Positions 1 to 64,000 of a DNA stretch of 64,000 nt are shown in pieces. Position 1 is the first letter of the stretch. The number at the start of each line of letters is the position of its first letter. Below the pieces are notes generated by a model. That model did no database searches. It saw only the letters and a program-made list of their open reading frames with translations, and was not told where the DNA came from. Source of the DNA: a virus; IMG/VR virus record IMGVR_UViG_3300048838_001252, positions 1-64,000 of that record; one strand, given 5' to 3'. The position numbers and the translations under genes were made by a program.

Positions 1-1
1 A

Positions 2-721
2 TAAACTATAATTAGTTAAATTATAATTTATTTTACCACCCTTTTTCGGTCTATTATTAAAATAAATTGGATATTTTATAGACTGTAACGATAATTTTAA
101 TTCAGGAAACATATCTATATGAACCACTCTAATATTTTCACATTTTTTTAATTCATATCCCTTCTCACGCATTTTAGTGTTTAATGTAAAATCCCAAAAT
201 GTTGATTCGTCAACAACCCAATAATTTATATCTTCGACCACTTTTCTACGCTGTATATTTACGCAAGTTACTATATTTACATCTCCAAAAATAACCCCCT
301 GATAATCAATTTTATTTTGAATTGAAATAACACCACCAACACCATTTCTTTTCAACATTAATTGTCCAATTTTAGGAAAAGCATCCATGACCTTCACAAT
401 TTCACGTAAAAAATATTCGGTTATAGGTGGACAATCGTTATCCCACTGCATTGTATATTCACAATCTTCATCCAGATTTTCATAACCAATTTTAGTTCCA
501 CCAAAATCACCCAGATTTTCTGTAAGATAAATTGGTTTTATTTTATAATAACCTTCTTTTTCTAAAGATTTTAACCATTGTCCAGTACCATCTGTACTTG
601 CTTGGTCTATAACAATTATTTTATAATCATCATATCCAGCCAAACGGTCAATTTCTCTTATTGTCAAAGAAGTATATTCCAGACGATTAAATGCTCTTAT
701 TATAATATTTACTCTTGCCAT
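2..721 (-). CDS. Glycosyltransferase family 2 protein (partial, runs off window start)
   Basis: Not in ORF track. ATG at 721 reads MARVNIIIRAFNRLEY...IIVIDQASTDGT...QWDND, matching the GT2 N-terminal strand, DxxSTDGT and DxD-like motifs. The frame is open to the window edge. Confidence 0.8.
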   Translation of the reverse strand, partial: MARVNIIIRAFNRLEYTSLTIREIDRLAGYDDYKIIVIDQASTDGTGQWLKSLEKEGYYKIKPIYLTENLGDFGGTKIGYENLDEDCEYTMQWDNDCPPITEYFLREIVKVMDAFPKIGQLMLKRNGVGGVISIQNKIDYQGVIFGDVNIVTCVNIQRRKVVEDINYWVVDESTFWDFTLNTKMREKGYELKKCENIRVVHIDMFPELKLSLQSIKYPIYFNNRPKKGGKINYNLTNYSL

Positions 722-738
722 TGTTTTATCTTTAAATA

Positions 739-1371
739 CTAAAAATTATGTTTTCTCCTAATGGCATTTACTGCGTCAACCTCACTATTTGAATTTGAAG
801 TGATACCGGAATCCAGATAATAGGCATAAAACGTCTTATCGTGCACTAAAACACCTTTACCACCCTGTTTTACAATTGTCAACCAGACATCCCAATCTTG
901 AAGTCTTCTCAGGCTTTCATCGAAACCCGGAAACGCTTCTCTGCGCACCAAACTCATTGTTGAAATATAATTACCATATTTTAACGCATCAGCATTAAAC
1001 TGCATTGCGGGAATCTGAAAATTTCCACGCATTGGGTGTGTTTCGGGATGCAACACAATACCGTGATATCCAGTATATGTAAAACTCAGTGTGGGGTCTT
1101 TAAGTAGTGGTTGTAATAATGATGATATATAATTGGCTGGTAACAAGATATCATCATCACAAAAAAACAAAAAAGGTTGCGTGGACTTCTTGAATCCTGC
1201 ATTTCTTTTCTTAGGTGCGCTACCTTCATCATCATTAACAATAATTTCAATTACGTCATTTGCCTCAATTAAAGGCAAAACCATGTTTTCAAAAAATTCT
1301 TTTCTGTTTTTACTTAGCGGAATTATAACACTTACTGGTAATCCATCATCTACTTTGTCTACTTTTATCAT
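739..1371 (-). CDS. Glycosyltransferase family 2
   Basis: VSVIIP, RNAG, FCDDD (DxD) and FDESLRRLQDWDVWL motifs. Confidence 0.85.
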   Translation of the reverse strand: MIKVDKVDDGLPVSVIIPLSKNRKEFFENMVLPLIEANDVIEIIVNDDEGSAPKKRNAGFKKSTQPFLFFCDDDILLPANYISSLLQPLLKDPTLSFTYTGYHGIVLHPETHPMRGNFQIPAMQFNADALKYGNYISTMSLVRREAFPGFDESLRRLQDWDVWLTIVKQGGKGVLVHDKTFYAYYLDSGITSNSNSEVDAVNAIRRKHNF

Positions 1372-2060
1372 TCTTCATAGCTTATTGGCAAATCATTTTT
1401 ATATTTTTCTACGAATTGTTTTCTATTTTCTTCCCATTGTTGATTTGTCATACCTACTGATTGATGTAAAATTCTGATGTCCGTAGTAACACCGATTTCA
1501 CAACCATCAAGATAATTTGGAACACAAAAACTGAGGTCATACAAGTGAAAACCTTTGAATTCTTCGTCCCATAAATCACAAATATTATTACAGTCTGCTG
1601 CAATAAAAAGACCGTCAACAAGTACCACTGGTTTTACAAATCCCTTTTTAGGTGGTGAATATTCATTTACCCAAGTAGTAATTCCGTTTGTGTGTTCAAC
1701 GACTCCATGCATTTTTGACCTGTCGTGCCACCACACACCATTTTCTGCCAAAAATGTTGTACCTGCAACACCTATAATCTGAAAATTCTTATAATTAAAA
1801 ATATTCAAAAGTATTTTACCCCACTCTTTGGTTTTAAATGAGATATCATTATGACAGAACACAATAATTGCGGTTTCATTATTATGTTCTTTAATTGCCC
1901 GGTTATAAATCTCTGGAAGACTAAACTGGTTGAAGTTAGGGTAGCAAACAGCTTTATGTTTCACACCAATTGTTGCTCCGATGTGCTGAATAAATTTCTG
2001 ATTTTCTTCCTCCGATAGATGTGAAGAAAACACCACTACAATATTATCCTTTTTTATCAT
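1368..2060 (-). CDS. Glycosyltransferase-like (GT-A fold) protein
   Basis: YNRAI...VFCHND...IGVAG...VDGLFIA...FHLYDLSFC pattern; 4-bp overlap with the GT2 gene. Confidence 0.7.
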   Translation of the reverse strand: MIKKDNIVVVFSSHLSEEENQKFIQHIGATIGVKHKAVCYPNFNQFSLPEIYNRAIKEHNNETAIIVFCHNDISFKTKEWGKILLNIFNYKNFQIIGVAGTTFLAENGVWWHDRSKMHGVVEHTNGITTWVNEYSPPKKGFVKPVVLVDGLFIAADCNNICDLWDEEFKGFHLYDLSFCVPNYLDGCEIGVTTDIRILHQSVGMTNQQWEENRKQFVEKYKNDLPISYEE

Positions 2061-2590
2061 TGAGTAATATTTATTTCGCTTATAGCCTTATAAAAATAAT
2101 CAGTAAATGAACTCCTTCTTTCCCAATATGTCACAAGTAAAGCAGAAATAATCCAGTATTCTGCTTTACCAATTAGTTCACCATTTTCGTTCTTTTGTAT
2201 TTTTATAAACCAATAATGTGTAACATCTTTTTGAAAATGTGCTTTACAATTGACAGTTAAATTTGAATTGTCGGCTCTAACACCCTTCACATCAATCTTA
2301 AAACCATCGATAAATACATCTGCCGATTTTATTGGTCTTTCTTCAATTATTTCAAGTGCGGTATGTTTAATATTTTTTTCCGTTAAAAACTGAACAGCAA
2401 TTAGTTCTGCTGTAACTCCTAATTCATCTACACTACTTGCAAGACTACCTCTGTCATATTCAGGGGCAACTTCATGGAGTTTTGAATTAGTTTGTGTGCG
2501 TTTTTCACCGAAAAACCTTGCCTTTTCCTGAATTTCCTTGGGGTTTTCGAATGTAATTACACCGTGTTTTTCAAATGGAAAATCATTCAT
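2057..2590 (-). CDS. PD-(D/E)XK nuclease-like protein
   Basis: G-x-x-AE...D-x7-DVK motif (GVTAE...DVFIDGFKIDVK). Confidence 0.5.
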   Translation of the reverse strand: MNDFPFEKHGVITFENPKEIQEKARFFGEKRTQTNSKLHEVAPEYDRGSLASSVDELGVTAELIAVQFLTEKNIKHTALEIIEERPIKSADVFIDGFKIDVKGVRADNSNLTVNCKAHFQKDVTHYWFIKIQKNENGELIGKAEYWIISALLVTYWERRSSFTDYFYKAISEINITQ

Positions 2591-2609
2591 TTATGTTATT
2601 TTTAATTTA

Positions 2610-2640
2610 CAAACATAATGAATTAAAACCGGAATGTCAA
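2610..2640 (-). promoter_or_regulatory. Bacteroidota sigmaA-type promoter
   Basis: Minus strand TTG-N20-TATGTTTG upstream of ATG 2590. Confidence 0.6.
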
Positions 2641-2643
2641 GGA

Positions 2644-2958
2644 TTATTGATTTTTGTATGCAGTTAATATTGCTTCGTAATCTGCCTTGACCTTTTGAAG
2701 TGGAAATGGTATCCTGATGAGTGTACCATCGGGGATGTCGAACTCATTCACAAACTCCGAATTTGCATAGAGAATCAGAAAATCATAGAAAGGATTACCA
2801 TAGTATTTTTGTGAAAGTTTATCCATTCTACTATACTCGGTATTCCAATACTCGTATTTATCACTCGGATTAGTGGGTAATTTTACAAAAGGCATTGAAG
2901 CAGTTGTACCATTACTGTTTTTTAATACCGAATATCTATTATAATCTACTTGTGGCAT
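2644..2958 (-). CDS. Baseplate wedge protein (gp53/LysM-like)
   Basis: RMDKLSQKYYGNP...ILYAN...IPDGTLIRIP is typical of gp53/tail-X LysM-like proteins. Confidence 0.7.
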   Translation of the reverse strand: MPQVDYNRYSVLKNSNGTTASMPFVKLPTNPSDKYEYWNTEYSRMDKLSQKYYGNPFYDFLILYANSEFVNEFDIPDGTLIRIPFPLQKVKADYEAILTAYKNQ

Positions 2959-2960
2959 AA

Positions 2961-5900
2961 TTAACTTTCTTTATATCTATCTGGATTTTTTATTTTATCT
3001 TCTTTTGTTAGTTGTTCAATCTTTGAATTTAGAACTCCCTTCATAAAACTTTCTTGGATATCTGCAACACCTGAAGGTAATTGATATCTACCTTTATCTG
3101 TGAAGTTAGAGTTTGCATAATAATTATAAGTACATGCGTTTTGAAGTGCATCGATAGGTCCTTTCAACGACTGACCACCCATAATCTTGATGTTTAACGT
3201 AACGTTTGCCATCATGGGTTGCATACCAAAACCTTCGGGGTTCATATCCCAAGTTGTGTCATTATAATCAATATTTATGCTCTCTATAATAATTTTCGTA
3301 TAGAAAAAGTCACCTATTCTTAATATACAGATTGGCTGACGACCAAAAACAGAATTTCTTGCGGTTAAATCACCATCTACATTTGAAGTACTATATCTTC
3401 TTGCAGCACCCTGTCTTGTGCATTGTTGTAAGAATGTCAAGCGTTTATGAAAATCTTCCGGGGTCTGTGTATGAAAAATAGGATAATAATAATTACCATT
3501 TATTGATTTAAAACCACCAAGAATTGCACCATCACCTTCACTACTTTCGGTTTTACTTCTTTGGTTGTAAACATTATCACCAATTTTAGATTTAATTGTG
3601 TTTAATTTTGAATAAAGAAAGTCAATCTCTCTTTTTTTCTTACCTATAATTTCTTGTTCATCTGGTGTTAGTTTAACGGTTTTATTTGGTGTATCCTTAC
3701 TATTTCTTCGTATTGAAATATACGCAACCCTTTCATTTTTAGTGTCTTCTTCAGGTATTGCTGCCTTTGTTGCATTTTCCTTTTCTGCCTGTGTATCTCC
3801 AATACTACTACCTCTTTCATTATCATATATTACATCAATACCATCAGCCACACTCTTACCAAACATGGTTTCGAGTTTCTTTTTAATTAAATTTATAGTA
3901 GCATCTGCTCTACGTTTTCCTAATGCTAAATTATATTTATTTCCGGCTTCAATATCATTAGGATTTAATTCGGTATATAATTTAGATGCAGCACCATAGA
4001 CATATACAGAATATAATGGTCGTACATCTTCATTTTCAAATATTTCTTTAAGTCTTTTATTTAAAAGAGATTCACCATATGGTGCTTGATTATTTACACT
4101 AACTGCGGTATATTGTGAAACCGCATTTGCAACATTTTTATCTAAAATAAGTTTTGTCTCTCCACTTACTATTGTTGAAGTAATACCACTGATAAAATAA
4201 ATTTCATCATTTAAACCATATGCGGTAGTATCATTAATTAAATCAGATTCTAATCCATCCCATATCTCATAACCATTTCTATACATGGTATCAATAATGG
4301 TAGTAAGGTTGTCTTCGACCCTTGGAACATCATTTGGAAATCTTATTGTTAATGCATATGATTTTGCTTCAGGTTCTGCAGTAACTGGTTTACCCTCAAT
4401 ATCTTTAACATCATTATCTAAATCCCTTATTTTTATTTCAATTTTATCAATTTCGGCTTCTTCTACCTGCGCTTCCAATAAATCACCACCAAATGCAAAA
4501 AATTCTGAAATATCTTTATGCTTTCCATCTGGTGAAATATAATTTCTTAGGTGTTCAGGATAGTCCATAAGTAATGAAAATGAAACTGTTGCATTTCTTT
4601 CTGAATGCATATAATTATACATTGGTTCATTTCTACCAATCATCACCGTTGAATCCCATTTTGCTACTGCGGTTTCTACAATTTCAAGATTATATGGTGG
4701 AAACCACATGATACGACCATTGAACGGTCCGACCTCACTCAATGGTATTGGTGAACCCTGTTCATCATCCATAATACCATATGTACCCTTACTAATTACT
4801 CCAACTGCAAGGTTTTCAATACTAAACATCAGGTTTTTATTGTTTGTAATACCATTTTCCAATGCAGGTAATGTAGGATGAATTCTTGGCAATACACTAT
4901 CATATATTACTGAATTTTCATTTCCATCATAAACAATATTACCATTAAATCTAATTGCTTTTGCAAATCTGTCATATTGGTCTAATATTGTGTGTTGACG
5001 AACACCCTTTTTTCCTGCAATTCCGCTTTCCTGTGCATATTTACTATCATTAGCAGTCCATAAACCAGCACCCTGTAAACCAGTTAGTTTATTACCATCA
5101 GTAAATGCTTTTCTTGTTATATCAACAAATCTACCATTTGTAGCATTTAGTAAGTTTCTTGTGTATTCAAGTAATCCGGCTTTAACTTTAAAATTACCAT
5201 CAAAAGTATTGGCTTGAGCACCAGAACTTAATGCGTCACTACTCACACCCGGACGTAAATCACCTAATTCATTCTTAACTGCATCTGTTGTACCATTTAA
5301 ACCCCAGATAATCTTGTTTTCAATTGCATCTCCCGTAAATTCAGTGTTATTGTCCACCCAATTATTTGGGTTCGGACTTCTTAAATCTTCCCTGCTAATA
5401 TCAGGTGTTTTATTTGATTTACCAAAATTTGCATCAATATAATCTGTAGAAGGTGCATATTCCTGTGTTTCTCCACCGGAATTTTTATATGAAGACATCA
5501 TGTTTAAATCCGCATCATTAACAACAGCACCATCAGGACGATTACTTAAATAAGGATATTGAAGTTCACTATCAAAATTAAAAAATGTACGGTTATCAGT
5601 AATAGTATTTCTTGGTAAAATTGGTTTATCTACAATATTACCATATTCTGTTAATGTACTATCATTTTGTTTATAAATGTTTTGATTAATTGCAGAATAT
5701 AAAAATCCTAATTGACCATATCCACTATTTTTAATATAATCGGCATTGTTGGGATTCTTTGTAAAAGGATATCCCTTTGAAGGATGTGGAGTTGAGACGG
5801 TACGAAAAAATAATCTATCAAGAAAATTTTCAAAATCAGTATCACCCTCTTTTCTGGTAATACTAAAATTTATGTTTGGTGTAAATAATTTTGTGTTTTT

Positions 5901-6257
5901 AGCACCATCAAATAAGTTTGATACTTTTATAGTAGGAAATGTTTGTTGTGCAAGATTTGATGAGAAATTATATGCGAATTGTGTACCCAACATAGCCAAA
6001 CCAATTTCAGTTAATGGTGTCGGATTAGTAATAAGCCTACCGTAAACAGTATTTTTTAAATTATAAGACTTAAATGGAGCAACTGCACTAATTATACCAC
6101 TGATTGAGTCAACGACCCTATTAGCCGAATTCTGATTAGTAAGTGAATACTCAACATCCGGTGTGTAAAGATTTCGTGTATATAATGTTTCCCTGAGATT
6201 ATTTGAATTTGTTAATAGTCTCGAAGGATTGTAATTATAGGTACTGCTATCTGCCAT
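2961..6257 (-). CDS. Large baseplate/tail-tube-initiator-like virion protein with inserted OmpA-like domain
   Basis: FPPY...IGRNEP.Y.Y and P..ILRIGDF...IIESINIDY...WD...QPM.ANVTL tube-like motifs; internal GAAS...YNLALGKRRA...R; follows the tape measure gene. Confidence 0.6.
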   Translation of the reverse strand: MADSSTYNYNPSRLLTNSNNLRETLYTRNLYTPDVEYSLTNQNSANRVVDSISGIISAVAPFKSYNLKNTVYGRLITNPTPLTEIGLAMLGTQFAYNFSSNLAQQTFPTIKVSNLFDGAKNTKLFTPNINFSITRKEGDTDFENFLDRLFFRTVSTPHPSKGYPFTKNPNNADYIKNSGYGQLGFLYSAINQNIYKQNDSTLTEYGNIVDKPILPRNTITDNRTFFNFDSELQYPYLSNRPDGAVVNDADLNMMSSYKNSGGETQEYAPSTDYIDANFGKSNKTPDISREDLRSPNPNNWVDNNTEFTGDAIENKIIWGLNGTTDAVKNELGDLRPGVSSDALSSGAQANTFDGNFKVKAGLLEYTRNLLNATNGRFVDITRKAFTDGNKLTGLQGAGLWTANDSKYAQESGIAGKKGVRQHTILDQYDRFAKAIRFNGNIVYDGNENSVIYDSVLPRIHPTLPALENGITNNKNLMFSIENLAVGVISKGTYGIMDDEQGSPIPLSEVGPFNGRIMWFPPYNLEIVETAVAKWDSTVMIGRNEPMYNYMHSERNATVSFSLLMDYPEHLRNYISPDGKHKDISEFFAFGGDLLEAQVEEAEIDKIEIKIRDLDNDVKDIEGKPVTAEPEAKSYALTIRFPNDVPRVEDNLTTIIDTMYRNGYEIWDGLESDLINDTTAYGLNDEIYFISGITSTIVSGETKLILDKNVANAVSQYTAVSVNNQAPYGESLLNKRLKEIFENEDVRPLYSVYVYGAASKLYTELNPNDIEAGNKYNLALGKRRADATINLIKKKLETMFGKSVADGIDVIYDNERGSSIGDTQAEKENATKAAIPEEDTKNERVAYISIRRNSKDTPNKTVKLTPDEQEIIGKKKREIDFLYSKLNTIKSKIGDNVYNQRSKTESSEGDGAILGGFKSINGNYYYPIFHTQTPEDFHKRLTFLQQCTRQGAARRYSTSNVDGDLTARNSVFGRQPICILRIGDFFYTKIIIESINIDYNDTTWDMNPEGFGMQPMMANVTLNIKIMGGQSLKGPIDALQNACTYNYYANSNFTDKGRYQLPSGVADIQESFMKGVLNSKIEQLTKEDKIKNPDRYKES

Positions 6258-6607
6258 TAAGATTTATTTTTAATAAATACTTGCAGAATAATTTTATATA
6301 TACTACTTTTACATTGCCGAAATCCGTCCCAACGCAAAAAACATTAATAATATCTTTTATCTCAAACTAATTTTGGGTACTAAATCAATAATACCCTTTG
6401 ATAATTAATATTAAATGATTAATTTTGAGTTTTCGAAGAAAATGAGCATAGTTATCCCATATTGTCAAGTTATGATTTTATTTGTAAAGAAAATCACAAA
6501 CATTGGAACTTTGTTCTTTGATTCGGAGAAGCGAAGAAAGAGTTTTGAAGTCAAATTTGACATTCTGTCGTCAGACAACCACTGAGAGTTTTGACGAAAA
6601 AACTTGT

Positions 6608-6639
6608 CGAAGTTACAAAAAATAAAATTAAAAAACAAG
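6608..6639 (-). promoter_or_regulatory. Possible sigmaA-type promoter facing a 415-bp non-coding region
   Basis: Minus strand CTTG-N20-TAACTTCG (one mismatch to TAnnTTTG). Confidence 0.35.
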
Positions 6640-6674
6640 ACTTTTTTGTAAGATAGATAAAAAATTTTTAAAAA

Positions 6675-9164
6675 TTATCCTGATGCATATCCGTTTTTAA
6701 CTTCCAAGTCCCTTTGTACACGGGCATTTGGACGATAGGTTTTTTGAAAGATTTTTTCACCATCAATTTGCATTGTTATATTACTTACGACTGCAACGTT
6801 TTTATCATTAAATTCTACCTTTAAAGGTTTTTTTAACATATTAGCGAGTTCAGTAAGTGCACCCCCACCTCTAATATTTGCTTTTGAAATACTTGCAACT
6901 GCATTTTGAATTGCAATCCAGTCATCTTTTGTACCTTTCATAGATACACCCATTTTTGCAATTGAGTTAGCAACAAGAGCAGTTGCACCAGCACCTATTG
7001 CTACAGCAGCCATTACTCCGGCAAATGCACCAATACCTAATGCACTTAAAGGATTACTGAATAAAGCAAGTGAACCAGCAATACCTGCAATTCCACCAGC
7101 AACCATCAACATATCTTTTCCTGCACCCTTCGAAGAACTAACAAGTGAACCAAGTCCTTCTGCCATTTTTCCAATACCTTTTGCAGCTAAGTTTATACCA
7201 AATCCGATACCAACTGCAGCAACACCAAGTGCTAATAATCCAACTGCACCAGCAGTACTTGCACCAGCAGCAGCAGCAATAGCTGGGGTAAATGCAAAAA
7301 ATGATGCAGATAAAGCCAATACTGTTGCAGGTAATGCCCAGATTTGTGTACTATCTAATGCACTCATTGATTTTGCGAGTTCGCCTATACCTTTTGCTGC
7401 CAACATTACGCCAGCACCAATACCTGCAGCAGCAGCACCGACACCAGCACCTGTTCCAAGTGCTTTCATACCAGCACCTTTGGAAGCAGCACCTGCACCA
7501 ATACCTCTACGTTGTTCAGCTAAACCGCTTGGACTTCCGGGAAGAACAGATGCAGTACCAGCATTTCCAACACTTCTTCCAACACCAGCACCTTTAGTAA
7601 CCCATTTTTCAATACCGTGATTAAATTTAGTAACTACACCTTTCCAAATTACAGCAGCAGCAATTAAACCTGCACCCGTTCCCCATGCGCCAATTGATTT
7701 AGAAAAGTTTGTAAGTGGTTCTAAGATATTTGTTCTTGTCCAAGTTAATGTTTTATTAATTGTATTTAAAATTGGTAATAATGTTGCTTTTAATTCATTA
7801 AGTGTTGCTTTCAGAGTTTCTTCGAAGGTCATTGCTTCTTTTGCACGTTTTTCTAAACTCACAGTTTCTTTGGCAAAACTTTCTGCCTGTGCTTTTGTTA
7901 AATTAGCAACATCTTGCATTTTACCAGCAAGTTTAACTTCAAATCTTCCGGTTTCTTTATTAAATATAGCAGCACCTTCAATAAGTTCTTTTTCCTTATC
8001 ACCCAATCCCATACCCGCCATTTGTTGACGCATTCTCTGAATTTCTGCCTGTCTTTCAGCCATTTCTGTTAAAGCACTGGCTTCCATACCCAGAGATTTA
8101 GCAACAGCAGCAAGCCTATCACGGTCGGCAGGACTAATAAATTTCTCAAAACTACCATCAGCCATTTTTCTAAAGGTAACAACACCCTTAGTCATTTCTG
8201 TAATTTTTTCAGTAAATTTTGCCGGGTCATTACGAGATAAGAAAAGCATTTCGAACGGGTCGGTTTTTGCAAATTCACCACCCATAATCTGTAGGTTTGC
8301 AGCTAAGTCAATAGCACCTTCAAGACTTCTGGCAACATCAGCAGCATTAAGTGCTTGAGTAATATCTACTCTGAACTTTTCAGCATAACTTGCCATTTGA
8401 GCAAAACCCTTAACACCTTGTTGAAAAGTATATGTGTTTAATCTTTTAAAATTATCATTAACATTTTTTAATACTTTAGTAGTATTAACACCCATTCTTT
8501 CAGTTGTGTCTACAACACCCTGAACATATTCCATTGTAGACCTTGCATCAAAACCCATTAATTCAAATTGTGCACCAAGACGGGTTGCTTGTTCGATACC
8601 TAAACCAGTACCTTTACCAATTGCAGTAATATCCCTAACCATTTCTGCAGATAAAACACGTGCTCTTCCAGTTTCATCAGCATATCCGGTCATTATAGTA
8701 CCAACATCTTCAAGACTACCACCAAGACTTGCAACATATCCAGCAGACTGTTCAAATGAATCTCTCATTAGTGCTGCTTTAGCACCGGACATTCCTAAAT
8801 TAAGAATTGTTGATTTAATAATTTTGTCTGAGTCCATTAAATACCTGAGTCCCAGACTTATTTGATGATTTACTTCTTTAACTCTATCAACAAGTTTTTT
8901 TCTATTATTAACTTCCTTTTCTAATTGAGTATTAATTCCTTTTTGTCTGTTTTCAATTTCTTTTAAGTATTTTTCTTCTTCTTTAGTTAAATCCTTACCT
9001 TTACCACGAAGTTCAGCAATAATTTTTTCATTATTGGCAAGAATTTCTGCTTGACTCGCTCTGGCTTGCTCAATATTATTAAGAGCCAATGCTATAGTTT
9101 TTTGTTGTTCAAGCAAAAGATTTAATTCACGAAGTTCTTTAATAGTATCTTTATTGTCTGCCAT
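6675..9164 (-). CDS. Tail tape measure protein
   Basis: Long helical N-terminal half and Ala/Gly-rich hydrophobic C-terminal half; lies downstream of the chaperone and upstream of baseplate genes. Confidence 0.8.
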   Translation of the reverse strand: MADNKDTIKELRELNLLLEQQKTIALALNNIEQARASQAEILANNEKIIAELRGKGKDLTKEEEKYLKEIENRQKGINTQLEKEVNNRKKLVDRVKEVNHQISLGLRYLMDSDKIIKSTILNLGMSGAKAALMRDSFEQSAGYVASLGGSLEDVGTIMTGYADETGRARVLSAEMVRDITAIGKGTGLGIEQATRLGAQFELMGFDARSTMEYVQGVVDTTERMGVNTTKVLKNVNDNFKRLNTYTFQQGVKGFAQMASYAEKFRVDITQALNAADVARSLEGAIDLAANLQIMGGEFAKTDPFEMLFLSRNDPAKFTEKITEMTKGVVTFRKMADGSFEKFISPADRDRLAAVAKSLGMEASALTEMAERQAEIQRMRQQMAGMGLGDKEKELIEGAAIFNKETGRFEVKLAGKMQDVANLTKAQAESFAKETVSLEKRAKEAMTFEETLKATLNELKATLLPILNTINKTLTWTRTNILEPLTNFSKSIGAWGTGAGLIAAAVIWKGVVTKFNHGIEKWVTKGAGVGRSVGNAGTASVLPGSPSGLAEQRRGIGAGAASKGAGMKALGTGAGVGAAAAGIGAGVMLAAKGIGELAKSMSALDSTQIWALPATVLALSASFFAFTPAIAAAAGASTAGAVGLLALGVAAVGIGFGINLAAKGIGKMAEGLGSLVSSSKGAGKDMLMVAGGIAGIAGSLALFSNPLSALGIGAFAGVMAAVAIGAGATALVANSIAKMGVSMKGTKDDWIAIQNAVASISKANIRGGGALTELANMLKKPLKVEFNDKNVAVVSNITMQIDGEKIFQKTYRPNARVQRDLEVKNGYASG

Positions 9165-9191
9165 GTTAAAATTATTCTGTTACTATAAATA

Positions 9192-9221
9192 CAAAAGACC
9201 GAGATTTTATTTTCCCGGTCT
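9192..9221 (-). terminator. Rho-independent terminator
   Basis: Minus strand AGACCGGGA-aaataaaa-TCTCGGTCT followed by TTTG. Confidence 0.55.
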
Positions 9222-9386
9222 AAAGTTTATACTGTTTTTTTGTTTATCGTGTATTTTCTCAATTTCCTCATTTTCTTTATTAAGTAAAAATAGAAAATGT
9301 CGTCTGCGATATATCGGTAGATTTTCTATATAATCTGCTTGAAACTTAGCGTGTTTGGTCAATATATATATCTCTTCGTTGACCAT
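9207..9386 (-). CDS. Small baseplate-hub/tail assembly chaperone (gp51-like), 59 aa; probably also the -1 frameshift extension of the upstream gene
   Basis: Below the ORF-track cut-off: MVNEEIYILTKHAKFQADYIENLPIYRRRHFLFLLNKENEEIEK...; EIY.L.....F.....E.LP...R pattern. Confidence 0.7.
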   Translation of the reverse strand: MVNEEIYILTKHAKFQADYIENLPIYRRRHFLFLLNKENEEIEKIHDKQKNSINFRPGK

Positions 9387-9403
9387 TTTTTTGTATTCAC
9401 CCG

Positions 9404-10321
9404 CTAAGTGTTTGGGAAAAAAAAATCCAGACCGAGAGATAAATACGCATCAAACTTATATCCATCTTTGGCTTGAAATTCGTATTTCATGTCAATATCA
9501 GGACTTACTTCCAAGATTTTTCTACGAATGGTTACCGCATCCAAAGCTGGCATTGCATCTACAAATTTATCAATATATGACCTATCTGTTTTTTCATTTA
9601 TTGCAACAATATGTGCCTTGAGTTTCATGGTATTATAATCGCTGTATTCATTACCATATGCTTCTTTAATAGATTCGGCTTTTTTAAATAACTGAGCATC
9701 TTCACCAGAAGTTAACAACCTGAAAGTCACTAACTTTTTCCTCATTGGTATTTCTACGGTAAATAAGCCATTTGCGTTTGGTTTTTCGTTTACCTCTTTA
9801 TATCTCAATTTAAGTAAATCTACTGTTGATTGAAACTTAACTCCGGTTCTGGGGTCTGTTACTTCTACACTATAATCAGCACCATAACTACTGGTACGAA
9901 GAAAGAGAATAATTGCATTTCTATCTCCATTTAATAGTTCATTTGCATTAATACCCGGAGTTTTTATTTTTCTTTTTAATAAAATATTAAGAATTTCACC
10001 ACTATCAATTAATGAAGGTGTTGTTAAAAGGTCTTCATCTCTACTTGTCATGTATTCAACATCGACTTCTGAAATACCGTGTGCATAAAATAAACCCTTT
10101 GAAGGTAATTGAACAATTTCGTATGAAGTCATTAAATCCGGGTCAGTTTCCCTTGACATCATTTTTTCATATTCTTCTGGATTAAAAACAGGTGCTTTTG
10201 GAATTGTATGACTTGTTGCTGATTGAATGTTTTCACCTGAAGCATCACCAGTACCTTCTTTAAATTTCTTGATTACATCCGAAATATTTTCTTTTGGCGG
10301 TAAATTACCCTTTTCTCCCAT
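9404..10321 (-). CDS. Baseplate hub/tail assembly chaperone (T4 gp26-like)
   Basis: LPSKG.FY...MT.RDEDLL...LR..SYG..Y and C-terminal GLDFF. Confidence 0.75.
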   Translation of the reverse strand: MGEKGNLPPKENISDVIKKFKEGTGDASGENIQSATSHTIPKAPVFNPEEYEKMMSRETDPDLMTSYEIVQLPSKGLFYAHGISEVDVEYMTSRDEDLLTTPSLIDSGEILNILLKRKIKTPGINANELLNGDRNAIILFLRTSSYGADYSVEVTDPRTGVKFQSTVDLLKLRYKEVNEKPNANGLFTVEIPMRKKLVTFRLLTSGEDAQLFKKAESIKEAYGNEYSDYNTMKLKAHIVAINEKTDRSYIDKFVDAMPALDAVTIRRKILEVSPDIDMKYEFQAKDGYKFDAYLSLGLDFFFPNT

Positions 10322-10478
10322 TTTATAAAATTTTATACTTTATTATTATTTTTTCATAAATACTGAGAAAAATATTTTATACATATTCAAGATTTTTAAA
10401 TAAAGTCCGTATTACCATATGTAATTGATTATAATTTAAAAATAAAAATTAGTTAAAGTATTACACTAAATAAAATTT

Positions 10479-11351
10479 ATGGCAAAAAGGGATAGATTCC
10501 AAGAGGAAAAAGAATTTGTAGAGTTGACTTCGGTAAACAGTGGGGAACAGATATCAAAAATAAAATCAGAAATAAGTAAACTTTTACCAAATGATATAAA
10601 AATTATAGCAAAAAACGATAGCCAGAAAAAATTAATAAATTCAATAAAAAATAATGAAATCACGATTTGTGCAGGTCCTGCCGGGACTGGAAAGACTTTT
10701 GTTGCGATGGCATATGCCTTGAGTTTATTAAGAAAAAACACAAACAGATATAAGAAAATTTATTTGGTTAAATCTGTAACAACACTAAAGGGAGAAGAAA
10801 TTGGATTTTTAAAGGGCGACCTAAAAGAAAAGATTGAACCCTTTATGTGGAGTTTTTATATTAATATGGAAAAACTATTGCTGGATTCTACAATTAAAGC
10901 ACTTATTGATAAGGACATCATTAGACCCTTTCCTCTTGCATATATGAGAGGTGCAAGTCTTGATGATTGTATAATCATTGCTGATGAAATGCAGAATGTC
11001 ACACTTGATAATTCCAGAACATTACTAACGAGAATCGGTAGTAATTCCAAGTTGATATTACTTGGAGATATCAATCAAATTGACATGAAAAACAAAAGTG
11101 AGAGTTCTTTGGAAATATTGCTTGAACTTTTTGATGATGTTGACAATATGGGAGTTATTAAAATGAATGAGGAAGATACAAATGTCAGAAACCCATTGAT
11201 TACAATTATTGAAAACAAATATAAAGAACTATCTGTGACAACATCCGGGACTTCAAGAAATAATAAAACCAATAGAATTTTATTAAATGAAAATATAAAG
11301 AAAACTGAACCCGATTATCAAAACATAGGAAGGGCAGCAAAATTTGAATAA
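10479..11351 (+). CDS. phoH: PhoH-like ATPase
   Basis: GPAGTGKT, IGFLKG, YMRG, IIADEMQN, LLTRIG, GDINQID motifs. Confidence 0.93.
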   Translation: MAKRDRFQEEKEFVELTSVNSGEQISKIKSEISKLLPNDIKIIAKNDSQKKLINSIKNNEITICAGPAGTGKTFVAMAYALSLLRKNTNRYKKIYLVKSVTTLKGEEIGFLKGDLKEKIEPFMWSFYINMEKLLLDSTIKALIDKDIIRPFPLAYMRGASLDDCIIIADEMQNVTLDNSRTLLTRIGSNSKLILLGDINQIDMKNKSESSLEILLELFDDVDNMGVIKMNEEDTNVRNPLITIIENKYKELSVTTSGTSRNNKTNRILLNENIKKTEPDYQNIGRAAKFE

Positions 11352-11352
11352 C

Positions 11353-11634
11353 ATGGAAAGTAAGATTTTAGTAATATATATAGGTGTTTTCGGAATTCGT
11401 AGTGAAGATATTACTGATTACACACAAAAAGTTTCAAAAAAAATTATACCCTCAACTTTTGAGGGGGAAATTATTGTAATTCCGGTACATTCTCCAGATA
11501 CAAGAATAGAATGTATTAATCCAAAATACATTACCGATGCCGATTTAATTAAAGAGCATACCGAAATGATGAAAAAATTACAGGAAGAACTTCACAATGA
11601 GTTGAAGGTATTAAAAGAAAATAAAAATGAGTAA
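11353..11634 (+). CDS. Small protein with a portal-like peptide motif
   Basis: LVIYIGVFGIRSEDITDYTQKV resembles this genome's portal segment KVFKIDVGNIDEDDIEDYIYKV; ATG at 11353. Confidence 0.55.
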   Translation: MESKILVIYIGVFGIRSEDITDYTQKVSKKIIPSTFEGEIIVIPVHSPDTRIECINPKYITDADLIKEHTEMMKKLQEELHNELKVLKENKNE

Positions 11635-12367
11635 AGTAACAGTAGGAATTGACATTAACGAAGTTTTTAGAGCAAAATGGCTTCAATTTGATAGATTTTT
11701 TGTTCAGGAATTTGGTGAAGAAAGTGTACCTAAAGACCAACCATATGTCTTTGATTTATTTAAGGGGTATCCTTGGAAAGATAGTGTTGAAACCATTAAA
11801 GAATTAAAAGAACCGGATGAAATGCCAGAAGACATTAATCCTCTGGATTATCAAATTGATGAAAAAACCGGAGAAGCTAATGCTGATGTGTTTTTATTTA
11901 AAAAGAATGAAACCGTTAATATTAGCGCACGTGAAGCCTATAATCGTTTCATGTATGAGGATTATGTTTTTGAAATTCATGCAAGTTCACCAATGATGTA
12001 TAAAGGCATGGATTTACACGTAAAGAATTTTTATTTAAAATATCAAAATGCTGTGGACTTCAGCATTTTATCGGTTGAAAATCAATTTAGTATTCCACCT
12101 ACACTTTTCTTTTTAAGTAAGATGACGTGTAGATTTGAAAACTATCGATTTGTAGAAAAGGGAATTGATATGTGGAAACACGTTGATGTTCTTATTACAA
12201 CAGACCCCGAAATACTACAATTAGGTGCTCCTTGGGGTAAGAAATTAATAAAGTTGACCAGACCTTATAATGAAAACATTAAATCCGGCTCATTAGAAGT
12301 ACTTCAAGTAGCGGATTTAATCGATAATAAGGAATTTGAAAAAATAATTAAATATAAAAACAAATAA
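11627..12367 (+). CDS. HAD-superfamily 5'(3')-nucleotidase-like protein
   Basis: N-terminal VGIDINEV (degenerate DxDxV), DVLI and C-terminal RPYN. Confidence 0.5.
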   Translation: MSKVTVGIDINEVFRAKWLQFDRFFVQEFGEESVPKDQPYVFDLFKGYPWKDSVETIKELKEPDEMPEDINPLDYQIDEKTGEANADVFLFKKNETVNISAREAYNRFMYEDYVFEIHASSPMMYKGMDLHVKNFYLKYQNAVDFSILSVENQFSIPPTLFFLSKMTCRFENYRFVEKGIDMWKHVDVLITTDPEILQLGAPWGKKLIKLTRPYNENIKSGSLEVLQVADLIDNKEFEKIIKYKNK

Positions 12368-12371
12368 ACAA

Positions 12372-13520
12372 ATGGAAGAACAAGTATTAAATAATGAAGC
12401 ACAGAAAGCTGAGTTAGAAAAGATTGAAAAGATTAGGGTTTCTCTAAGTAAAATATATGATAAGAAATCTAAGTTTCTTTTCTGTATACCTGAATCACAG
12501 AATCCTGCAGCAAGTATATATGAAATTTATTTTCATGCAACAGTTGTTAAAAAAATGGGTTATGAAGTGGTTATTATGGTAGAAAAGGGTGATTATATTG
12601 TACCTACATGGGTAGAAAAAGAACTCACCAATCATAAACACATGTCAATGAGTGACCCAAAACTCACTGTCGGACCGGAAGACATCATGGTAATTCCTGA
12701 AGTGTATTCAAACATTATGGAACAAACAAAAAATCTTCCATGTTTGAGAATTGGTTTATTACAATCAGTTGACTACATGTTAAATGGTTTAATTCCGGGA
12801 AGCGACTGGAAATCGTTTGGTATAAATGATATCATTACCACATCCCCCACACTTAAAGAATGGGTTGAGACATATTACGGTAATAAGTTCAATATCAAAA
12901 CATATAATGTTGGAATTCCTTCATATTTTCAGAAGTCGGACTTACCACAAAAACCAATTATTTCAGTTGTTGGTAGAAATGCAAATGAGGTTGCAAAAAT
13001 TGTTAAATTATTTTTCGCAAAATATCCTCAATATAGCTGGGTAACTTTTGACCCCATGCTTACCAAGAGCAAACCGCCACAGCAAATGCGTAGAATTGAC
13101 TTTGCAAAGAGATTGCAAGGCAATTTTGCTGCAGTCTGGATTGATAGAATTGCAAGTTTAGGTACGTTCCCTCTTGAATGCATGAAATCAGGTGTAATTC
13201 CAATCTGTTTAAAACCAGATGTAATGCCGGAATACATGATTGAAAGAGATGAAAATGGCATTCCGGTTAAAGCTGTTGAAGGTGCAGGTGTATGGACTGA
13301 AAACTACTATGACCTTCCTATTTTAATTGGAGAGGTTTTGGTTAAATTTCTTGATGATGCAATTCAGCCAGCATTATATGAAACAATGGATAACGTTGCT
13401 TCGAAATACACACAAGAAGCCAGCGAAGCAAAACTAATTGAAATATACACAGAGTATATTAACCAGAGAGTCAGCCTTCTTGAAGGTGCAATTGAACCAA
13501 AGGTTGAAGAAAAATTATAA
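12372..13520 (+). CDS. Glycosyltransferase, GT-B-like (divergent)
   Basis: DIMVIPE and SLGTFPLECMKSG (variant of E.FG...LEAM..G). Confidence 0.65.
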   Translation: MEEQVLNNEAQKAELEKIEKIRVSLSKIYDKKSKFLFCIPESQNPAASIYEIYFHATVVKKMGYEVVIMVEKGDYIVPTWVEKELTNHKHMSMSDPKLTVGPEDIMVIPEVYSNIMEQTKNLPCLRIGLLQSVDYMLNGLIPGSDWKSFGINDIITTSPTLKEWVETYYGNKFNIKTYNVGIPSYFQKSDLPQKPIISVVGRNANEVAKIVKLFFAKYPQYSWVTFDPMLTKSKPPQQMRRIDFAKRLQGNFAAVWIDRIASLGTFPLECMKSGVIPICLKPDVMPEYMIERDENGIPVKAVEGAGVWTENYYDLPILIGEVLVKFLDDAIQPALYETMDNVASKYTQEASEAKLIEIYTEYINQRVSLLEGAIEPKVEEKL

Positions 13521-13540
13521 GAATTTTAATTAAAAAAGAA

Positions 13541-14365
13541 ATGAATATATCAGTAATAATTCCAGTTCATGAACATAATGATGAGTTATCATTATATTTA
13601 GATAAAGCAGTTGAATCAATCGCAAAACAAGAAAATGTCGATGAGTTGCCACAATTAGTTTTGGTATTTTCACCGGAACTTGAAGCAGCAATTGAAGGAT
13701 TTAAGGATGCTACAATTCGTAAATATCAGGATAAATTTCCTTACACAAAATTTACTCTTGTGAAAAATGAAGGAAAATGTGATTATCAATCACAAGTAAA
13801 CCTTGCTGTTAAATCAGTAACAACCGATTATTTCTCGGTACTTGAATTTGATGATGAATATAGTAATGCCTATTTTAAGAATGCCAGTAAATATGTTGAA
13901 AGTTACCCGGAAGTCGATGTCTTCTTAACTATGATGATTGAAGTAAACGAACAAAACCAAGGTATAAAACTAACAAATGAGACTGTCTGGGCACAACAGT
14001 TTGTTGGCGAAAACGGTGAAATGGGATTTTTGAATGTGAATGCACTAAAACAGTATACTGATTTTAAATTAAGTGGTGCTGTGATAAAGAAAAGCGAGTT
14101 TGAAAATCTTGGTGGATATAAATCAAACATCAAGCTAACATTCATGTATGAGTTCTTACTCAGGGCATTAAATAATGCATGTAAGATAATGACCATTCCA
14201 AAAATTGGTTATAAACATCTTGCGACTCGTGAAGGTAGTTTGTTTAATACATATTTAAAAACAATGCCTGTTAATGAAAGAAAGTTTTGGTTCGAAACCG
14301 CAACAAAAGAAGCAAATTTCACAAATGACAGAGTAATAGATATGTCAAGACTTCAACAGTCATAA
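13541..14365 (+). CDS. Glycosyltransferase family 2
   Basis: ISVIIPVH, N.AV..V.TDYFSVLEFDD and F...GG motifs. Confidence 0.75.
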   Translation: MNISVIIPVHEHNDELSLYLDKAVESIAKQENVDELPQLVLVFSPELEAAIEGFKDATIRKYQDKFPYTKFTLVKNEGKCDYQSQVNLAVKSVTTDYFSVLEFDDEYSNAYFKNASKYVESYPEVDVFLTMMIEVNEQNQGIKLTNETVWAQQFVGENGEMGFLNVNALKQYTDFKLSGAVIKKSEFENLGGYKSNIKLTFMYEFLLRALNNACKIMTIPKIGYKHLATREGSLFNTYLKTMPVNERKFWFETATKEANFTNDRVIDMSRLQQS

Positions 14366-14395
14366 AAATAATCTAATGTGTTAATTTTATGATAC

Positions 14396-15151
14396 ATGAA
14401 AGAAGATAATGATATTAATATTCCGTATTTTGCGGAACGTGAAGAACAAGCAGTAATTGATTATATTAATTCTGATTCGGTAGAAGTTAAGAATCAAATA
14501 TATAATGAAATACTGCTTGAACCCTTCCGTAAAATGATTCAATCTATTTTAAGACGATATCCGATACATATTGGAAATTATGATATGGAAGAGGTTGAGG
14601 AAAATGCACTAACTCACCTTATTGAACATATGGTGAAGTTTAATCCTGATAAAATTACAAAATCCGGTGTTAAAACCAAAGCATATAGTTATTGTCAAAC
14701 CATTATTAGAAACTATTATAAAGACCACAGTAAAAAAAGCTATACCGAAAAAAAGATTAATTTGCCATATGATGATTATATCGATGAGATAAACGAAAAC
14801 GTTGAGTATTCATATGAAATTGAGACAGAAACACAACACCAACTCGAATTATTAATTAATACTGTAGTGGCAAAAATCGAAGATAAAATAGACAACGACC
14901 CAACGATGAAAAAAAATGAAATAATTGTTGGTGATGCAATTGCAAATGTCTTAAAAAATTGGCATCTTTTATTTCAGGAAGATACACCAGATGGTAGATA
15001 TAATAAAAGAATCACAAATAAGTTCGCTAAAAATAAAATACTGTTGTTTCTAAAAGAACAAACCGGATTAAATACCAAAGAAATCAGAATGGCAATCAAA
15101 CCATTTAAAGAAATATATTTTGTTGAAAAAATTGGATATCTGGATGATTAA
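14396..15151 (+). CDS. Phage RNA polymerase sigma-like factor (T4 gp55-like late sigma candidate)
   Basis: YF...E...Y / KFNP.K....KAYSY...I.RNY resembles region 2 of gp55-type sigma factors. Confidence 0.6.
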   Translation: MKEDNDINIPYFAEREEQAVIDYINSDSVEVKNQIYNEILLEPFRKMIQSILRRYPIHIGNYDMEEVEENALTHLIEHMVKFNPDKITKSGVKTKAYSYCQTIIRNYYKDHSKKSYTEKKINLPYDDYIDEINENVEYSYEIETETQHQLELLINTVVAKIEDKIDNDPTMKKNEIIVGDAIANVLKNWHLLFQEDTPDGRYNKRITNKFAKNKILLFLKEQTGLNTKEIRMAIKPFKEIYFVEKIGYLDD

Positions 15152-15166
15152 AGAAATTTAATAATT

Positions 15167-15176
15167 AGTATTTATA
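15167..15176 (+). promoter_or_regulatory. Putative late promoter AGTATTTATA (one of about 24 copies)
   Basis: The same motif occurs in sense orientation 5-65 nt upstream of almost every virion gene or operon (see findings). Confidence 0.75.
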
Positions 15177-15198
15177 TGTACTAAAACTATAAATTATT

Positions 15199-15588
15199 AT
15201 GCCAAGACCTCAGAGAAAAAAATTAAAGTTCGATGAAGAAAGTGTAAATAAACTTCTTCAGGAAATTTATGATGAAAGTCATAATCAAAAAGCAAAAATT
15301 ACCAGACTATTTACCAAATGGGAACAAAAGGTTAAAGAAGGTGGTGAGATTGCAGCGATTGGCGACCAGATAGTAAAACTTATTGCTGCTGAAGCCAAGA
15401 ACCAAGACCAGAAAATCATGTTACTTAAATATCTGAAAGAAGTGGTATTTGAGAACAAAGCAAATACGGGCGGTGGTTTTCAACAGAAAAAAGAAGAGGA
15501 AGGACAGGTTTCGTCTGATGATAGAAATGAACTTCTTGATTTTGTACAAAAAGAACTCGAAAAAAAGAACAAAGAAAAAAACCAATAA
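15199..15588 (+). CDS. Hypothetical helical protein
   Basis: 129-aa ORF directly after a late promoter. Confidence 0.65.
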   Translation: MPRPQRKKLKFDEESVNKLLQEIYDESHNQKAKITRLFTKWEQKVKEGGEIAAIGDQIVKLIAAEAKNQDQKIMLLKYLKEVVFENKANTGGGFQQKKEEEGQVSSDDRNELLDFVQKELEKKNKEKNQ

Positions 15589-15591
15589 AAT

Positions 15592-16896
15592 ATGGGTTTG
15601 ATTGATGATAAAAAAAATGTTTTTACTACAATCGGTGCATATACTTCCTTAAAACAAGAAAGAAATTTACCGGATGCAACAAACCTATACCCGTCAGTCA
15701 ACAATAAAAAGGATGCAATACCTTTTTTACTTGATGTTTTAAAAACCGTTGTTGGTAGCACAGCATTAAAAGATTTGACTGGTGAATTATTTACTAAGTT
15801 CGTTGATGGAGTAGAGCCTAAAATGAAAGATGCATTAAAAAATCAAATGATTCAATTTGATGCAGGTAATTTACTCCCTGACGAATTTAAAACAAACGGC
15901 TACACTGTTCCGGTTAAAGATATTGATATTTACGGAAAACTAAAAACCAATCCAAATTCGAATACTGGTAGTTTATTATATGGCGTAACCAATAGCTTCG
16001 ATAGTGTTGCCTATCAAGCAATTGTGAATAATGGAACGGAAACGCCTTATAATAACATGTATATTAAGTATAATTCTGTAACCGATAGTTTCACTTTTAA
16101 ACCCAAACTTGATGTAACTCCAAACCCGTCTGTTGGTGATTGGATGGGGTCATTTATTGATGATACTGTTCTTATTGATAAAAAGGAGTTTTTAACCAAC
16201 GTAATGGATGGTATATATGGTAGTGTAGCATCAAATCAAAATAAAACCACAGAAGAATTATATCAGGAACTTCAAATAAAAAAATTAATTGAAAATTTAA
16301 TCGAAGACAACGATACTTTCGAAATAACACAGGACGAATTTGATGTCTTATTACAAAAGGCAAAAGAATTACAAGAAGGTGTAGTTTATTATGATATGGG
16401 TTGTAGAGTTGTGGGTGCAACACTTCCACTGAGTGGAATGACAGCACTAATTCAACAAATATCTGGTTCAACCGATAGTTTTGCTGTTGGAAATGCAGTC
16501 GAATCAACAATTGATAGTAGTTTAGTTGATAATTCGGATATTGCCAACGAAAATAAAGAAACAATAAAAGACGGATTTTTTCAAAGACTAATCAGAATTA
16601 TCCAACAGATGTTGGCTCAAATTCTAACCACATCTCCGCAAATAAGAGCACTTCTTGCTATAAGCAGTGCATTTAAAAACAATAACGTGGTTCAGATTGG
16701 TAACCCCAAAGATGATTTGAAAAAATTCAAGGTGTTTTTAAAATGTATAATTAAGGAAGCAATTAAAATGATAAACGAATTTATATTTAATATTGTTGTT
16801 TCGTTTTTAATTGCATTGCTTTCACCAATTATTAAAAAAATAATAAGAGAAAAAATAAATCAATACGTAAGTATTTTAAAAAGTTTAATAACGTAA
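15592..16896 (+). CDS. Putative virion structural protein
   Basis: 434-aa ORF in a late operon before the gp5-like gene. Confidence 0.6.
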   Translation: MGLIDDKKNVFTTIGAYTSLKQERNLPDATNLYPSVNNKKDAIPFLLDVLKTVVGSTALKDLTGELFTKFVDGVEPKMKDALKNQMIQFDAGNLLPDEFKTNGYTVPVKDIDIYGKLKTNPNSNTGSLLYGVTNSFDSVAYQAIVNNGTETPYNNMYIKYNSVTDSFTFKPKLDVTPNPSVGDWMGSFIDDTVLIDKKEFLTNVMDGIYGSVASNQNKTTEELYQELQIKKLIENLIEDNDTFEITQDEFDVLLQKAKELQEGVVYYDMGCRVVGATLPLSGMTALIQQISGSTDSFAVGNAVESTIDSSLVDNSDIANENKETIKDGFFQRLIRIIQQMLAQILTTSPQIRALLAISSAFKNNNVVQIGNPKDDLKKFKVFLKCIIKEAIKMINEFIFNIVVSFLIALLSPIIKKIIREKINQYVSILKSLIT

Positions 16897-16899
16897 ATT

Positions 16900-17241
16900 A
16901 TGATAGTAGACCAGAAATTAAACAAGCAGTTTGTTGGAGTATACCTTATCGATGGTAAAATCGATGGCACTCAACTCGCAACAACAAATAAACCAAATTG
17001 GTTTAGAAGAATCACAACCAGATTATTCTTGGGTTGGAGATGGATTAGCATTAAAAAATTAAAAGCAACTCCAACAACATTCAAGGAAAGAGTTAAAGCA
17101 TGGTTCGATGAAAGTATCGAAAGCATCAAAACATGGTTTTTTGAAAGCATCGAAAGTCTTAAAGCATGGTTTTTAAGTGTAATTGAAAACCTAAAAACTC
17201 GTATCAATAAGATATTAGACAAAATGAAATTTTGGAAATAA
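16900..17241 (+). CDS. Hypothetical protein with three 11-aa repeats
   Basis: KAWFDESIESI/KTWFFESIESL/KAWFLSVIENL. Confidence 0.6.
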   Translation: MIVDQKLNKQFVGVYLIDGKIDGTQLATTNKPNWFRRITTRLFLGWRWISIKKLKATPTTFKERVKAWFDESIESIKTWFFESIESLKAWFLSVIENLKTRINKILDKMKFWK

Positions 17242-17242
17242 T

Positions 17243-17650
17243 ATGGCAATAGATTTTAGTAATATAGATGCTATTATTGGTGGTTTTGATAAAATATTAA
17301 AACTTAGTTCAATAGGTGGTCCGCCACCTGTTCCTACACCACTTATATTAATTGGTGCACCAAGACGACCCGGTTTATCACCGACAAAGATAGCGTCACG
17401 TATTATTGCCAGAAAATCTGAAGCAGGTTTGCCTGTTGGTGTTTTGCCTTCCGGTAGCGTTAGTCCTGATGAAATTATGGAAAGAATCAGGATTGAAGAA
17501 ATCGTAAAAGCATTACAACAAGATGCAATTATTAGTGTTGCAATTCCACCGGGAATAACACTAACAGCAGCAGGTATTTCACCAACAGGACCGGTTTCTG
17601 TTTTCGGTTCAACAATTACTTTTTCTAAAGGATATGGAGTTATACAATAA
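17243..17650 (+). CDS. Putative baseplate-associated protein
   Basis: Gly/Pro-rich beta-type C-terminus; in the late operon next to the gp5-like gene. Confidence 0.5.
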   Translation: MAIDFSNIDAIIGGFDKILKLSSIGGPPPVPTPLILIGAPRRPGLSPTKIASRIIARKSEAGLPVGVLPSGSVSPDEIMERIRIEEIVKALQQDAIISVAIPPGITLTAAGISPTGPVSVFGSTITFSKGYGVIQ

Positions 17651-17856
17651 TGGAAGATTTAACAAAATATAGTCCAACAGAGTTGCTTAAAATAATTAAT
17701 GATACCAAAGTAAAGCATGATAGGTTAAAACAGGAAATTTTTAATCATCTTACTGAAATTGATAAAATTGAGATTGAGATAAATAAAAAAATTTTAGAAT
17801 TAACCGAAGAAGAAAAATATTATGTGGAATTGGTTGATGAATTAAATAAAAGATAA
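17650..17856 (+). CDS. Small coiled-coil hypothetical protein
   Basis: Coupled by TAATG overlaps on both sides. Confidence 0.6.
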   Translation: MEDLTKYSPTELLKIINDTKVKHDRLKQEIFNHLTEIDKIEIEINKKILELTEEEKYYVELVDELNKR

Positions 17857-18743
17857 TGTCATATAATAAACCAATCATACAAACAACTAATCCATTTAAA
17901 AAAGATGGTGTGTTTAAGGTTAGTAGAACTATTTACTACGGGCAGGTCGTTTCTATTGAAGATGAAACCGATGGTGGAAGAATTAAGGTTAAAATCCCGG
18001 ATTTAGATAATAAGGCTGCAACTGAAGACGTACCTTGGTGTTATCCGTTAATGCCTAAATTTTTTCATGTGTTTCCGCAGGTTGGTGAAATGGTAAGAGT
18101 TTTTATTGAAGACATTCATTATCCGCAAAGAAGTAGATTTTGGCTTGGTAGTGTTATCTCACAACCACAAAAAATTGGATTTGATAACATATACACCGCA
18201 TTATCTACAACAAACATGGGACTAACCATCCCAGAACCAGCACCTTCAACATATCCTGAAGCCACTGGTGTATTTCCGCTTAAAACTGATGTAGCTATTG
18301 TTGGTAAGGTTAATACCGATGTTATACTGCGCATCAATGAGGTTCATATTCGTGCTGGCAAACATGAAAACGATGATATTTTAAAACTTAATAGAAAAAA
18401 TCCGGCACAAATTAGCTTGGTTTTTGAACAGGAAAATAAAAGTGGGGAATATAAAAGCAGTTCGATTATTATGGGAGATAAAATTGCTTTGATTTCACAT
18501 ACCGGAGAACCACAATTTAAGGCAGCAGACCTTAATCTCGAAGACAGAGAAAGAATTTTTGATGAAGGACACCCAATTGCAAGGGGTGATGTTCTTGTTG
18601 AAGCATTGAATATTCTTAGAAAAGCACTTGTAAACCACATTCATGGTTATTCAAATCTTCCAGCAGATAAAAATTCTGTCATTAATGATTTAGAAAACAT
18701 TAATTTCGAAGCAATTTTACAAAAAAATATTGTAACTAACTAA
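17856..18743 (+). CDS. Baseplate central spike protein (gp5/VgrG OB-fold, no lysozyme domain)
   Basis: G.VV..ED...GRIKV.I...PWCYPL...PQVGE.V.V; C-terminal HIH. Confidence 0.8.
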   Translation: MSYNKPIIQTTNPFKKDGVFKVSRTIYYGQVVSIEDETDGGRIKVKIPDLDNKAATEDVPWCYPLMPKFFHVFPQVGEMVRVFIEDIHYPQRSRFWLGSVISQPQKIGFDNIYTALSTTNMGLTIPEPAPSTYPEATGVFPLKTDVAIVGKVNTDVILRINEVHIRAGKHENDDILKLNRKNPAQISLVFEQENKSGEYKSSSIIMGDKIALISHTGEPQFKAADLNLEDRERIFDEGHPIARGDVLVEALNILRKALVNHIHGYSNLPADKNSVINDLENINFEAILQKNIVTN

Positions 18744-18750
18744 AATTTTG

Positions 18751-18758
18751 TATATTTG
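18751..18758 (+). promoter_or_regulatory. Bacteroidota sigmaA -7 element TATATTTG
   Basis: Matches TAnnTTTG, with TTG about 18 nt upstream, just before ATG 18764. Confidence 0.5.
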
Positions 18759-18763
18759 CTCAC

Positions 18764-19552
18764 ATGAATAACACGATAATACCAAGCGAATTATTTACCG
18801 CTTTTAACGATATTACGTTTTACGATGAACCACACAAATATTTTCTTGAAAATCAGGAACTTATTTCTGTTACTACATTAATTCACAAGTATCAAGAAGA
18901 ATTTAATGAAGACTATTGGTCAAACTATAAAGCCGACCAATTTTTTTTAACACAAAGAGAAATTTTACGTGGATGGAACTTCATTAATAAAAAGGGAACT
19001 ATTAAAGGTTCTGCAATTCATGATTATGCCGAAAATCTATTTTTAAATAAAAAATACGAATACCCCAAAGACATTATTTTAAATGAATTTGGTTTTGACC
19101 CGGTTCACAGGGAATATGATATAACCAAAAAACACGTAAATAAATTTTATGATGATGTTAAGGGTAAATTAATTCCAATTAAAACCGAATTGGTTATTTA
19201 TGATAAAGAATCATTAATTGCGGGAATGCTTGATATGTTATTTTATAATGTAAAATATAAAGTTTTTCAATTATTTGATTGGAAAACAAATAAAGATTTT
19301 ACGTTTGAAATGAAAAGTAGACATTTACTTGATGATTTATGTGTGATTGAGGATTGTGATTTGGAAATTTATTCGCTTCAGCTTGGATTATACAAATATA
19401 TTATTGAGAAAAATACTGGAATAAAACTCGGTAAATCATATCTGGTGTGGTTTTCACATAACAATCCAAATTATCAGATTATTGAAGCAAAGGACAGGTC
19501 TGTTTATGTTAAAATGATTGTTAATAACAGAATTCAGGAATTAGCAGCATAA
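18764..19552 (+). CDS. PD-(D/E)XK exonuclease
   Basis: H.Y...SVTT...GSAIH...E...AGMLD...DWKT...YSLQL..Y. Confidence 0.85.
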   Translation: MNNTIIPSELFTAFNDITFYDEPHKYFLENQELISVTTLIHKYQEEFNEDYWSNYKADQFFLTQREILRGWNFINKKGTIKGSAIHDYAENLFLNKKYEYPKDIILNEFGFDPVHREYDITKKHVNKFYDDVKGKLIPIKTELVIYDKESLIAGMLDMLFYNVKYKVFQLFDWKTNKDFTFEMKSRHLLDDLCVIEDCDLEIYSLQLGLYKYIIEKNTGIKLGKSYLVWFSHNNPNYQIIEAKDRSVYVKMIVNNRIQELAA

Positions 19553-19556
19553 AACA

Positions 19557-19581
19557 AAAAAGCCACAATAATGTGACTTTT
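19557..19581. terminator. Terminator between convergent genes
   Basis: Minus strand AAAAGTCACA-ttat-TGTGGCTTTT. Confidence 0.65.
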
Positions 19582-19601
19582 CGTAAATCTCTTTGCGTTT
19601 C

Positions 19602-20093
19602 TTAAAGATTGAGAATACATCTCCAAGGCTGGATTTCAAGTGTGATGTTTGTTAATTCATCATTACCATAATCATTTTCTCCAAAGTCAATTGATGTAAT
19701 CATACATTGCTCCAAGAACCATTTTTCAACTTCAACTCCCGTTGGGTCTAACGATTTCAACAGAATATTTTTCTTGTATCCTGCTGCGTAACCCATACGA
19801 CCTGTAAGTGATTCAGCATGTAAACGAACCCATTCCATGAGTTGTTGTGATGTTGAAGGACCGATTGGGTCAAGGAATGTAATTGACATCGAATCCCAAG
19901 TATATCTACCTGCGACATAGTTTTTCTCGTTCATGTAGTCAATTTCAACCTTATTAATTTTCATTGAAGGTCTTTTGAATTTCTGAACTTTCCAGACTTC
20001 AACGCCTAATTCATCTGCAAATTCTGCGAAGAATCTGTTTGCACGTTTTGGTTCGTATTCGAATGGGATACCCCTAATCATTTCTCCTGCCAT
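19602..20093 (-). CDS. Tail tube protein (gp19-like)
   Basis: EPKR.NRF...RP...Y.AGR.TW....TF.DP...EW...LDPTG..VEKW. Confidence 0.88.
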   Translation of the reverse strand: MAGEMIRGIPFEYEPKRANRFFAEFADELGVEVWKVQKFKRPSMKINKVEIDYMNEKNYVAGRYTWDSMSITFLDPIGPSTSQQLMEWVRLHAESLTGRMGYAAGYKKNILLKSLDPTGVEVEKWFLEQCMITSIDFGENDYGNDELTNITLEIQPWRCILNL

Positions 20094-20164
20094 TTTATTA
20101 TCTGTTTTTGTATATGCTTTTTATTTTATAATAAATACTTATGATGTTGAAAACAATTCATTAA

Positions 20165-20539
20165 TTATTCCGGTAATTTACCAGTTCTTCTATAATGTCT
20201 CAATTCTGCAACACTTAATTCAGCAATAGTTTTTTTTCTTACTGTTATTTCTTCCTGAATAATTTCTTCAATTTCTTTTTTAAGGTCAACACCAAATTTT
20301 TCATCAAGGTCTTTCACATCTTCTTCAAGAAATGTTATTTTAATTGAAGGTACTTCGATTTCACCATCTTCTTCACCGTCATCTTCATAAACTGGAGATT
20401 CTATTTCTTCATCAACTTCTGGCATTTCTGCTTTTAGATTAATGCTAATTGGTTCACATTCAACAACCTCTTCTTTTTTTATTTCTGGTTGTTCTTTCAC
20501 GTTTTGGTTCAGAACAGCCTTTCTATTTCTTTTTGCCAT
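20165..20539 (-). CDS. Acidic hypothetical protein
   Basis: Start moved to ATG 20539 (MAKRNRK) because the track start lies upstream of the promoter motif at 20573-20581, inside the terminator. Confidence 0.6.
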   Translation of the reverse strand: MAKRNRKAVLNQNVKEQPEIKKEEVVECEPISINLKAEMPEVDEEIESPVYEDDGEEDGEIEVPSIKITFLEEDVKDLDEKFGVDLKKEIEEIIQEEITVRKKTIAELSVAELRHYRRTGKLPE

Positions 20540-20590
20540 AATTTTTATATAAAATTTAACAATTATTTTTACATAAATACTCATAAATAA

Positions 20591-20618
20591 AAAAAGACCC
20601 ACAAATATGTGGGTCTTT
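20591..20618 (-). terminator. Rho-independent terminator after the tail sheath gene
   Basis: AAAGACCCACA-aata-TGTGGGTCTTT inverted repeat with A/T runs. Confidence 0.8.
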
Positions 20619-20635
20619 AGTAATTAGTGTATTAA

Positions 20636-23359
20636 TTATGCACCTACGTCTGCGAAACTTGCTCCAGAAGGTGTAATTGTAAACGTGATTCCAATAAATT
20701 CGAGAGCACGTGTTGGCTTCAAGAATATTTCACCGTATAATTCGTTTCTGTCACGACTTTCTGGTGAATTGTTACTATCGTCCATTTTGATTCTGAACTC
20801 CTGTAAACCTCTTTCTCTTTTAATTGTGTCGAGAACCGGAGTTGCTTTTTGTAAGAATTGGTCAATAGTTGCTTGGTCATTTTGTTCAAACACAAGTCTG
20901 ATTGCGATATTAGCGATAAGAACTTTAATTTGAAGTAAAAGTCTACGAACGTTAATTCTGTTAAGCGCACTTTCTTTAACCTGTAAAGTTTTTTGTCCGA
21001 AAATTGCTGTTCCTGCATCTGCAAAGTCAGCCAATGGATTAATTCTACCTGAGTAAAGAATATCACGAGCGTCAAGACTTAATTTATATTTAGATTTTCT
21101 TGCAGCAGTTACACCACGAGTTAAACCAGCAGGTGCAAACCAAGGGAATTTTGTGTTATCAGTAAACGCCATCGCTTTCACTACCTCACCTGTTGGTGGA
21201 AGATAAACATTAACGTTATTCTGGGTGTCACGCATTTGAATCCAAGGGAAGTAAGTACATGCGTAGCTACTATCGATTTCTGCTGTGTCAAGCAATTCTA
21301 CGATATCCTGTGCAGCAACAACATCAGATTTGGTTTCACCAATGATTTGCTGAATATTACTATCAGGAGAATCGATTATATATAAAGTATCGGTTCTTTC
21401 CTGTTCAAGCATTTCAATTGTGTTCTGAACCAAGATATTCTGGTCACTCCAGTTAATACCGGGAGTTGCAAATAAGTTGATTGTAACTTCTTCTGGGTTT
21501 GCGAAAGTATTAATACCTGTTTCCCATGCTTGGAAGTCATTTCTTGGGTTTCCGTTAGGAACAACACCATCATAAATTCCATTTAGACGATAAAGGTCAC
21601 CATAAGAACGACTTGTTCTGTGAACATCCCAACCATCAAAACCACCAGCAGGTACAAAAGTGAATTTTCTTGTTACCGTTTCAAAATATGGATTTTCTGG
21701 GTCAACAACATCTTCGACTGTTCTAAATCTACCAGCACCTACTTCAAATTCGAAGTCATTATATGTTCCGGTAGCACCGCTATCCATGTGGAATCCTTTG
21801 CTGTTAACAAAACCACCATAACCATTGAAGTTAAAGAAGTTCTGGTTTACTCCTGAACCAAGTAAACTATTGTCGTCTGCATCATAACCATGTTCAGAAA
21901 TACCAAGATAAATTTTTCTTGCTCTTTCATCATCATCATATTTGGTTTTGTAGTAGATTTTTGGTGTTACACCACTAAAATCTGAGAAGTCTTTAAAATT
22001 GTAACCCTCAAAACCTGCAGGGAATACACCGGGTTCAATCTCACCAGCCAATTCAACCATAATATATCTGCTCTGAAGGTCATATTCGCCATCAGAAGTA
22101 CCGATACGCTGTGCAATGTAACCAGTAGTACCAACTGTTAAATTACATCTTGAGAATGTTTCAAGAATTCTTACGCTGTCGTCAGTATCGTTAAAGTCAC
22201 GAACAACAACATCAAATTCCAATGTAATTGGGTTAATATTTACAATACTGATTTTAATTTCTTGGTTTGCAGCATCACCATCAGAAATGCTGATGAATTT
22301 GAATAATCTGTCAACACTGCTACCTTTTAATTGTGATACAATCCAAGGAGTTTCAGGTGTTCTGAATGCAGCACTACCACCAGCAGGTCTGTAGTTGGTA
22401 AATACATCATCAGTACAGTTAAGTATTGTTGTGTTTATTCCATATGCAATACCATCAGCATCCAATTTTTTAATTAAATCGGCATAAATAGCTTCAACCC
22501 AAATTTTTGTATTTTTGTCTTTTGGTTCATAACCCACAACATTTGGTAAGAAGCTACTTGAATTCGGATTCAATGTAGCAACATATGTTTCAGTGCTTGC
22601 AGTACTTGATGCAATTAATGTAAATTGACCAAACAAATCACCAGTACTTATATTAGTTGTATTACCAGTCATTGTAAGACTTGTGGTTTCAAAAACAGTC
22701 TTTGGAGTTGCATTCACTTGGTCTTGAACATAACCTCTACTTCTTAAAACTGCAAGTACCATACCTTCATATTCTGTATATGATGTACCAGACAATAAAG
22801 TTACTTTATCAGTTACTGTTCCACCAGTTGTAGTTTTGGTTGTTGCAGTGAACTCATGTAAATAACCTTCAAATTCTGTTGCACTTACTTTTGTGAATCC
22901 ACTGAAATAAGAGCCAGTGTCCCCGGTTGCATTTAACGCAACACCTAAATAGTAACCATCAGTAAAAGGTACTCCAGTATTTGTAATTACAGTAGTAGTT
23001 GCACCTGTGGTTTCTGGGTCAACGCCAGCGTTTAAGGTAATCGCCCATGCAGTTCCTGCATCATATCCGCTCAAACCCAATACTCTGGTTACCCATAATT
23101 GATTTGATTCTTCTAAGTATGCATTTGCTACATATGGTAATTGATATTGTAGATTTCCATTTGAAAATCTTTTTGTGTTCTGTGCACCAAACCTTTGAGC
23201 GAACTGTGTTTTATCTTGAATAAAAACGGGTTCGAATGCCGGACCTTTTAATGTCTCGCCTACAAGACCTAAAGTGGTTACACCAACATTACGTGTTACA
23301 AATGTCAAGTCACGTTCTCTAAATTTTACTCCCGGAGAGGTAAATACGAATTCTGCCAT
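20636..23359 (-). CDS. Tail sheath protein (gp18-like)
   Basis: SPGV..RE.D, PWFAPAG..RG, RINP, FGQKTLQ...SAL.RINVRRLL and FE.ND motifs. Confidence 0.95.
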   Translation of the reverse strand: MAEFVFTSPGVKFRERDLTFVTRNVGVTTLGLVGETLKGPAFEPVFIQDKTQFAQRFGAQNTKRFSNGNLQYQLPYVANAYLEESNQLWVTRVLGLSGYDAGTAWAITLNAGVDPETTGATTTVITNTGVPFTDGYYLGVALNATGDTGSYFSGFTKVSATEFEGYLHEFTATTKTTTGGTVTDKVTLLSGTSYTEYEGMVLAVLRSRGYVQDQVNATPKTVFETTSLTMTGNTTNISTGDLFGQFTLIASSTASTETYVATLNPNSSSFLPNVVGYEPKDKNTKIWVEAIYADLIKKLDADGIAYGINTTILNCTDDVFTNYRPAGGSAAFRTPETPWIVSQLKGSSVDRLFKFISISDGDAANQEIKISIVNINPITLEFDVVVRDFNDTDDSVRILETFSRCNLTVGTTGYIAQRIGTSDGEYDLQSRYIMVELAGEIEPGVFPAGFEGYNFKDFSDFSGVTPKIYYKTKYDDDERARKIYLGISEHGYDADDNSLLGSGVNQNFFNFNGYGGFVNSKGFHMDSGATGTYNDFEFEVGAGRFRTVEDVVDPENPYFETVTRKFTFVPAGGFDGWDVHRTSRSYGDLYRLNGIYDGVVPNGNPRNDFQAWETGINTFANPEEVTINLFATPGINWSDQNILVQNTIEMLEQERTDTLYIIDSPDSNIQQIIGETKSDVVAAQDIVELLDTAEIDSSYACTYFPWIQMRDTQNNVNVYLPPTGEVVKAMAFTDNTKFPWFAPAGLTRGVTAARKSKYKLSLDARDILYSGRINPLADFADAGTAIFGQKTLQVKESALNRINVRRLLLQIKVLIANIAIRLVFEQNDQATIDQFLQKATPVLDTIKRERGLQEFRIKMDDSNNSPESRDRNELYGEIFLKPTRALEFIGITFTITPSGASFADVGA

Positions 23360-23658
23360 GTTAATTAGTTATTTAATTTTTATATTTATTTTTCATTCTA
23401 AGCAATGCTTAATCTTTTTCAATAAATACTGAAAAATTATCGAAAAGGTGTTTTGTGCTAATTATTATAGTATTGCCACAGACGACCATAAACCCCAATT
23501 TTTATCGATTTTAAATTTTTTACTCTATATTTTAAAAAAAAACGATTTTTTTGGTTTAAATTTCTGTGGATTTCTTTAAAAAAAAATTTAAAAATTTTTG
23601 ATTTTTTTTCTTCCGGTATGGTTTTTCTTAAATTAGTATTTATGGAAAAGCATTATAT

Positions 23659-25767
23659 ATGAATAGGTCACAACGAATTTATTTGGATGTTAATTCTCTT
23701 GATGTAGATAATCACATTAAAATAAAACTCGAACAAGAAACAGACAGTCTTGAATTTTTAAGCATGAGCATCGATACCAAAGATGTTTATCAGGATTTTA
23801 ATGCTGATTATGGTGTTTTGGTGGGTAGAGTTATAGCAAATGGTGGTATAGGTATCCCAAATGCCAAAATAAGCATTTTTATGCCCCTTACAGACGATGA
23901 TGCTGAGAATGGTGAGATATACAGTATATACCCCTATAAGACTCCCAGAGACAAGAATATAGAGGGAAAACGATATAATTTATTACCAAGGGTAGGTAAA
24001 AAAAATCCTGCCACACAAGAAGTAAAACCTAAACAACCATTTGGCAGTTTTCCAATCAAAGAAGAAATTGTAACAAATGAACCGTTTTTAAATGTTTATA
24101 AAAAATACTATAAATATACTGCTACCACAAATGATGCTGGTGATTACATGATATTCGGTGTTCCAATTGGTACACAAACTGTTCACCTTAGTGTTGATAT
24201 TACCGATATTGGTAAATATAGCATGACACCAGCAGCTATGGTAACAAACTTAGGCTATTCACCAAACCTATTTACTGATGGTGGCAGTAAAATTAAACCA
24301 AGTAATGACTTAGGTGACCTACCACACATTGAAACACAAGAAATTAGTGTTGATATCATACCGTTTTGGGGTGATGTTGAAAATTTTGAAATAGGTATTA
24401 CTCGTCAGGATTTCAGAATTAGGTCAGTATTATCAAATACATTTACAATTTTTGGTAGTATTTTCACAGATGGTGATAATTCAATGTGGGGTGCTAATAA
24501 TGAAGATGGTAGAACAATTAGAGAGTTATATAAACTTAGAAGTAATACCAGTGAAAATAAAGGAATGGTATCGAAAAGAATCGGAATTGTTACAGAAAAA
24601 ATTTATTACTATCCCGCTTCCATAAATGATAGTGAAATAAGTACTGCCGACCCTAAAACAGATATGTTACTTTTAGACCCAACGCAATATTCTGCATATA
24701 AAAGAGATGGTGATTTTGTTTTTATTATTAATTGTAATAGAGGTAGGGTTATTACTGATGAATTTGGTAATGAAACACCTGTAGATGAAAATTCTTCCAC
24801 AGGTGTTTATACTAAGTTTAAAGGTTTTATGACATTAGAAGCAACTGTTGATGATATACCCATGAATTTCACCGGAGATTTAGGTAGTAGTACCACATTA
24901 AGACCAATTAGATATAAATTTAAATTTCCACAATTTGCTTCTGAAGGTCGAGGACTCAGAAGAGACAACCGTGACTCACAATCACAAGCAGATGTTCAAA
25001 CATGGAGAAAACAACACTATACATTTTCTGGCGGTGGTTTTTATAGTGTTTCAAGATTTCATGGTGTTGTATATAATGCGCATAATAATGAAAACGAAAA
25101 TAATGATTTTGATGACCACACAAATAATGCGTTTTCAAACAGGGACGCAATAAATGACCCAAAGGATAGAGATACAAATTGGGATGTTGGAATTATTCAA
25201 ACCAATGATGTTGATGTTACTGGTAACACACAGTATGGAATGGTTTATAATACAACATATTCAACACAACAACTTTTTGGTGCAAACTGGTTAAATTTTG
25301 CAATACATTTACCACAGGTAGCATTTTTATCGAACGGATATTCATATGTAGAAAATTGGCGTTCAAATACCAATTTCACTCATGATTTTAAAAGCACACA
25401 TTTCTTTGGGGATAATAGTCAGATAATTGCAGGTAATGACTTCAACACTAAATTCATGGCACGTTCCGACTTGCACTGGACTGACTTTATTCATGTGCCA
25501 AAAGAAGACCTTCCTGAATTAAAGAATATGCCAAAAGGGTTTAAAGGTACAGGAACAAATGGAAATTCTATACCGGGTTATACACTTAAAGGTAAATATC
25601 GTAATGGTAAATATATACCATCGGGTTGGACTGCAGCCTGTCCTTTAAAGGGTGGAAGATTAAATGGTGATGCCGATGTTAGTACACAAGACCCAAATAC
25701 CTACTTTTACAAAGGTTTTGATACTGCGGATTGTATTGATTATTTATATTTATTAGGACTTGTTTAA
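23659..25767 (+). CDS. Virion structural protein with an N-terminal prealbumin/carboxypeptidase-regulatory-like beta fold
   Basis: GVLVGRV...GIPNAKISI...TNDAGDYMIFGVPIG; late promoter at 23635-23643. Confidence 0.6.
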   Translation: MNRSQRIYLDVNSLDVDNHIKIKLEQETDSLEFLSMSIDTKDVYQDFNADYGVLVGRVIANGGIGIPNAKISIFMPLTDDDAENGEIYSIYPYKTPRDKNIEGKRYNLLPRVGKKNPATQEVKPKQPFGSFPIKEEIVTNEPFLNVYKKYYKYTATTNDAGDYMIFGVPIGTQTVHLSVDITDIGKYSMTPAAMVTNLGYSPNLFTDGGSKIKPSNDLGDLPHIETQEISVDIIPFWGDVENFEIGITRQDFRIRSVLSNTFTIFGSIFTDGDNSMWGANNEDGRTIRELYKLRSNTSENKGMVSKRIGIVTEKIYYYPASINDSEISTADPKTDMLLLDPTQYSAYKRDGDFVFIINCNRGRVITDEFGNETPVDENSSTGVYTKFKGFMTLEATVDDIPMNFTGDLGSSTTLRPIRYKFKFPQFASEGRGLRRDNRDSQSQADVQTWRKQHYTFSGGGFYSVSRFHGVVYNAHNNENENNDFDDHTNNAFSNRDAINDPKDRDTNWDVGIIQTNDVDVTGNTQYGMVYNTTYSTQQLFGANWLNFAIHLPQVAFLSNGYSYVENWRSNTNFTHDFKSTHFFGDNSQIIAGNDFNTKFMARSDLHWTDFIHVPKEDLPELKNMPKGFKGTGTNGNSIPGYTLKGKYRNGKYIPSGWTAACPLKGGRLNGDADVSTQDPNTYFYKGFDTADCIDYLYLLGLV

Positions 25768-25770
25768 AAC

Positions 25771-25799
25771 AAAAAACCCCTCGATATTGAGGGGTTTTT
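25771..25799. terminator. Bidirectional terminator
   Basis: AAAAACCCCTCG-atat-TGAGGGGTTTTT between convergent genes. Confidence 0.85.
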
Positions 25800-25811
25800 A
25801 ATTGTATATTA

Positions 25812-26267
25812 TTAACGTTCAAGGGTATAAATACCATTAATGGGGGTATCACTCTTCACACAATCAATGAGTTTCAATTTAAGTACAGTACCGTTAAAGG
25901 TTTCGGCATTAAGAATTTGAAGTTCAATTTGGTCTTCAAAATTAATCACCAAATCATTAAGAGTATAGTTATATTCTGCTTCCCAGACACCATCATTATT
26001 ATCAAAATATGGGTCATTAAGGGTTGCGGTGGCTGTGGTAACATCCAAAAGACTTAGACCAACAAGGTCGTAGGTTTCATTTAGTGTCCAGAGTTCAGCT
26101 TCTGTGTCATAGACAGTTCCGTTAAATTCCAGAGAAACGAAATTCCAGTCACCAAGCAAATCCTGAACGGTAATCTGGTCTTCAACAATAGGGTCTTCTT
26201 TTTCGCAGCTAAAACTCATCAGAGTAATTGCGAGAACAACAGTCAGTAAATAAGCAAATTTTTTCAT
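25812..26267 (-). CDS. Lipoprotein, lipocalin-like (Bacteroidota type)
   Basis: Signal peptide MKK-hydrophobic-SFS|C followed by EKED; LLGDW (G-x-W) lipocalin-like start. Confidence 0.75.
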   Translation of the reverse strand: MKKFAYLLTVVLAITLMSFSCEKEDPIVEDQITVQDLLGDWNFVSLEFNGTVYDTEAELWTLNETYDLVGLSLLDVTTATATLNDPYFDNNDGVWEAEYNYTLNDLVINFEDQIELQILNAETFNGTVLKLKLIDCVKSDTPINGIYTLER

Positions 26268-26307
26268 AATTTCAAATTTTAGTTAAACATTTTTGTTTGC
26301 TACACGC

Positions 26308-26340
26308 TTATACGTAATGTATTTAAAAATGTTACAAAAA
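26308..26340 (-). promoter_or_regulatory. ECF-sigma-like promoter TGTAAC-N16-CGTA
   Basis: Minus strand TTTTTGTAACATTTTT...TTACGTATAAG; near-identical copy at 55598-55630. Confidence 0.65.
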
Positions 26341-26372
26341 ATCATAAAAATTTTTGAAGGTATTTATATGAT

Positions 26373-28022
26373 ATGGATGAAAACATCAAAATATTGCTTA
26401 ATAGTAATCAGAACATTGATTCGGTAAACGTGAATAGTTACAATAAAATAGAACTGCAAAACAAACGTTTACCTATTCTTGAATATGACATCAGAAATGT
26501 ATTAAGTGCAACGGAAATATTTGATATTGAAAGAGAAACAAATGAGATTTACAGGATTTACGGTAAAATCGAATACATGTCGCTTTTAAATGGTTTAAGA
26601 ACAGGATATAGTAAACTTGAACATTTCTTTTTACCTTTACAGAATTTAACAACTTCAAAAAACCTATTGAATTCTTTTGATTTTTATCTCGTTAGACCAG
26701 CAGTTAGCGGATATACGACTTTTGGTGGAAATACTGGTACAAGCACAACATTTTATTATGTAAATGAAGACTTTGATGATTGGATAACAAGCACCCCAAG
26801 TGACTATCCTGCTGGTTGGACTGTCAGTGTTGGTGTTGGTAGTTATGTTGAACAAACTGTAACAAATCAAGCTAAATTTGTTCTTGGAAACAATCCTTTT
26901 ATTAATTTAATTACATTATCAAAAGAATTAACTACTCCTGCATATGGTGATATCACAATTGAAACAGTTGTTGACATCTTACCGAATTTAATTCCGGGGA
27001 CAGATTTATTTACAATAATCTTATTCAACGGAAGTAACATATTACATAGTTTCAATACTCTTTCAGGTAGTACTGGATTGAAAACATATCAAGTTAATGT
27101 TCCTATCGGTACACCAGTAACTAAAGTCACTATTATTGCAAACAGTACAAATAAAAGTATTTTCATGGATTATTTTAAAATGTATACCGGAACATTTGGT
27201 GGCGCAAGTAATACAGGATTCATAAGATACTTTCAAGTAGTGGCAACACCGAATGAATTTGAATTATTTCCTGTCGGTTTTGCAAACAACATTTATAACG
27301 AACAAACATATGGATTCAGTTTTAATACGGATTTTGATGTTAGTAATTATGTTGATAATTTTGGTTTTCCATTAACTGAGTTGTTTTTATATGCAGCATA
27401 TAAAAAATGGAATTCACCAGCAGAAACCCTTTCATTTACAAGGTTTTCTACAGGCGGTACTGCAACAAAAGTTGCGTTTTCAACAACTTCTTTAAATATT
27501 GGTGATTATGTTAAAACCACTACGGGTGAAAAAATCGGGGATGTTGTAGAATATTCCAAACCAGATTTTTATCAGGCACAATTAACACCGCAAACATTTT
27601 ACATAAGAACACCATATGTTGATGGCTTTACAAGTAAGGCACTTATCTGGAAATACAATCCATTTATTCCATTTAGATTAAGATATTTTAGTAATGAAAT
27701 ATATAAAACAAACATTAATAACTCATCATATGAACAGGTAATGTCAATACCTTATTATGCAACAGCATTGGATAGTGGTAATTATGTCTGGAGAACCATA
27801 TTACCTCAAGGCTATGTTGACCCATTAACTGGTATAGGGGTAGATTATCCCTTTGTAAATAAAAAAAGGTATTTATTTTCAACAATTATACTTGATGTAG
27901 TTCCAGACTTAACTGATGCTTTAACATATACCGCATTTAAAGACATAAAATTTGGAACACCAACGAATTTAAACATTACACCTATGAGTGATTTGAATAA
28001 TATCGGAAAGCCATGTCTATAA
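26373..28022 (+). CDS. Virion structural protein (baseplate/tail associated)
   Basis: 549 aa, Thr/Gly/Asn-rich beta composition; late promoter at 26359-26368. Confidence 0.6.
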   Translation: MDENIKILLNSNQNIDSVNVNSYNKIELQNKRLPILEYDIRNVLSATEIFDIERETNEIYRIYGKIEYMSLLNGLRTGYSKLEHFFLPLQNLTTSKNLLNSFDFYLVRPAVSGYTTFGGNTGTSTTFYYVNEDFDDWITSTPSDYPAGWTVSVGVGSYVEQTVTNQAKFVLGNNPFINLITLSKELTTPAYGDITIETVVDILPNLIPGTDLFTIILFNGSNILHSFNTLSGSTGLKTYQVNVPIGTPVTKVTIIANSTNKSIFMDYFKMYTGTFGGASNTGFIRYFQVVATPNEFELFPVGFANNIYNEQTYGFSFNTDFDVSNYVDNFGFPLTELFLYAAYKKWNSPAETLSFTRFSTGGTATKVAFSTTSLNIGDYVKTTTGEKIGDVVEYSKPDFYQAQLTPQTFYIRTPYVDGFTSKALIWKYNPFIPFRLRYFSNEIYKTNINNSSYEQVMSIPYYATALDSGNYVWRTILPQGYVDPLTGIGVDYPFVNKKRYLFSTIILDVVPDLTDALTYTAFKDIKFGTPTNLNITPMSDLNNIGKPCL

Positions 28023-28813
28023 TCAGAGAAGTTGTAAAATATAATCAAACCGATATTAATATCAAAATACCTATTGGAATAACTGATGGATTTTCGGGAT
28101 ATCAGCAGGAAATTGAAAAACTTACATCATTTTCTGCAACAAATTTGGTTAACCCGGAGAACGATATTGAGGTGAGAAGGTTTAAATATTACACCACAAC
28201 AAACTCAACAATGCAGTTTCAGTTTTATAATGGCTCGAATTATAGTACAAATTTTACATATGCCGGATTTGCTTCAGCAGAAATAAATCCAAGTAATGGA
28301 AAAATAACCAATAGTTTTTTTATTCTGGATTTTTATGATTCGTTCGACCCATATAATCAAAATAAAATATTTTCAACGTACCAAACCAAATTGGTAACTG
28401 GTACAAGTAAGACAGCCAATTATAAAATCATCACCTCACAATTTTATAATTTTTATGTTCCCATTAATTATATTAATTCTTTCACAGGAACAACGGTGAT
28501 TGGATATAGTAAATTCAGTTTTTATAATGCTAAAACCGGAAAAATTCAGTTATTTTTTAATAATGATAATAGTAGTATGCTCTTATCACCAGAAAAACTA
28601 TATTATAAAACTGAATTAAATTTAACTGCAAAGACATGGAGATTTATCACTTCCTCATCTCCAAACATGATTGCAAAAGAAATACCTTACACAACCAACA
28701 CAGAATATAGTGATAAGGTAAATAACACTTTTGATAAATTCAATAGTAAAGCACAAGATTACCCAAGTGGCAATACGTTTAACTTTGAAGACGGAACTTA
28801 TGATATAACGTAA
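28013..28813 (+). CDS. Putative virion structural protein
   Basis: Overlaps the upstream gene; SFFILDFYD motif; aromatic/Asn/Thr-rich. Confidence 0.55.
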   Translation: MSIIREVVKYNQTDINIKIPIGITDGFSGYQQEIEKLTSFSATNLVNPENDIEVRRFKYYTTTNSTMQFQFYNGSNYSTNFTYAGFASAEINPSNGKITNSFFILDFYDSFDPYNQNKIFSTYQTKLVTGTSKTANYKIITSQFYNFYVPINYINSFTGTTVIGYSKFSFYNAKTGKIQLFFNNDNSSMLLSPEKLYYKTELNLTAKTWRFITSSSPNMIAKEIPYTTNTEYSDKVNNTFDKFNSKAQDYPSGNTFNFEDGTYDIT

Positions 28814-29562
28814 CCAATTTTTGGTTTTCTGGTCGTTTTAACTATCTCAAATTCTTTTTCGTCCTGAATAAAACCAAGAACTTTAAGTGCGTACTTAGAT
28901 ACGAAGAATCTATCACCGTCAATGTTTTCAATCGGGTTGCTCTCTGCAAATCCCTCAAAATGTAATGGAAGTGGATTTCCTTTTACAAACAAATAGTCTT
29001 GACGACTGGCAAAATTTCTTAAAACCTGTTCATCGTACTGGTTCACATCAACCCTGTATTTGGTGAATAATGCTGCTTCATAGATTAAGTCAACATTCAC
29101 GGGTTCTGGCATTCTGAATTGCAAGTAAATAACTTCACCATTATCCAGTATAGGAACGTTCATATATCTGAACTTGCGTGCCTGTGGAACACGATACTTA
29201 CCACCAATACGAGTTCCGGGTTGTTTATCAATACGTCTCACCGTAATATATGGGGTTGGTACGTTATTATCATTATCCATGAACTTCCATGTCTTACTAA
29301 ATTCTCCCCAACGGTCATTATCAAGATAAAATGTCGGGACGATTTTGTTGTCAATCACACATTTCATGTTGTCCTGATTGACATAATCAAAAACAGCTTG
29401 GTCTAAATCTTCAAATGCAATGGTTCTTGGTAAGAATTTAGTTTTTGTGTCGGTCTGACGCATAAGTTCTTCAATTCTATCCATACCATATTTAAGGTAT
29501 TCTGTACCAACACTTGGTGGATTAGTGTCCAGAGTAAGTTTTACTTTTTTTGGAAGTGACAT
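28798..29562 (-). CDS. Tail terminator/neck-like protein (gp15-like)
   Basis: DLD.AV...P.ITV.R...P.PVNVDLIYE pattern; late promoter at 29577-29586. Confidence 0.55.
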   Translation of the reverse strand: MSLPKKVKLTLDTNPPSVGTEYLKYGMDRIEELMRQTDTKTKFLPRTIAFEDLDQAVFDYVNQDNMKCVIDNKIVPTFYLDNDRWGEFSKTWKFMDNDNNVPTPYITVRRIDKQPGTRIGGKYRVPQARKFRYMNVPILDNGEVIYLQFRMPEPVNVDLIYEAALFTKYRVDVNQYDEQVLRNFASRQDYLFVKGNPLPLHFEGFAESNPIENIDGDRFFVSKYALKVLGFIQDEKEFEIVKTTRKPKIGYVIS

Positions 29563-29586
29563 TTATTCTTTTTTATTATAAATACT

Positions 29587-29618
29587 CTTGCACTTTAATT
29601 CTTAATGCACTATATTTG
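29587..29618 (+). promoter_or_regulatory. Bacteroidota sigmaA-type promoter
   Basis: CTTG-N20-TATATTTG upstream of the 29639-34612 metabolic operon. Confidence 0.7.
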
Positions 29619-29638
29619 TTTTCTAAAAATATGTCATT

Positions 29639-29974
29639 ATGCTTGTAGAACGCAAAGAAGTTAAAAATGAAGATGATAGTATTGGATACATAGAATCAAT
29701 TTTTAAATCAGATAACATACTAAAAACCACATATTTTCCTGCAATGCAGAGACTTTATATTGCTTTTAGCAGGGGTCATACGTATTCATATGGAAACATA
29801 TCACCGGATTTTTATGAAGAATTTGAGGAAGCCGAATCTCATGGAAAATTCTTTCACCAGTACATAAATAACAAGACAAAATATCCTTATCGTAAGGAAT
29901 TTACACTATATCCTACGGAAATAAACGAAGTTAGACAAATAATCGAAGAAAATAAAGCCGAAGATAATGAATAG
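29639..29974 (+). CDS. KTSC domain protein
   Basis: S.NI....Y....L.I.F..G..YSY..I....Y..F..AES.GKFF...I. Confidence 0.85.
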   Translation: MLVERKEVKNEDDSIGYIESIFKSDNILKTTYFPAMQRLYIAFSRGHTYSYGNISPDFYEEFEEAESHGKFFHQYINNKTKYPYRKEFTLYPTEINEVRQIIEENKAEDNE

Positions 29975-30281
29975 TATGGAAGACTATCAAAACATAATTG
30001 AAATGCTTAAACAAGCATTATCTTTTTATGCAAATCCTGATAATTATAGACAGAAACACCCAATAAATCACGAATTGTTTTCATATATTGAAATGGATAG
30101 TGGTTCTCAGGCAAATTTCGCACTAAATAAACTCAGAGATTTAGAAAATTTAAATAAAAACATGGAAGAAGTGTTTGTAAAAAACATGACCAATGCGATT
30201 GAAACCGGAGAAAGCGTTGAAAATATTCAAAAAATGATTGAAGAGTTTAAAAATTTAAGTGAGAATGATAACAACGTTTAA
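29967..30281 (+). CDS. Hypothetical protein
   Basis: Overlapping ORF in the operon; ALSFYA.P.NY motif. Confidence 0.6.
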   Translation: MNSMEDYQNIIEMLKQALSFYANPDNYRQKHPINHELFSYIEMDSGSQANFALNKLRDLENLNKNMEEVFVKNMTNAIETGESVENIQKMIEEFKNLSENDNNV

Positions 30282-30639
30282 CGAATATCAGAAAGAAGCA
30301 AATTTTCTTAAAATATCTTTAGATAAATTTATCGAAGAACATCCAGATACCCCAAAAGATGTAAAATTACTACTTGCGGTGGCTTATGATGGTTTGGGAT
30401 TGGGTGAAGCGGGTGAAGTTCAGGGTAAAATAAAGAAAATTATACGTGATAATGGCGGTAAAATTACACGTGAACACGTCATTGAAATAAAAAAAGAATT
30501 GGGTGATATACTTTGGTATGTAGCATCAATGTGCGATAATCTTGAAATTAGTTTGGAAGACGTTGCCACCGGAAATATTGAGAAATTAAAGGGTAGACGT
30601 GACAGAGGTACATTACATGGAAGTGGAGATAATCGATAA
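30265..30639 (+). CDS. MazG-like nucleoside triphosphate pyrophosphohydrolase
   Basis: FNEYQ...GL.EAGEV..KIKK..RD...KELGDILWYVA...NIEKL..R..RG...GSGDNR. Confidence 0.9.
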   Translation: MITTFNEYQKEANFLKISLDKFIEEHPDTPKDVKLLLAVAYDGLGLGEAGEVQGKIKKIIRDNGGKITREHVIEIKKELGDILWYVASMCDNLEISLEDVATGNIEKLKGRRDRGTLHGSGDNR

Positions 30640-30641
30640 TC

Positions 30642-31034
30642 ATGAGATATAATTGGTCATTAAGAAGATTTTGGTGGTCTTGGTTAAAACAAGATTATAA
30701 AAAACTTTTTTATAAAATCCTGTATGGATGGAAAATGGGTGCATTTGATGGTACAATGTTGCCAGATACTGGAAAGGGGAAATATGTTTCGGTTTATCGA
30801 AAAGGCGATATTATCCAGATTAAACACGAAAGTGGATATGAAGATTTACAATTTGATGAAATCAGAATCATCCCGTATCAACCCAATCATGGTGTAATGG
30901 TTGAAAGATGGAAAGACGGTAAAATGTATAATAGACATCATCTTGATATTAAACAATTAAGTAAAAGCATAATATATGCTTCAAATGTTGAGGCATTAGC
31001 AAGTAAAAAGAAAAATAATGGAAATCAGATTTAA
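30642..31034 (+). CDS. Hypothetical protein
   Basis: 130-aa ORF in the operon. Confidence 0.55.
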   Translation: MRYNWSLRRFWWSWLKQDYKKLFYKILYGWKMGAFDGTMLPDTGKGKYVSVYRKGDIIQIKHESGYEDLQFDEIRIIPYQPNHGVMVERWKDGKMYNRHHLDIKQLSKSIIYASNVEALASKKKNNGNQI

Positions 31035-31494
31035 AAAATTAATACCGGAAGCAAAAACACCATACAAAGCCATTGATATTGACGCTGGTTTTGATTTATT
31101 TGCGACAACAATTGATGAAAATGAGAATTTCATTCAATACGGAACTGGAATTGCCGTTGAAATACCTGAAGGGTATGTTGGATTAGTGTTTCCCAGAAGT
31201 TCAGTCACCAAATATGATTTGATGCTTAAAAACGGTGTTGGTGTAATTGATGCATCATATCGGGGAGAAATAATGTGTAGATTCACACCAATTATCAATA
31301 ATAATATCAAGGACATTGTGATTGACGAACGTGGTTTTGATTTCATGTTTGATGAAAATAAACGCTACAATATTGGTGACCGTGTGGCACAAATAGTATT
31401 CATGGAAATTCCAAAAATAACATTAGTTGAAGCACAAGAACTATCAGATACTGAACGTGGTGATGGTGGCTTCGGGTCAACTGGTAGTAAATAA
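31018..31494 (+). CDS. dut: dUTPase (trimeric)
   Basis: AGFDL, PRSS, GVIDASYRGEI, GDRVAQ and RGDGGFGSTG motifs. Confidence 0.96.
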   Translation: MEIRFKKLIPEAKTPYKAIDIDAGFDLFATTIDENENFIQYGTGIAVEIPEGYVGLVFPRSSVTKYDLMLKNGVGVIDASYRGEIMCRFTPIINNNIKDIVIDERGFDFMFDENKRYNIGDRVAQIVFMEIPKITLVEAQELSDTERGDGGFGSTGSK

Positions 31495-31522
31495 ATAATA
31501 ATAATATTAATAAATCTTGATT

Positions 31523-31726
31523 ATGAAGGGTACAACTGGAATCAGAATTAGAAGAGAAAGTGCAAGAAAAGCACTTGAAGCACAATTGGTGCGTGGCACA
31601 AAGCCAGAAAAAATAAATGGTAAGACTACCAGTAACATGGTCGCACTTACAGATGGTGATAAAAAACGTATTGAACGTGAAATCGAGACATTGAGTAAGT
31701 CAAAGAATAAAACTGTATTGACGTAA
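31523..31726 (+). CDS. Small basic hypothetical protein
   Basis: ATG at 31523; stop overlaps the thyA start (TAATG). Confidence 0.55.
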   Translation: MKGTTGIRIRRESARKALEAQLVRGTKPEKINGKTTSNMVALTDGDKKRIEREIETLSKSKNKTVLT

Positions 31727-32784
31727 TGAAACAATATCTGGACTTATTACAAAACATCGTTGATAACGGTGTGGAAAAGGAAAGTGGTAGAGCAAATATG
31801 CCAAATACCATAGGTATATCACACGGTGTGATTAAAATGGATTTACAAGAAGGATTTCCACTGCTAACCACAAAGAAAATGTACTGGAAAGGCATTGTAC
31901 ATGAACTTCTTTGGTTTCTCAGAGGTGATACAAACATTAAATATCTTGTTGATAACAACGTGAACATCTGGAATGGTGATGCTTATCGCTGGTATTTGAA
32001 ATGGTGGGAAGAAGAAGGTAAAGATGTTATCGGCAATAGAAAATGCGATTCAATTGAAGAATTTATCACAGAAGTTAAACAAAATCGTGCCCTTTACCCA
32101 TTTCCGTGGAAAGGACATGGAGAATATATGATAGGTGATTTAGGTAAAGTCTATGGTTATCAATGGCGTAATCAGAATGGTGTTGACCAAATAAAAGAGG
32201 TTATCGAAGGTTTGAAGTCAAATCCTTATAGCAGGTATCATATAATTGATGCGTGGCAGAAATCAGATTTTAAGGAAATGGCACTTCCACCATGTCACCT
32301 TCTTTATCAGTTTATTGTAAGACCTTTGAGTCAAAAAGAAAGAGTTGAATGGTATTTCAATGAATTTAAGCCATTATTACCTCTTATTAAAAAAGATGTT
32401 GATATGGTATTAAATAATACTAATGTTCCGAAATTCTATCTCGACTTGAACATGTATCAAAGGTCGGTAGATACACCGCTTGGTTGTCCATATAATTTAG
32501 CGTCAATGTCATTACTATTAATGATATTTGCGAAAGCAAGTAATATGATTGCGGGTGTTGCTACTTGGATTGGTGGTGATACACATATTTATGTTAATCA
32601 ACTCGATGGAGTTAATGAACAATTAAAAAGAGAACCATATAAGTTACCTCAAATGGTAATAAATAAGGAGTTAAATTCACTTGAAGATATTTTATTATTA
32701 ACTATTGATGATTTTGAGTTAGTTGATTATGTCTCGCACCCAACAATTAAATTCGAATTATCTGTGGGTTTAAAAAAGGTGTAG
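31726..32784 (+). CDS. thyA: Thymidylate synthase
   Basis: MKQYLDL, FPLLTTK, ELLWFL.G.TN, MALPPCH, YQRS.D..LG.PYN and GDTHIY motifs. Confidence 0.97.
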   Translation: MKQYLDLLQNIVDNGVEKESGRANMPNTIGISHGVIKMDLQEGFPLLTTKKMYWKGIVHELLWFLRGDTNIKYLVDNNVNIWNGDAYRWYLKWWEEEGKDVIGNRKCDSIEEFITEVKQNRALYPFPWKGHGEYMIGDLGKVYGYQWRNQNGVDQIKEVIEGLKSNPYSRYHIIDAWQKSDFKEMALPPCHLLYQFIVRPLSQKERVEWYFNEFKPLLPLIKKDVDMVLNNTNVPKFYLDLNMYQRSVDTPLGCPYNLASMSLLLMIFAKASNMIAGVATWIGGDTHIYVNQLDGVNEQLKREPYKLPQMVINKELNSLEDILLLTIDDFELVDYVSHPTIKFELSVGLKKV

Positions 32785-32790
32785 GACTAC

Positions 32791-32833
32791 CATTCAATTT
32801 TTCATTATTGGAGTATTTATGATGAAAGAAATG
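32791..32833 (+). promoter_or_regulatory. Hairpin with a late promoter motif in its loop, occluding the endonuclease translation start region
   Basis: CATT(caa)TTTTTCATTAT pairs with ATGATGAAAGA-AATG; AGTATTTAT at 32812-32820. Confidence 0.55.
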
Positions 32834-32835
32834 TT

Positions 32836-33567
32836 ATGACTGGAATATATAAAATCAGAAATAAAATAAACAATAAATGTTATTATGGTTCAGCAAAAAA
32901 CATTAAAAGACGATGGGCGAGACATAAATCTCAACTAAAACATAACAGACATGAGAATATTGTCTTGCAGAGGGCATGGAATAAATATGGTGAAGAAAAT
33001 TTTGAATTTGTAGTAGTTGAGATATGTGATGAAAATAATTTATTAATTTCTGAACAAAATTATTTAGATTTAAAACCAGAATATAATATTGGTAGACAAG
33101 CATCTGGTGGTGATAATTTAACTAATCACCCAAATCGAAATGACATTATTTGTGAAAGAAAAGTTAGTAATAGAAGAAGAATTGATGAAATGTCTGATAA
33201 TGATAGAAAGAGAATATGGTCAAGACCTAAAGAAAATAATGGAAAATGGAGTGGAGGTGTTTCAATCAAATATTGTGTCTGTGGTAAACAAATTGCGTCC
33301 GAACATAAATATTGTATTGAATGTCTACCAAGAAATGGTGAAAATAATCCATTTTATAATAAACATCATACCGAAAAAACTAAAAGAGAACTATCTGAAC
33401 TACGAAAAGGAAAGTATAATGGTACACAAAATATTAAATTTATGATTGATGATGTCGAATACTTTTCTCTCGGTGATGCTCATATTAAATTAGGTACACC
33501 TATAGCAACAATATTATGGAGATTAAAATCAAAAAATAAGAAATTTGAAAATTATAAATATTTGTAA
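32836..33567 (+). mobile_element. Free-standing GIY-YIG homing endonuclease with NUMOD3-type motif
   Basis: GIYKIRN..N.KCYYGS...RW..H...L....H.N..LQRAWNKYG...F...E...YN; NPFYNKHHTEKTK..LS; CxC-CxxC. Confidence 0.9.
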
Positions 33568-33569
33568 TA

Positions 33570-34103
33570 ATGAACGATTTTAAAACAGGTGGCTATTGCC
33601 CCACGTGCTTACATGCAACTTCAGGATGTACTTGTATGAAAGATTACTGGAATATTGTTGGAAATAATGAAATAAATAAGGTGTTCAAAATACATGTTGG
33701 TGATATTTCAGAAGATGAAAAAGAAAAAATCATAAAAAAATGGAAATCATCGGGATTATTAGAAGGTCTTACTGATAATTTTGATGAAAATATCGCCAGA
33801 GTCTTTGATTTTAATAAACGACAAATTATAATGGATGAAAGATTAAAAGATGTTAACCTCTTAGATGAATTAAGAGAAACAATGGAAGACGTTGAAATTC
33901 AACTTTTCGAAGATGAGAAACGTTGGGGTGATACGTGGAAAGAACGTGGTTTGGTTTATAATGGAATGAATCAGGAAACACGTTGGTTTTACAAAATGCA
34001 AGACTATTTCCAAGATTTTATGGATAATGGCACACCAATTCCTTGGGATAAGGTTATTGGTGAAGCACATATTGCCAAAGTAAGAGAAAAGAAACTTAAA
34101 TAA
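33570..34103 (+). CDS. Mosaic protein with a Cys cluster, a portal-like peptide and a major-capsid N-terminal-like peptide
   Basis: CPTC..CTC; KVFKIHVGDISEDE; KWKSSGLLEGLTDNFDENIARVF. Confidence 0.65.
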   Translation: MNDFKTGGYCPTCLHATSGCTCMKDYWNIVGNNEINKVFKIHVGDISEDEKEKIIKKWKSSGLLEGLTDNFDENIARVFDFNKRQIIMDERLKDVNLLDELRETMEDVEIQLFEDEKRWGDTWKERGLVYNGMNQETRWFYKMQDYFQDFMDNGTPIPWDKVIGEAHIAKVREKKLK

Positions 34104-34107
34104 TTGA

Positions 34108-34350
34108 ATGTTTATACTGTATATAGTGATATTAATATTAGTGGTAATAGTATTACTACTTGTAATATCACTATATTTTCTTGTCAGGAAAACCACCTAT
34201 TTTTCTGACAAAGAAAAGGAATTCATTGTCTTCGTGATTGACATATTTAAGGAATATGGTGATGACTTAGGTATTCAATCCAAAGAACAGCATAAAAAAT
34301 TGGTTGAAGAACTTGAAAAAATAAAAAAGAAAATAAATGACAAAACTTGA
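34108..34350 (+). CDS. Small membrane protein
   Basis: N-terminal stretch of about 25 hydrophobic residues. Confidence 0.6.
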   Translation: MFILYIVILILVVIVLLLVISLYFLVRKTTYFSDKEKEFIVFVIDIFKEYGDDLGIQSKEQHKKLVEELEKIKKKINDKT

Positions 34351-34612
34351 ACAAATTGTAGAATGGTATCCAGATGAAGAATTACTTTCTGCTGATGGAT
34401 TTGAAGACTGTGTAATCGGTGTGACCCTTGATAAGTCTACTGCTGTGTATAAACTTGTGTACTCCACATCTAAATGTATTGAAGTCCTGATTACCAGAGA
34501 CAAAATGAGTAAGGAAGAAGCAGAGGAATTCTTTGACTTTAATGTTGAGGGTGCATATATGGGTGAAAAAACACCAATATTTGTTGATGATTTTATGTTT
34601 TATTGTGAATAA
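34337..34612 (+). CDS. Conserved phage hypothetical protein
   Basis: ADGF.D..IG...YS...M..EEA.E.FDFN..GAY.GE.TP pattern, recalled from phage proteins and not searched. Confidence 0.7.
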   Translation: MTKLEQIVEWYPDEELLSADGFEDCVIGVTLDKSTAVYKLVYSTSKCIEVLITRDKMSKEEAEEFFDFNVEGAYMGEKTPIFVDDFMFYCE

Positions 34613-34636
34613 AAAAGGGAGTGTTAACTCCCTTTT
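34611..34636. terminator. Bidirectional terminator
   Basis: AAAAGGGAGT-gtta-ACTCCCTTTT. Confidence 0.8.
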
Positions 34637-35187
34637 GTTTCTGATAAAAACGGAACAACATCTTCTTTCACCGGAACTCCAGTTATTCGTTTCCAATACG
34701 GTTTAAAACCACCAATTGTTTTTTTAGTTTCATCTGTAACATTATTTGCGGATTCAACTTCATAATATCTACTTTTTTCACCACTCATGTTATATTCAAT
34801 AATGTCACCCCTATCAATTTCGATTTGTTTTTCTTCTAATTCTTTAAGATAAACACCAAAACTAATATTTCCGGTATCATCCCTAACAATACCACCGGGA
34901 TTACCACCATAAAAGTCTTGTTTCCCTTCTTCAATACTCACCATTACCGAAATTCGAACTGGTGGCATGAACTTTTTATCTTTTGTCTTGGCTTGACCAT
35001 ATAAATTATGTGATTTGGTTTCAATTATATTGATTTTGTGTATTATAACTTCCTGTGCATTATCTGTTTGTAAGAAGTTTCTGCCGTACATAACATCCAA
35101 ATCGAAAGAATTGTCTGTCATAAACAAACCCATTCTTTGTTCTTCAAGGTCAATTATTTGTTTTTTCTTCTTCATATTAAATCGCAA
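34624..35187 (-). CDS. Neck/head-closure protein (gp14-like)
   Basis: NLYG......F.PPV...GDII.Y......YYEV; coupled to the gp13-like gene. Confidence 0.6.
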   Translation of the reverse strand: MRFNMKKKKQIIDLEEQRMGLFMTDNSFDLDVMYGRNFLQTDNAQEVIIHKINIIETKSHNLYGQAKTKDKKFMPPVRISVMVSIEEGKQDFYGGNPGGIVRDDTGNISFGVYLKELEEKQIEIDRGDIIEYNMSGEKSRYYEVESANNVTDETKKTIGGFKPYWKRITGVPVKEDVVPFLSETKGS

Positions 35188-36295
35188 TTATTGGGAACAT
35201 AGGTGGTTGATAGCCACGTTCTTTATTAACGTTTTCTGCAATTTCTGCACGAATCTTAGTCATGTTTTCCTGACTCAATTTATCTAATTGGTCAAGAATT
35301 AATTTTTCCATGTCCTCTTTTAATTTTGTGCCTTCATCCAATAGGTGACGATAGTCCATAGTTAATTGCTTGTCTGCAACACCGAGTTCACCACTATAAA
35401 AACCTCTAATTCCACCAATTACTATTTTTACTTTGGCTATAAGTAAATTTCTTATTTGCTGACGAGCAACATCATTCATGTTGTCCCATCTCAATACTTT
35501 TGTTGGGGAATCTGAAGGTAATTTAATAATATCACTATTTTCTTCCAAACACTTATCTCTACCAACATCATTTGTGTCGTAATACCAATACCAAACTTTT
35601 CTTCCGGCATAATGTTTACCCCACGAACTACTTATTTCATATCGGTCTCCGGGAACTGGATATAGATGTAATATTTTTTCACCACTTGCCAAACCCGTAA
35701 TACGATATGTAAGCACAGATTGTAAAACTCTTTGTTTCATTCTTCTATCCTGTGCAGATAAAAGTGTTGAGAATGTTGGCTGCACATACATTGCTGGACG
35801 ACCCATATACGACCAACCAACCATACCGGGAGTCCACGCATTTAATGCAAAGGGGTCAACTAAGCCACTATCTATCTGTGGTGGTGTTTCCCATAATACT
35901 TCATTTACTTCTCTCCCTGCGGGGATTATATAGTGCTGTGTGTGTGCAGATGTAACAATATAGTCACGTTTTAATTCCCAACCAGTTGCTGCGGGTGCAT
36001 TTGTACCCAAACCAACCTGTCTTGAATAAGCATATGTGAAACTTTCCATATATGCATTTGATTTAGTTGTAAATGCTGCGAGAAAATCACTATTTTCTTT
36101 ACTTAAACCCTCTAAACTAATCCATTGCTGTTGTATTAACCATTGATTAACAAGCGATGAATAGTCTTCCACCACCATCTCCAAATAAGAATCCATCATT
36201 TCATCTTTAATTTCAAATGGTCTCAACGGATGTCCTAATTCATGTTTAACATGAAGAAATAGTTTGTTTTTATCTGCTACTGTTATTAGTGCCAT
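35177..36295 (-). CDS. Neck/head-tail adaptor protein (gp13-like)
   Basis: ELG.P....E....M; C-terminal AK.K...G.IRG......L..D...L..EG...K; late promoter at 36314-36323. Confidence 0.72.
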   Translation of the reverse strand: MALITVADKNKLFLHVKHELGHPLRPFEIKDEMMDSYLEMVVEDYSSLVNQWLIQQQWISLEGLSKENSDFLAAFTTKSNAYMESFTYAYSRQVGLGTNAPAATGWELKRDYIVTSAHTQHYIIPAGREVNEVLWETPPQIDSGLVDPFALNAWTPGMVGWSYMGRPAMYVQPTFSTLLSAQDRRMKQRVLQSVLTYRITGLASGEKILHLYPVPGDRYEISSSWGKHYAGRKVWYWYYDTNDVGRDKCLEENSDIIKLPSDSPTKVLRWDNMNDVARQQIRNLLIAKVKIVIGGIRGFYSGELGVADKQLTMDYRHLLDEGTKLKEDMEKLILDQLDKLSQENMTKIRAEIAENVNKERGYQPPMFPIIAI

Positions 36296-36367
36296 GATAT
36301 TGCTTTATTTTAATATAAATACTAAAAAGTTTTTTTAAATAATTGCTATGATTTAGAATTTTTTTGA

Positions 36368-36375
36368 TATATTTG
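36368..36375 (+). promoter_or_regulatory. Bacteroidota sigmaA -7 element TATATTTG
   Basis: TAnnTTTG upstream of the helicase operon, with TTG about 22 nt upstream. Confidence 0.55.
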
Positions 36376-36395
36376 TGGTTATCAATATTTAAGAT

Positions 36396-36845
36396 ATGCA
36401 TAAAATAGAGTATGATTTAGATTTAAATGATGAAGGTAGACCCTGTATTCAATTATCAGATAATTACGAAGATAAACCGGAAGACAAGTTTTTTGCAATT
36501 GAAATATCCAGATACATTATACATGATGTTTTGTCTCGAAGAAGCGCAGAATTTGACCAAGAAACAAGTGAAAAACTAAATGAATGTCTGAATATGCTTG
36601 GACAAATTGGTGATGAAATTGCAGCTTTATTGTGGGAAAACATGAAGATGTTAGGAGATGTAGACCTTATGATTAATAAAAATTATAATATCATGGTAAC
36701 ATCACTCGAAAACAGAGATAATCTGGGTAAATATGTTTCCTCAAACGGAAAAATATATGAAAAAGTAGACGGATTCAAAGTACTTGTTACTGAAGAAATG
36801 AAAATATATGAATTTAAAGACGAAAACTGGAACGAAATAATATGA
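36396..36845 (+). CDS. Hypothetical protein
   Basis: 149-aa ORF with ATGA overlap to the helicase. Confidence 0.6.
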   Translation: MHKIEYDLDLNDEGRPCIQLSDNYEDKPEDKFFAIEISRYIIHDVLSRRSAEFDQETSEKLNECLNMLGQIGDEIAALLWENMKMLGDVDLMINKNYNIMVTSLENRDNLGKYVSSNGKIYEKVDGFKVLVTEEMKIYEFKDENWNEII

Positions 36846-38329
36846 ATTTTAAACCAACCCCAGAACAAGAAAGAATATTCTTATTCACAAAGAAAAGACC
36901 GGAAAATATTTTAATCAAGGCATATGCTGGTGCAGGAAAAACTTCAACAATCGTTGAAGCCGTAAAATTATTGCCTAAAGACAAATCAATTATGTTTTTG
37001 GCATTTAATAAACACATTCAGGAAGAATTAAAAACAAGACTCCCGGAACACGTTCGTTGTTATACCACTTATGGTCTTGGTACTGCAGCAATCAAAAGAA
37101 AATATGGCGATAAAATCAGGTTTGATGAATTCAAGGTTGATAAAATCATACAAAAAAAAGCCAAATCTTGGGGATTAGATGATGAGTTTAAAAATGATGA
37201 AGCAATTACAAATTATCTTACAAGTATAAAGAAGTTAGTTGATTTGTGTCGTTTGACATTAACTTTAAAGCCGGAATACATTCCATATATCACCGAAAGA
37301 TACGATATAAGTATCAACAAACCCAAGGACATAAAGAGAGTACTTAAAGTATTGGATGAGGTCACAACAGATAGAACCAGTTTTGATTATACTGATATGA
37401 TTTATCTTCCTGCTGTTGATAATGGTATCTGGATGTTTCCACAGGATTATGTTTTTGTTGATGAGGTTCAAGACCTAAACCGTTGTCAAATCAGAATAAT
37501 TGAAAAGGTACTTAAAAAAGATAAATTATCTGGTAAACTAACTGGTCGATTAATATGTGTTGGCGATTTCTTTCAGGGAATCTATGGTTTCAATGCTGCC
37601 GATGAAAAATCGTTTGAATGGTTTGAGAAGTTTCAAAACACTAAAGTTCTTCCATTATCAGTATCGTTCAGATGCTCACAGGCAGTAATAAGAAAAGCAC
37701 AGGAAATTGTGCCGGATATCAAAGCACTTCCAGATGCACCAGAGGGTTGTGTTAGGGATGGTGATGTTTTAAAGGAGGCACAAAGCGGTGATTTCATTCT
37801 ATGTAGAACAACAATGCCATTGGTTAAACTATTTTTCGAATTTTTGGTGCAACATAAAAAGGCAATAATAAAAGGTAGCGATATTGGAATACACTTAATT
37901 GAATTAATTGGTAAAATTAACAACATACCAAAACTAAACCAGTTCTGGGAACAAGAGTTGTCGAATTTTAGAACCGAATTAAAGAAAAGTGGTGTTTTAA
38001 ACCCAAACGAACATACAGCTTATGTTGCATTAGAAGATAAGGTGACTACACTATTGTTTTTGGCTAAACTTGCTGATAGCATTGAGGACTTAAAAAATAA
38101 AATAAGAAGCATTTTCACTGATGAAATTCAGGGAATTGTATTAAGTACCGTTCATAAAATCAAAGGTTTGGAAGCAAACCGAGTATTTATTATCAGACCG
38201 GATTTATTGCCAATGAAGGCACAAAAATCTTGGCAACACATACAGGAGAAAAACCTTGAATATGTTGCATACACAAGGGCAAAACTGGAATTAATTTTTG
38301 ATAGAACATGGACAGACGAAGAAGAATGA
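36842..38329 (+). CDS. UvrD/Rep-like SF1 helicase
   Basis: AYAGAGKT, LAFN, DEVQD, VGD..QGIYGF, SFRC, STVHKIKGLE and YVAYTRAK motifs. Confidence 0.92.
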   Translation: MNFKPTPEQERIFLFTKKRPENILIKAYAGAGKTSTIVEAVKLLPKDKSIMFLAFNKHIQEELKTRLPEHVRCYTTYGLGTAAIKRKYGDKIRFDEFKVDKIIQKKAKSWGLDDEFKNDEAITNYLTSIKKLVDLCRLTLTLKPEYIPYITERYDISINKPKDIKRVLKVLDEVTTDRTSFDYTDMIYLPAVDNGIWMFPQDYVFVDEVQDLNRCQIRIIEKVLKKDKLSGKLTGRLICVGDFFQGIYGFNAADEKSFEWFEKFQNTKVLPLSVSFRCSQAVIRKAQEIVPDIKALPDAPEGCVRDGDVLKEAQSGDFILCRTTMPLVKLFFEFLVQHKKAIIKGSDIGIHLIELIGKINNIPKLNQFWEQELSNFRTELKKSGVLNPNEHTAYVALEDKVTTLLFLAKLADSIEDLKNKIRSIFTDEIQGIVLSTVHKIKGLEANRVFIIRPDLLPMKAQKSWQHIQEKNLEYVAYTRAKLELIFDRTWTDEEE

Positions 38330-38466
38330 ATTCAAACCCATACGATTTGGGACAATTGGGAATGGGATTTAATCAACCATGTCCTAAATGTGGACTTGAA
38401 ATTGATAGAAGGGCAAGTCCTTATGAACCCATAGGTTTTAAAAAATATTGTAAATGTAAACGCTGA
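38326..38466 (+). CDS. Small Cys-rich (Zn-ribbon-like) protein, 46 aa
   Basis: Not in track: MNSNPYDLGQLGMGFNQPCPKCGLEIDRRASPYEPIGFKKYCKCKR; ATGA overlap, and it fills the gap exactly. Confidence 0.6.
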   Translation: MNSNPYDLGQLGMGFNQPCPKCGLEIDRRASPYEPIGFKKYCKCKR

Positions 38467-38470
38467 TATT

Positions 38471-38749
38471 ATGGAATGGATAGTTAAAATAGAAGAACAA
38501 CCAAATCAAAGAATTATGGTTAGGTTCAATCCCAAAAATGAAGAAATTTATTTTTATGGACAATATAAACCTAAAAATAAAGAATGGGTGGATTTTAGCG
38601 AAGAAACAAGTTCAATGGAAATTGATTTGGAGACAATTCAAACTCTTTTATTAAAAACCTATGAGAAATTGAAGGAAAGACTTAAAGCATATGAAAATCT
38701 TTCAGAGGGTTTTGATGTAATTAAAGTAATTGAAATCAGTGAAGATTAA
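38471..38749 (+). CDS. Hypothetical protein
   Basis: 92-aa ORF at the end of the operon. Confidence 0.6.
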   Translation: MEWIVKIEEQPNQRIMVRFNPKNEEIYFYGQYKPKNKEWVDFSEETSSMEIDLETIQTLLLKTYEKLKERLKAYENLSEGFDVIKVIEISED

Positions 38750-39069
38750 TCACCTTTTACCGAAGCAAGATTAGAGTTGTCTTTAACTATTGGTTGTTTT
38801 TCTGAAGAACCTATATTAATTTTTAATTCAGTAATTTCCTTTGTGAAAGTTTTATTTAGTTCTTTCTGTTCTTGATACATTTTTTCATAGTTTTTTTCCA
38901 TGTTTTCCATTCTCGGCATAATAACAAGCATATAAAAACCAAAAAAGATTCCAATCATACTGCCGATTAATGCAAAAAAACTTTTAATTGTAAATATAAT
39001 TTGTGTGTTGCCACCAATTGATGTTGCTGTGACGTTTCTCGCAGTTACTGTGCTTGTTGCCTTAACCAT
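38746..39069 (-). CDS. Single-TM late membrane protein with coiled coil
   Basis: TM segment FFALIGSMIGIFFGFYMLVI; late promoter at 39087-39095; ATG at 39069. Confidence 0.55.
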   Translation of the reverse strand: MVKATSTVTARNVTATSIGGNTQIIFTIKSFFALIGSMIGIFFGFYMLVIMPRMENMEKNYEKMYQEQKELNKTFTKEITELKINIGSSEKQPIVKDNSNLASVKGD

Positions 39070-39101
39070 ATAAACCAAATTTTAGAATAAATACTATATA
39101 A

Positions 39102-39136
39102 TAAAAAAAGGTGGTCAAATTGACCACCTTTTTTAT
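39102..39136 (-). terminator. Terminator after the major capsid gene
   Basis: AAAAAAGGTGGTCA-aat-TGACCACCTTTTTT perfect inverted repeat. Confidence 0.88.
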
Positions 39137-39150
39137 TCTATATCCAGTGA

Positions 39151-40806
39151 TTACTGTAAGTCACCAATTCCGAAAGTCTGAAGACCATCGCAGAAAATTC
39201 TACCGTAGTAACGGTTAAGAACCATTTTCTTTGCATAACGAGTCATGATACCACGAATCGGAGTGAAATCGAATGGGTTGTACATAACCGGAGTCAACTG
39301 CATCGGTACGTAAGGAGCGTAAATGTAACCAGTCTCAAGGATTGATGTACCTTTATGTCCAATAAGTACGGTGTTAGCAGGTGCGTATGGGTCACGATAA
39401 ACGATGTAACGTCCACTAAGAGTACCAATTTTTTCAATACCCATGTTATACTTATCCTGTTCAGGACTTGCATTACTTACGTGGAAGTACTCAAGGTCAT
39501 CGAATACTGCACTAACTTCAGGAGATACAACTACCCATGATGCACCACCACGAAGAGTTGCTTTGTGAATCTGTGCTGAAATCTGGTTGATTTTTGTAAC
39601 CAATGTCTGATTCCAGTCTTTCTGTGTACCGTAGTATGCAGTAGATTGTCTACGAAGACCATTATAGTCCCAACGAGCAGTCCATGCAGCACCTCTACGA
39701 AGGTCACGAAGAATTTCACGGTCGATTTCAGCAGCCATTTGTTCTGAAAGAAGAGCAGTTAACTCAGCTTCAGCGTCAATGTTGTGGAATGCACTAACGT
39801 CCTGTGCAAGTTCTGGTGTCCACATAGCACGCATTTTACGTGTTTCAACAGATACTGTTACTTGGTCAAGTACGAAAGTTACTTCAGCCATTCTTGAATC
39901 TTCTTCAAGGTCAGAGTATACTCTGTAAGTTACAGAGAAAGTAGGTGTGCTTGCAGCACTCATTGCTTGATAACCATCAGTTCCAGCGTACTGTAAGTCA
40001 GCGATAAGAACGATTTGACCATCTGAGTTAACAATTGGCTGTCCGTATTTCTGAACTTTTACGTTGAAAGGAATAGCATCACCAGCAGCGATACCTTCAA
40101 AACCAGCAGGTGCAGTTAATGCAACATCTGCAAATACTTTCAATCCAGCAAGGAAAGTTTCAGTATCCATAGGAACACCAGCAGGACCGATTAATTTACC
40201 CTGTGAATCGGTAGCGAAACCACCAACTGTTAAGGTAACGAATTTATCAGTACCAAGTACAAATGTAGCTGCTGTAGTAGCACCTGTGATTACGTCAATC
40301 TGACCCCTTGAACGGTCGAACAATGAAGTACCTTCTTCACCATATTCAGTTGCATAGAATGCATCGTATAATGAACGTTCTTCAAATCCGGTTCTGTTAG
40401 TGTTAGTTGCTGCGTTCTGGTATGCACCATTTGGTGATGTATGAATTCCAGTTTCAGCATCAGTTACTCTAACGCTTGCTTTAGGGTTGATGTAGTATAA
40501 TTTACCAATAGGTAAATTGAGAGCCTGTACAGAAACGATGTCGTTTGCTAAAAGTTTAGCAAATACCCTACGAATAACAGGGAATGCAACAGTTTCAAAC
40601 TGACCTGACGCTGCAGAATCAGTAGATTCGTTAATCATGTGTGAAAGCTGGTTTTCGAATAACTGCGCACAGTTTTCTTTAACATTACCTTCAAGTCCTT
40701 CAAGAAGACCAATCTTTTCCCACCTGTTGGTGGTTATTTCTCTTTGCTCACGAAGTTGTTTTAATCCAATATTACCAACTTCTGCGCTTTCCATTAAAAA
40801 TCCCAT
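39151..40806 (-). CDS. Major capsid protein (T4 gp23-like)
   Basis: W...GLLEGL, P.IRRVF..L.A.DIVSVQ, RK.RA.WT.ELAQD..A.H.IDAEAEL, YAPYVP, P..GIMTRY. Confidence 0.97.
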   Translation of the reverse strand: MGFLMESAEVGNIGLKQLREQREITTNRWEKIGLLEGLEGNVKENCAQLFENQLSHMINESTDSAASGQFETVAFPVIRRVFAKLLANDIVSVQALNLPIGKLYYINPKASVRVTDAETGIHTSPNGAYQNAATNTNRTGFEERSLYDAFYATEYGEEGTSLFDRSRGQIDVITGATTAATFVLGTDKFVTLTVGGFATDSQGKLIGPAGVPMDTETFLAGLKVFADVALTAPAGFEGIAAGDAIPFNVKVQKYGQPIVNSDGQIVLIADLQYAGTDGYQAMSAASTPTFSVTYRVYSDLEEDSRMAEVTFVLDQVTVSVETRKMRAMWTPELAQDVSAFHNIDAEAELTALLSEQMAAEIDREILRDLRRGAAWTARWDYNGLRRQSTAYYGTQKDWNQTLVTKINQISAQIHKATLRGGASWVVVSPEVSAVFDDLEYFHVSNASPEQDKYNMGIEKIGTLSGRYIVYRDPYAPANTVLIGHKGTSILETGYIYAPYVPMQLTPVMYNPFDFTPIRGIMTRYAKKMVLNRYYGRIFCDGLQTFGIGDLQ

Positions 40807-40827
40807 TGTATGAATGTTTTAAATTTT

Positions 40828-42384
40828 TTAAAGATTATTTTTTTTGCCTCTATGTTCTACGTATTCAATAAGTTTTTTCATTTTCTGAATATGTTTATCG
40901 TTTTCGTAGGCTGTTTTTTCCACTACTTCGTCAAGTTTTTGTTTTGAAGACGGTTGAATTGAGGCGTTCACCTTTTCTTCAATACTTTCAGTTAAAGTTT
41001 TTTTGCTTTCTTTCATTTCTGTAAGAACTGCTTTATACTTCTTCTGTGATTCAGTAATGCTATCAACTTTTTTAAATTCGTTGATAATTTTAATTTTATC
41101 TTCCTGAGTCAATGCCAATTCTTCATTTACCAAAAGGTTATTTACATGTGCCAAATTGGTATTAAAAACTGCCATCTCCTTCAATTGATTACGATACTTG
41201 TCAAGTGCGGTCTTATAGCTTTCAACTAAAGTTCCAACGGATTCCTTGTACTTCTTTGTTTCGTTCATTTTCTTGGTCAACTTCTTGTTTTCCTCAAGTA
41301 AACTTTCAAACTTTTTCTCAGTACTTTCGTTTTGTGGATTGTTTACACTACCATAACGTTTGTGACGCTGTGGTGCGAAATCTTTTCCCGGTAAATGGTC
41401 ACCAGCTACATGTTTGCTTGTACTGTGAGCCATACCAGATGCTTCATCAACAGATTGCTCTGCAGGTGCACCCAATACTGCTTCAATATCAGCATCAGTA
41501 ATTGGTTCTTCATCAATCATCTGAGTGGTAGGACCACCATTTTCACGACCGGGGATACTTTGTTTTCCACCTTGGTTCTTCTGTTCTTCTACAGGTAATT
41601 CTTCGTCAATCATTTGAGTGGTCGGACCACCATTTTCACGACCCGGAATACTCTGTTTTCCACCTTGATTTTTCTGCTCTTCAACGCCAAACCCTTTAAT
41701 CATTTCATCGAGTTTGTTTCTCATGTTAACAAGTTCTGAATATGGGTCACTATCTTTAGCTTCTTCCATAGCATTCATCCCGTTAAGGTTTTCCATGCTT
41801 GCAATTTCGCTTTCAATTTCTTCCATTGTTAGAACTTCGTCTTCATCATCAGCATTTTCCAAAGCAGAACCGACACTATCAACATCGAGTTCTGTTACAT
41901 CAAATTCTTCAGAAATGTTTGAAATCGGTTTTCCTGAACTTGGATTTACTTTATCGGTGAAGATGTTACCTTTCTCGGTTTCACCTTTTCCCTGATTTGG
42001 CGTATCGCTTTCGATATCAGCCATAAATTCTTTCTCACGTTCTTCTTTAACGGTTTCAAGTCCTTTTGCTTTTTCATCAAAGGGTTTTCCTTCTCCAGCA
42101 TTTTCTTTTACAACCTTTTTGGTCTCTTTAGTTTGATTCTTCATAACAGATTCTTTATTTGTTTCAACATCATCTGATTCCTCAGATTCTTTCTTTACAT
42201 CCAATTTTTTATAGGATTCTTTTTTTGATTTATTTTTATTTATTTCTTCCTTTAATAAGCTACTAAACTTTTCAGGAAATTCTTCGGCTAATTTCTTTTT
42301 AGCATTAGTTTCCGCAGCCTCCTTGATTGCATTGTAATCAGTTAAGGCTTCTTTAATAATCGATGATTTTTTATCGTCTTTCAT
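40828..42384 (-). CDS. Prohead core/scaffolding protein
   Basis: Acidic, coiled-coil C-terminus, many (L/I/V)xE sites; lies between the protease and MCP genes. Confidence 0.75.
   Translation of the reverse strand: MKDDKKSSIIKEALTDYNAIKEAAETNAKKKLAEEFPEKFSSLLKEEINKNKSKKESYKKLDVKKESEESDDVETNKESVMKNQTKETKKVVKENAGEGKPFDEKAKGLETVKEEREKEFMADIESDTPNQGKGETEKGNIFTDKVNPSSGKPISNISEEFDVTELDVDSVGSALENADDEDEVLTMEEIESEIASMENLNGMNAMEEAKDSDPYSELVNMRNKLDEMIKGFGVEEQKNQGGKQSIPGRENGGPTTQMIDEELPVEEQKNQGGKQSIPGRENGGPTTQMIDEEPITDADIEAVLGAPAEQSVDEASGMAHSTSKHVAGDHLPGKDFAPQRHKRYGSVNNPQNESTEKKFESLLEENKKLTKKMNETKKYKESVGTLVESYKTALDKYRNQLKEMAVFNTNLAHVNNLLVNEELALTQEDKIKIINEFKKVDSITESQKKYKAVLTEMKESKKTLTESIEEKVNASIQPSSKQKLDEVVEKTAYENDKHIQKMKKLIEYVEHRGKKNNL
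41506..41685 (-). repeat. Tandem duplication (93-nt period) in the scaffold gene
   Basis: VEEQKNQGGKQSIPGRENGGPTTQMIDEE occurs twice, with synonymous differences. Confidence 0.9.
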
Positions 42385-42511
42385 GTTGTTAATAAGTCGT
42401 ATCTAATACTATAATTTTTATATAAATACATTCTCATTGCGAAAAAGTATGTTTTTTTATAAAATTCTTGATGTTTCCGAATTTTATCATTATTTTTGCC
42501 ACCATTTTTTC

Positions 42512-43213
42512 TTATAATAAGAATCGATTTACGGCTGTTATTATTTTACTGTCCTCTTCTTTTAAATAAATACCGTTCTTGTTCACATAGTTCTCACCGA
42601 ATCCAACGCTATTTTGTTTTTCTGGAAATAAATATGCACCGGGAGTACTTGGCGTAGCTACAAGGTCGAAACCGATTAATTCAAAATCATTCTGAACCAT
42701 GTTTTCACCATTAACTTCTTTGAGTGTACCAACACCACGACTGGAAATACCTAACTTAATTTTATTTTGTAGGTACAATACAATCTTATCACCAACTACT
42801 GAAACAACACCATATTTTATGTATCCCGGAGAAACAATTAATTTCAACTGACCATATAAAACATTTTCTTGCTCATTACTTCCCCACCACATCTTTGTAA
42901 TCATGTGAGAGATATTTTGAAGCGATATGATACTACTATCTGGGTGGTCGGCTTCTGAAACAGCACTGTTTGTTTTAACCAATTCCTGATAAACGTCAAC
43001 TTGTGGTATTAAAACGTCTTTGGGGTAGATACGACCGTTTTTGTTTTTAACGCCCCATTTTTGTAAAATACAGTTAACTAATACAGGTTGTCCGGGTTTT
43101 AACTCAAAACTTTCGGTTAAAATATCCTTGTTGATTTCACTATTAATATATCCAGCATCATGTTCAATCAGAATTCCGAATCCAACATCACCTGCTTGTA
43201 ATATCTTGCTCAT
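42512..43213 (-). CDS. Prohead protease (T4 gp21-like)
   Basis: KNKNGRIYP, E.DHP, SH, LGISSRGVG and FDLVATPS motifs. Confidence 0.93.
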   Translation of the reverse strand: MSKILQAGDVGFGILIEHDAGYINSEINKDILTESFELKPGQPVLVNCILQKWGVKNKNGRIYPKDVLIPQVDVYQELVKTNSAVSEADHPDSSIISLQNISHMITKMWWGSNEQENVLYGQLKLIVSPGYIKYGVVSVVGDKIVLYLQNKIKLGISSRGVGTLKEVNGENMVQNDFELIGFDLVATPSTPGAYLFPEKQNSVGFGENYVNKNGIYLKEEDSKIITAVNRFLL

Positions 43214-43242
43214 AATAATTTCTTTAATATAAATAGTTTTGT

Positions 43243-43398
43243 TTATCGTTTTTTATTGTCACCGTTTTTTGATGTCGATAAACTCACAATTTTTCCCGCA
43301 TTATTAATGTTTAATAAAAAAGCACGGGTTTCTAATTTTGCAATAGCTTCTTCAAGAACTAAATTAATTTCCTTGAGTTTTTTAATTTTTTCCGGCAT
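43243..43398 (-). CDS. Small hypothetical protein, 51 aa
   Basis: Not in track: MPEKIKKLKEINLVLEEAIAKLETRAFLLNINNAGKIVSLSTSKNGDNKKR. Confidence 0.45.
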   Translation of the reverse strand: MPEKIKKLKEINLVLEEAIAKLETRAFLLNINNAGKIVSLSTSKNGDNKKR

Positions 43399-43411
43399 GT
43401 CGATAAAAATA

Positions 43412-43891
43412 TTATTCTGTTTTCGTTAACTTTTCTAACTTTCCTTGAATCTCATCAAGTTTTGTTAAAATTTCGTTGGTTTGAAAACTCTCTATCTTTC
43501 CTTGAATATCTCCAAGAAGTTTCATAATTTTTTCGGATTCAACTTTCCCAATTTTCTCACTTAAATCAAGAAGAACAGATACACCATTTAATACATACAG
43601 GGTTTCTTTTTCACTTTCCATCCACTGTCGTGTTCTTTCTTCTTCACGTTTAAGCATTTCCAATCTAATTTTCTCCAGTGTTTCATTATGTTCTTTTCTG
43701 ATATTGTCTACTTTTGCAATTTGTTGGTCTTGCATTAATTTAAAATCTGCGCTTTTCTTTCTAAAGACACGTATGTAATATATCCACGAAATCATAGTGA
43801 CTATGGTGGATAAGATAAACAGGTAAAAGAAAGCGTTATAGTACCAAATCGGATGGTGAACAACTAATATCGTTTGTAGGATTGAACTCAT
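43412..43891 (-). CDS. Membrane protein with N-terminal TM and coiled coil (holin/spanin-like candidate)
   Basis: Hydrophobic residues about 16-39; promoter variant CTATTTAT at 43907-43914. Confidence 0.5.
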   Translation of the reverse strand: MSSILQTILVVHHPIWYYNAFFYLFILSTIVTMISWIYYIRVFRKKSADFKLMQDQQIAKVDNIRKEHNETLEKIRLEMLKREEERTRQWMESEKETLYVLNGVSVLLDLSEKIGKVESEKIMKLLGDIQGKIESFQTNEILTKLDEIQGKLEKLTKTE

Positions 43892-43986
43892 TTTTTCGTT
43901 TTAATAATAAATAGTTTAAATAGTTCAAATGTTTTGTCTATTTTTATATTTTTTACTGTGAGGTATTTATATTTAAAATCAAAAGA

Positions 43987-46900
43987 ATGGCAAGTAATGT
44001 AGAACTTATTGACCCGAATGTGGTTGCGACAAAAGGAAATCCACATGTTAACGGTATACCACAATATCAGGACATGTATATTTTTGCCGAACTAACTGCA
44101 AAGAGTAGAGGTAGGACTGTTGTTATAACCACAAACGATGGGAATATAAGTAAAGGAACATTTAAAACAGGTTTAGAAAAACCAAGAAACGTTAATCTAT
44201 TAGGTGTGAATCAAATAGAAGATGACCCAAACTATCTTAATTTTACCACGAATTATTATGATGGTAGTACTGGAAATTATACACAATATGAAAGTTTTGG
44301 TATTAATAATATTAAGGTAATTATCAATTCATCGTTTGTTCCACAAGTAAACGTACAATTTGTTGATATAAGGGGTTTATCTTTCTTCAATCAAGAAGGT
44401 TCTCCATATAGAATGCTTTTTGATTTTCCACCACCAGTTTTTGAATTATCAATTAAGGGATATTATGGTAAAACACTTACATATCAACTACATCTCGTAA
44501 AATATACCACAGAATTTCAATCTGATACCGGAAACTTTGTTATTGATGCACAATTTGTGGCAGTTACATTTGCGCCACTAAGCGATGTATTATTTAGATA
44601 TGTTGTAAATGGTGCATTAATAGATAGAAATGTTTCATTATCACCCGAACCCGGAACTCCACCAAATAATACATTTGAATTAATAACCAAATTAAAAAAT
44701 TTATATACTCCACTTCCAGAATTTGTAAAAACAGATGTTGAGGTTAAAGAATATGATAATGCAAATGCCGATATAAAGGGTATTGAAACATTGGTTTCTA
44801 TAATTCGAAATTTTAAAGCAGACCCTGCCTTGGAAAAACTTGGCAATACATTTTTAATTGCCAAACAAAACGACCCAAAAAATTTTGTTCAGGTTGAAGT
44901 AACACCTGTTGTTGAAGACGATGACAATATTATTATATTAGAATCGTTATCTCAATATGATGATATTATAAAAAGTCTTGCAACCGATAGTATTCCCACA
45001 ACAATGACAAATAGATTGTATATTGTGACACCTACACAATATAATACAAGTCCCGAAGAAAAATACAATCCTTTCGCCACAGGCGATAATCCAATAAAAA
45101 GTTTTCCCGAACTACTTCCCGGTAAAATTAATAGTGAGAGATTGGCTTTTGATTCATTTAAAAATAAACTTGTTAAAAGAACAACAGAAATACTTGGAAG
45201 CACAGAATCTGTAACCCAATCGCAAATATCTGATATTATATTTGATAACTATAAAAATGTTTCAACCAATAAATTACAAAAAGAAACAACAAAATATATA
45301 GGTATTGATATCACTGACTATTATTTGAAACTATATAAAACAAATTTTTCGTTAAATAAGGATAAAGCCACGCTTTCAAAAAATATCGCAACAAAAATAA
45401 ATAACATGATATCCCAAAATCTGGGTATGATGCCAACAATTTATAATGTTTTTAAAATAATATTGGATGATGTTGATACATTTTTTGAAAAATTAAGAGA
45501 TACTTCGAAGGAAGCAGAAGTCAAACATAATGAATCTTCAAGCAGAAACATTATTATTGGTGATAGTTATAAGGACAATCAAGATAAAATATTTGCATTT
45601 CCGTTAATTGTTGATACACAAAAAGTTGTTTGTGGTGGAAATAAAGAAGAAAGAATAGCACCAATAGAATTAAGTAAAAAAACCACATTTCCTGAAATGG
45701 ATTTAGTAAATAAATTTATTAAAACATTTTTTGACCAACAGAAATTGGAGATTTTAAATACAATGCGTGAGAAAAAAAATGCTGAAGGTGTTAACGAGTG
45801 GTTACCAGTATCACCAGCAGATTCAACCATTGGCTCAAAAGATACCAAGAGTCCTTATGCTGGTGTTGATACCACAACGGGTATACCTAATTTATCTGAA
45901 GATAATAGGTTGTCACAAATATTAAAGATTGTTTTAAAGCGATACTACGCATTATCTCAGGGTATTATACCAAATGCTTTTTATAATACATATAATGGTC
46001 GTGTAAATGATGCTTATGTTAAATTATATGCTGAATCTGAAGCAGTAAACCTTGCAACATCTGCAACAAATTCTGAATATGGAAATCTTTTAAAATCAAA
46101 CGCTGCAATTTATAAGGATAATATTAATGGTATAAATGGTTTTTATACGCTATTACAGAATACCGTTCCAGATTTTTATGGGTTCGATAATGATGTGGTG
46201 ACCTCTATCAATATTACAGATACTAATGATGTGTATGTGGATAAAAATAATCCAAATTTTGAGGGAGTTATAATATACAGAAATGATATAAGCGAACAAC
46301 AAGTAGATAAAAACTCAAATAGACCAATAGATAAATTCAAAGCGGGGGTACAAAAAACTTTTTTCACCACAACAAAAAAAGAAGAATATTATACCTTCAC
46401 AGAGGAAAACGTTCAATTCATTGCAGATAAAAGAAGAAATAAAAGTGGTGAAGATAAAAGACAAAATAAGGACGATGGGAAGGGTAATAACATTATTACC
46501 AGATTTTTGACTGATGTGGAAATGAAAGTTGAAAATATCAACGAAACTGATGACTATCCAACTGTTCAACAATTATTAAATAGCGGTAATGCTGTTTGGG
46601 GATATTTGGGTACAAGTGCAGCTAAACAAAACATTAATCGATTTGAAAATATTATCGACATATGGGTTGACCAATTATCCAGTAAATATGGTGGTCAATT
46701 TTTTGATAATTTAATACATGATGAAATAATTAATACTCGTTCAAAATTAAGTGCAATGTTTATTCTTTCGAATTTTGGACATGCACTCGCAACATTCAAT
46801 GTAAAACCAAGTGCTTTAAATGAACTTATATTTACCACACCCGCAGTAGTTGAAGTTCCAAGATTTTTACCTGCATATATTGGTGCACTTATTGATGCTA

Positions 46901-48513
46901 AAGAAGATGGGTGGGATAATGAAATTATTGATTTTTTTACTGCCGGAACGGGTTCGAAATTCTACAATAATGGCTGCTTAATAATTGCAGATTATGTTGA
47001 CGTGAATAAATATATTTCTAAAAAAGACAAAGAAATTTTTAGGCAAGAGTTTCTCGATTATTATTCGAATGGTGCAGAACGTGGAGAGTATTATAGATAT
47101 GCATCAAGACTAAAAAATTTATATGACAGTGTTAATAGTGGCAATAAAGATAAAAAAGATACATATGAGGAATATTTAAATACTACAGGTGATTATTATG
47201 ATGGTGTCATATTACCAATGATTGAAAGAACAAATCTTGCAATTTTTAGTGAAAGAACATTCAGGAGAGTAACCACATATCCTGCCACATACAGGTCGAT
47301 AAAAAATATGACAGGTAAAACAGAAAGTGAAACAAATATAAATTATTTTAAGGTCTTCTTGACCAAACTAAATGATGAAATTCTTAAAAAGGATGAAGAA
47401 TTAAAGGAGCAGGAAGTTGAAGAAGAAAAAAAGAAAAGCGATAAGGACATTATAACCCAAACATACTATTCATTTAAAAATATTAATGATAAGTGGTTAA
47501 CAGGTCCTACTCAAAGCAATACCTATGGATATCCGTTTAATAGAACTAACAGAGCAAGACTAATTGATTCGTTTGTATTTGTTGATAGAGCAATGAATCC
47601 TATCGGTGACACTATACTCAATGCTGAAATACTTATTGATTTATTTGAAGACCCTAACGTAAGTTTATTCAGTGTTTTATCACAACTTTTATCGCTTAAT
47701 GGATTTGAGTTTTTTCCACTACAAAATTTTATGTCATATACTAATGACTCGTGGGAAGATTCTTTCAGAATTGATACAAGTGGTGATGCTGGTCAAAGAA
47801 CCGCATTTGTGTGTATGTATATAGGTGGCACATCAAGTTATCCCTCAACAGGTAGTAATGATTTTATTAATGATGGAATAGTTGATTTAGGAAATACTGA
47901 TGCCAAAGATTTCAGCACTACTGAAGAAAATTGTGAACAATTTCCAGATTTTGATAATCAAGTAGCATCTAACGAAGATTTTCCTTATAGAAAAGTCAGA
48001 GCATTTCGTGTTAGATTTGGAGAACAAAATCAATCGATGTTTATTAACATGAAAATCGATAGTAAGGAATATCCAGAAACAAACGAAAGCATTCAAATTT
48101 TATCAAGATTGGCTGGTGATAATAGAGAGCAAGCACCCATACCTAAAGGACAAAATTTATATAATCTGTACGAAAATAGGGCGTATAGCGCAACAATTAC
48201 TGGTCTGGGAAATGCTATGATTCAACCAACACAATATTTTCAATTAGAAAACATTCCTATATTTAACGGAGCGTATCTTATATTAAGTGTTGAGCATTCA
48301 ATTACTGCGAATAAAATGACTACGAGTTTTACTGGCACTAAAATTATGAAATATCCGATGCCAAGAGTAACATCACCATTTGCTTTTGCAGGTTTTGATG
48401 GTGAGTTGGATTTAAGCGAATTAACTCCGGGAGAACTTACACAGGCTGCAAATGCAATTAATACAGAACAAAAGGCACAATTTAACTCAATGTATGAATT
48501 CAAAATTCAATAA
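43987..48513 (+). CDS. Very large baseplate hub-like virion protein
   Basis: N-terminal FGI..I......P.V...F.D.RG and C-terminal Y.A.ITGLGN..IQP..YF.L.N.P.F.G.YLI..V.H.I hub-type motifs; late promoter at 43962-43971. Confidence 0.62.
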   Translation: MASNVELIDPNVVATKGNPHVNGIPQYQDMYIFAELTAKSRGRTVVITTNDGNISKGTFKTGLEKPRNVNLLGVNQIEDDPNYLNFTTNYYDGSTGNYTQYESFGINNIKVIINSSFVPQVNVQFVDIRGLSFFNQEGSPYRMLFDFPPPVFELSIKGYYGKTLTYQLHLVKYTTEFQSDTGNFVIDAQFVAVTFAPLSDVLFRYVVNGALIDRNVSLSPEPGTPPNNTFELITKLKNLYTPLPEFVKTDVEVKEYDNANADIKGIETLVSIIRNFKADPALEKLGNTFLIAKQNDPKNFVQVEVTPVVEDDDNIIILESLSQYDDIIKSLATDSIPTTMTNRLYIVTPTQYNTSPEEKYNPFATGDNPIKSFPELLPGKINSERLAFDSFKNKLVKRTTEILGSTESVTQSQISDIIFDNYKNVSTNKLQKETTKYIGIDITDYYLKLYKTNFSLNKDKATLSKNIATKINNMISQNLGMMPTIYNVFKIILDDVDTFFEKLRDTSKEAEVKHNESSSRNIIIGDSYKDNQDKIFAFPLIVDTQKVVCGGNKEERIAPIELSKKTTFPEMDLVNKFIKTFFDQQKLEILNTMREKKNAEGVNEWLPVSPADSTIGSKDTKSPYAGVDTTTGIPNLSEDNRLSQILKIVLKRYYALSQGIIPNAFYNTYNGRVNDAYVKLYAESEAVNLATSATNSEYGNLLKSNAAIYKDNINGINGFYTLLQNTVPDFYGFDNDVVTSINITDTNDVYVDKNNPNFEGVIIYRNDISEQQVDKNSNRPIDKFKAGVQKTFFTTTKKEEYYTFTEENVQFIADKRRNKSGEDKRQNKDDGKGNNIITRFLTDVEMKVENINETDDYPTVQQLLNSGNAVWGYLGTSAAKQNINRFENIIDIWVDQLSSKYGGQFFDNLIHDEIINTRSKLSAMFILSNFGHALATFNVKPSALNELIFTTPAVVEVPRFLPAYIGALIDAKEDGWDNEIIDFFTAGTGSKFYNNGCLIIADYVDVNKYISKKDKEIFRQEFLDYYSNGAERGEYYRYASRLKNLYDSVNSGNKDKKDTYEEYLNTTGDYYDGVILPMIERTNLAIFSERTFRRVTTYPATYRSIKNMTGKTESETNINYFKVFLTKLNDEILKKDEELKEQEVEEEKKKSDKDIITQTYYSFKNINDKWLTGPTQSNTYGYPFNRTNRARLIDSFVFVDRAMNPIGDTILNAEILIDLFEDPNVSLFSVLSQLLSLNGFEFFPLQNFMSYTNDSWEDSFRIDTSGDAGQRTAFVCMYIGGTSSYPSTGSNDFINDGIVDLGNTDAKDFSTTEENCEQFPDFDNQVASNEDFPYRKVRAFRVRFGEQNQSMFINMKIDSKEYPETNESIQILSRLAGDNREQAPIPKGQNLYNLYENRAYSATITGLGNAMIQPTQYFQLENIPIFNGAYLILSVEHSITANKMTTSFTGTKIMKYPMPRVTSPFAFAGFDGELDLSELTPGELTQAANAINTEQKAQFNSMYEFKIQ

Positions 48514-48515
48514 TC

Positions 48516-49466
48516 ATGGCATATAGACAATTAACAGAAGAGGGTAAAAGTTTCATTAGAAAAATTTGTGAAGGTAATGGTAATAGCTTACTTTCTGGAA
48601 AGAGTCGATTTAAAATCAAAGACCCCACCAACAAATTGTACAACCCTAATGGAGTTTTACCCTATTGTACCCCAGAAACACCTGCAACAAAAATCTGGAC
48701 ATCAAATGCTAAGTATGAAGGTAGTTTAATTACAACAAATGCTGCTCTGGGTGAAGCACTTATTAAGTGGTATGACAAATACGGAAAAATATATGAAATG
48801 GATGCTAATGTTTTAGCAGCGCAAGCATTTCAGGAATCTGGCTATTATATTTGGAATTATGCATTAACAAGCACGGCTTCCGGTATTAGTCAATTTACTG
48901 CCGATACACTTTGGGGAATTATTATAAATAATAATCATCCAAATATTACACCTTTATTTACTGACGATGAAATTAATGCAATAGCAAATAACATCACAGA
49001 CAATAAATTTGATAAAAATTCATATACTGTTAAAAGTGATAGTAATGGTAGAAAAAATAGGGCAATAATACATCAAAATGTTATCGATAACCCAGAAATA
49101 ATGATTAAAGCACAATTTAGATACATGAAGTACATTGCAAACAAATGCGATGGATTGGCAAGTTCAACATTATTGGGTTATAGTAGGGGGGACGGTCTTG
49201 CAACTAAATCATATGCTGAATCCATAAATAAAGTAATTAATTATGGAGTAAAAAAAGAAATGGATGAATATGAAAAAGAAGGTATTGACTACGTTTTTAA
49301 AATCTTTGCTTTATTAGGCGATAAAAATAACGAACTTACAAGTTCAAAACCCCAAGGTTATTATTTTGGTTATGATAAGGGAACACTGGATTTGAAAATG
49401 AGAAGTGGTGTTGTTTTTGATGCTCAAACCGCATTGGCTATTGATTCTAACGTGAGATACCAATAA
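48516..49466 (+). CDS. Lytic transglycosylase (SLT-like) domain protein
   Basis: LAAQAFQESG...ASGISQF...NPE..IKAQ.RYM...L.GY catalytic motifs. Confidence 0.75.
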   Translation: MAYRQLTEEGKSFIRKICEGNGNSLLSGKSRFKIKDPTNKLYNPNGVLPYCTPETPATKIWTSNAKYEGSLITTNAALGEALIKWYDKYGKIYEMDANVLAAQAFQESGYYIWNYALTSTASGISQFTADTLWGIIINNNHPNITPLFTDDEINAIANNITDNKFDKNSYTVKSDSNGRKNRAIIHQNVIDNPEIMIKAQFRYMKYIANKCDGLASSTLLGYSRGDGLATKSYAESINKVINYGVKKEMDEYEKEGIDYVFKIFALLGDKNNELTSSKPQGYYFGYDKGTLDLKMRSGVVFDAQTALAIDSNVRYQ

Positions 49467-49489
49467 AAAATGCCACATTGTGGCATTTT
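49465..49489. terminator. Bidirectional terminator
   Basis: AAAATGCCAC-att-GTGGCATTTT between convergent genes. Confidence 0.75.
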
Positions 49490-50267
49490 AAAGTAATTCT
49501 TTTTTCAGTTCATGTAGTGAGATTATGTCCTCGTCTACTTTATCTTCTTTATACACCATTTCCTTAATCTTCTCAATTGCTTTCGTTATACTGTCTTTAA
49601 CACTTTCTTTATTTAATCCTTCTAAAATACTGAGGCTCTCGTTCTTATATGCTTCAAGTAATTCCTCTTTTTCTTTATTGTTTGATTTAATTAAAGTGTG
49701 AAGTAGATTTTTGTCATCTTCATTTAATGAATTATATTTTTCGTTAAATTTATCAATCGCTATCTCAATAACGTCTTCATTTATTGGTTCAACATCAACG
49801 TTCTCGATTAAATTTTTCTTAGCAGTTCTTACATGATTTAGAACAAAACTAAATGATTCGTGAATTGCATCAACATCGATTTTATCGTAGTCATTTAATG
49901 ATTCTGTAATTAATCTGTCAATTGCAGTGTATAATTGAACCCTATTATCCTCAACCGGAAGATTTTCCTCACTAATAAACGCATTTAACTTCTCACGTTC
50001 AGCATCGATTTCTTCAATGGTGTACACTTCAAATAACTTGATATTATTATCAATATATCTGGTAGCAACCAATTCGTTATCTATGTGTTTGTTTTCGATG
50101 TTGTTAAAAACCTTAAACTCTAACTGTAGAATTGGAGATTCCTTTACTACATCGAAAAAATCAACAGTTAACTTTTTCGATTCCTCAATTAAACTACTAT
50201 TAAAATAAGAATCTTTTAATTTGTTTGAAATTATCAAATTAGCAATTCCTATGTTGAAATTTTTCAT
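49488..50267 (-). CDS. Head-region hypothetical protein
   Basis: Helical and acidic; FNEKY..L motif; own late promoter at 50287-50296; downstream of portal. Confidence 0.65.
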   Translation of the reverse strand: MKNFNIGIANLIISNKLKDSYFNSSLIEESKKLTVDFFDVVKESPILQLEFKVFNNIENKHIDNELVATRYIDNNIKLFEVYTIEEIDAEREKLNAFISEENLPVEDNRVQLYTAIDRLITESLNDYDKIDVDAIHESFSFVLNHVRTAKKNLIENVDVEPINEDVIEIAIDKFNEKYNSLNEDDKNLLHTLIKSNNKEKEELLEAYKNESLSILEGLNKESVKDSITKAIEKIKEMVYKEDKVDEDIISLHELKKELL

Positions 50268-50343
50268 ACGGTTTAATTCGATTTATTATAAATACTCTAA
50301 TTAATTATAAACGTTTATTTAACATCAATTTTATTAAATACTT

Positions 50344-52350
50344 TTAGTTTTCATCTAAATCAATGGATTCAAGTGTTTCGAAATCAATATCTTCTGCTTC
50401 GTTTGTTCTTTGAATTGCATTAATACTTTCCGAACTTTTTAGTAATTCATCGATTTCATTTATCATGTTTTGTGCATTTTGGTTCAATTTATCGTTGATT
50501 TGATTATTTTCATTGATAATTCTCTTCTGTTTGCTAATCTTTTTTCTTTCTGGTTCTTGACTATAACCAAAAACCATTTTTTCTACATGATTACTATATT
50601 CTTCATCTGTCATTTTACTGCTTTCTGCTAATGCTGGTGGCATTTCTCCACCACCCATTCCACCACCACCTAATGGTGCTGCTCCTGCTCCCGGAGGTGG
50701 CATTTCTCCACCTGCTGCTGGTGGTGCTGGTGGCATTCCACCACCTTCAGGTGGCATTCCACCTTGTTCTGTTCCACCCGTATCTGCAGCAACTGGCATA
50801 CCCTCAACAGGCTCACCGAATCTTTTATCAATGTCGGTAAATAAACCGGATTTCTTAATTGTAACTGGAGAATCAACAAGTTCTTGCATAACAACCTTTT
50901 CCATTTTCTGTTGTTTCAAGTCTTCAACAATTTCTCTGTCACTCATGTTGAATACCATACGTTTTGCAGTTGTATGTGACATTGCAGCAATACCGCCTTC
51001 AGCACGTGTTAATTCAGTATATGTTTGTGCTTTCTCACGTAATAATTCTGATTTGAGTAATTCCTGTTGTGTAGAAGGATTTGTAAGCGTCAATGTAAAA
51101 CTATTCAAGTCCTCACCACTATAACCCAACAAGAATAAATGTATCATTGCCATTTTATTGAGTTCCTGTATCATGGCTTGCTGAATACGATTAACCTTTT
51201 TTGCAAATCTGATATCATATTGTGCCATGTTTTTGCCAGCACCTGCAGCATCCTGAAAACTCAAGAATGGTTTTGGAATACCAAGTCCGATGAATAGATT
51301 ATCTCTAAGATATTCAATATCTTGAATCTGGTCGAGATTTGATGCACCCGCTAAAGTATCAATACCTGTTTGAGTATTTGCGTTTCTTACGGGTAGGAAA
51401 TAATCTTCATCGTTTCCCAATATATTGAAACGGTAATCAATTTGACCATCAGTGGGAGACACCTGTGCAATCTTTTTAAACTTGGTAGCAACTTTGTAAA
51501 TATAATCCTCAATATCGTCTTCATCTATGTTTCCAACGTCAATTTTAAAAACCTTCTTTTCACCTGCACGAATAATACGGTAGGTAAGCATAGCGTCTTC
51601 TGCCATTACTAATTGACGGAAAACTCTTCTGACTTTATTTAAAACCGATGAACCATATGGCAAGTACTTATCATCTCCAAGAAGTCTGAAGTGAGCAATT
51701 TCGAAAGTATTAAATTCGTCACCAGTCATTCTTTCTTTAAACTTCACAATTGGTTTACCGTTTTGTATTCTTTCGAGTCTTTCAATTTCATAATTAACCA
51801 ATTGTTTTACGTGTGTAATACCTTTCTTACGTTCACCATAGAGTAATACAAAATTATCACCATATTTCACAAGATTTCTTACCCAGAACGGTAAGTTTAC
51901 ATTCACGTTAACAGTATCGAAGAAAAATTCTTCAAGTAATGTTTTAATCCTTTCCTTATTCGAATATATGTTAAGCATTTTACCATTTAAACCAATGGTG
52001 GTTGCTTCTTCCATAAATAAATCCAATGCAGAAGAAATAATTGGGTAATATTCCATACCCTCATAGTCGATATATGCTGGAAGTCTGGCAGCTTCATATT
52101 GTAATGCCTTTTGAAAACCCCTATCGGTTGTCCTGAAGAATTTATTCTGAAGTTCTTTCTTCTGTTCTAACTCCAAACCCTTCCTATGTATTTCTTCGGG
52201 AGTATTACCTTTTATAATAACCTTTGGTTGTTTTGCTATTGGAGTTGATTGTGATACGGCAGGTTGTGAATCCTGAAAACCAAAACCATCCAAATTCAAC
52301 ATTTTGTTGAGTTGTTGATATAATGTGCCTTTTTGTTCCTTTTCAGCCAT
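50344..52350 (-). CDS. Portal protein (T4 gp20-like)
   Basis: ME..P.ISSALD, AHFRL, PYG.S.L, EDAML.YRI.RA.E..VFKIDVGN, EDYFLP and D.RFAK motifs. Confidence 0.96.
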   Translation of the reverse strand: MAEKEQKGTLYQQLNKMLNLDGFGFQDSQPAVSQSTPIAKQPKVIIKGNTPEEIHRKGLELEQKKELQNKFFRTTDRGFQKALQYEAARLPAYIDYEGMEYYPIISSALDLFMEEATTIGLNGKMLNIYSNKERIKTLLEEFFFDTVNVNVNLPFWVRNLVKYGDNFVLLYGERKKGITHVKQLVNYEIERLERIQNGKPIVKFKERMTGDEFNTFEIAHFRLLGDDKYLPYGSSVLNKVRRVFRQLVMAEDAMLTYRIIRAGEKKVFKIDVGNIDEDDIEDYIYKVATKFKKIAQVSPTDGQIDYRFNILGNDEDYFLPVRNANTQTGIDTLAGASNLDQIQDIEYLRDNLFIGLGIPKPFLSFQDAAGAGKNMAQYDIRFAKKVNRIQQAMIQELNKMAMIHLFLLGYSGEDLNSFTLTLTNPSTQQELLKSELLREKAQTYTELTRAEGGIAAMSHTTAKRMVFNMSDREIVEDLKQQKMEKVVMQELVDSPVTIKKSGLFTDIDKRFGEPVEGMPVAADTGGTEQGGMPPEGGGMPPAPPAAGGEMPPPGAGAAPLGGGGMGGGEMPPALAESSKMTDEEYSNHVEKMVFGYSQEPERKKISKQKRIINENNQINDKLNQNAQNMINEIDELLKSSESINAIQRTNEAEDIDFETLESIDLDEN

Positions 52351-52426
52351 TTTTATAATTTTTTATACTTTTTTATAAATACTACACTTTTCTTGAAAAG
52401 TCGTTCATAGATATAAATACATTTGA

Positions 52427-54478
52427 TTATTTCTTTTTCTTATCTAATCCATCAAATAACCATGAATGTGCAAGATATGGATTCATCGATGATGGACTAT
52501 TGGGGGAAATCATTGGTTTATTTTTTATGTCTTGTTTTCTTCCTATTTCAGAAATATCGTTATTGGTAATGATGGCATTAAGCATTTTTTCAGTAACACC
52601 CTTACTTTGCTTAAATCTTGCCATATCAAAATTCAAAACATATAATCCAATTGACAATCCCATTATACTATCATCGTGAAAACTACGTTTATGGTCAGCC
52701 ACACGATTTCCGGGAATCGTGACGAATGTTTTTAATTCATTCAATAATCTTACTGACCTAATAATCACGTCTTCCAAATGCACTGCTCTTTGCATTTCAA
52801 GAAGCACCGAAGCACGGTTATTTCCAATAAAGAATCCGGGAATCAGGTCAACATTTACGACAGAACCATCTGCCATTGTTTTCTGACCCTTTTTAATATA
52901 TCCTTGTAACCTATCTCTTGAAGGTTTATGTGTAACTTCTGCAAAGTGAACACTATCGTACCCAAATTCAAGTAATTTTTCCACGCTTTGCACACCATAA
53001 CCACCAGTTATATCAACAACCGCATATGCATTATTATATCGTTTTCCATATTGATATGCAATTTCTGCAAGCATTTGTGGTGTTACTTTTCCATAGTATT
53101 CCGCAACCTGTTCAACTTTATGTCTTCTGATTTTAACTTTTTTTATTTTATCGCCCTTTTTAATAACCTTTTCTTCAATTACTTCAACAGTTTTCAACAT
53201 ATTCAATGTTGAATTGTCATCACCGTGTCCCGGAGACGCATCGAGTGCTATAATGTAATCTTCTCCCGGTAATGGGTCTTCAAAAATCCACATATTTAAG
53301 TCGGTGTATTCTTGACGAATAGGTGTACGTACTTCATTTTCCTGAATACGTTTAAGATATTCTTCAGCGATAAAGTTATCACCAGAACCCAAGAATGAAC
53401 ATAAAAGTTCTTGCGCAATTTTACGCATATCTCCGTTTGCATCTCTAACTTGTTCTTCAAACCAAGGACTGCTGGCTTCCCAACCGTCTTCCATCATTTG
53501 AATTCTGGTTTTTTTATCCCAATTTTGGTCAATTAATTTCTTTTCGTTTTCTTTACCTTTATTTTTCAACCAGCACAAATCTTTATTATATCTTGGGTCA
53601 TTATACCACCATAGTTCAACCGCTTTAAAGTTATTTTCGTTTCTTCGTGCACCATCAAATGTTTTGTAGAATACTGCATCAAGACCGGAAGGAGTACTAA
53701 CCATAATCGCAGCACCACCAGTTTGAAGTGTTGGTTTCGCTGCAGTCCAGAATTTATCTCCCTTTTCTGTCCATGCAGTTTCGTCCCAGAAAATAAGTGT
53801 TGGTGTCATACCACGAAGACCTTTAGAAGAGAAAGCACCTAATCTTGAATTATTATCGTAAATTTTTAATTTTTGTGTGTCCTTGAAATTACCAACAGCT
53901 TCTCTACCAGTTTTTGGTCTAAGCCAATCCGGGCAACCTTCAATAAATAAAACCACATCACTCATAATTTCATCACGTGCGGTTTCAAGTTTATCTGCAA
54001 CAATTGCAACCTGTCTGTTCGGGTTGAACATCACATACCATGCTATATATGCACAAGTTGTCGTGGATATACCTGCCTGACGATATTTGTTGGCAACCAC
54101 AAATCTATTATCTCGATATGTTTGGATTAATTCTTTCTGAAAATCAAAAAGTTTGAATGGTACAATCATACCAGCCATACCCTGTGTCTGGTCAAAAATT
54201 GTTAAATATGTCTCAATAAAATATACGGGGTCTGTTGCACACCTAATGATTTCCTGCTTTTGTTCTGTGATTGTTAATTCACTGGCTCTCTTAGCAATAC
54301 CGTCTTTAGTAACAACAATTGGTTCAATCTTAGCAGATTGTTTTCTGAGTTCTGCAGCTAATTTCCTAATCTGTTCCTTTTCTTTTTCCCTCTGAACATC
54401 AATGGGTATTACTGGAACGTGTTCTGGAAATATATCTTCGATTTCTTTCTTTTCAACCTTTTCTTTATCAGTACTCAT
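52427..54478 (-). CDS. Terminase large subunit (T4 gp17-like)
   Basis: DPVYF, F.LFDFQ, KYRQAGIST, DETAW, STP.G, YIIALD...G.G.D.S and HDD..M motifs. Confidence 0.96.
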   Translation of the reverse strand: MSTDKEKVEKKEIEDIFPEHVPVIPIDVQREKEKEQIRKLAAELRKQSAKIEPIVVTKDGIAKRASELTITEQKQEIIRCATDPVYFIETYLTIFDQTQGMAGMIVPFKLFDFQKELIQTYRDNRFVVANKYRQAGISTTTCAYIAWYVMFNPNRQVAIVADKLETARDEIMSDVVLFIEGCPDWLRPKTGREAVGNFKDTQKLKIYDNNSRLGAFSSKGLRGMTPTLIFWDETAWTEKGDKFWTAAKPTLQTGGAAIMVSTPSGLDAVFYKTFDGARRNENNFKAVELWWYNDPRYNKDLCWLKNKGKENEKKLIDQNWDKKTRIQMMEDGWEASSPWFEEQVRDANGDMRKIAQELLCSFLGSGDNFIAEEYLKRIQENEVRTPIRQEYTDLNMWIFEDPLPGEDYIIALDASPGHGDDNSTLNMLKTVEVIEEKVIKKGDKIKKVKIRRHKVEQVAEYYGKVTPQMLAEIAYQYGKRYNNAYAVVDITGGYGVQSVEKLLEFGYDSVHFAEVTHKPSRDRLQGYIKKGQKTMADGSVVNVDLIPGFFIGNNRASVLLEMQRAVHLEDVIIRSVRLLNELKTFVTIPGNRVADHKRSFHDDSIMGLSIGLYVLNFDMARFKQSKGVTEKMLNAIITNNDISEIGRKQDIKNKPMISPNSPSSMNPYLAHSWLFDGLDKKKK

Positions 54479-54501
54479 TTATAATATTTTATAAATAAAT
54501 A

Positions 54502-54665
54502 CTTTCCAGTATAAAAACCGCAGAGCACGGTATGAATCTGGTCATATCGTGCTCCGAAACCTTTTCTCCCTAATCTGGTGAGATAGGCAATTTAAATTTG
54601 CAGGAAACGTATAATGTCTTGATTTACGATTCCCGATTTCCTTCTTCCAAATGGAAAGATGAACT
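54502..54665 (-). ncRNA. Candidate structured non-coding RNA (~160 nt)
   Basis: Own late promoter at 54672-54681; no credible ORF; several stems; repeated ACCAGATT; 5'/3' end complementarity. Confidence 0.5.
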
Positions 54666-54679
54666 TAAAAATATAAATA

Positions 54680-55165
54680 CTATATTTTTAATGAAGAAAC
54701 CTCAACAAATTCATTATCTTTTGCAATAATTTTTCTTGAGTTCAACATTTCTTTTATTTTTGCAAGTGTTATTCCGTAGTGGAAAACTAATAATGGCGTG
54801 TCATCGTCTTCATTTTCAAACATTTTCTGATAATCACTATAGCCATTAGTATCATCTTCTGGTGGTGGAATTTCGTATGCTAAAGCATGAATTGTGTGAT
54901 AACCATGCATATATTCTCTATCTACTGCTTCGTGCAGACAAAATAAATCAAATGTGCTGGTTTTTAAGTTATAAATTGAATTGATGAATTCTTCTGTTGG
55001 GGGCATTGCATTGTCGCAAGCAGGAGACATATCCCAACACCAACCTTCAATATCGATATTTGATGGGTCAAATGAAAAAATAAATTCAAACAACCCTTCG
55101 CCTTTTGCGTTATAACCAATTTTATTTACGTAAATTAGTTTTAACTTTTTATCGTCATTCTCCAT
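54680..55165 (-). CDS. Conserved hypothetical protein upstream of terminase
   Basis: L.YVN.IG....G...EFIF...W...PA...IHALAYE...LVFHYG; late promoter at 55179-55187. Confidence 0.7.
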   Translation of the reverse strand: MENDDKKLKLIYVNKIGYNAKGEGLFEFIFSFDPSNIDIEGWCWDMSPACDNAMPPTEEFINSIYNLKTSTFDLFCLHEAVDREYMHGYHTIHALAYEIPPPEDDTNGYSDYQKMFENEDDDTPLLVFHYGITLAKIKEMLNSRKIIAKDNEFVEVSSLKI

Positions 55166-55204
55166 ATTATCTTTATTGATAAATACTGAGAATAATGAAA
55201 CGTT

Positions 55205-55591
55205 TTATTGGTTCGATAATAATATACCATAATCCTCAAATATAACAATATCAACAATTTTGAGTGAAAACAAATACATTTTAATCCTGTTGGCAAGTCT
55301 TTTTCCCCAATAAATTTTAAGGAATTGAAAGAGAATTGATGTAGAGAATAATGATATGCTAAACACCGGAAATTGATATAAAATGAGGGCAAAAATAATT
55401 AGTATCCAAGATATTATTTCTGATACCTTTTTTCTACTAAAAAAGACGTGTAAATCGGCTTCACGTTCTTCAATAAGAAGTCTCCTGTATTCAAAATCCC
55501 TTTTTGCCTCTGCAAGTTTTACCAGTTCAGCATTTCGGTTTTTACCACGTGAGATTCTCAGTGTTGTGTATGTTCTATTAATATTTTTCAT
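55205..55591 (-). CDS. Two-TM membrane protein
   Basis: IISWILIIFALILY and FSISLFSTSILFQFL segments; ECF-like promoter upstream. Confidence 0.6.
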   Translation of the reverse strand: MKNINRTYTTLRISRGKNRNAELVKLAEAKRDFEYRRLLIEEREADLHVFFSRKKVSEIISWILIIFALILYQFPVFSISLFSTSILFQFLKIYWGKRLANRIKMYLFSLKIVDIVIFEDYGILLSNQ

Positions 55592-55597
55592 AAAGAC

Positions 55598-55630
55598 TTA
55601 TACGTAAAGAGAAAAAAAATGTTACAAAAA
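55598..55630 (-). promoter_or_regulatory. ECF-sigma-like promoter TGTAAC-N16-CGTA
   Basis: Second copy of the 26308-26340 motif with the same spacing. Confidence 0.65.
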
Positions 55631-55655
55631 AACCGGACTTTTTTGCCCGGTTTTT
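55628..55655. terminator. Rho-independent terminator
   Basis: AAAAACCGG-acttttttgc-CCGGTTTTT just after the 55662 stop. Confidence 0.65.
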
Positions 55656-55661
55656 ATTTTT

Positions 55662-58067
55662 TTAAGTACCTAATCTACTTCTGCCTCTCGCAAAATCACT
55701 TGGTCCTCCAACCTCACTATGGTCTACTGGAATGTATTCCACAAAATTGTTTTTTCCAATCTTTAATTTACCCAAACCACTTGGGTCTGCTGCTGCTTGT
55801 TGTAGAATTACTAATTTATTTTCTGCTGGTGTTCTTGAGAGATATCTTTCAATACCACCTTCGAAATCAATTTTAAATGTTTTATTAAGCCAATGATTTA
55901 ATTCGTGTGGCTCTTCAACAGATAGTGAAGGTAAAACTGCTTTTAAGTCTTTTTGTTTTTTTAATCTACCTTCTGCCCATTGAGATGCTTTACCCATCCA
56001 ATCGGTAATACCTTCATCTACAACTTCATCTTTTTTTTTAGACACAACAGATTCATATAGACCAAACTGTTCGTCAATTATTTTATCGAGTCTTTTAAGT
56101 GTATCAGATTTTTTATCTTCGTTAAGACTTGCTTTTTTCAAACCAGCTTTAACTTCAAGACGTTCACGAATGTATTTTCTAATCTTTTTTTCTGATTCAC
56201 TCATTGTAACATTAACAGTTTTATTCTGAGCATCGACATTTACATCAACTCCTGTTGTTGGAGCACCTGCAGGTTTAACTGTATCTACACCAAGTGTTTG
56301 TGAATCTGGGGCGAAACCGATTTCAGGCGTACCTTCATCGTCAATTTCTTCAGCACCGTCTTCCATTAATGCATTTGGTTGAACTTCAACACCTGCCGGG
56401 TCAACACCTTCTGCAGCAAATTTACTTAAATTAGCAGTACCAGCTTTACTTCCAAGTTGATTTTGAATAGTTGCTAAAATACTTCTAACATTAACTGGTT
56501 GTTTTCCGGCTTTTTCTAATCTTGTATTTAATGCAGCAATTTGTTTACCCAAACTTGCAGCAACGGTTTCAAGTTTTTTTATTTCCCCCGGTACTTCACC
56601 TGTATGATATGCTTGTTTTACGTCAGTAGCGTATTGTCCTACTGCTTGTCCTGCCTTTTGTGCAGCACCCGCAACAGCACCACCTACTTTTTGTGCAGCA
56701 CCTGCAACAGCCTGTCCTGCCTTCTGAGCACCTGCTTTAATATCACCACCTACTTTTCCAAATGCTTGTTTCATACCGCCCCAAAGTTCATCAATTTGTG
56801 CAGCTTTATCTTCCTCACTTGCTTCACTTAATGAGTTAACCATTGGTTCTAATTGACTTGCGTATTCGTCATGTCCATAATCACCTTTTAATTTATCCAT
56901 GATTTCCGGTGTGATAAACAATGCAACTGCTTTGAAATCGCCATCATTCTGACCTTCACCATGTGCGTTTGCATAGCCACTAACCAAGTTAGCCATTTCT
57001 TCTTCACCACATTCCATAATTGATTCTCTGGTATAGCCACGTGATTCTGCGTACATTCCAAAGCTACCACATTCTGAACATTTTGCTTCTTCAACTTCTT
57101 CAGGTTCGTCAACAGACATATCATCACCAACTTCAATATCTTCGATATCTTCATCAGGAACAACCTTTAAAATTTTATCTGCCATTGCTTTTCTGTCTTC
57201 AATTTCTACTTCATCAAACTTGTCTTTAAATGCAGTAAGAAATGAATTTACATATGATTTAACCTGTGCAGGTTCTAATTCTGTTTTTCTGATTTTATTT
57301 GTTAATTTACCGAGACCCTTTTCAATTTCGGTTGTGGTAAGGTCTTTTTCTTCTGCGGGTGCAGCATCGCCTTCTCCACCTTCTGGTTCTTCTTCGCCAC
57401 CCATTTCTGCTGGCATTTCTTCTCCACCTTCTGGTTCTTCTTCGCCACCCATTTCTGCTGGCATTTCTTCTCCACCTTCTTCGCTACCCATGTCGGCAGG
57501 TAATTCTTCACCACCTTCGGGTGCAGGTTCATCAACAGGCATTTCTTCGCCACCCATTTCTGCTGGCATTTCTTCATCACCCATTGGTTCTCCACTAAAA
57601 TCAGGTTCTGGTTCGGCAGGAACTTCAGTTGCAGCAGTTGCAGCTTCCAAGTCACCTACTTTACTTGCAGCCATTTCAATTTCTTCACCAGCTTTGTCTT
57701 CATGAAGTTTTTGTTTTTTACTGCCAGTTTTACTTGGTTTCAATGTGACTGCCTCATTAATAACTTGAAACAACATGTTTCTTTGTTTATCAGCTTCAGC
57801 CAATGATTTGTATTGGTGTTTTGTAATGTTTTCTAAACCACCTATATATGCGAAATCAGATACGTTTGGGTCTTGTTTTAAACCACCCTTTTTAACAAAA
57901 TATTGGTGATTTTCTTTCACAATTCCATAAGCAACTCCATCTGCTGCTCTTTTGTAATCTATTAAAGTACCCAAATTACGAGTAGATTCTTTTATTGTGG
58001 GTTTCTTTACTTCTGCTAATTGCTGAAGCCTTTGGTAAAACGCTTCTTGTGAATTATGTTTCTTCAT
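55662..58067 (-). CDS. Large acidic head internal/core-like protein with low-complexity repeats
   Basis: Many (L/I/V)xE sites, EEMPAEMGG repeats, SESEKKIRKYIRE; late promoter at 58108-58117. Confidence 0.65.
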   Translation of the reverse strand: MKKHNSQEAFYQRLQQLAEVKKPTIKESTRNLGTLIDYKRAADGVAYGIVKENHQYFVKKGGLKQDPNVSDFAYIGGLENITKHQYKSLAEADKQRNMLFQVINEAVTLKPSKTGSKKQKLHEDKAGEEIEMAASKVGDLEAATAATEVPAEPEPDFSGEPMGDEEMPAEMGGEEMPVDEPAPEGGEELPADMGSEEGGEEMPAEMGGEEEPEGGEEMPAEMGGEEEPEGGEGDAAPAEEKDLTTTEIEKGLGKLTNKIRKTELEPAQVKSYVNSFLTAFKDKFDEVEIEDRKAMADKILKVVPDEDIEDIEVGDDMSVDEPEEVEEAKCSECGSFGMYAESRGYTRESIMECGEEEMANLVSGYANAHGEGQNDGDFKAVALFITPEIMDKLKGDYGHDEYASQLEPMVNSLSEASEEDKAAQIDELWGGMKQAFGKVGGDIKAGAQKAGQAVAGAAQKVGGAVAGAAQKAGQAVGQYATDVKQAYHTGEVPGEIKKLETVAASLGKQIAALNTRLEKAGKQPVNVRSILATIQNQLGSKAGTANLSKFAAEGVDPAGVEVQPNALMEDGAEEIDDEGTPEIGFAPDSQTLGVDTVKPAGAPTTGVDVNVDAQNKTVNVTMSESEKKIRKYIRERLEVKAGLKKASLNEDKKSDTLKRLDKIIDEQFGLYESVVSKKKDEVVDEGITDWMGKASQWAEGRLKKQKDLKAVLPSLSVEEPHELNHWLNKTFKIDFEGGIERYLSRTPAENKLVILQQAAADPSGLGKLKIGKNNFVEYIPVDHSEVGGPSDFARGRSRLGT
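56640..56735 (-). repeat. 11-aa (33-nt) tandem repeats
   Basis: AGAQKAGQAV / AGAAQKVGGAV / AGAAQKAGQAV. Confidence 0.8.
57372..57580 (-). repeat. 48-nt tandem repeats (GGEEMPAEMGGEEEPE) plus degenerate copies
   Basis: ttctccaccttctggttcttcttcgccacccatttctgctggcatttc occurs twice exactly, with partial copies beyond. Confidence 0.88.
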
Positions 58068-58143
58068 TTTTATATTTTTTTATGCCTATAATTTAGTTAC
58101 ATTTTTTTATAAATACTTAATTAAGAACAAAAAAATGGAAATG

Positions 58144-58392
58144 TTAAATTATTTCCCATTTTTCATTGATAATTTTATGTTTGACAAGCATTTCTTGAAC
58201 TCTCGGTGTGATTAAATTCCTTCTACGAAAATCGTCAATTATCGACTGGTTCGCTTTTTTTTCTGAAACGTTCTCATTTAAAAACTTAGCGTTTTTATGA
58301 AGACTTTCAATAACAGAATAGAAAATCTTTTCCGCTTTCTTCTTTTCTACGAATTCATCTAATTGCTTGCGTGTAACGATTATTCTCTTCAT
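58144..58392 (-). CDS. Small basic head-region protein
   Basis: MKRIIVTRKQL start and LNE site; ATGA overlap with the nucleotidyltransferase gene. Confidence 0.6.
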   Translation of the reverse strand: MKRIIVTRKQLDEFVEKKKAEKIFYSVIESLHKNAKFLNENVSEKKANQSIIDDFRRRNLITPRVQEMLVKHKIINEKWEII

Positions 58393-59393
58393 GTTAAAAA
58401 TTCATTTAAACTCAATTCTTTGGTTAAATAGTCGTTCTTGATTTCAACCATTCTACCAAGATACCCGGTATTCCTTAATATTTTAAATACGAGATTTTCT
58501 GTTGAAAATTCTCCACCCGTATCAAGTCCGGTTTGTCTATATTTTTTTATTTTATTTTTTAATGCCTCATGCCTTTTTATAAAGTCTTTTTGGGTAATGT
58601 GACTTTCCAAATCTTCAATAGCATTCATTAAGTCTGCTGCCTTCAACTGTACGTCTGCAGTATCAATGTTGACAATTTTTTTTGTTGGTTTTCTAAGCCA
58701 TTCGTCTTTAATTAAAGAATATGTTCCAGATGAATGATGTGGTTCTGCGCTATCTTGAAAATACATTTCAACATCATGTCCTTTTATCTGGATTGGTAAT
58801 TTCTCTGCCCATAACTGTTTTTTCATTTTAAAGAAATCACCAACAAAATCCTTATTCTCTGAAATCTGATTAAAATCCAATATAACATGAACATCTAAAT
58901 CAGAATTCTCATTATAATTATAGTTGGACATACTACCAGTTAAAATTATGTCGTTGAATTTAAGATTTTCTGCATCACAAAATTCAATAAACCTTTTGGC
59001 GTTCATTAATAATGATTTCCTGACTTCAGTTTTCATTTTTTCATCGGATTCCCAGATAAGTGGACATAGTGTGTCATGCATTTGAATTGAAGACACGTCA
59101 ACAACATCTGGTTCAACAATTTCTTTTAAAATATCTGAAACATTATTTCTCGACCAGAATTTACATGACCAATAACGTGGAGTTGTTTTATCTTTGGCAG
59201 TGTCACACTTATGACGAGCACGAAAACTTTTACGTCTTTCTGGGTCATCACGTTTAATCTCCATATTAGGGTCACCAAAATTAACCTTTTTAACGTTATC
59301 TGTGCTTGGGTCTTTAACAAAGACCTTATACTTTTTAACGTCACCCTTCGTAGGTTTATTTAATTCGACACTATTTCCTTGATATTCTGCCAT
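58389..59393 (-). CDS. Pol-beta-superfamily nucleotidyltransferase with a basic N-terminal domain
   Basis: ILTGSMSNYNYNENSDLDVH (GS-x9-DxD) and VEMY; N-terminal KKY.V...VNFGD...RRKSFRARH.C...YWS. Confidence 0.78.
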   Translation of the reverse strand: MAEYQGNSVELNKPTKGDVKKYKVFVKDPSTDNVKKVNFGDPNMEIKRDDPERRKSFRARHKCDTAKDKTTPRYWSCKFWSRNNVSDILKEIVEPDVVDVSSIQMHDTLCPLIWESDEKMKTEVRKSLLMNAKRFIEFCDAENLKFNDIILTGSMSNYNYNENSDLDVHVILDFNQISENKDFVGDFFKMKKQLWAEKLPIQIKGHDVEMYFQDSAEPHHSSGTYSLIKDEWLRKPTKKIVNIDTADVQLKAADLMNAIEDLESHITQKDFIKRHEALKNKIKKYRQTGLDTGGEFSTENLVFKILRNTGYLGRMVEIKNDYLTKELSLNEFLT

Positions 59394-59408
59394 AATATTC
59401 TTTTCAAT

Positions 59409-59753
59409 TTAATTAATATATGTGGTTAATTCGTATTTACCACTTTCCATTCGATAAATTATAATTTGTAGTGCTTTTCTCTGCTCCTTACCGTCTTTAT
59501 ATATCGCAATACTACCACGTTTAGTTTCACCATATCCAACACCACCAGTACCAAATTGATTAAATAATTCGTCATTGTCAACAGTAAATCCTCTACTTTC
59601 AGCCATTTGAACTGCTGCTTCAAGTGCTGCGCTTAATGTTTCAAAATATGTTTCTGGTTTAAATGTTGAAATTTCATTTAAATTATCTTTAAATGATTTA
59701 TCAACTTTTGACATAACCTCAAAAAGTCTCTGTTTATTATCAACTTTTTTCAT
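59409..59753 (-). CDS. Hypothetical protein with RLFEVM...LNE leader
   Basis: N-terminus shared with the two upstream genes. Confidence 0.7.
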   Translation of the reverse strand: MKKVDNKQRLFEVMSKVDKSFKDNLNEISTFKPETYFETLSAALEAAVQMAESRGFTVDNDELFNQFGTGGVGYGETKRGSIAIYKDGKEQRKALQIIIYRMESGKYELTTYIN

Positions 59754-59770
59754 AAAGAATTTTTTAAACT

Positions 59771-60205
59771 TTATTTTCCAACTTTTGCAATATCAACAAC
59801 TGGAATTTTTGATTTTTTTTCTTCTTCGGCAGGTGCTTCATCATTTTCTTCAGCTTCTGGTTCGTCATCATCCATTTTACGACTTGAACCTTCTTCTTCG
59901 CCTTCTTTTTCTTCTTCTTCACCGTGCATCCAACCATAAACATCATTAAGATGCTCTTTAGCTATAACAATTTTATCTTGCACCCATGAAGGTAAATCAC
60001 CTTCAGGTAATCCTTCATATGCTTTTTTTGCTAAATCAACAAGTTCTTCTAATTTGGCTTTATATGATGCACCTTCTTTTCCGTGTTCCTGTGGTTCTAC
60101 AGAAATTTCTTCTTTTTCTTCAAACTCTTCATTTAAATTAGGTTTAAATGTTTTGTCGAGTCTACCCATGACTTCGAAAAGTCTTACTTTTGTATTTTTT
60201 TTCAT
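59771..60205 (-). CDS. Acidic head-region protein with RLFEVM...LNE leader
   Basis: Shared leader; LPSWVQDKI..A...L motif; late promoter at 60219-60228. Confidence 0.7.
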   Translation of the reverse strand: MKKNTKVRLFEVMGRLDKTFKPNLNEEFEEKEEISVEPQEHGKEGASYKAKLEELVDLAKKAYEGLPEGDLPSWVQDKIVIAKEHLNDVYGWMHGEEEEKEGEEEGSSRKMDDDEPEAEENDEAPAEEEKKSKIPVVDIAKVGK

Positions 60206-60233
60206 GTTTTTATTTTTCTATAAATACTTATAA

Positions 60234-61424
60234 TTAATGTATTAACAAATATACCCCAAGTACATCTTTTCGATGTGCTGCAGTATCTGCATCTGAAGGT
60301 GTTACGATAACATTCCAAAGATTTGTTCCTTGCTCTGGTTTTTTCAACATTTCGTCAGAAGATATAATTGTATTTCTATCAATATCGTAGAATGTTGCCA
60401 TAAAATCTTTTAACTGATTAAGTGCTTCTGGTGATTTGTAACGGTAAATATTTTTATATTCGGGTTTACCTTGTTTCATTACCTGCTCACCCTTTTTATT
60501 TAGGACTGGTTTCTTAATTACATTAATATAGTCTTTAAAGACATGTTTTGGAACAACATCTGCGTGCTTATCTTTTAGTTTGTCTATTAAATGTGTTTCT
60601 GGAGAACCGGGGTCAACCGAGAACCGGAATACAAAATTATCTGGAACATCTGCTTTTTTTGCAGAAGAAACCATTTTTGTATATGCATAATGTAAAACAT
60701 TTGGCGTTCTTCTTGCAATGTCCATAGCTAATTCAAGGTATTTGTCAGAAATAAAATCTCCAGAATCATGCCATCTAACTATTGTCGTTAAACCCTTTTT
60801 TTCATTGTTAATTCTGGCAGTTTCAATTTCATCAATAACTTTATATCTAAACTCATCCCAATGATTTAAAAGAAAATTTAAAATTCTTGATTTGCTCATT
60901 GCAGCATCATTGTACATTACAGACCTACCTTTTTGCTGAAAACAGTAATCTTTACAATGACCAGCGTTTGGGCAAGTATCCACAACTTTAAATTCTTTAT
61001 TTTTTTCGTCAAAGAACAAACCCTTATATGCAGGTAATGAAATTTTTAATATGTTGGTTTTTCCAACCTTATCATTTGTACCTAAAATTGTTAATGGTCT
61101 TTGCGTAAATTCTTGTGCTAATTTTTTATCGTCAATTACGTTTCCACCCATGTCAACAATTTCAATTGTTTTTTTATGAATGTATGGGTCTTCCCTATCA
61201 CGGGGAGCATCACTTTTTCTTTTATCTGTAATTGTTTGTACATCTGCAGGTCTTAATCCAACCCCCTCAATATCTTCTTCAAGATTAGGGGTTTTCGCAA
61301 AACTTTCTAAATCGATGAAATCGCTACCATCAAAACCCGGTGGTAATGAACCAGCTTCGTTTAATTTCATACCTGCGACTCTTTCCATCATTTCAAAAAG
61401 TCGCTTTTTAGTATCCTTTATCAT
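60234..61424 (-). CDS. Gene-product-88-like (radical-SAM-like Cys cluster) protein with RLFEMM...LNE leader
   Basis: TCPNAGHCKDYC, VRWHDSGDF and YAYTK motifs; start moved to ATG 61424 because the promoter at 61441-61449 overlaps the track start. Confidence 0.7.
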   Translation of the reverse strand: MIKDTKKRLFEMMERVAGMKLNEAGSLPPGFDGSDFIDLESFAKTPNLEEDIEGVGLRPADVQTITDKRKSDAPRDREDPYIHKKTIEIVDMGGNVIDDKKLAQEFTQRPLTILGTNDKVGKTNILKISLPAYKGLFFDEKNKEFKVVDTCPNAGHCKDYCFQQKGRSVMYNDAAMSKSRILNFLLNHWDEFRYKVIDEIETARINNEKKGLTTIVRWHDSGDFISDKYLELAMDIARRTPNVLHYAYTKMVSSAKKADVPDNFVFRFSVDPGSPETHLIDKLKDKHADVVPKHVFKDYINVIKKPVLNKKGEQVMKQGKPEYKNIYRYKSPEALNQLKDFMATFYDIDRNTIISSDEMLKKPEQGTNLWNVIVTPSDADTAAHRKDVLGVYLLIH

Positions 61425-61497
61425 TCTGAAATCATTTTTCATAAATACTTCAATATATTCAAATACAAATAGTATTTATATTAAATTCTTGTACAAA

Positions 61498-63354
61498 ATG
61501 AATTTAGAATGCTTAAACGACATAATAACCGATAATTTGGCTATACATATTGACCTAACGAACGTTAAGTCATGGGACTTAAATACGGGGTTCACATCAA
61601 TTAGTTTAACTAAATGGTCTGGTGCAGTTTCTGATAATCTGGACTTAATTGATTTCGGTTTAACTGGTTTTGATAACGGCAGAACCGATAAAATGTGGGA
61701 AGGAATTAAATTTACACCCAAAGATACATTATTTACTATGTATCGTATAGGGTATAACGTAGTTGATAATCCAACAAGCGGTGAAACAAGTGGTGTTACG
61801 GTTTCAACCGAATTTGACTTATATCCAATAAGTGCCATAACCACCGGAGCAAGCGGAAACTACTTTGAACTTGCTGGTGGGTATTTACAAGGATTTTTCA
61901 AATTAGACCAATATAATTACGAACTTCTACCCGCAAGATATAATAATGGTATAACCATAGAAACACTATTATACTTACACCCAAATTCTCAGGGTATTTT
62001 TTACATGATGGGTGCACGTGCGGAAGATAAGTATAATCCATACTTTAGTGGAGAAACCATTACAGGTATCACTTCAACTGGTGTCACTACAAGTTTTGAC
62101 AACTATCTCGATGCTATTAAGGAAAAGGAAACTGTAAAAAGTGGTTTTGGTGTGTATGAAGACAGAATGGAAATAACACCGGAACAAGTAAATCCAATTG
62201 AAAATATAAAAAATAATGTGATTGCTTTTGCAATGACCGAAGATAAAAAATTAGCGTACAAGTACATTAATAATGAAGGATTAGTTGTGGTTAACACATC
62301 GCCTTCTGCAATTAGTAGAACCGGATTTACGTGGATTACGATTGGTTTTGCACCCGATAGCGTGATAGATGACCCAGATTTACTTATTTGTGCAGAACAA
62401 AGAAAAGGAAGATTAACGTTCTATATCAATGGTCGTGCTTTCTGGACATTAAAAGAATTTCCAGAATTCTTTTTCAAATCGTTTGCAAATGACAAAGAAA
62501 AACAAATAGGTGTACCATATTCTATTAGTTGGGGTGGTGGTTCATTTGGATTAAAACACTCGTGGCACTATGATTATCAGACATATAATATCTATACTGG
62601 TCAAGACGATGATTACTTAAACAACACTTTTTTAATTCAAGGAGACCCAATCCCTAACGAATGTAACCCAACACCAAGTGAGCAATATTTACCGGGATTG
62701 TCATTAAGTGCTGATAGTACTACTTTCAGCGTTATTGATGAATGTAATCCAGAGGTAGAAACTCCATTGACTGTAATGAGGATTGAACATACCGGAAATA
62801 CAGCAACAACTTATTTTATTAAGTTCAACCAACCAGTTTCAGTATTATCGAACAGAAATTATGTTGTTGACATGTCAGTATATAACGATAATTTCTTCAC
62901 ATATCTTGCTCAAAATAAGAAAATAACAATTTTGGTTTACAGCGATACTGTAGATGTGAGTATTATAGAAAGTGTTGAATACACCAAGAATTCGTTTGTT
63001 GGTACATGGATGCCACTTAAAACTGTTTTCAGAACTGAAGAAAATAGTGGACAACATTTTGTTTATATTGGTATTCTTATTGAGTCCGACCTCGAATTTA
63101 ATCTAAATTCACCATTATTTGTAAGAGATTTTACATATACTGGTGCTGATATTCTTGTGATTGATGAAAGAAAAGATGATTTGTTGATTGAACAAAACTT
63201 TGACTCAGGCTTCATTGGTGGAATTCAAAAACTACGTATATATGATACAGCGTTGACCTCAACAGAAGTTCTACATAATATCTATTGGGAAACCAGAAAT
63301 AATCCGGGTCAGAACATTGTTGTCAGCAAGGGTGGAAGAATAATATATCGTTAA
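61498..63354 (+). CDS. Virion protein with split LamG/concanavalin-A-like domain
   Basis: ITIETLL...LTFYING...F.GGIQKLRIYD.ALT..EV; likely start ATG 61498 after the promoter at 61471-61480 (the track's longer start overlaps the opposite gene). Confidence 0.65.
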   Translation: MNLECLNDIITDNLAIHIDLTNVKSWDLNTGFTSISLTKWSGAVSDNLDLIDFGLTGFDNGRTDKMWEGIKFTPKDTLFTMYRIGYNVVDNPTSGETSGVTVSTEFDLYPISAITTGASGNYFELAGGYLQGFFKLDQYNYELLPARYNNGITIETLLYLHPNSQGIFYMMGARAEDKYNPYFSGETITGITSTGVTTSFDNYLDAIKEKETVKSGFGVYEDRMEITPEQVNPIENIKNNVIAFAMTEDKKLAYKYINNEGLVVVNTSPSAISRTGFTWITIGFAPDSVIDDPDLLICAEQRKGRLTFYINGRAFWTLKEFPEFFFKSFANDKEKQIGVPYSISWGGGSFGLKHSWHYDYQTYNIYTGQDDDYLNNTFLIQGDPIPNECNPTPSEQYLPGLSLSADSTTFSVIDECNPEVETPLTVMRIEHTGNTATTYFIKFNQPVSVLSNRNYVVDMSVYNDNFFTYLAQNKKITILVYSDTVDVSIIESVEYTKNSFVGTWMPLKTVFRTEENSGQHFVYIGILIESDLEFNLNSPLFVRDFTYTGADILVIDERKDDLLIEQNFDSGFIGGIQKLRIYDTALTSTEVLHNIYWETRNNPGQNIVVSKGGRIIYR

Positions 63355-63558
63355 ATGAGCAGACTACTTGAAATTTACGAAGGCTGGAAAAATTACACGT
63401 TTCCAAATGCTGAAGTTGAAAAGCAAGCCAAGGAAAGAATGAAAATTTGTATAGACTGTAAAATGATAAAGAAAAATAACGTCTGCATGATGTGCGGTTG
63501 TTATATGCCAGCCAAGGTCAGAAGTCCAAAATCCAGTTGTAAGTTAAAAAAATGGTAG
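63355..63558 (+). CDS. Small Cys-rich protein (DUF6171-like)
   Basis: ER..IC..C......C..CGC.M.AK......C..KKW. Confidence 0.75.
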   Translation: MSRLLEIYEGWKNYTFPNAEVEKQAKERMKICIDCKMIKKNNVCMMCGCYMPAKVRSPKSSCKLKKW

Positions 63559-63559
63559 T

Positions 63560-63976
63560 TTAAATTGTACTTGTTGTGAGAACATATGAGTTTTCAAGTG
63601 CTTTCCCTTCAAAAACATCATCATCTAAACACATCTTATTGTATTGTTCGAGAATTTTAGTTTCACCGTGAATAATAATTTCGAGACGACCATTCAAACA
63701 TGTAATACAACCAATATATTCTCTCTTTTTAAGGTCAAAATATGCACCCTTGGGAATGTAAAAGAAAATTGTTTTTTCTTGAGGTTTGTCTGTATTAACA
63801 ACCTTTTTATATTTAATTTGGGTATTATCTTCACAGTTGTCCCAATATGTGAAAAAACGAATAATAATACCATCATCAACTTCGTGAACAACAGGAAGTT
63901 GTTGAATTAGCAATTCTTTTCTTTTGTCGATTAAATCATTAATTTTTTTTAATATTTCCCTTTTTTCATTGTTCAT
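63560..63976 (-). CDS. Hypothetical protein, possible cupin-like beta barrel
   Basis: IPKGA.F....E...CI.CL.G.L pattern. Confidence 0.55.
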   Translation of the reverse strand: MNNEKREILKKINDLIDKRKELLIQQLPVVHEVDDGIIIRFFTYWDNCEDNTQIKYKKVVNTDKPQEKTIFFYIPKGAYFDLKKREYIGCITCLNGRLEIIIHGETKILEQYNKMCLDDDVFEGKALENSYVLTTSTI

Positions 63977-64000
63977 CTTTTTAACAATATGGTGCTTTAC

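Follow-up and report, generated by a model that had tools for sequence, protein, structure and literature searches.

Portal proteins and major capsid proteins (MCPs) are now known as triggers of many bacterial immune sensors. According to the accessible part of one preprint (bioRxiv 10.64898/2026.01.04.697583), several Avs families sense portal and MCP, and their recognition relies on shape complementarity across extended interfaces of whole folds. We found one precedent for a phage protein that blocks a sensor by imitating a virion protein, namely DSAD1 of SPbeta-like phages. As described in the accessible portion of PMC10973363, it imitates the tail tube protein and blocks the pocket of the sensor DSR2.

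Other systems described in T4 are relevant here. The clip of the T4 portal comprises gp20 residues 279-358; gp20 peptide 288-311 is a ligand of gp17 that inhibits packaging, and gp17 is also contacted by the tip of the clip (PMC4493910, available sections). The N-terminus of T4 gp23 sends fusion proteins to GroEL, and a capsid targeting sequence has been described in the same phage (PMC3012670, available sections). Here we describe a phage gene in which pieces resembling a portal clip and an MCP leader stand next to each other. The literature search, performed on main texts, revealed nothing like this ORF and no decoys made of portal or capsid fragments; such decoys are also not described in the accessible part of PMC13728456.

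Architecture and genomic setting of the ORF

We analyzed a window of 64,000 nucleotides that comes from an uncultured T4-like phage. The ORF located at 33570..34103 (+ strand, 177 aa, P0001) is a fusion of four modules: a zinc-type knuckle, a portal clip-like module (mini-clip), an MCP-leader-like module and a three-helix core. In those members of the family that are 124-126 aa long, the knuckle (residues 1-22; 33570..33635, +) usually forms the N-terminus. Its cysteine cluster, C10-x2-C13-x6-C20-x-C22, is the CxxC-x6-CxC motif that the earlier note placed ahead of the mimic pieces. The knuckle was also present in relatives L003, L025, L010 and L019, and 0 differences were observed in residues 1-22 between P0001 and P0005, a protein with both middle modules in the same architecture. 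The mini-clip covers residues 27-57 (33648..33740, +) and was identified by BLASTP, the window search and shuffles. The leader-like module covers residues 50-87 (33717..33830, +), carries the pattern W..GLLEGL..N..EN.A..F and was identified by BLASTP, shuffles and a module HMM. The conserved core (residues 88-177; 33831..34100, +) closes the protein.

The ORF follows the genes of dUTPase (31018-31494) and thymidylate synthase (thyA, 31726-32784). Directly upstream of it lies a GIY-YIG / I-TevI-type homing endonuclease gene (32836..33567, +), in which GIY-YIG, I-TevI_ZnF and NUMOD3 were found. The assignment of the gene to a nucleotide-metabolism operon was correct. It had also been described as far from the head genes, which is valid for the operon only, because the capsid gene is located approximately 5 kb away, on the opposite strand.

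The + strand unit that holds the ORF ends at a terminator-like hairpin (34613..34636, +). No late motif in the correct orientation for the ORF was observed. A late promoter, TATAAATA at 33553, was rejected as its orientation is wrong for this ORF. We infer from the sequence that expression of the dUTPase-thyA unit yields the product in the early or middle phase of infection.

In most relatives the core starts independently at MDERL and forms a stand-alone conserved gene after thyA, as had been suggested for the C-terminal domain. The model of the core had pLDDT of about 90. In the model of the whole protein, the middle modules contained strands at residues 25-30 and 34-44 and a helix at residues 48-61, all of low confidence (pLDDT 53-77), while the middle part modelled alone reached a mean pLDDT of 61 and pTM of 0.34. 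Foldseek search of the whole model against PDB gave nothing at E up to 0.001. The best VIA-align match of the core, 2p06_B, was weak (Z 7.4, rmsd 4.9, 84 aligned), and the MazG-related 2yxh_B gave Z 5.0; both scores are in the range common for helical bundles. There was no match of the core in Pfam or of the family profile in PDB sequences, and a protein atlas search with the core gave no usable match.

Similarity of the middle modules to portal and MCP

The genuine portal gene is located at 50347-52350. The clip segment that the mini-clip resembles, portal residues 264-315 (51406..51561, -), was placed by ungapped alignment with T4 gp20. The earlier note had claimed that a portal-like stretch begins at about residue 37, and indeed residues 37-60 of the ORF aligned without gaps to portal residues 266-289 (window ~51484-51555, -) with 13 of 24 residues identical (BLASTP E 0.002, single comparison). 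The MCP-like stretch, reported to reach residue 80, was also recovered. Here residues 43-80 aligned with MCP residues 10-51 (window ~40654-40779, -) with 16 of 42 identical and one 4-residue gap (BLASTP E 2e-6). This segment belongs to the N-terminal leader of the MCP, a putative propeptide (residues 10-62; 40621..40779, -).

The 66-residue middle part was searched against all 366 six-frame ORFs of at least 50 aa in the window. The best non-self match was MCP (32.7 bits), followed by portal (26.9 bits); the next match had 21.2 bits. Further, we repeated the search with 1000 shuffles of the middle part. The best match reached at least 32.7 bits in 1 of them and at least 26.9 bits in 14, while the second-best match reached at least 26.9 bits in none (0/1000), so that the resemblance proved significant against shuffled controls. 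The module HMM gave E of 7.7e-22 on the ORF and about 4e-20 on MCP N-termini.

Short acidic and hydrophobic stretches can resemble each other by chance. The portal-like VGD..ED....II stretch also matched FG-GAP-type repeat proteins, which made 5 of the 15 matches in the search of relatives, with another repeat protein, P0060, as a sixth repeat match, and Pfam found no family at E up to 10 on the ORF or its parts. The shuffle controls argue against chance, as do the rank of MCP and portal as the two best matches among 366 ORFs and the homologous modules in relatives, which exceed Pfam's own cut-off for Portal_T4. On this evidence chance appears largely refuted already, and we consider it very improbable. 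Judged by these comparisons, the mosaic structure of the ORF is real and statistically sound.

Default BLASTP at E up to 0.05 with MCP, portal, TerL, scaffold and protease returned self matches only among all six-frame ORFs of the window. No match of the ORF was found by tblastn in 50,697 phage records. When viral contigs were scanned for the middle part, 38 pattern matches appeared, of which 0 were confirmed. The ORF also had a PHROG match annotated as 'tail assembly chaperone' (E 2.7e-4), to which we gave no weight.

Comparison with T4 gp20 and gp23

The mini-clip resembles a stretch of T4 gp20 (PF07230; PDB 3JA7, 6UZC) that comprises the first strand of the clip, its tip and the beginning of helix alpha-6. 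It differs from gp20 in that its strands are permuted and that it lies in a non-structural protein of a non-late operon. A strand similar to portal residues 306-315 comes first and is followed by the strand, tip and helix start similar to portal residues 266-286. The same permuted unit recurs in P0006, P0049, P0050 and P0057. The portal-like sequence makes up approximately 30 of the 177 residues, and the ORF does not encode a full dodecamer-forming portal with wing, stem and crown. The leader-like module shares the pattern W..GLLEGL..N..EN.A..F with residues 10-51 of the phage's own gp23-type MCP. However, the module is internal and is followed by the three-helix core with no capsid fold behind it, so it is not the N-terminus of an HK97-fold capsid protein. 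The own MCP matches mature T4 gp23 from residue 64 onward, and its leader segment is nearly invariant across 7 related loci.

These likenesses would allow a role in packaging or assembly. The mini-clip would attach to the large terminase, and the leader to whichever protein serves the MCP leader as partner (scaffold, protease or chaperonin); this would either time the phage's own packaging or disrupt co-infecting relatives. In the ungapped alignment the numbering of T4 gp20 runs 17 ahead of that of the portal (portal n, gp20 n+17). The mimicked stretch is then equivalent to gp20 residues 283-303, which overlap the gp17-binding peptide 288-311, and the tip pattern G-N-I-D-E-D-D of the portal is retained as G-D-I-S-E-D-E in the mini-clip. 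Co-infection is plausible, because individual metagenomes contain many close variants side by side. However, conservation would be expected of a protein that regulates assembly of the phage itself, and the cassette is sporadic. A poison would also strike the own terminase, and the partner of the own MCP as well, because relatives have an almost invariant MCP leader. The tie to the GroEL-targeting N-terminus of gp23 is positional only: when PDB sequences were searched with the profile of the leader modules, neither T4 gp23 nor gp24 came up at E up to 10, therefore the GroEL result transfers by position only, and homology to this N-terminus was dropped. Complex prediction for TerL (683 aa) and residues 20-95 gave 0.00, 0.55 and 0.00 in separate runs against a mark of 0.32, and no verdict was drawn. 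Overall, we consider a role in packaging or assembly improbable.

Age and selection of the mimic pieces

The pieces had been described as mimics of the phage's own portal and MCP peptides. This was not confirmed with respect to their source. At identical residues, identical codons were used in 5 of 13 positions in the portal piece and 5 of 12 in the MCP piece, and nucleotide identity with the own MCP and portal genes was only 54-60%. The pieces were nearer to module proteins of other phages (P0050, P0051, P0053, P0057) than to the own portal or MCP. They are not recent copies of the own genes, since the synonymous sites are randomised. We also rejected a function as silent cassettes from which MCP or portal would be altered by gene conversion, on account of the same nucleotide identity and the near invariance of the MCP leader.

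P0001 and P0005 are 91% identical. Residues 23-87 differ at 8 positions and the core (88-177) likewise at 8; there are no indels and no stops. The leader of a mini-gene found in L003/L010 had dN/dS of 0.38. Sequence comparison of this kind indicates that the mimic pieces are old and maintained at the protein level.

Related modules in other phages

The search with the 66-aa middle part gave 15 matches, 9 of which were small proteins. Stand-alone fragments, for which the earlier note had proposed a search in related phages, do occur there, both leaders (P0051, P0053) and mini-clips (P0050, P0057). We also observed tandem leaders (P0055, P0059), the mini-clip and leader together without the core (P0049, P0052), and both modules in reversed order together with the core (P0006). 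P0052 is a singleton from a 1616-nt contig, for which no relatives of similar length were found. The earlier note knew of no protein fusing both motifs. Such fusions do exist elsewhere (P0005, P0006, P0049 and P0052).

Other virion fragments were found fused to the core: portal stem plus clip in P0015 (87 columns, E 5.9e-14) and MCP residues 395-415 in P0011 (12 of 21 identical, E 1e-5). Pfam Portal_T4 (PF07230, cut-off 22.9 bits) was above the cut-off in 4 of the 10 relatives scanned, with 25.8 bits for P0006, 31.6 for P0015, 27.8 for P0050 and 30.0 for P0052; P0057, at 18.5 bits, was under it. Protein-based searches detect in-frame fragments only, so this sample of modules is biased. In the loci examined, the modules occupied + strand, non-late, accessory positions.

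From these comparisons, the middle modules fall into two small-module families derived from T4-type portal clips and MCP N-termini. Both families are conserved at the protein level and shuffled among genes. Related uncultured phages have them singly, in tandem, side by side with each other, or joined to small domains of unrelated kinds.

In relatives, the leader precedes three unrelated types of cargo: the core, the 'RYAFHLSDNGDPDE' domain (L003, L010) and a CxxC..CxxC domain (L028). The [ILV]-x-E at the end of these leaders is also found at the end of the MCP leader (..MINE|S). This suggests another function, in which the module docks the protein in the prohead, a gp21-type protease cuts it, and the core or other cargo is packed and later injected. 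The gene of a Peptidase_S77 prohead protease is located at 42515-43213, and three late proteins (59409-61442) carry a shorter leader, RLFE.M...LNE, similar to the second half of the MCP leader. The T4 capsid targeting sequence is a precedent (PMC3012670, available sections). T4 internal proteins (IPI-III, Alt) are similar in having a portable leader before diverse small cargo in the presence of a gp21-type protease, and relatives of P0001 have a protease-like motif at the leader-cargo junction. The targeting sequence of T4 is about 10 residues long and N-terminal. By comparison, the leader described here is about 40 residues long, MCP-derived and internal, ends in IIMDE without a clean [IL]-x-E, and has stand-alone and tandem forms without cargo. 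Prohead targeting would also leave the mini-clip and the MCP-internal fragment of P0011 unexplained, the gene lies in a non-late unit, and the core has no leader in most relatives. A targeting leader explains the unrelated cargos and the [ILV]-x-E ends in relatives better than a decoy does; as a function of this ORF we consider it rather unlikely.

Accessory distribution of the cassette

Both mimic pieces lie within a 59-codon in-frame cassette (33653..33829, +), which is swapped for 18 nt in a coexisting variant. In this cassette-minus variant (X1) the joint 33652->33830 omits 177 nt, with 18 letters between, and the frame is kept. A further cassette-plus carrier, X2 record 11, spans 33564-33856 and differs in 6 of 293 nt. 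The two middle modules arrived together as one cassette. We found it in the core gene of 0 of 31 related loci, and even the very close relative L026 (93% in the core), like most relatives, had no extension at all.

The interval between thyA and the core varies among relatives. The endonuclease is present or absent, and other small ORFs, the inserts P0007 and P0008, and a tandem duplicate of the core (L029) occur there. In L009 the core directly follows thyA, and in a population variant the joint 32731->33831 removes the homing endonuclease. The site resembles T4-like hyperplastic regions next to free-standing homing endonucleases (I-TevI/seg) in having GIY-YIG directly upstream, presence/absence variants, and cassette swaps.

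The cassette could be an idle passenger, inserted by recombination into a hypervariable linker next to a homing endonuclease. It would be tolerated there, selection would act on the modules in their own mini-genes only, and the core would be the working product. The hot spot between thyA and the core agrees with this, and the internal ATG at M88 retains the upstream letters of stand-alone cores. The leader mini-gene, which follows the helicase gene in L003, L006 and L010, is absent from the window, so the leader module may simply have moved. However, all 87 codons before the core are open, while stop-free windows of 87 codons made up 0.19% in a shuffle of the 64-kb window. The cassette is intact in two further carriers, P0005 and X2 record 11, and its amino-acid divergence from P0005 is the same as that of the constrained core (8 and 8 changes). 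M1 lies at the position of the start codon used in L029, and the 40 nt 5' of M1 nearly match the 40 nt 5' of the stand-alone core start there. The homing endonuclease may explain the variability of the site, but it leaves the portal and MCP nature of cargo kept at the protein level unexplained. We regard an idle passenger as improbable.

A possible decoy function

We consider a function in conflict most likely, given the sporadic and hypervariable nature of the cassette and the other portal and MCP fragments found in relatives. With the dUTPase-thyA unit active early or in mid-infection, the protein would present the portal clip tip and the MCP leader, two docking surfaces that are otherwise confined to the late phase, and this early display is why we propose action by mimicry. 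The mimic would occupy binders of the clip tip and the MCP leader. The preferred target would be a host sensor of portal or MCP, for which the protein would be a decoy; assembly partners of a co-infecting relative are less likely. An early-made decoy for whatever binds these two surfaces is our leading, though still doubtful, explanation. More tentatively, large T4-like phages may carry a shuffled kit of early-made virion-fragment modules (from the portal clip, the MCP leader and further MCP segments, occurring singly, in tandem or as inserts in accessory genes) that blunts portal- and capsid-sensing immunity by occupying the sensors first. The ORF would then possibly be a two-bait decoy.

DSAD1 is the nearest precedent for a decoy. 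Its target and inhibition are demonstrated, whereas here we have sequence-level fragments of portal and MCP, two per protein. Several observations speak against a decoy. The portal piece is short, Pfam is blank on the ORF, the modules are modelled at low pLDDT, and most relatives have no extension. By analogy with Avs recognition, 20-40 residues may not be enough to compete with recognition of whole folds.

In summary, if these modules are decoys, phages would use trimmed copies of conserved parts of themselves against pattern recognition, and the modules would mark surfaces read by sensors or assembly partners. If they are targeting leaders, they would represent a capsid-delivery signal derived from the MCP leader, by which injected proteins of uncultured phages could be recognised. 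In either case, the coexistence of one gene with and without the cassette in the same samples constitutes a natural experiment.

Portal-like and capsid-like pieces in one small protein

The ORF at 33570..34103 (+ strand) encodes 177 residues. A CxxC-x6-CxC knuckle at residues 10-22 is followed by a middle part, roughly residues 23-87, and by a C-terminal part, the core, which starts with MDERL at residue 88. The window has 33% G+C, and its source contig of 82,445 bases comes from an uncultured T4-like phage. On the - strand we located genes for the major capsid protein, MCP (39154-40806, matched to T4 gp23 structures), the portal (50347-52350, matched to T4 gp20), TerL (52430-54478) and a gp21-type prohead protease (42515-43213). 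The MCP shares at most 33% identity with its counterparts in Microcystis phage Mel-JY01 and Flavobacterium phage immuto. Upstream of it is encoded a scaffold-like 518-aa protein (40831-42384, -) in which an internal stretch of about 30 residues (..EEQKNQGGKQSIPGRENGGPTTQMIDEE..) is repeated exactly in tandem.

An earlier note had claimed that the ORF holds mimics of the phage's own portal and MCP peptides. We compared the 66-residue middle part with all 366 six-frame window ORFs of at least 50 aa. The top two non-self matches were the MCP (32.7 bits) and the portal (26.9 bits); the third reached 21.2. ORF residues 37-60 aligned with portal residues 266-289 (13/24 identical, E 0.002) and residues 43-80 with MCP residues 10-51 (16/42 identical, E 2e-6). 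Of 1000 shuffles, one gave a best match of at least 32.7 bits and 14 gave one of at least 26.9 bits; none gave a second-best match of 26.9 bits, so the resemblance stands against this control. Codons at identical residues were the same in 5 of 13 cases for the portal piece and 5 of 12 for the MCP piece, and nucleotide identity was low (38/63 and 45/84, respectively). The pieces therefore do not stem from recent copying of the phage's own genes; they are old and maintained at the protein level.

Separately, a 93-aa ORF after phoH (11353-11634, +) has an N-terminus weakly similar to the same portal clip strand and helix (12/30 identical, E 0.023 vs portal); we found no Pfam or PHROG family for it.

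Probable translation and timing of the long form

The 87-codon extension is open, and such windows were stop-free in 0.19% of cases in the shuffled window. The 40 nt upstream of M1 are almost identical to those upstream of the stand-alone core start in a related locus, L029, therefore M1 lies where a start codon is used. Compared with P0005, a relative with 91% identity, there were no changes in residues 1-22, 8 in residues 23-87 and 8 in residues 88-177, without any indel. The cassette has thus diverged as fast as the constrained core. The letters found upstream of stand-alone cores are also retained ahead of the ATG at M88, so translation may yield a short product as well.

Just upstream of many late genes, on both strands, we observed a motif that looks like the late promoter box of this phage: TATTTATA on the coding strand (TATAAATA in its other reading), with 21 sites vs 11.2 expected from shuffles. 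It was not found in the correct orientation before the ORF, and a terminator (34613-34636) closes the + strand unit; the ORF is therefore part of a non-late unit that also includes dUTPase and thyA.

The core as a separate gene and its variable junction

A search of 5.8 billion proteins yielded 42 relatives among 66 candidates, and 19 of the 42 were examined in sequence. The last ~90 residues were common to all 19 (43-91% identity). They were preceded by a short N-terminus only in eight (P0017, P0026, P0032, P0034, P0038, P0042, P0044, P0046), by the knuckle in five of 124-126 aa (P0009, P0010, P0013, P0018, P0029), by portal or MCP pieces in four (P0005, P0006, P0011, P0015) and by other inserts in two (P0007, P0008). 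Across 31 related loci (25 viral and 6 metagenome contigs), the core ORF usually started at MDERL, which bears out the suggestion of an independent start there. The knuckle preceded it in four loci (L003, L025, L010, L019), and the portal/MCP cassette was present in the core gene of none. In L009 thyA is followed directly by the core; L029 has thyA, the GIY-YIG endonuclease and the small membrane protein in common with the window, together with a stand-alone core and a second copy of it. The C-terminal part is an independent gene. In L029, a close relative, the two core genes lie in tandem (10007-10566; 94 and 90 aa), and the second has diverged further.

The core was modelled as three helices (pLDDT about 90). 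It gave no match in Pfam or among PDB sequences and no lead in the protein atlas; fold matches were weak (2p06_B, Z 7.4; a MazG-related protein, Z 5.0), both in the range common for helical bundles.

Alignment of public-run contigs to the region revealed four forms. The first is a near-identical carrier of the cassette, X2 record 11, from a microbial-mat run of 2014 (33564-33856, 6 other letters). In the second, 18 nt replace 33653-33829 (177 nt) in frame, giving the 124-aa form. The third comprises variants in which a joint 33569->33831 removes the extension or a joint 32731->33831 removes both the endonuclease and the extension, and the fourth has a P0007-type insert after the knuckle. Between thyA and the ORF lies the I-TevI-type GIY-YIG homing endonuclease gene (32836-33567, +; L029 counterpart 9276-10004). 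Since these forms coexist, the knuckle-core junction beside it is hypervariable in the population. That the cassette is simply a passenger insert at this junction seems improbable to us.

The same modules in other proteins

An exhaustive phmmer search of the 66-residue part against 1.84 billion representatives gave 15 matches at E <=0.001, of which 14 were examined in sequence. Six were unrelated repeat proteins, P0060 and five FG-GAP-like ones (P0054 being classed from the match table only). The other nine were small proteins of the same modules without the core: a leader alone (P0051, 63 aa; P0053, 54 aa; P0058), two or three tandem leaders (P0059, P0055), the permuted mini-clip alone (P0057), leader then mini-clip (P0049), whole clip then leader in the order of the ORF (P0052, a singleton on a 1616-nt contig, to be taken with caution), and knuckle, whole clip and stem-helix-like end (P0050, which aligns without gaps to portal 265-323; 24/59 identical, E 2e-8). 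The fusion of both motifs, of which the earlier note knew no described case, thus recurs in P0049 and P0052. Of 10 proteins scanned with Pfam, four (P0006, P0015, P0050, P0052) exceeded the family cut-off of Portal_T4. Among proteins with the same core, the extension of P0015 corresponds to portal stem and clip (87 columns, E 5.9e-14) and that of P0011 to an MCP-internal stretch (residues 395-415, 12/21 identical, E 1e-5).

Leader modules in related loci

We ran a leader-module HMM over 10,426 six-frame ORFs (genome and 31 loci). It matched the ORF, the phage's own MCP, MCP N-termini of seven loci and five small + strand ORFs. The first ~60 MCP residues (40621-40806, -) were almost invariant across L007, L008, L011, L012, L017, L020 and L029, whereas the core gene there was only 63-82% identical, which points to strong constraint on the MCP leader. 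These residues are probably a propeptide, because the match to mature T4 gp23 begins at residue 64 and a gp21-type protease is encoded.

In the small + strand genes (L003 10225-10581; L010 15492-15965; L006 5750-6010; L028 2155-2406) an MCP-leader-like N-terminus precedes unrelated small domains, such as those of L003 and L010 or the CxxC..CxxC domain of L028. Those of L003/L025, L006 and L010 immediately follow a UvrD-type helicase gene; the corresponding position in the window is empty. The comparison of L003 with L010 gave dN/dS values of 0.38 over the 52 leader codons and 0.29 over the 41 cargo codons. The leader modules of these small genes all end in [ILV]-x-E, as in the MCP leader.

These ends and the leader-cargo fusions are best accounted for by a cleavable prohead-targeting leader, the main rival to our reading. 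According to PMC3012670, proteins fused to the T4 gp23 N-terminus are sent to GroEL, and the internal proteins of T4 have a capsid targeting sequence. Homology between the leader modules and the gp23 N-terminus was looked for and not detected; the link is by position only. Prohead targeting leaves the clip pieces, the MCP-internal piece and the cargo-less forms unexplained; we consider it rather unlikely.

Three neighbouring late proteins (59409-61442, -), otherwise unrelated in their bodies, share an N-terminal leader, RLFE.M...LNE, similar to the MCP leader in its second half (..QLFENQLSHMINE). We regard these three as candidate protease-cut, capsid-targeted proteins.

T4 counterparts and possible function

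The portal aligned with T4 gp20 without gaps in this region, residue n corresponding to T4 residue n+17, therefore the copied stretch is equivalent to T4 283-303. According to PMC4493910, the T4 clip (279-358) protrudes from the capsid as the attachment site of terminase gp17 and neck gp13, gp17 contacts the clip tip residues 291, 292, 295 and 296, and gp20 peptide 288-311 binds gp17 and inhibits packaging. The mini-clip of the ORF retains the tip pattern of the phage's own portal, and its permuted strand order may imitate the inter-subunit sheet of the clip within one chain. A modulator of packaging or assembly is a rather doubtful explanation in our estimation.

Several Avs families are described as sensing portal and MCP (bioRxiv 10.64898/2026.01.04.697583), and DSAD1 (PMC10973363), which mimics a virion protein and blocks a sensor, offers a precedent for a decoy. 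Portal- or capsid-fragment decoys were not described in the literature searched, including PMC13728456, a November 2026 overview of countermeasures used by phages.

In summary, the conclusion that the ORF is a real, selected, modular protein with two virion-derived docking pieces is robust. We tentatively favour mimicry with a conflict function, because the modules are accessory and hypervariable, lie in non-late units, were repeatedly derived from portal and MCP, and also occur in cargo-less and tandem forms. The product would be made ahead of the real portal and MCP, and its portal- and MCP-like pieces would then act as a decoy in conflict.
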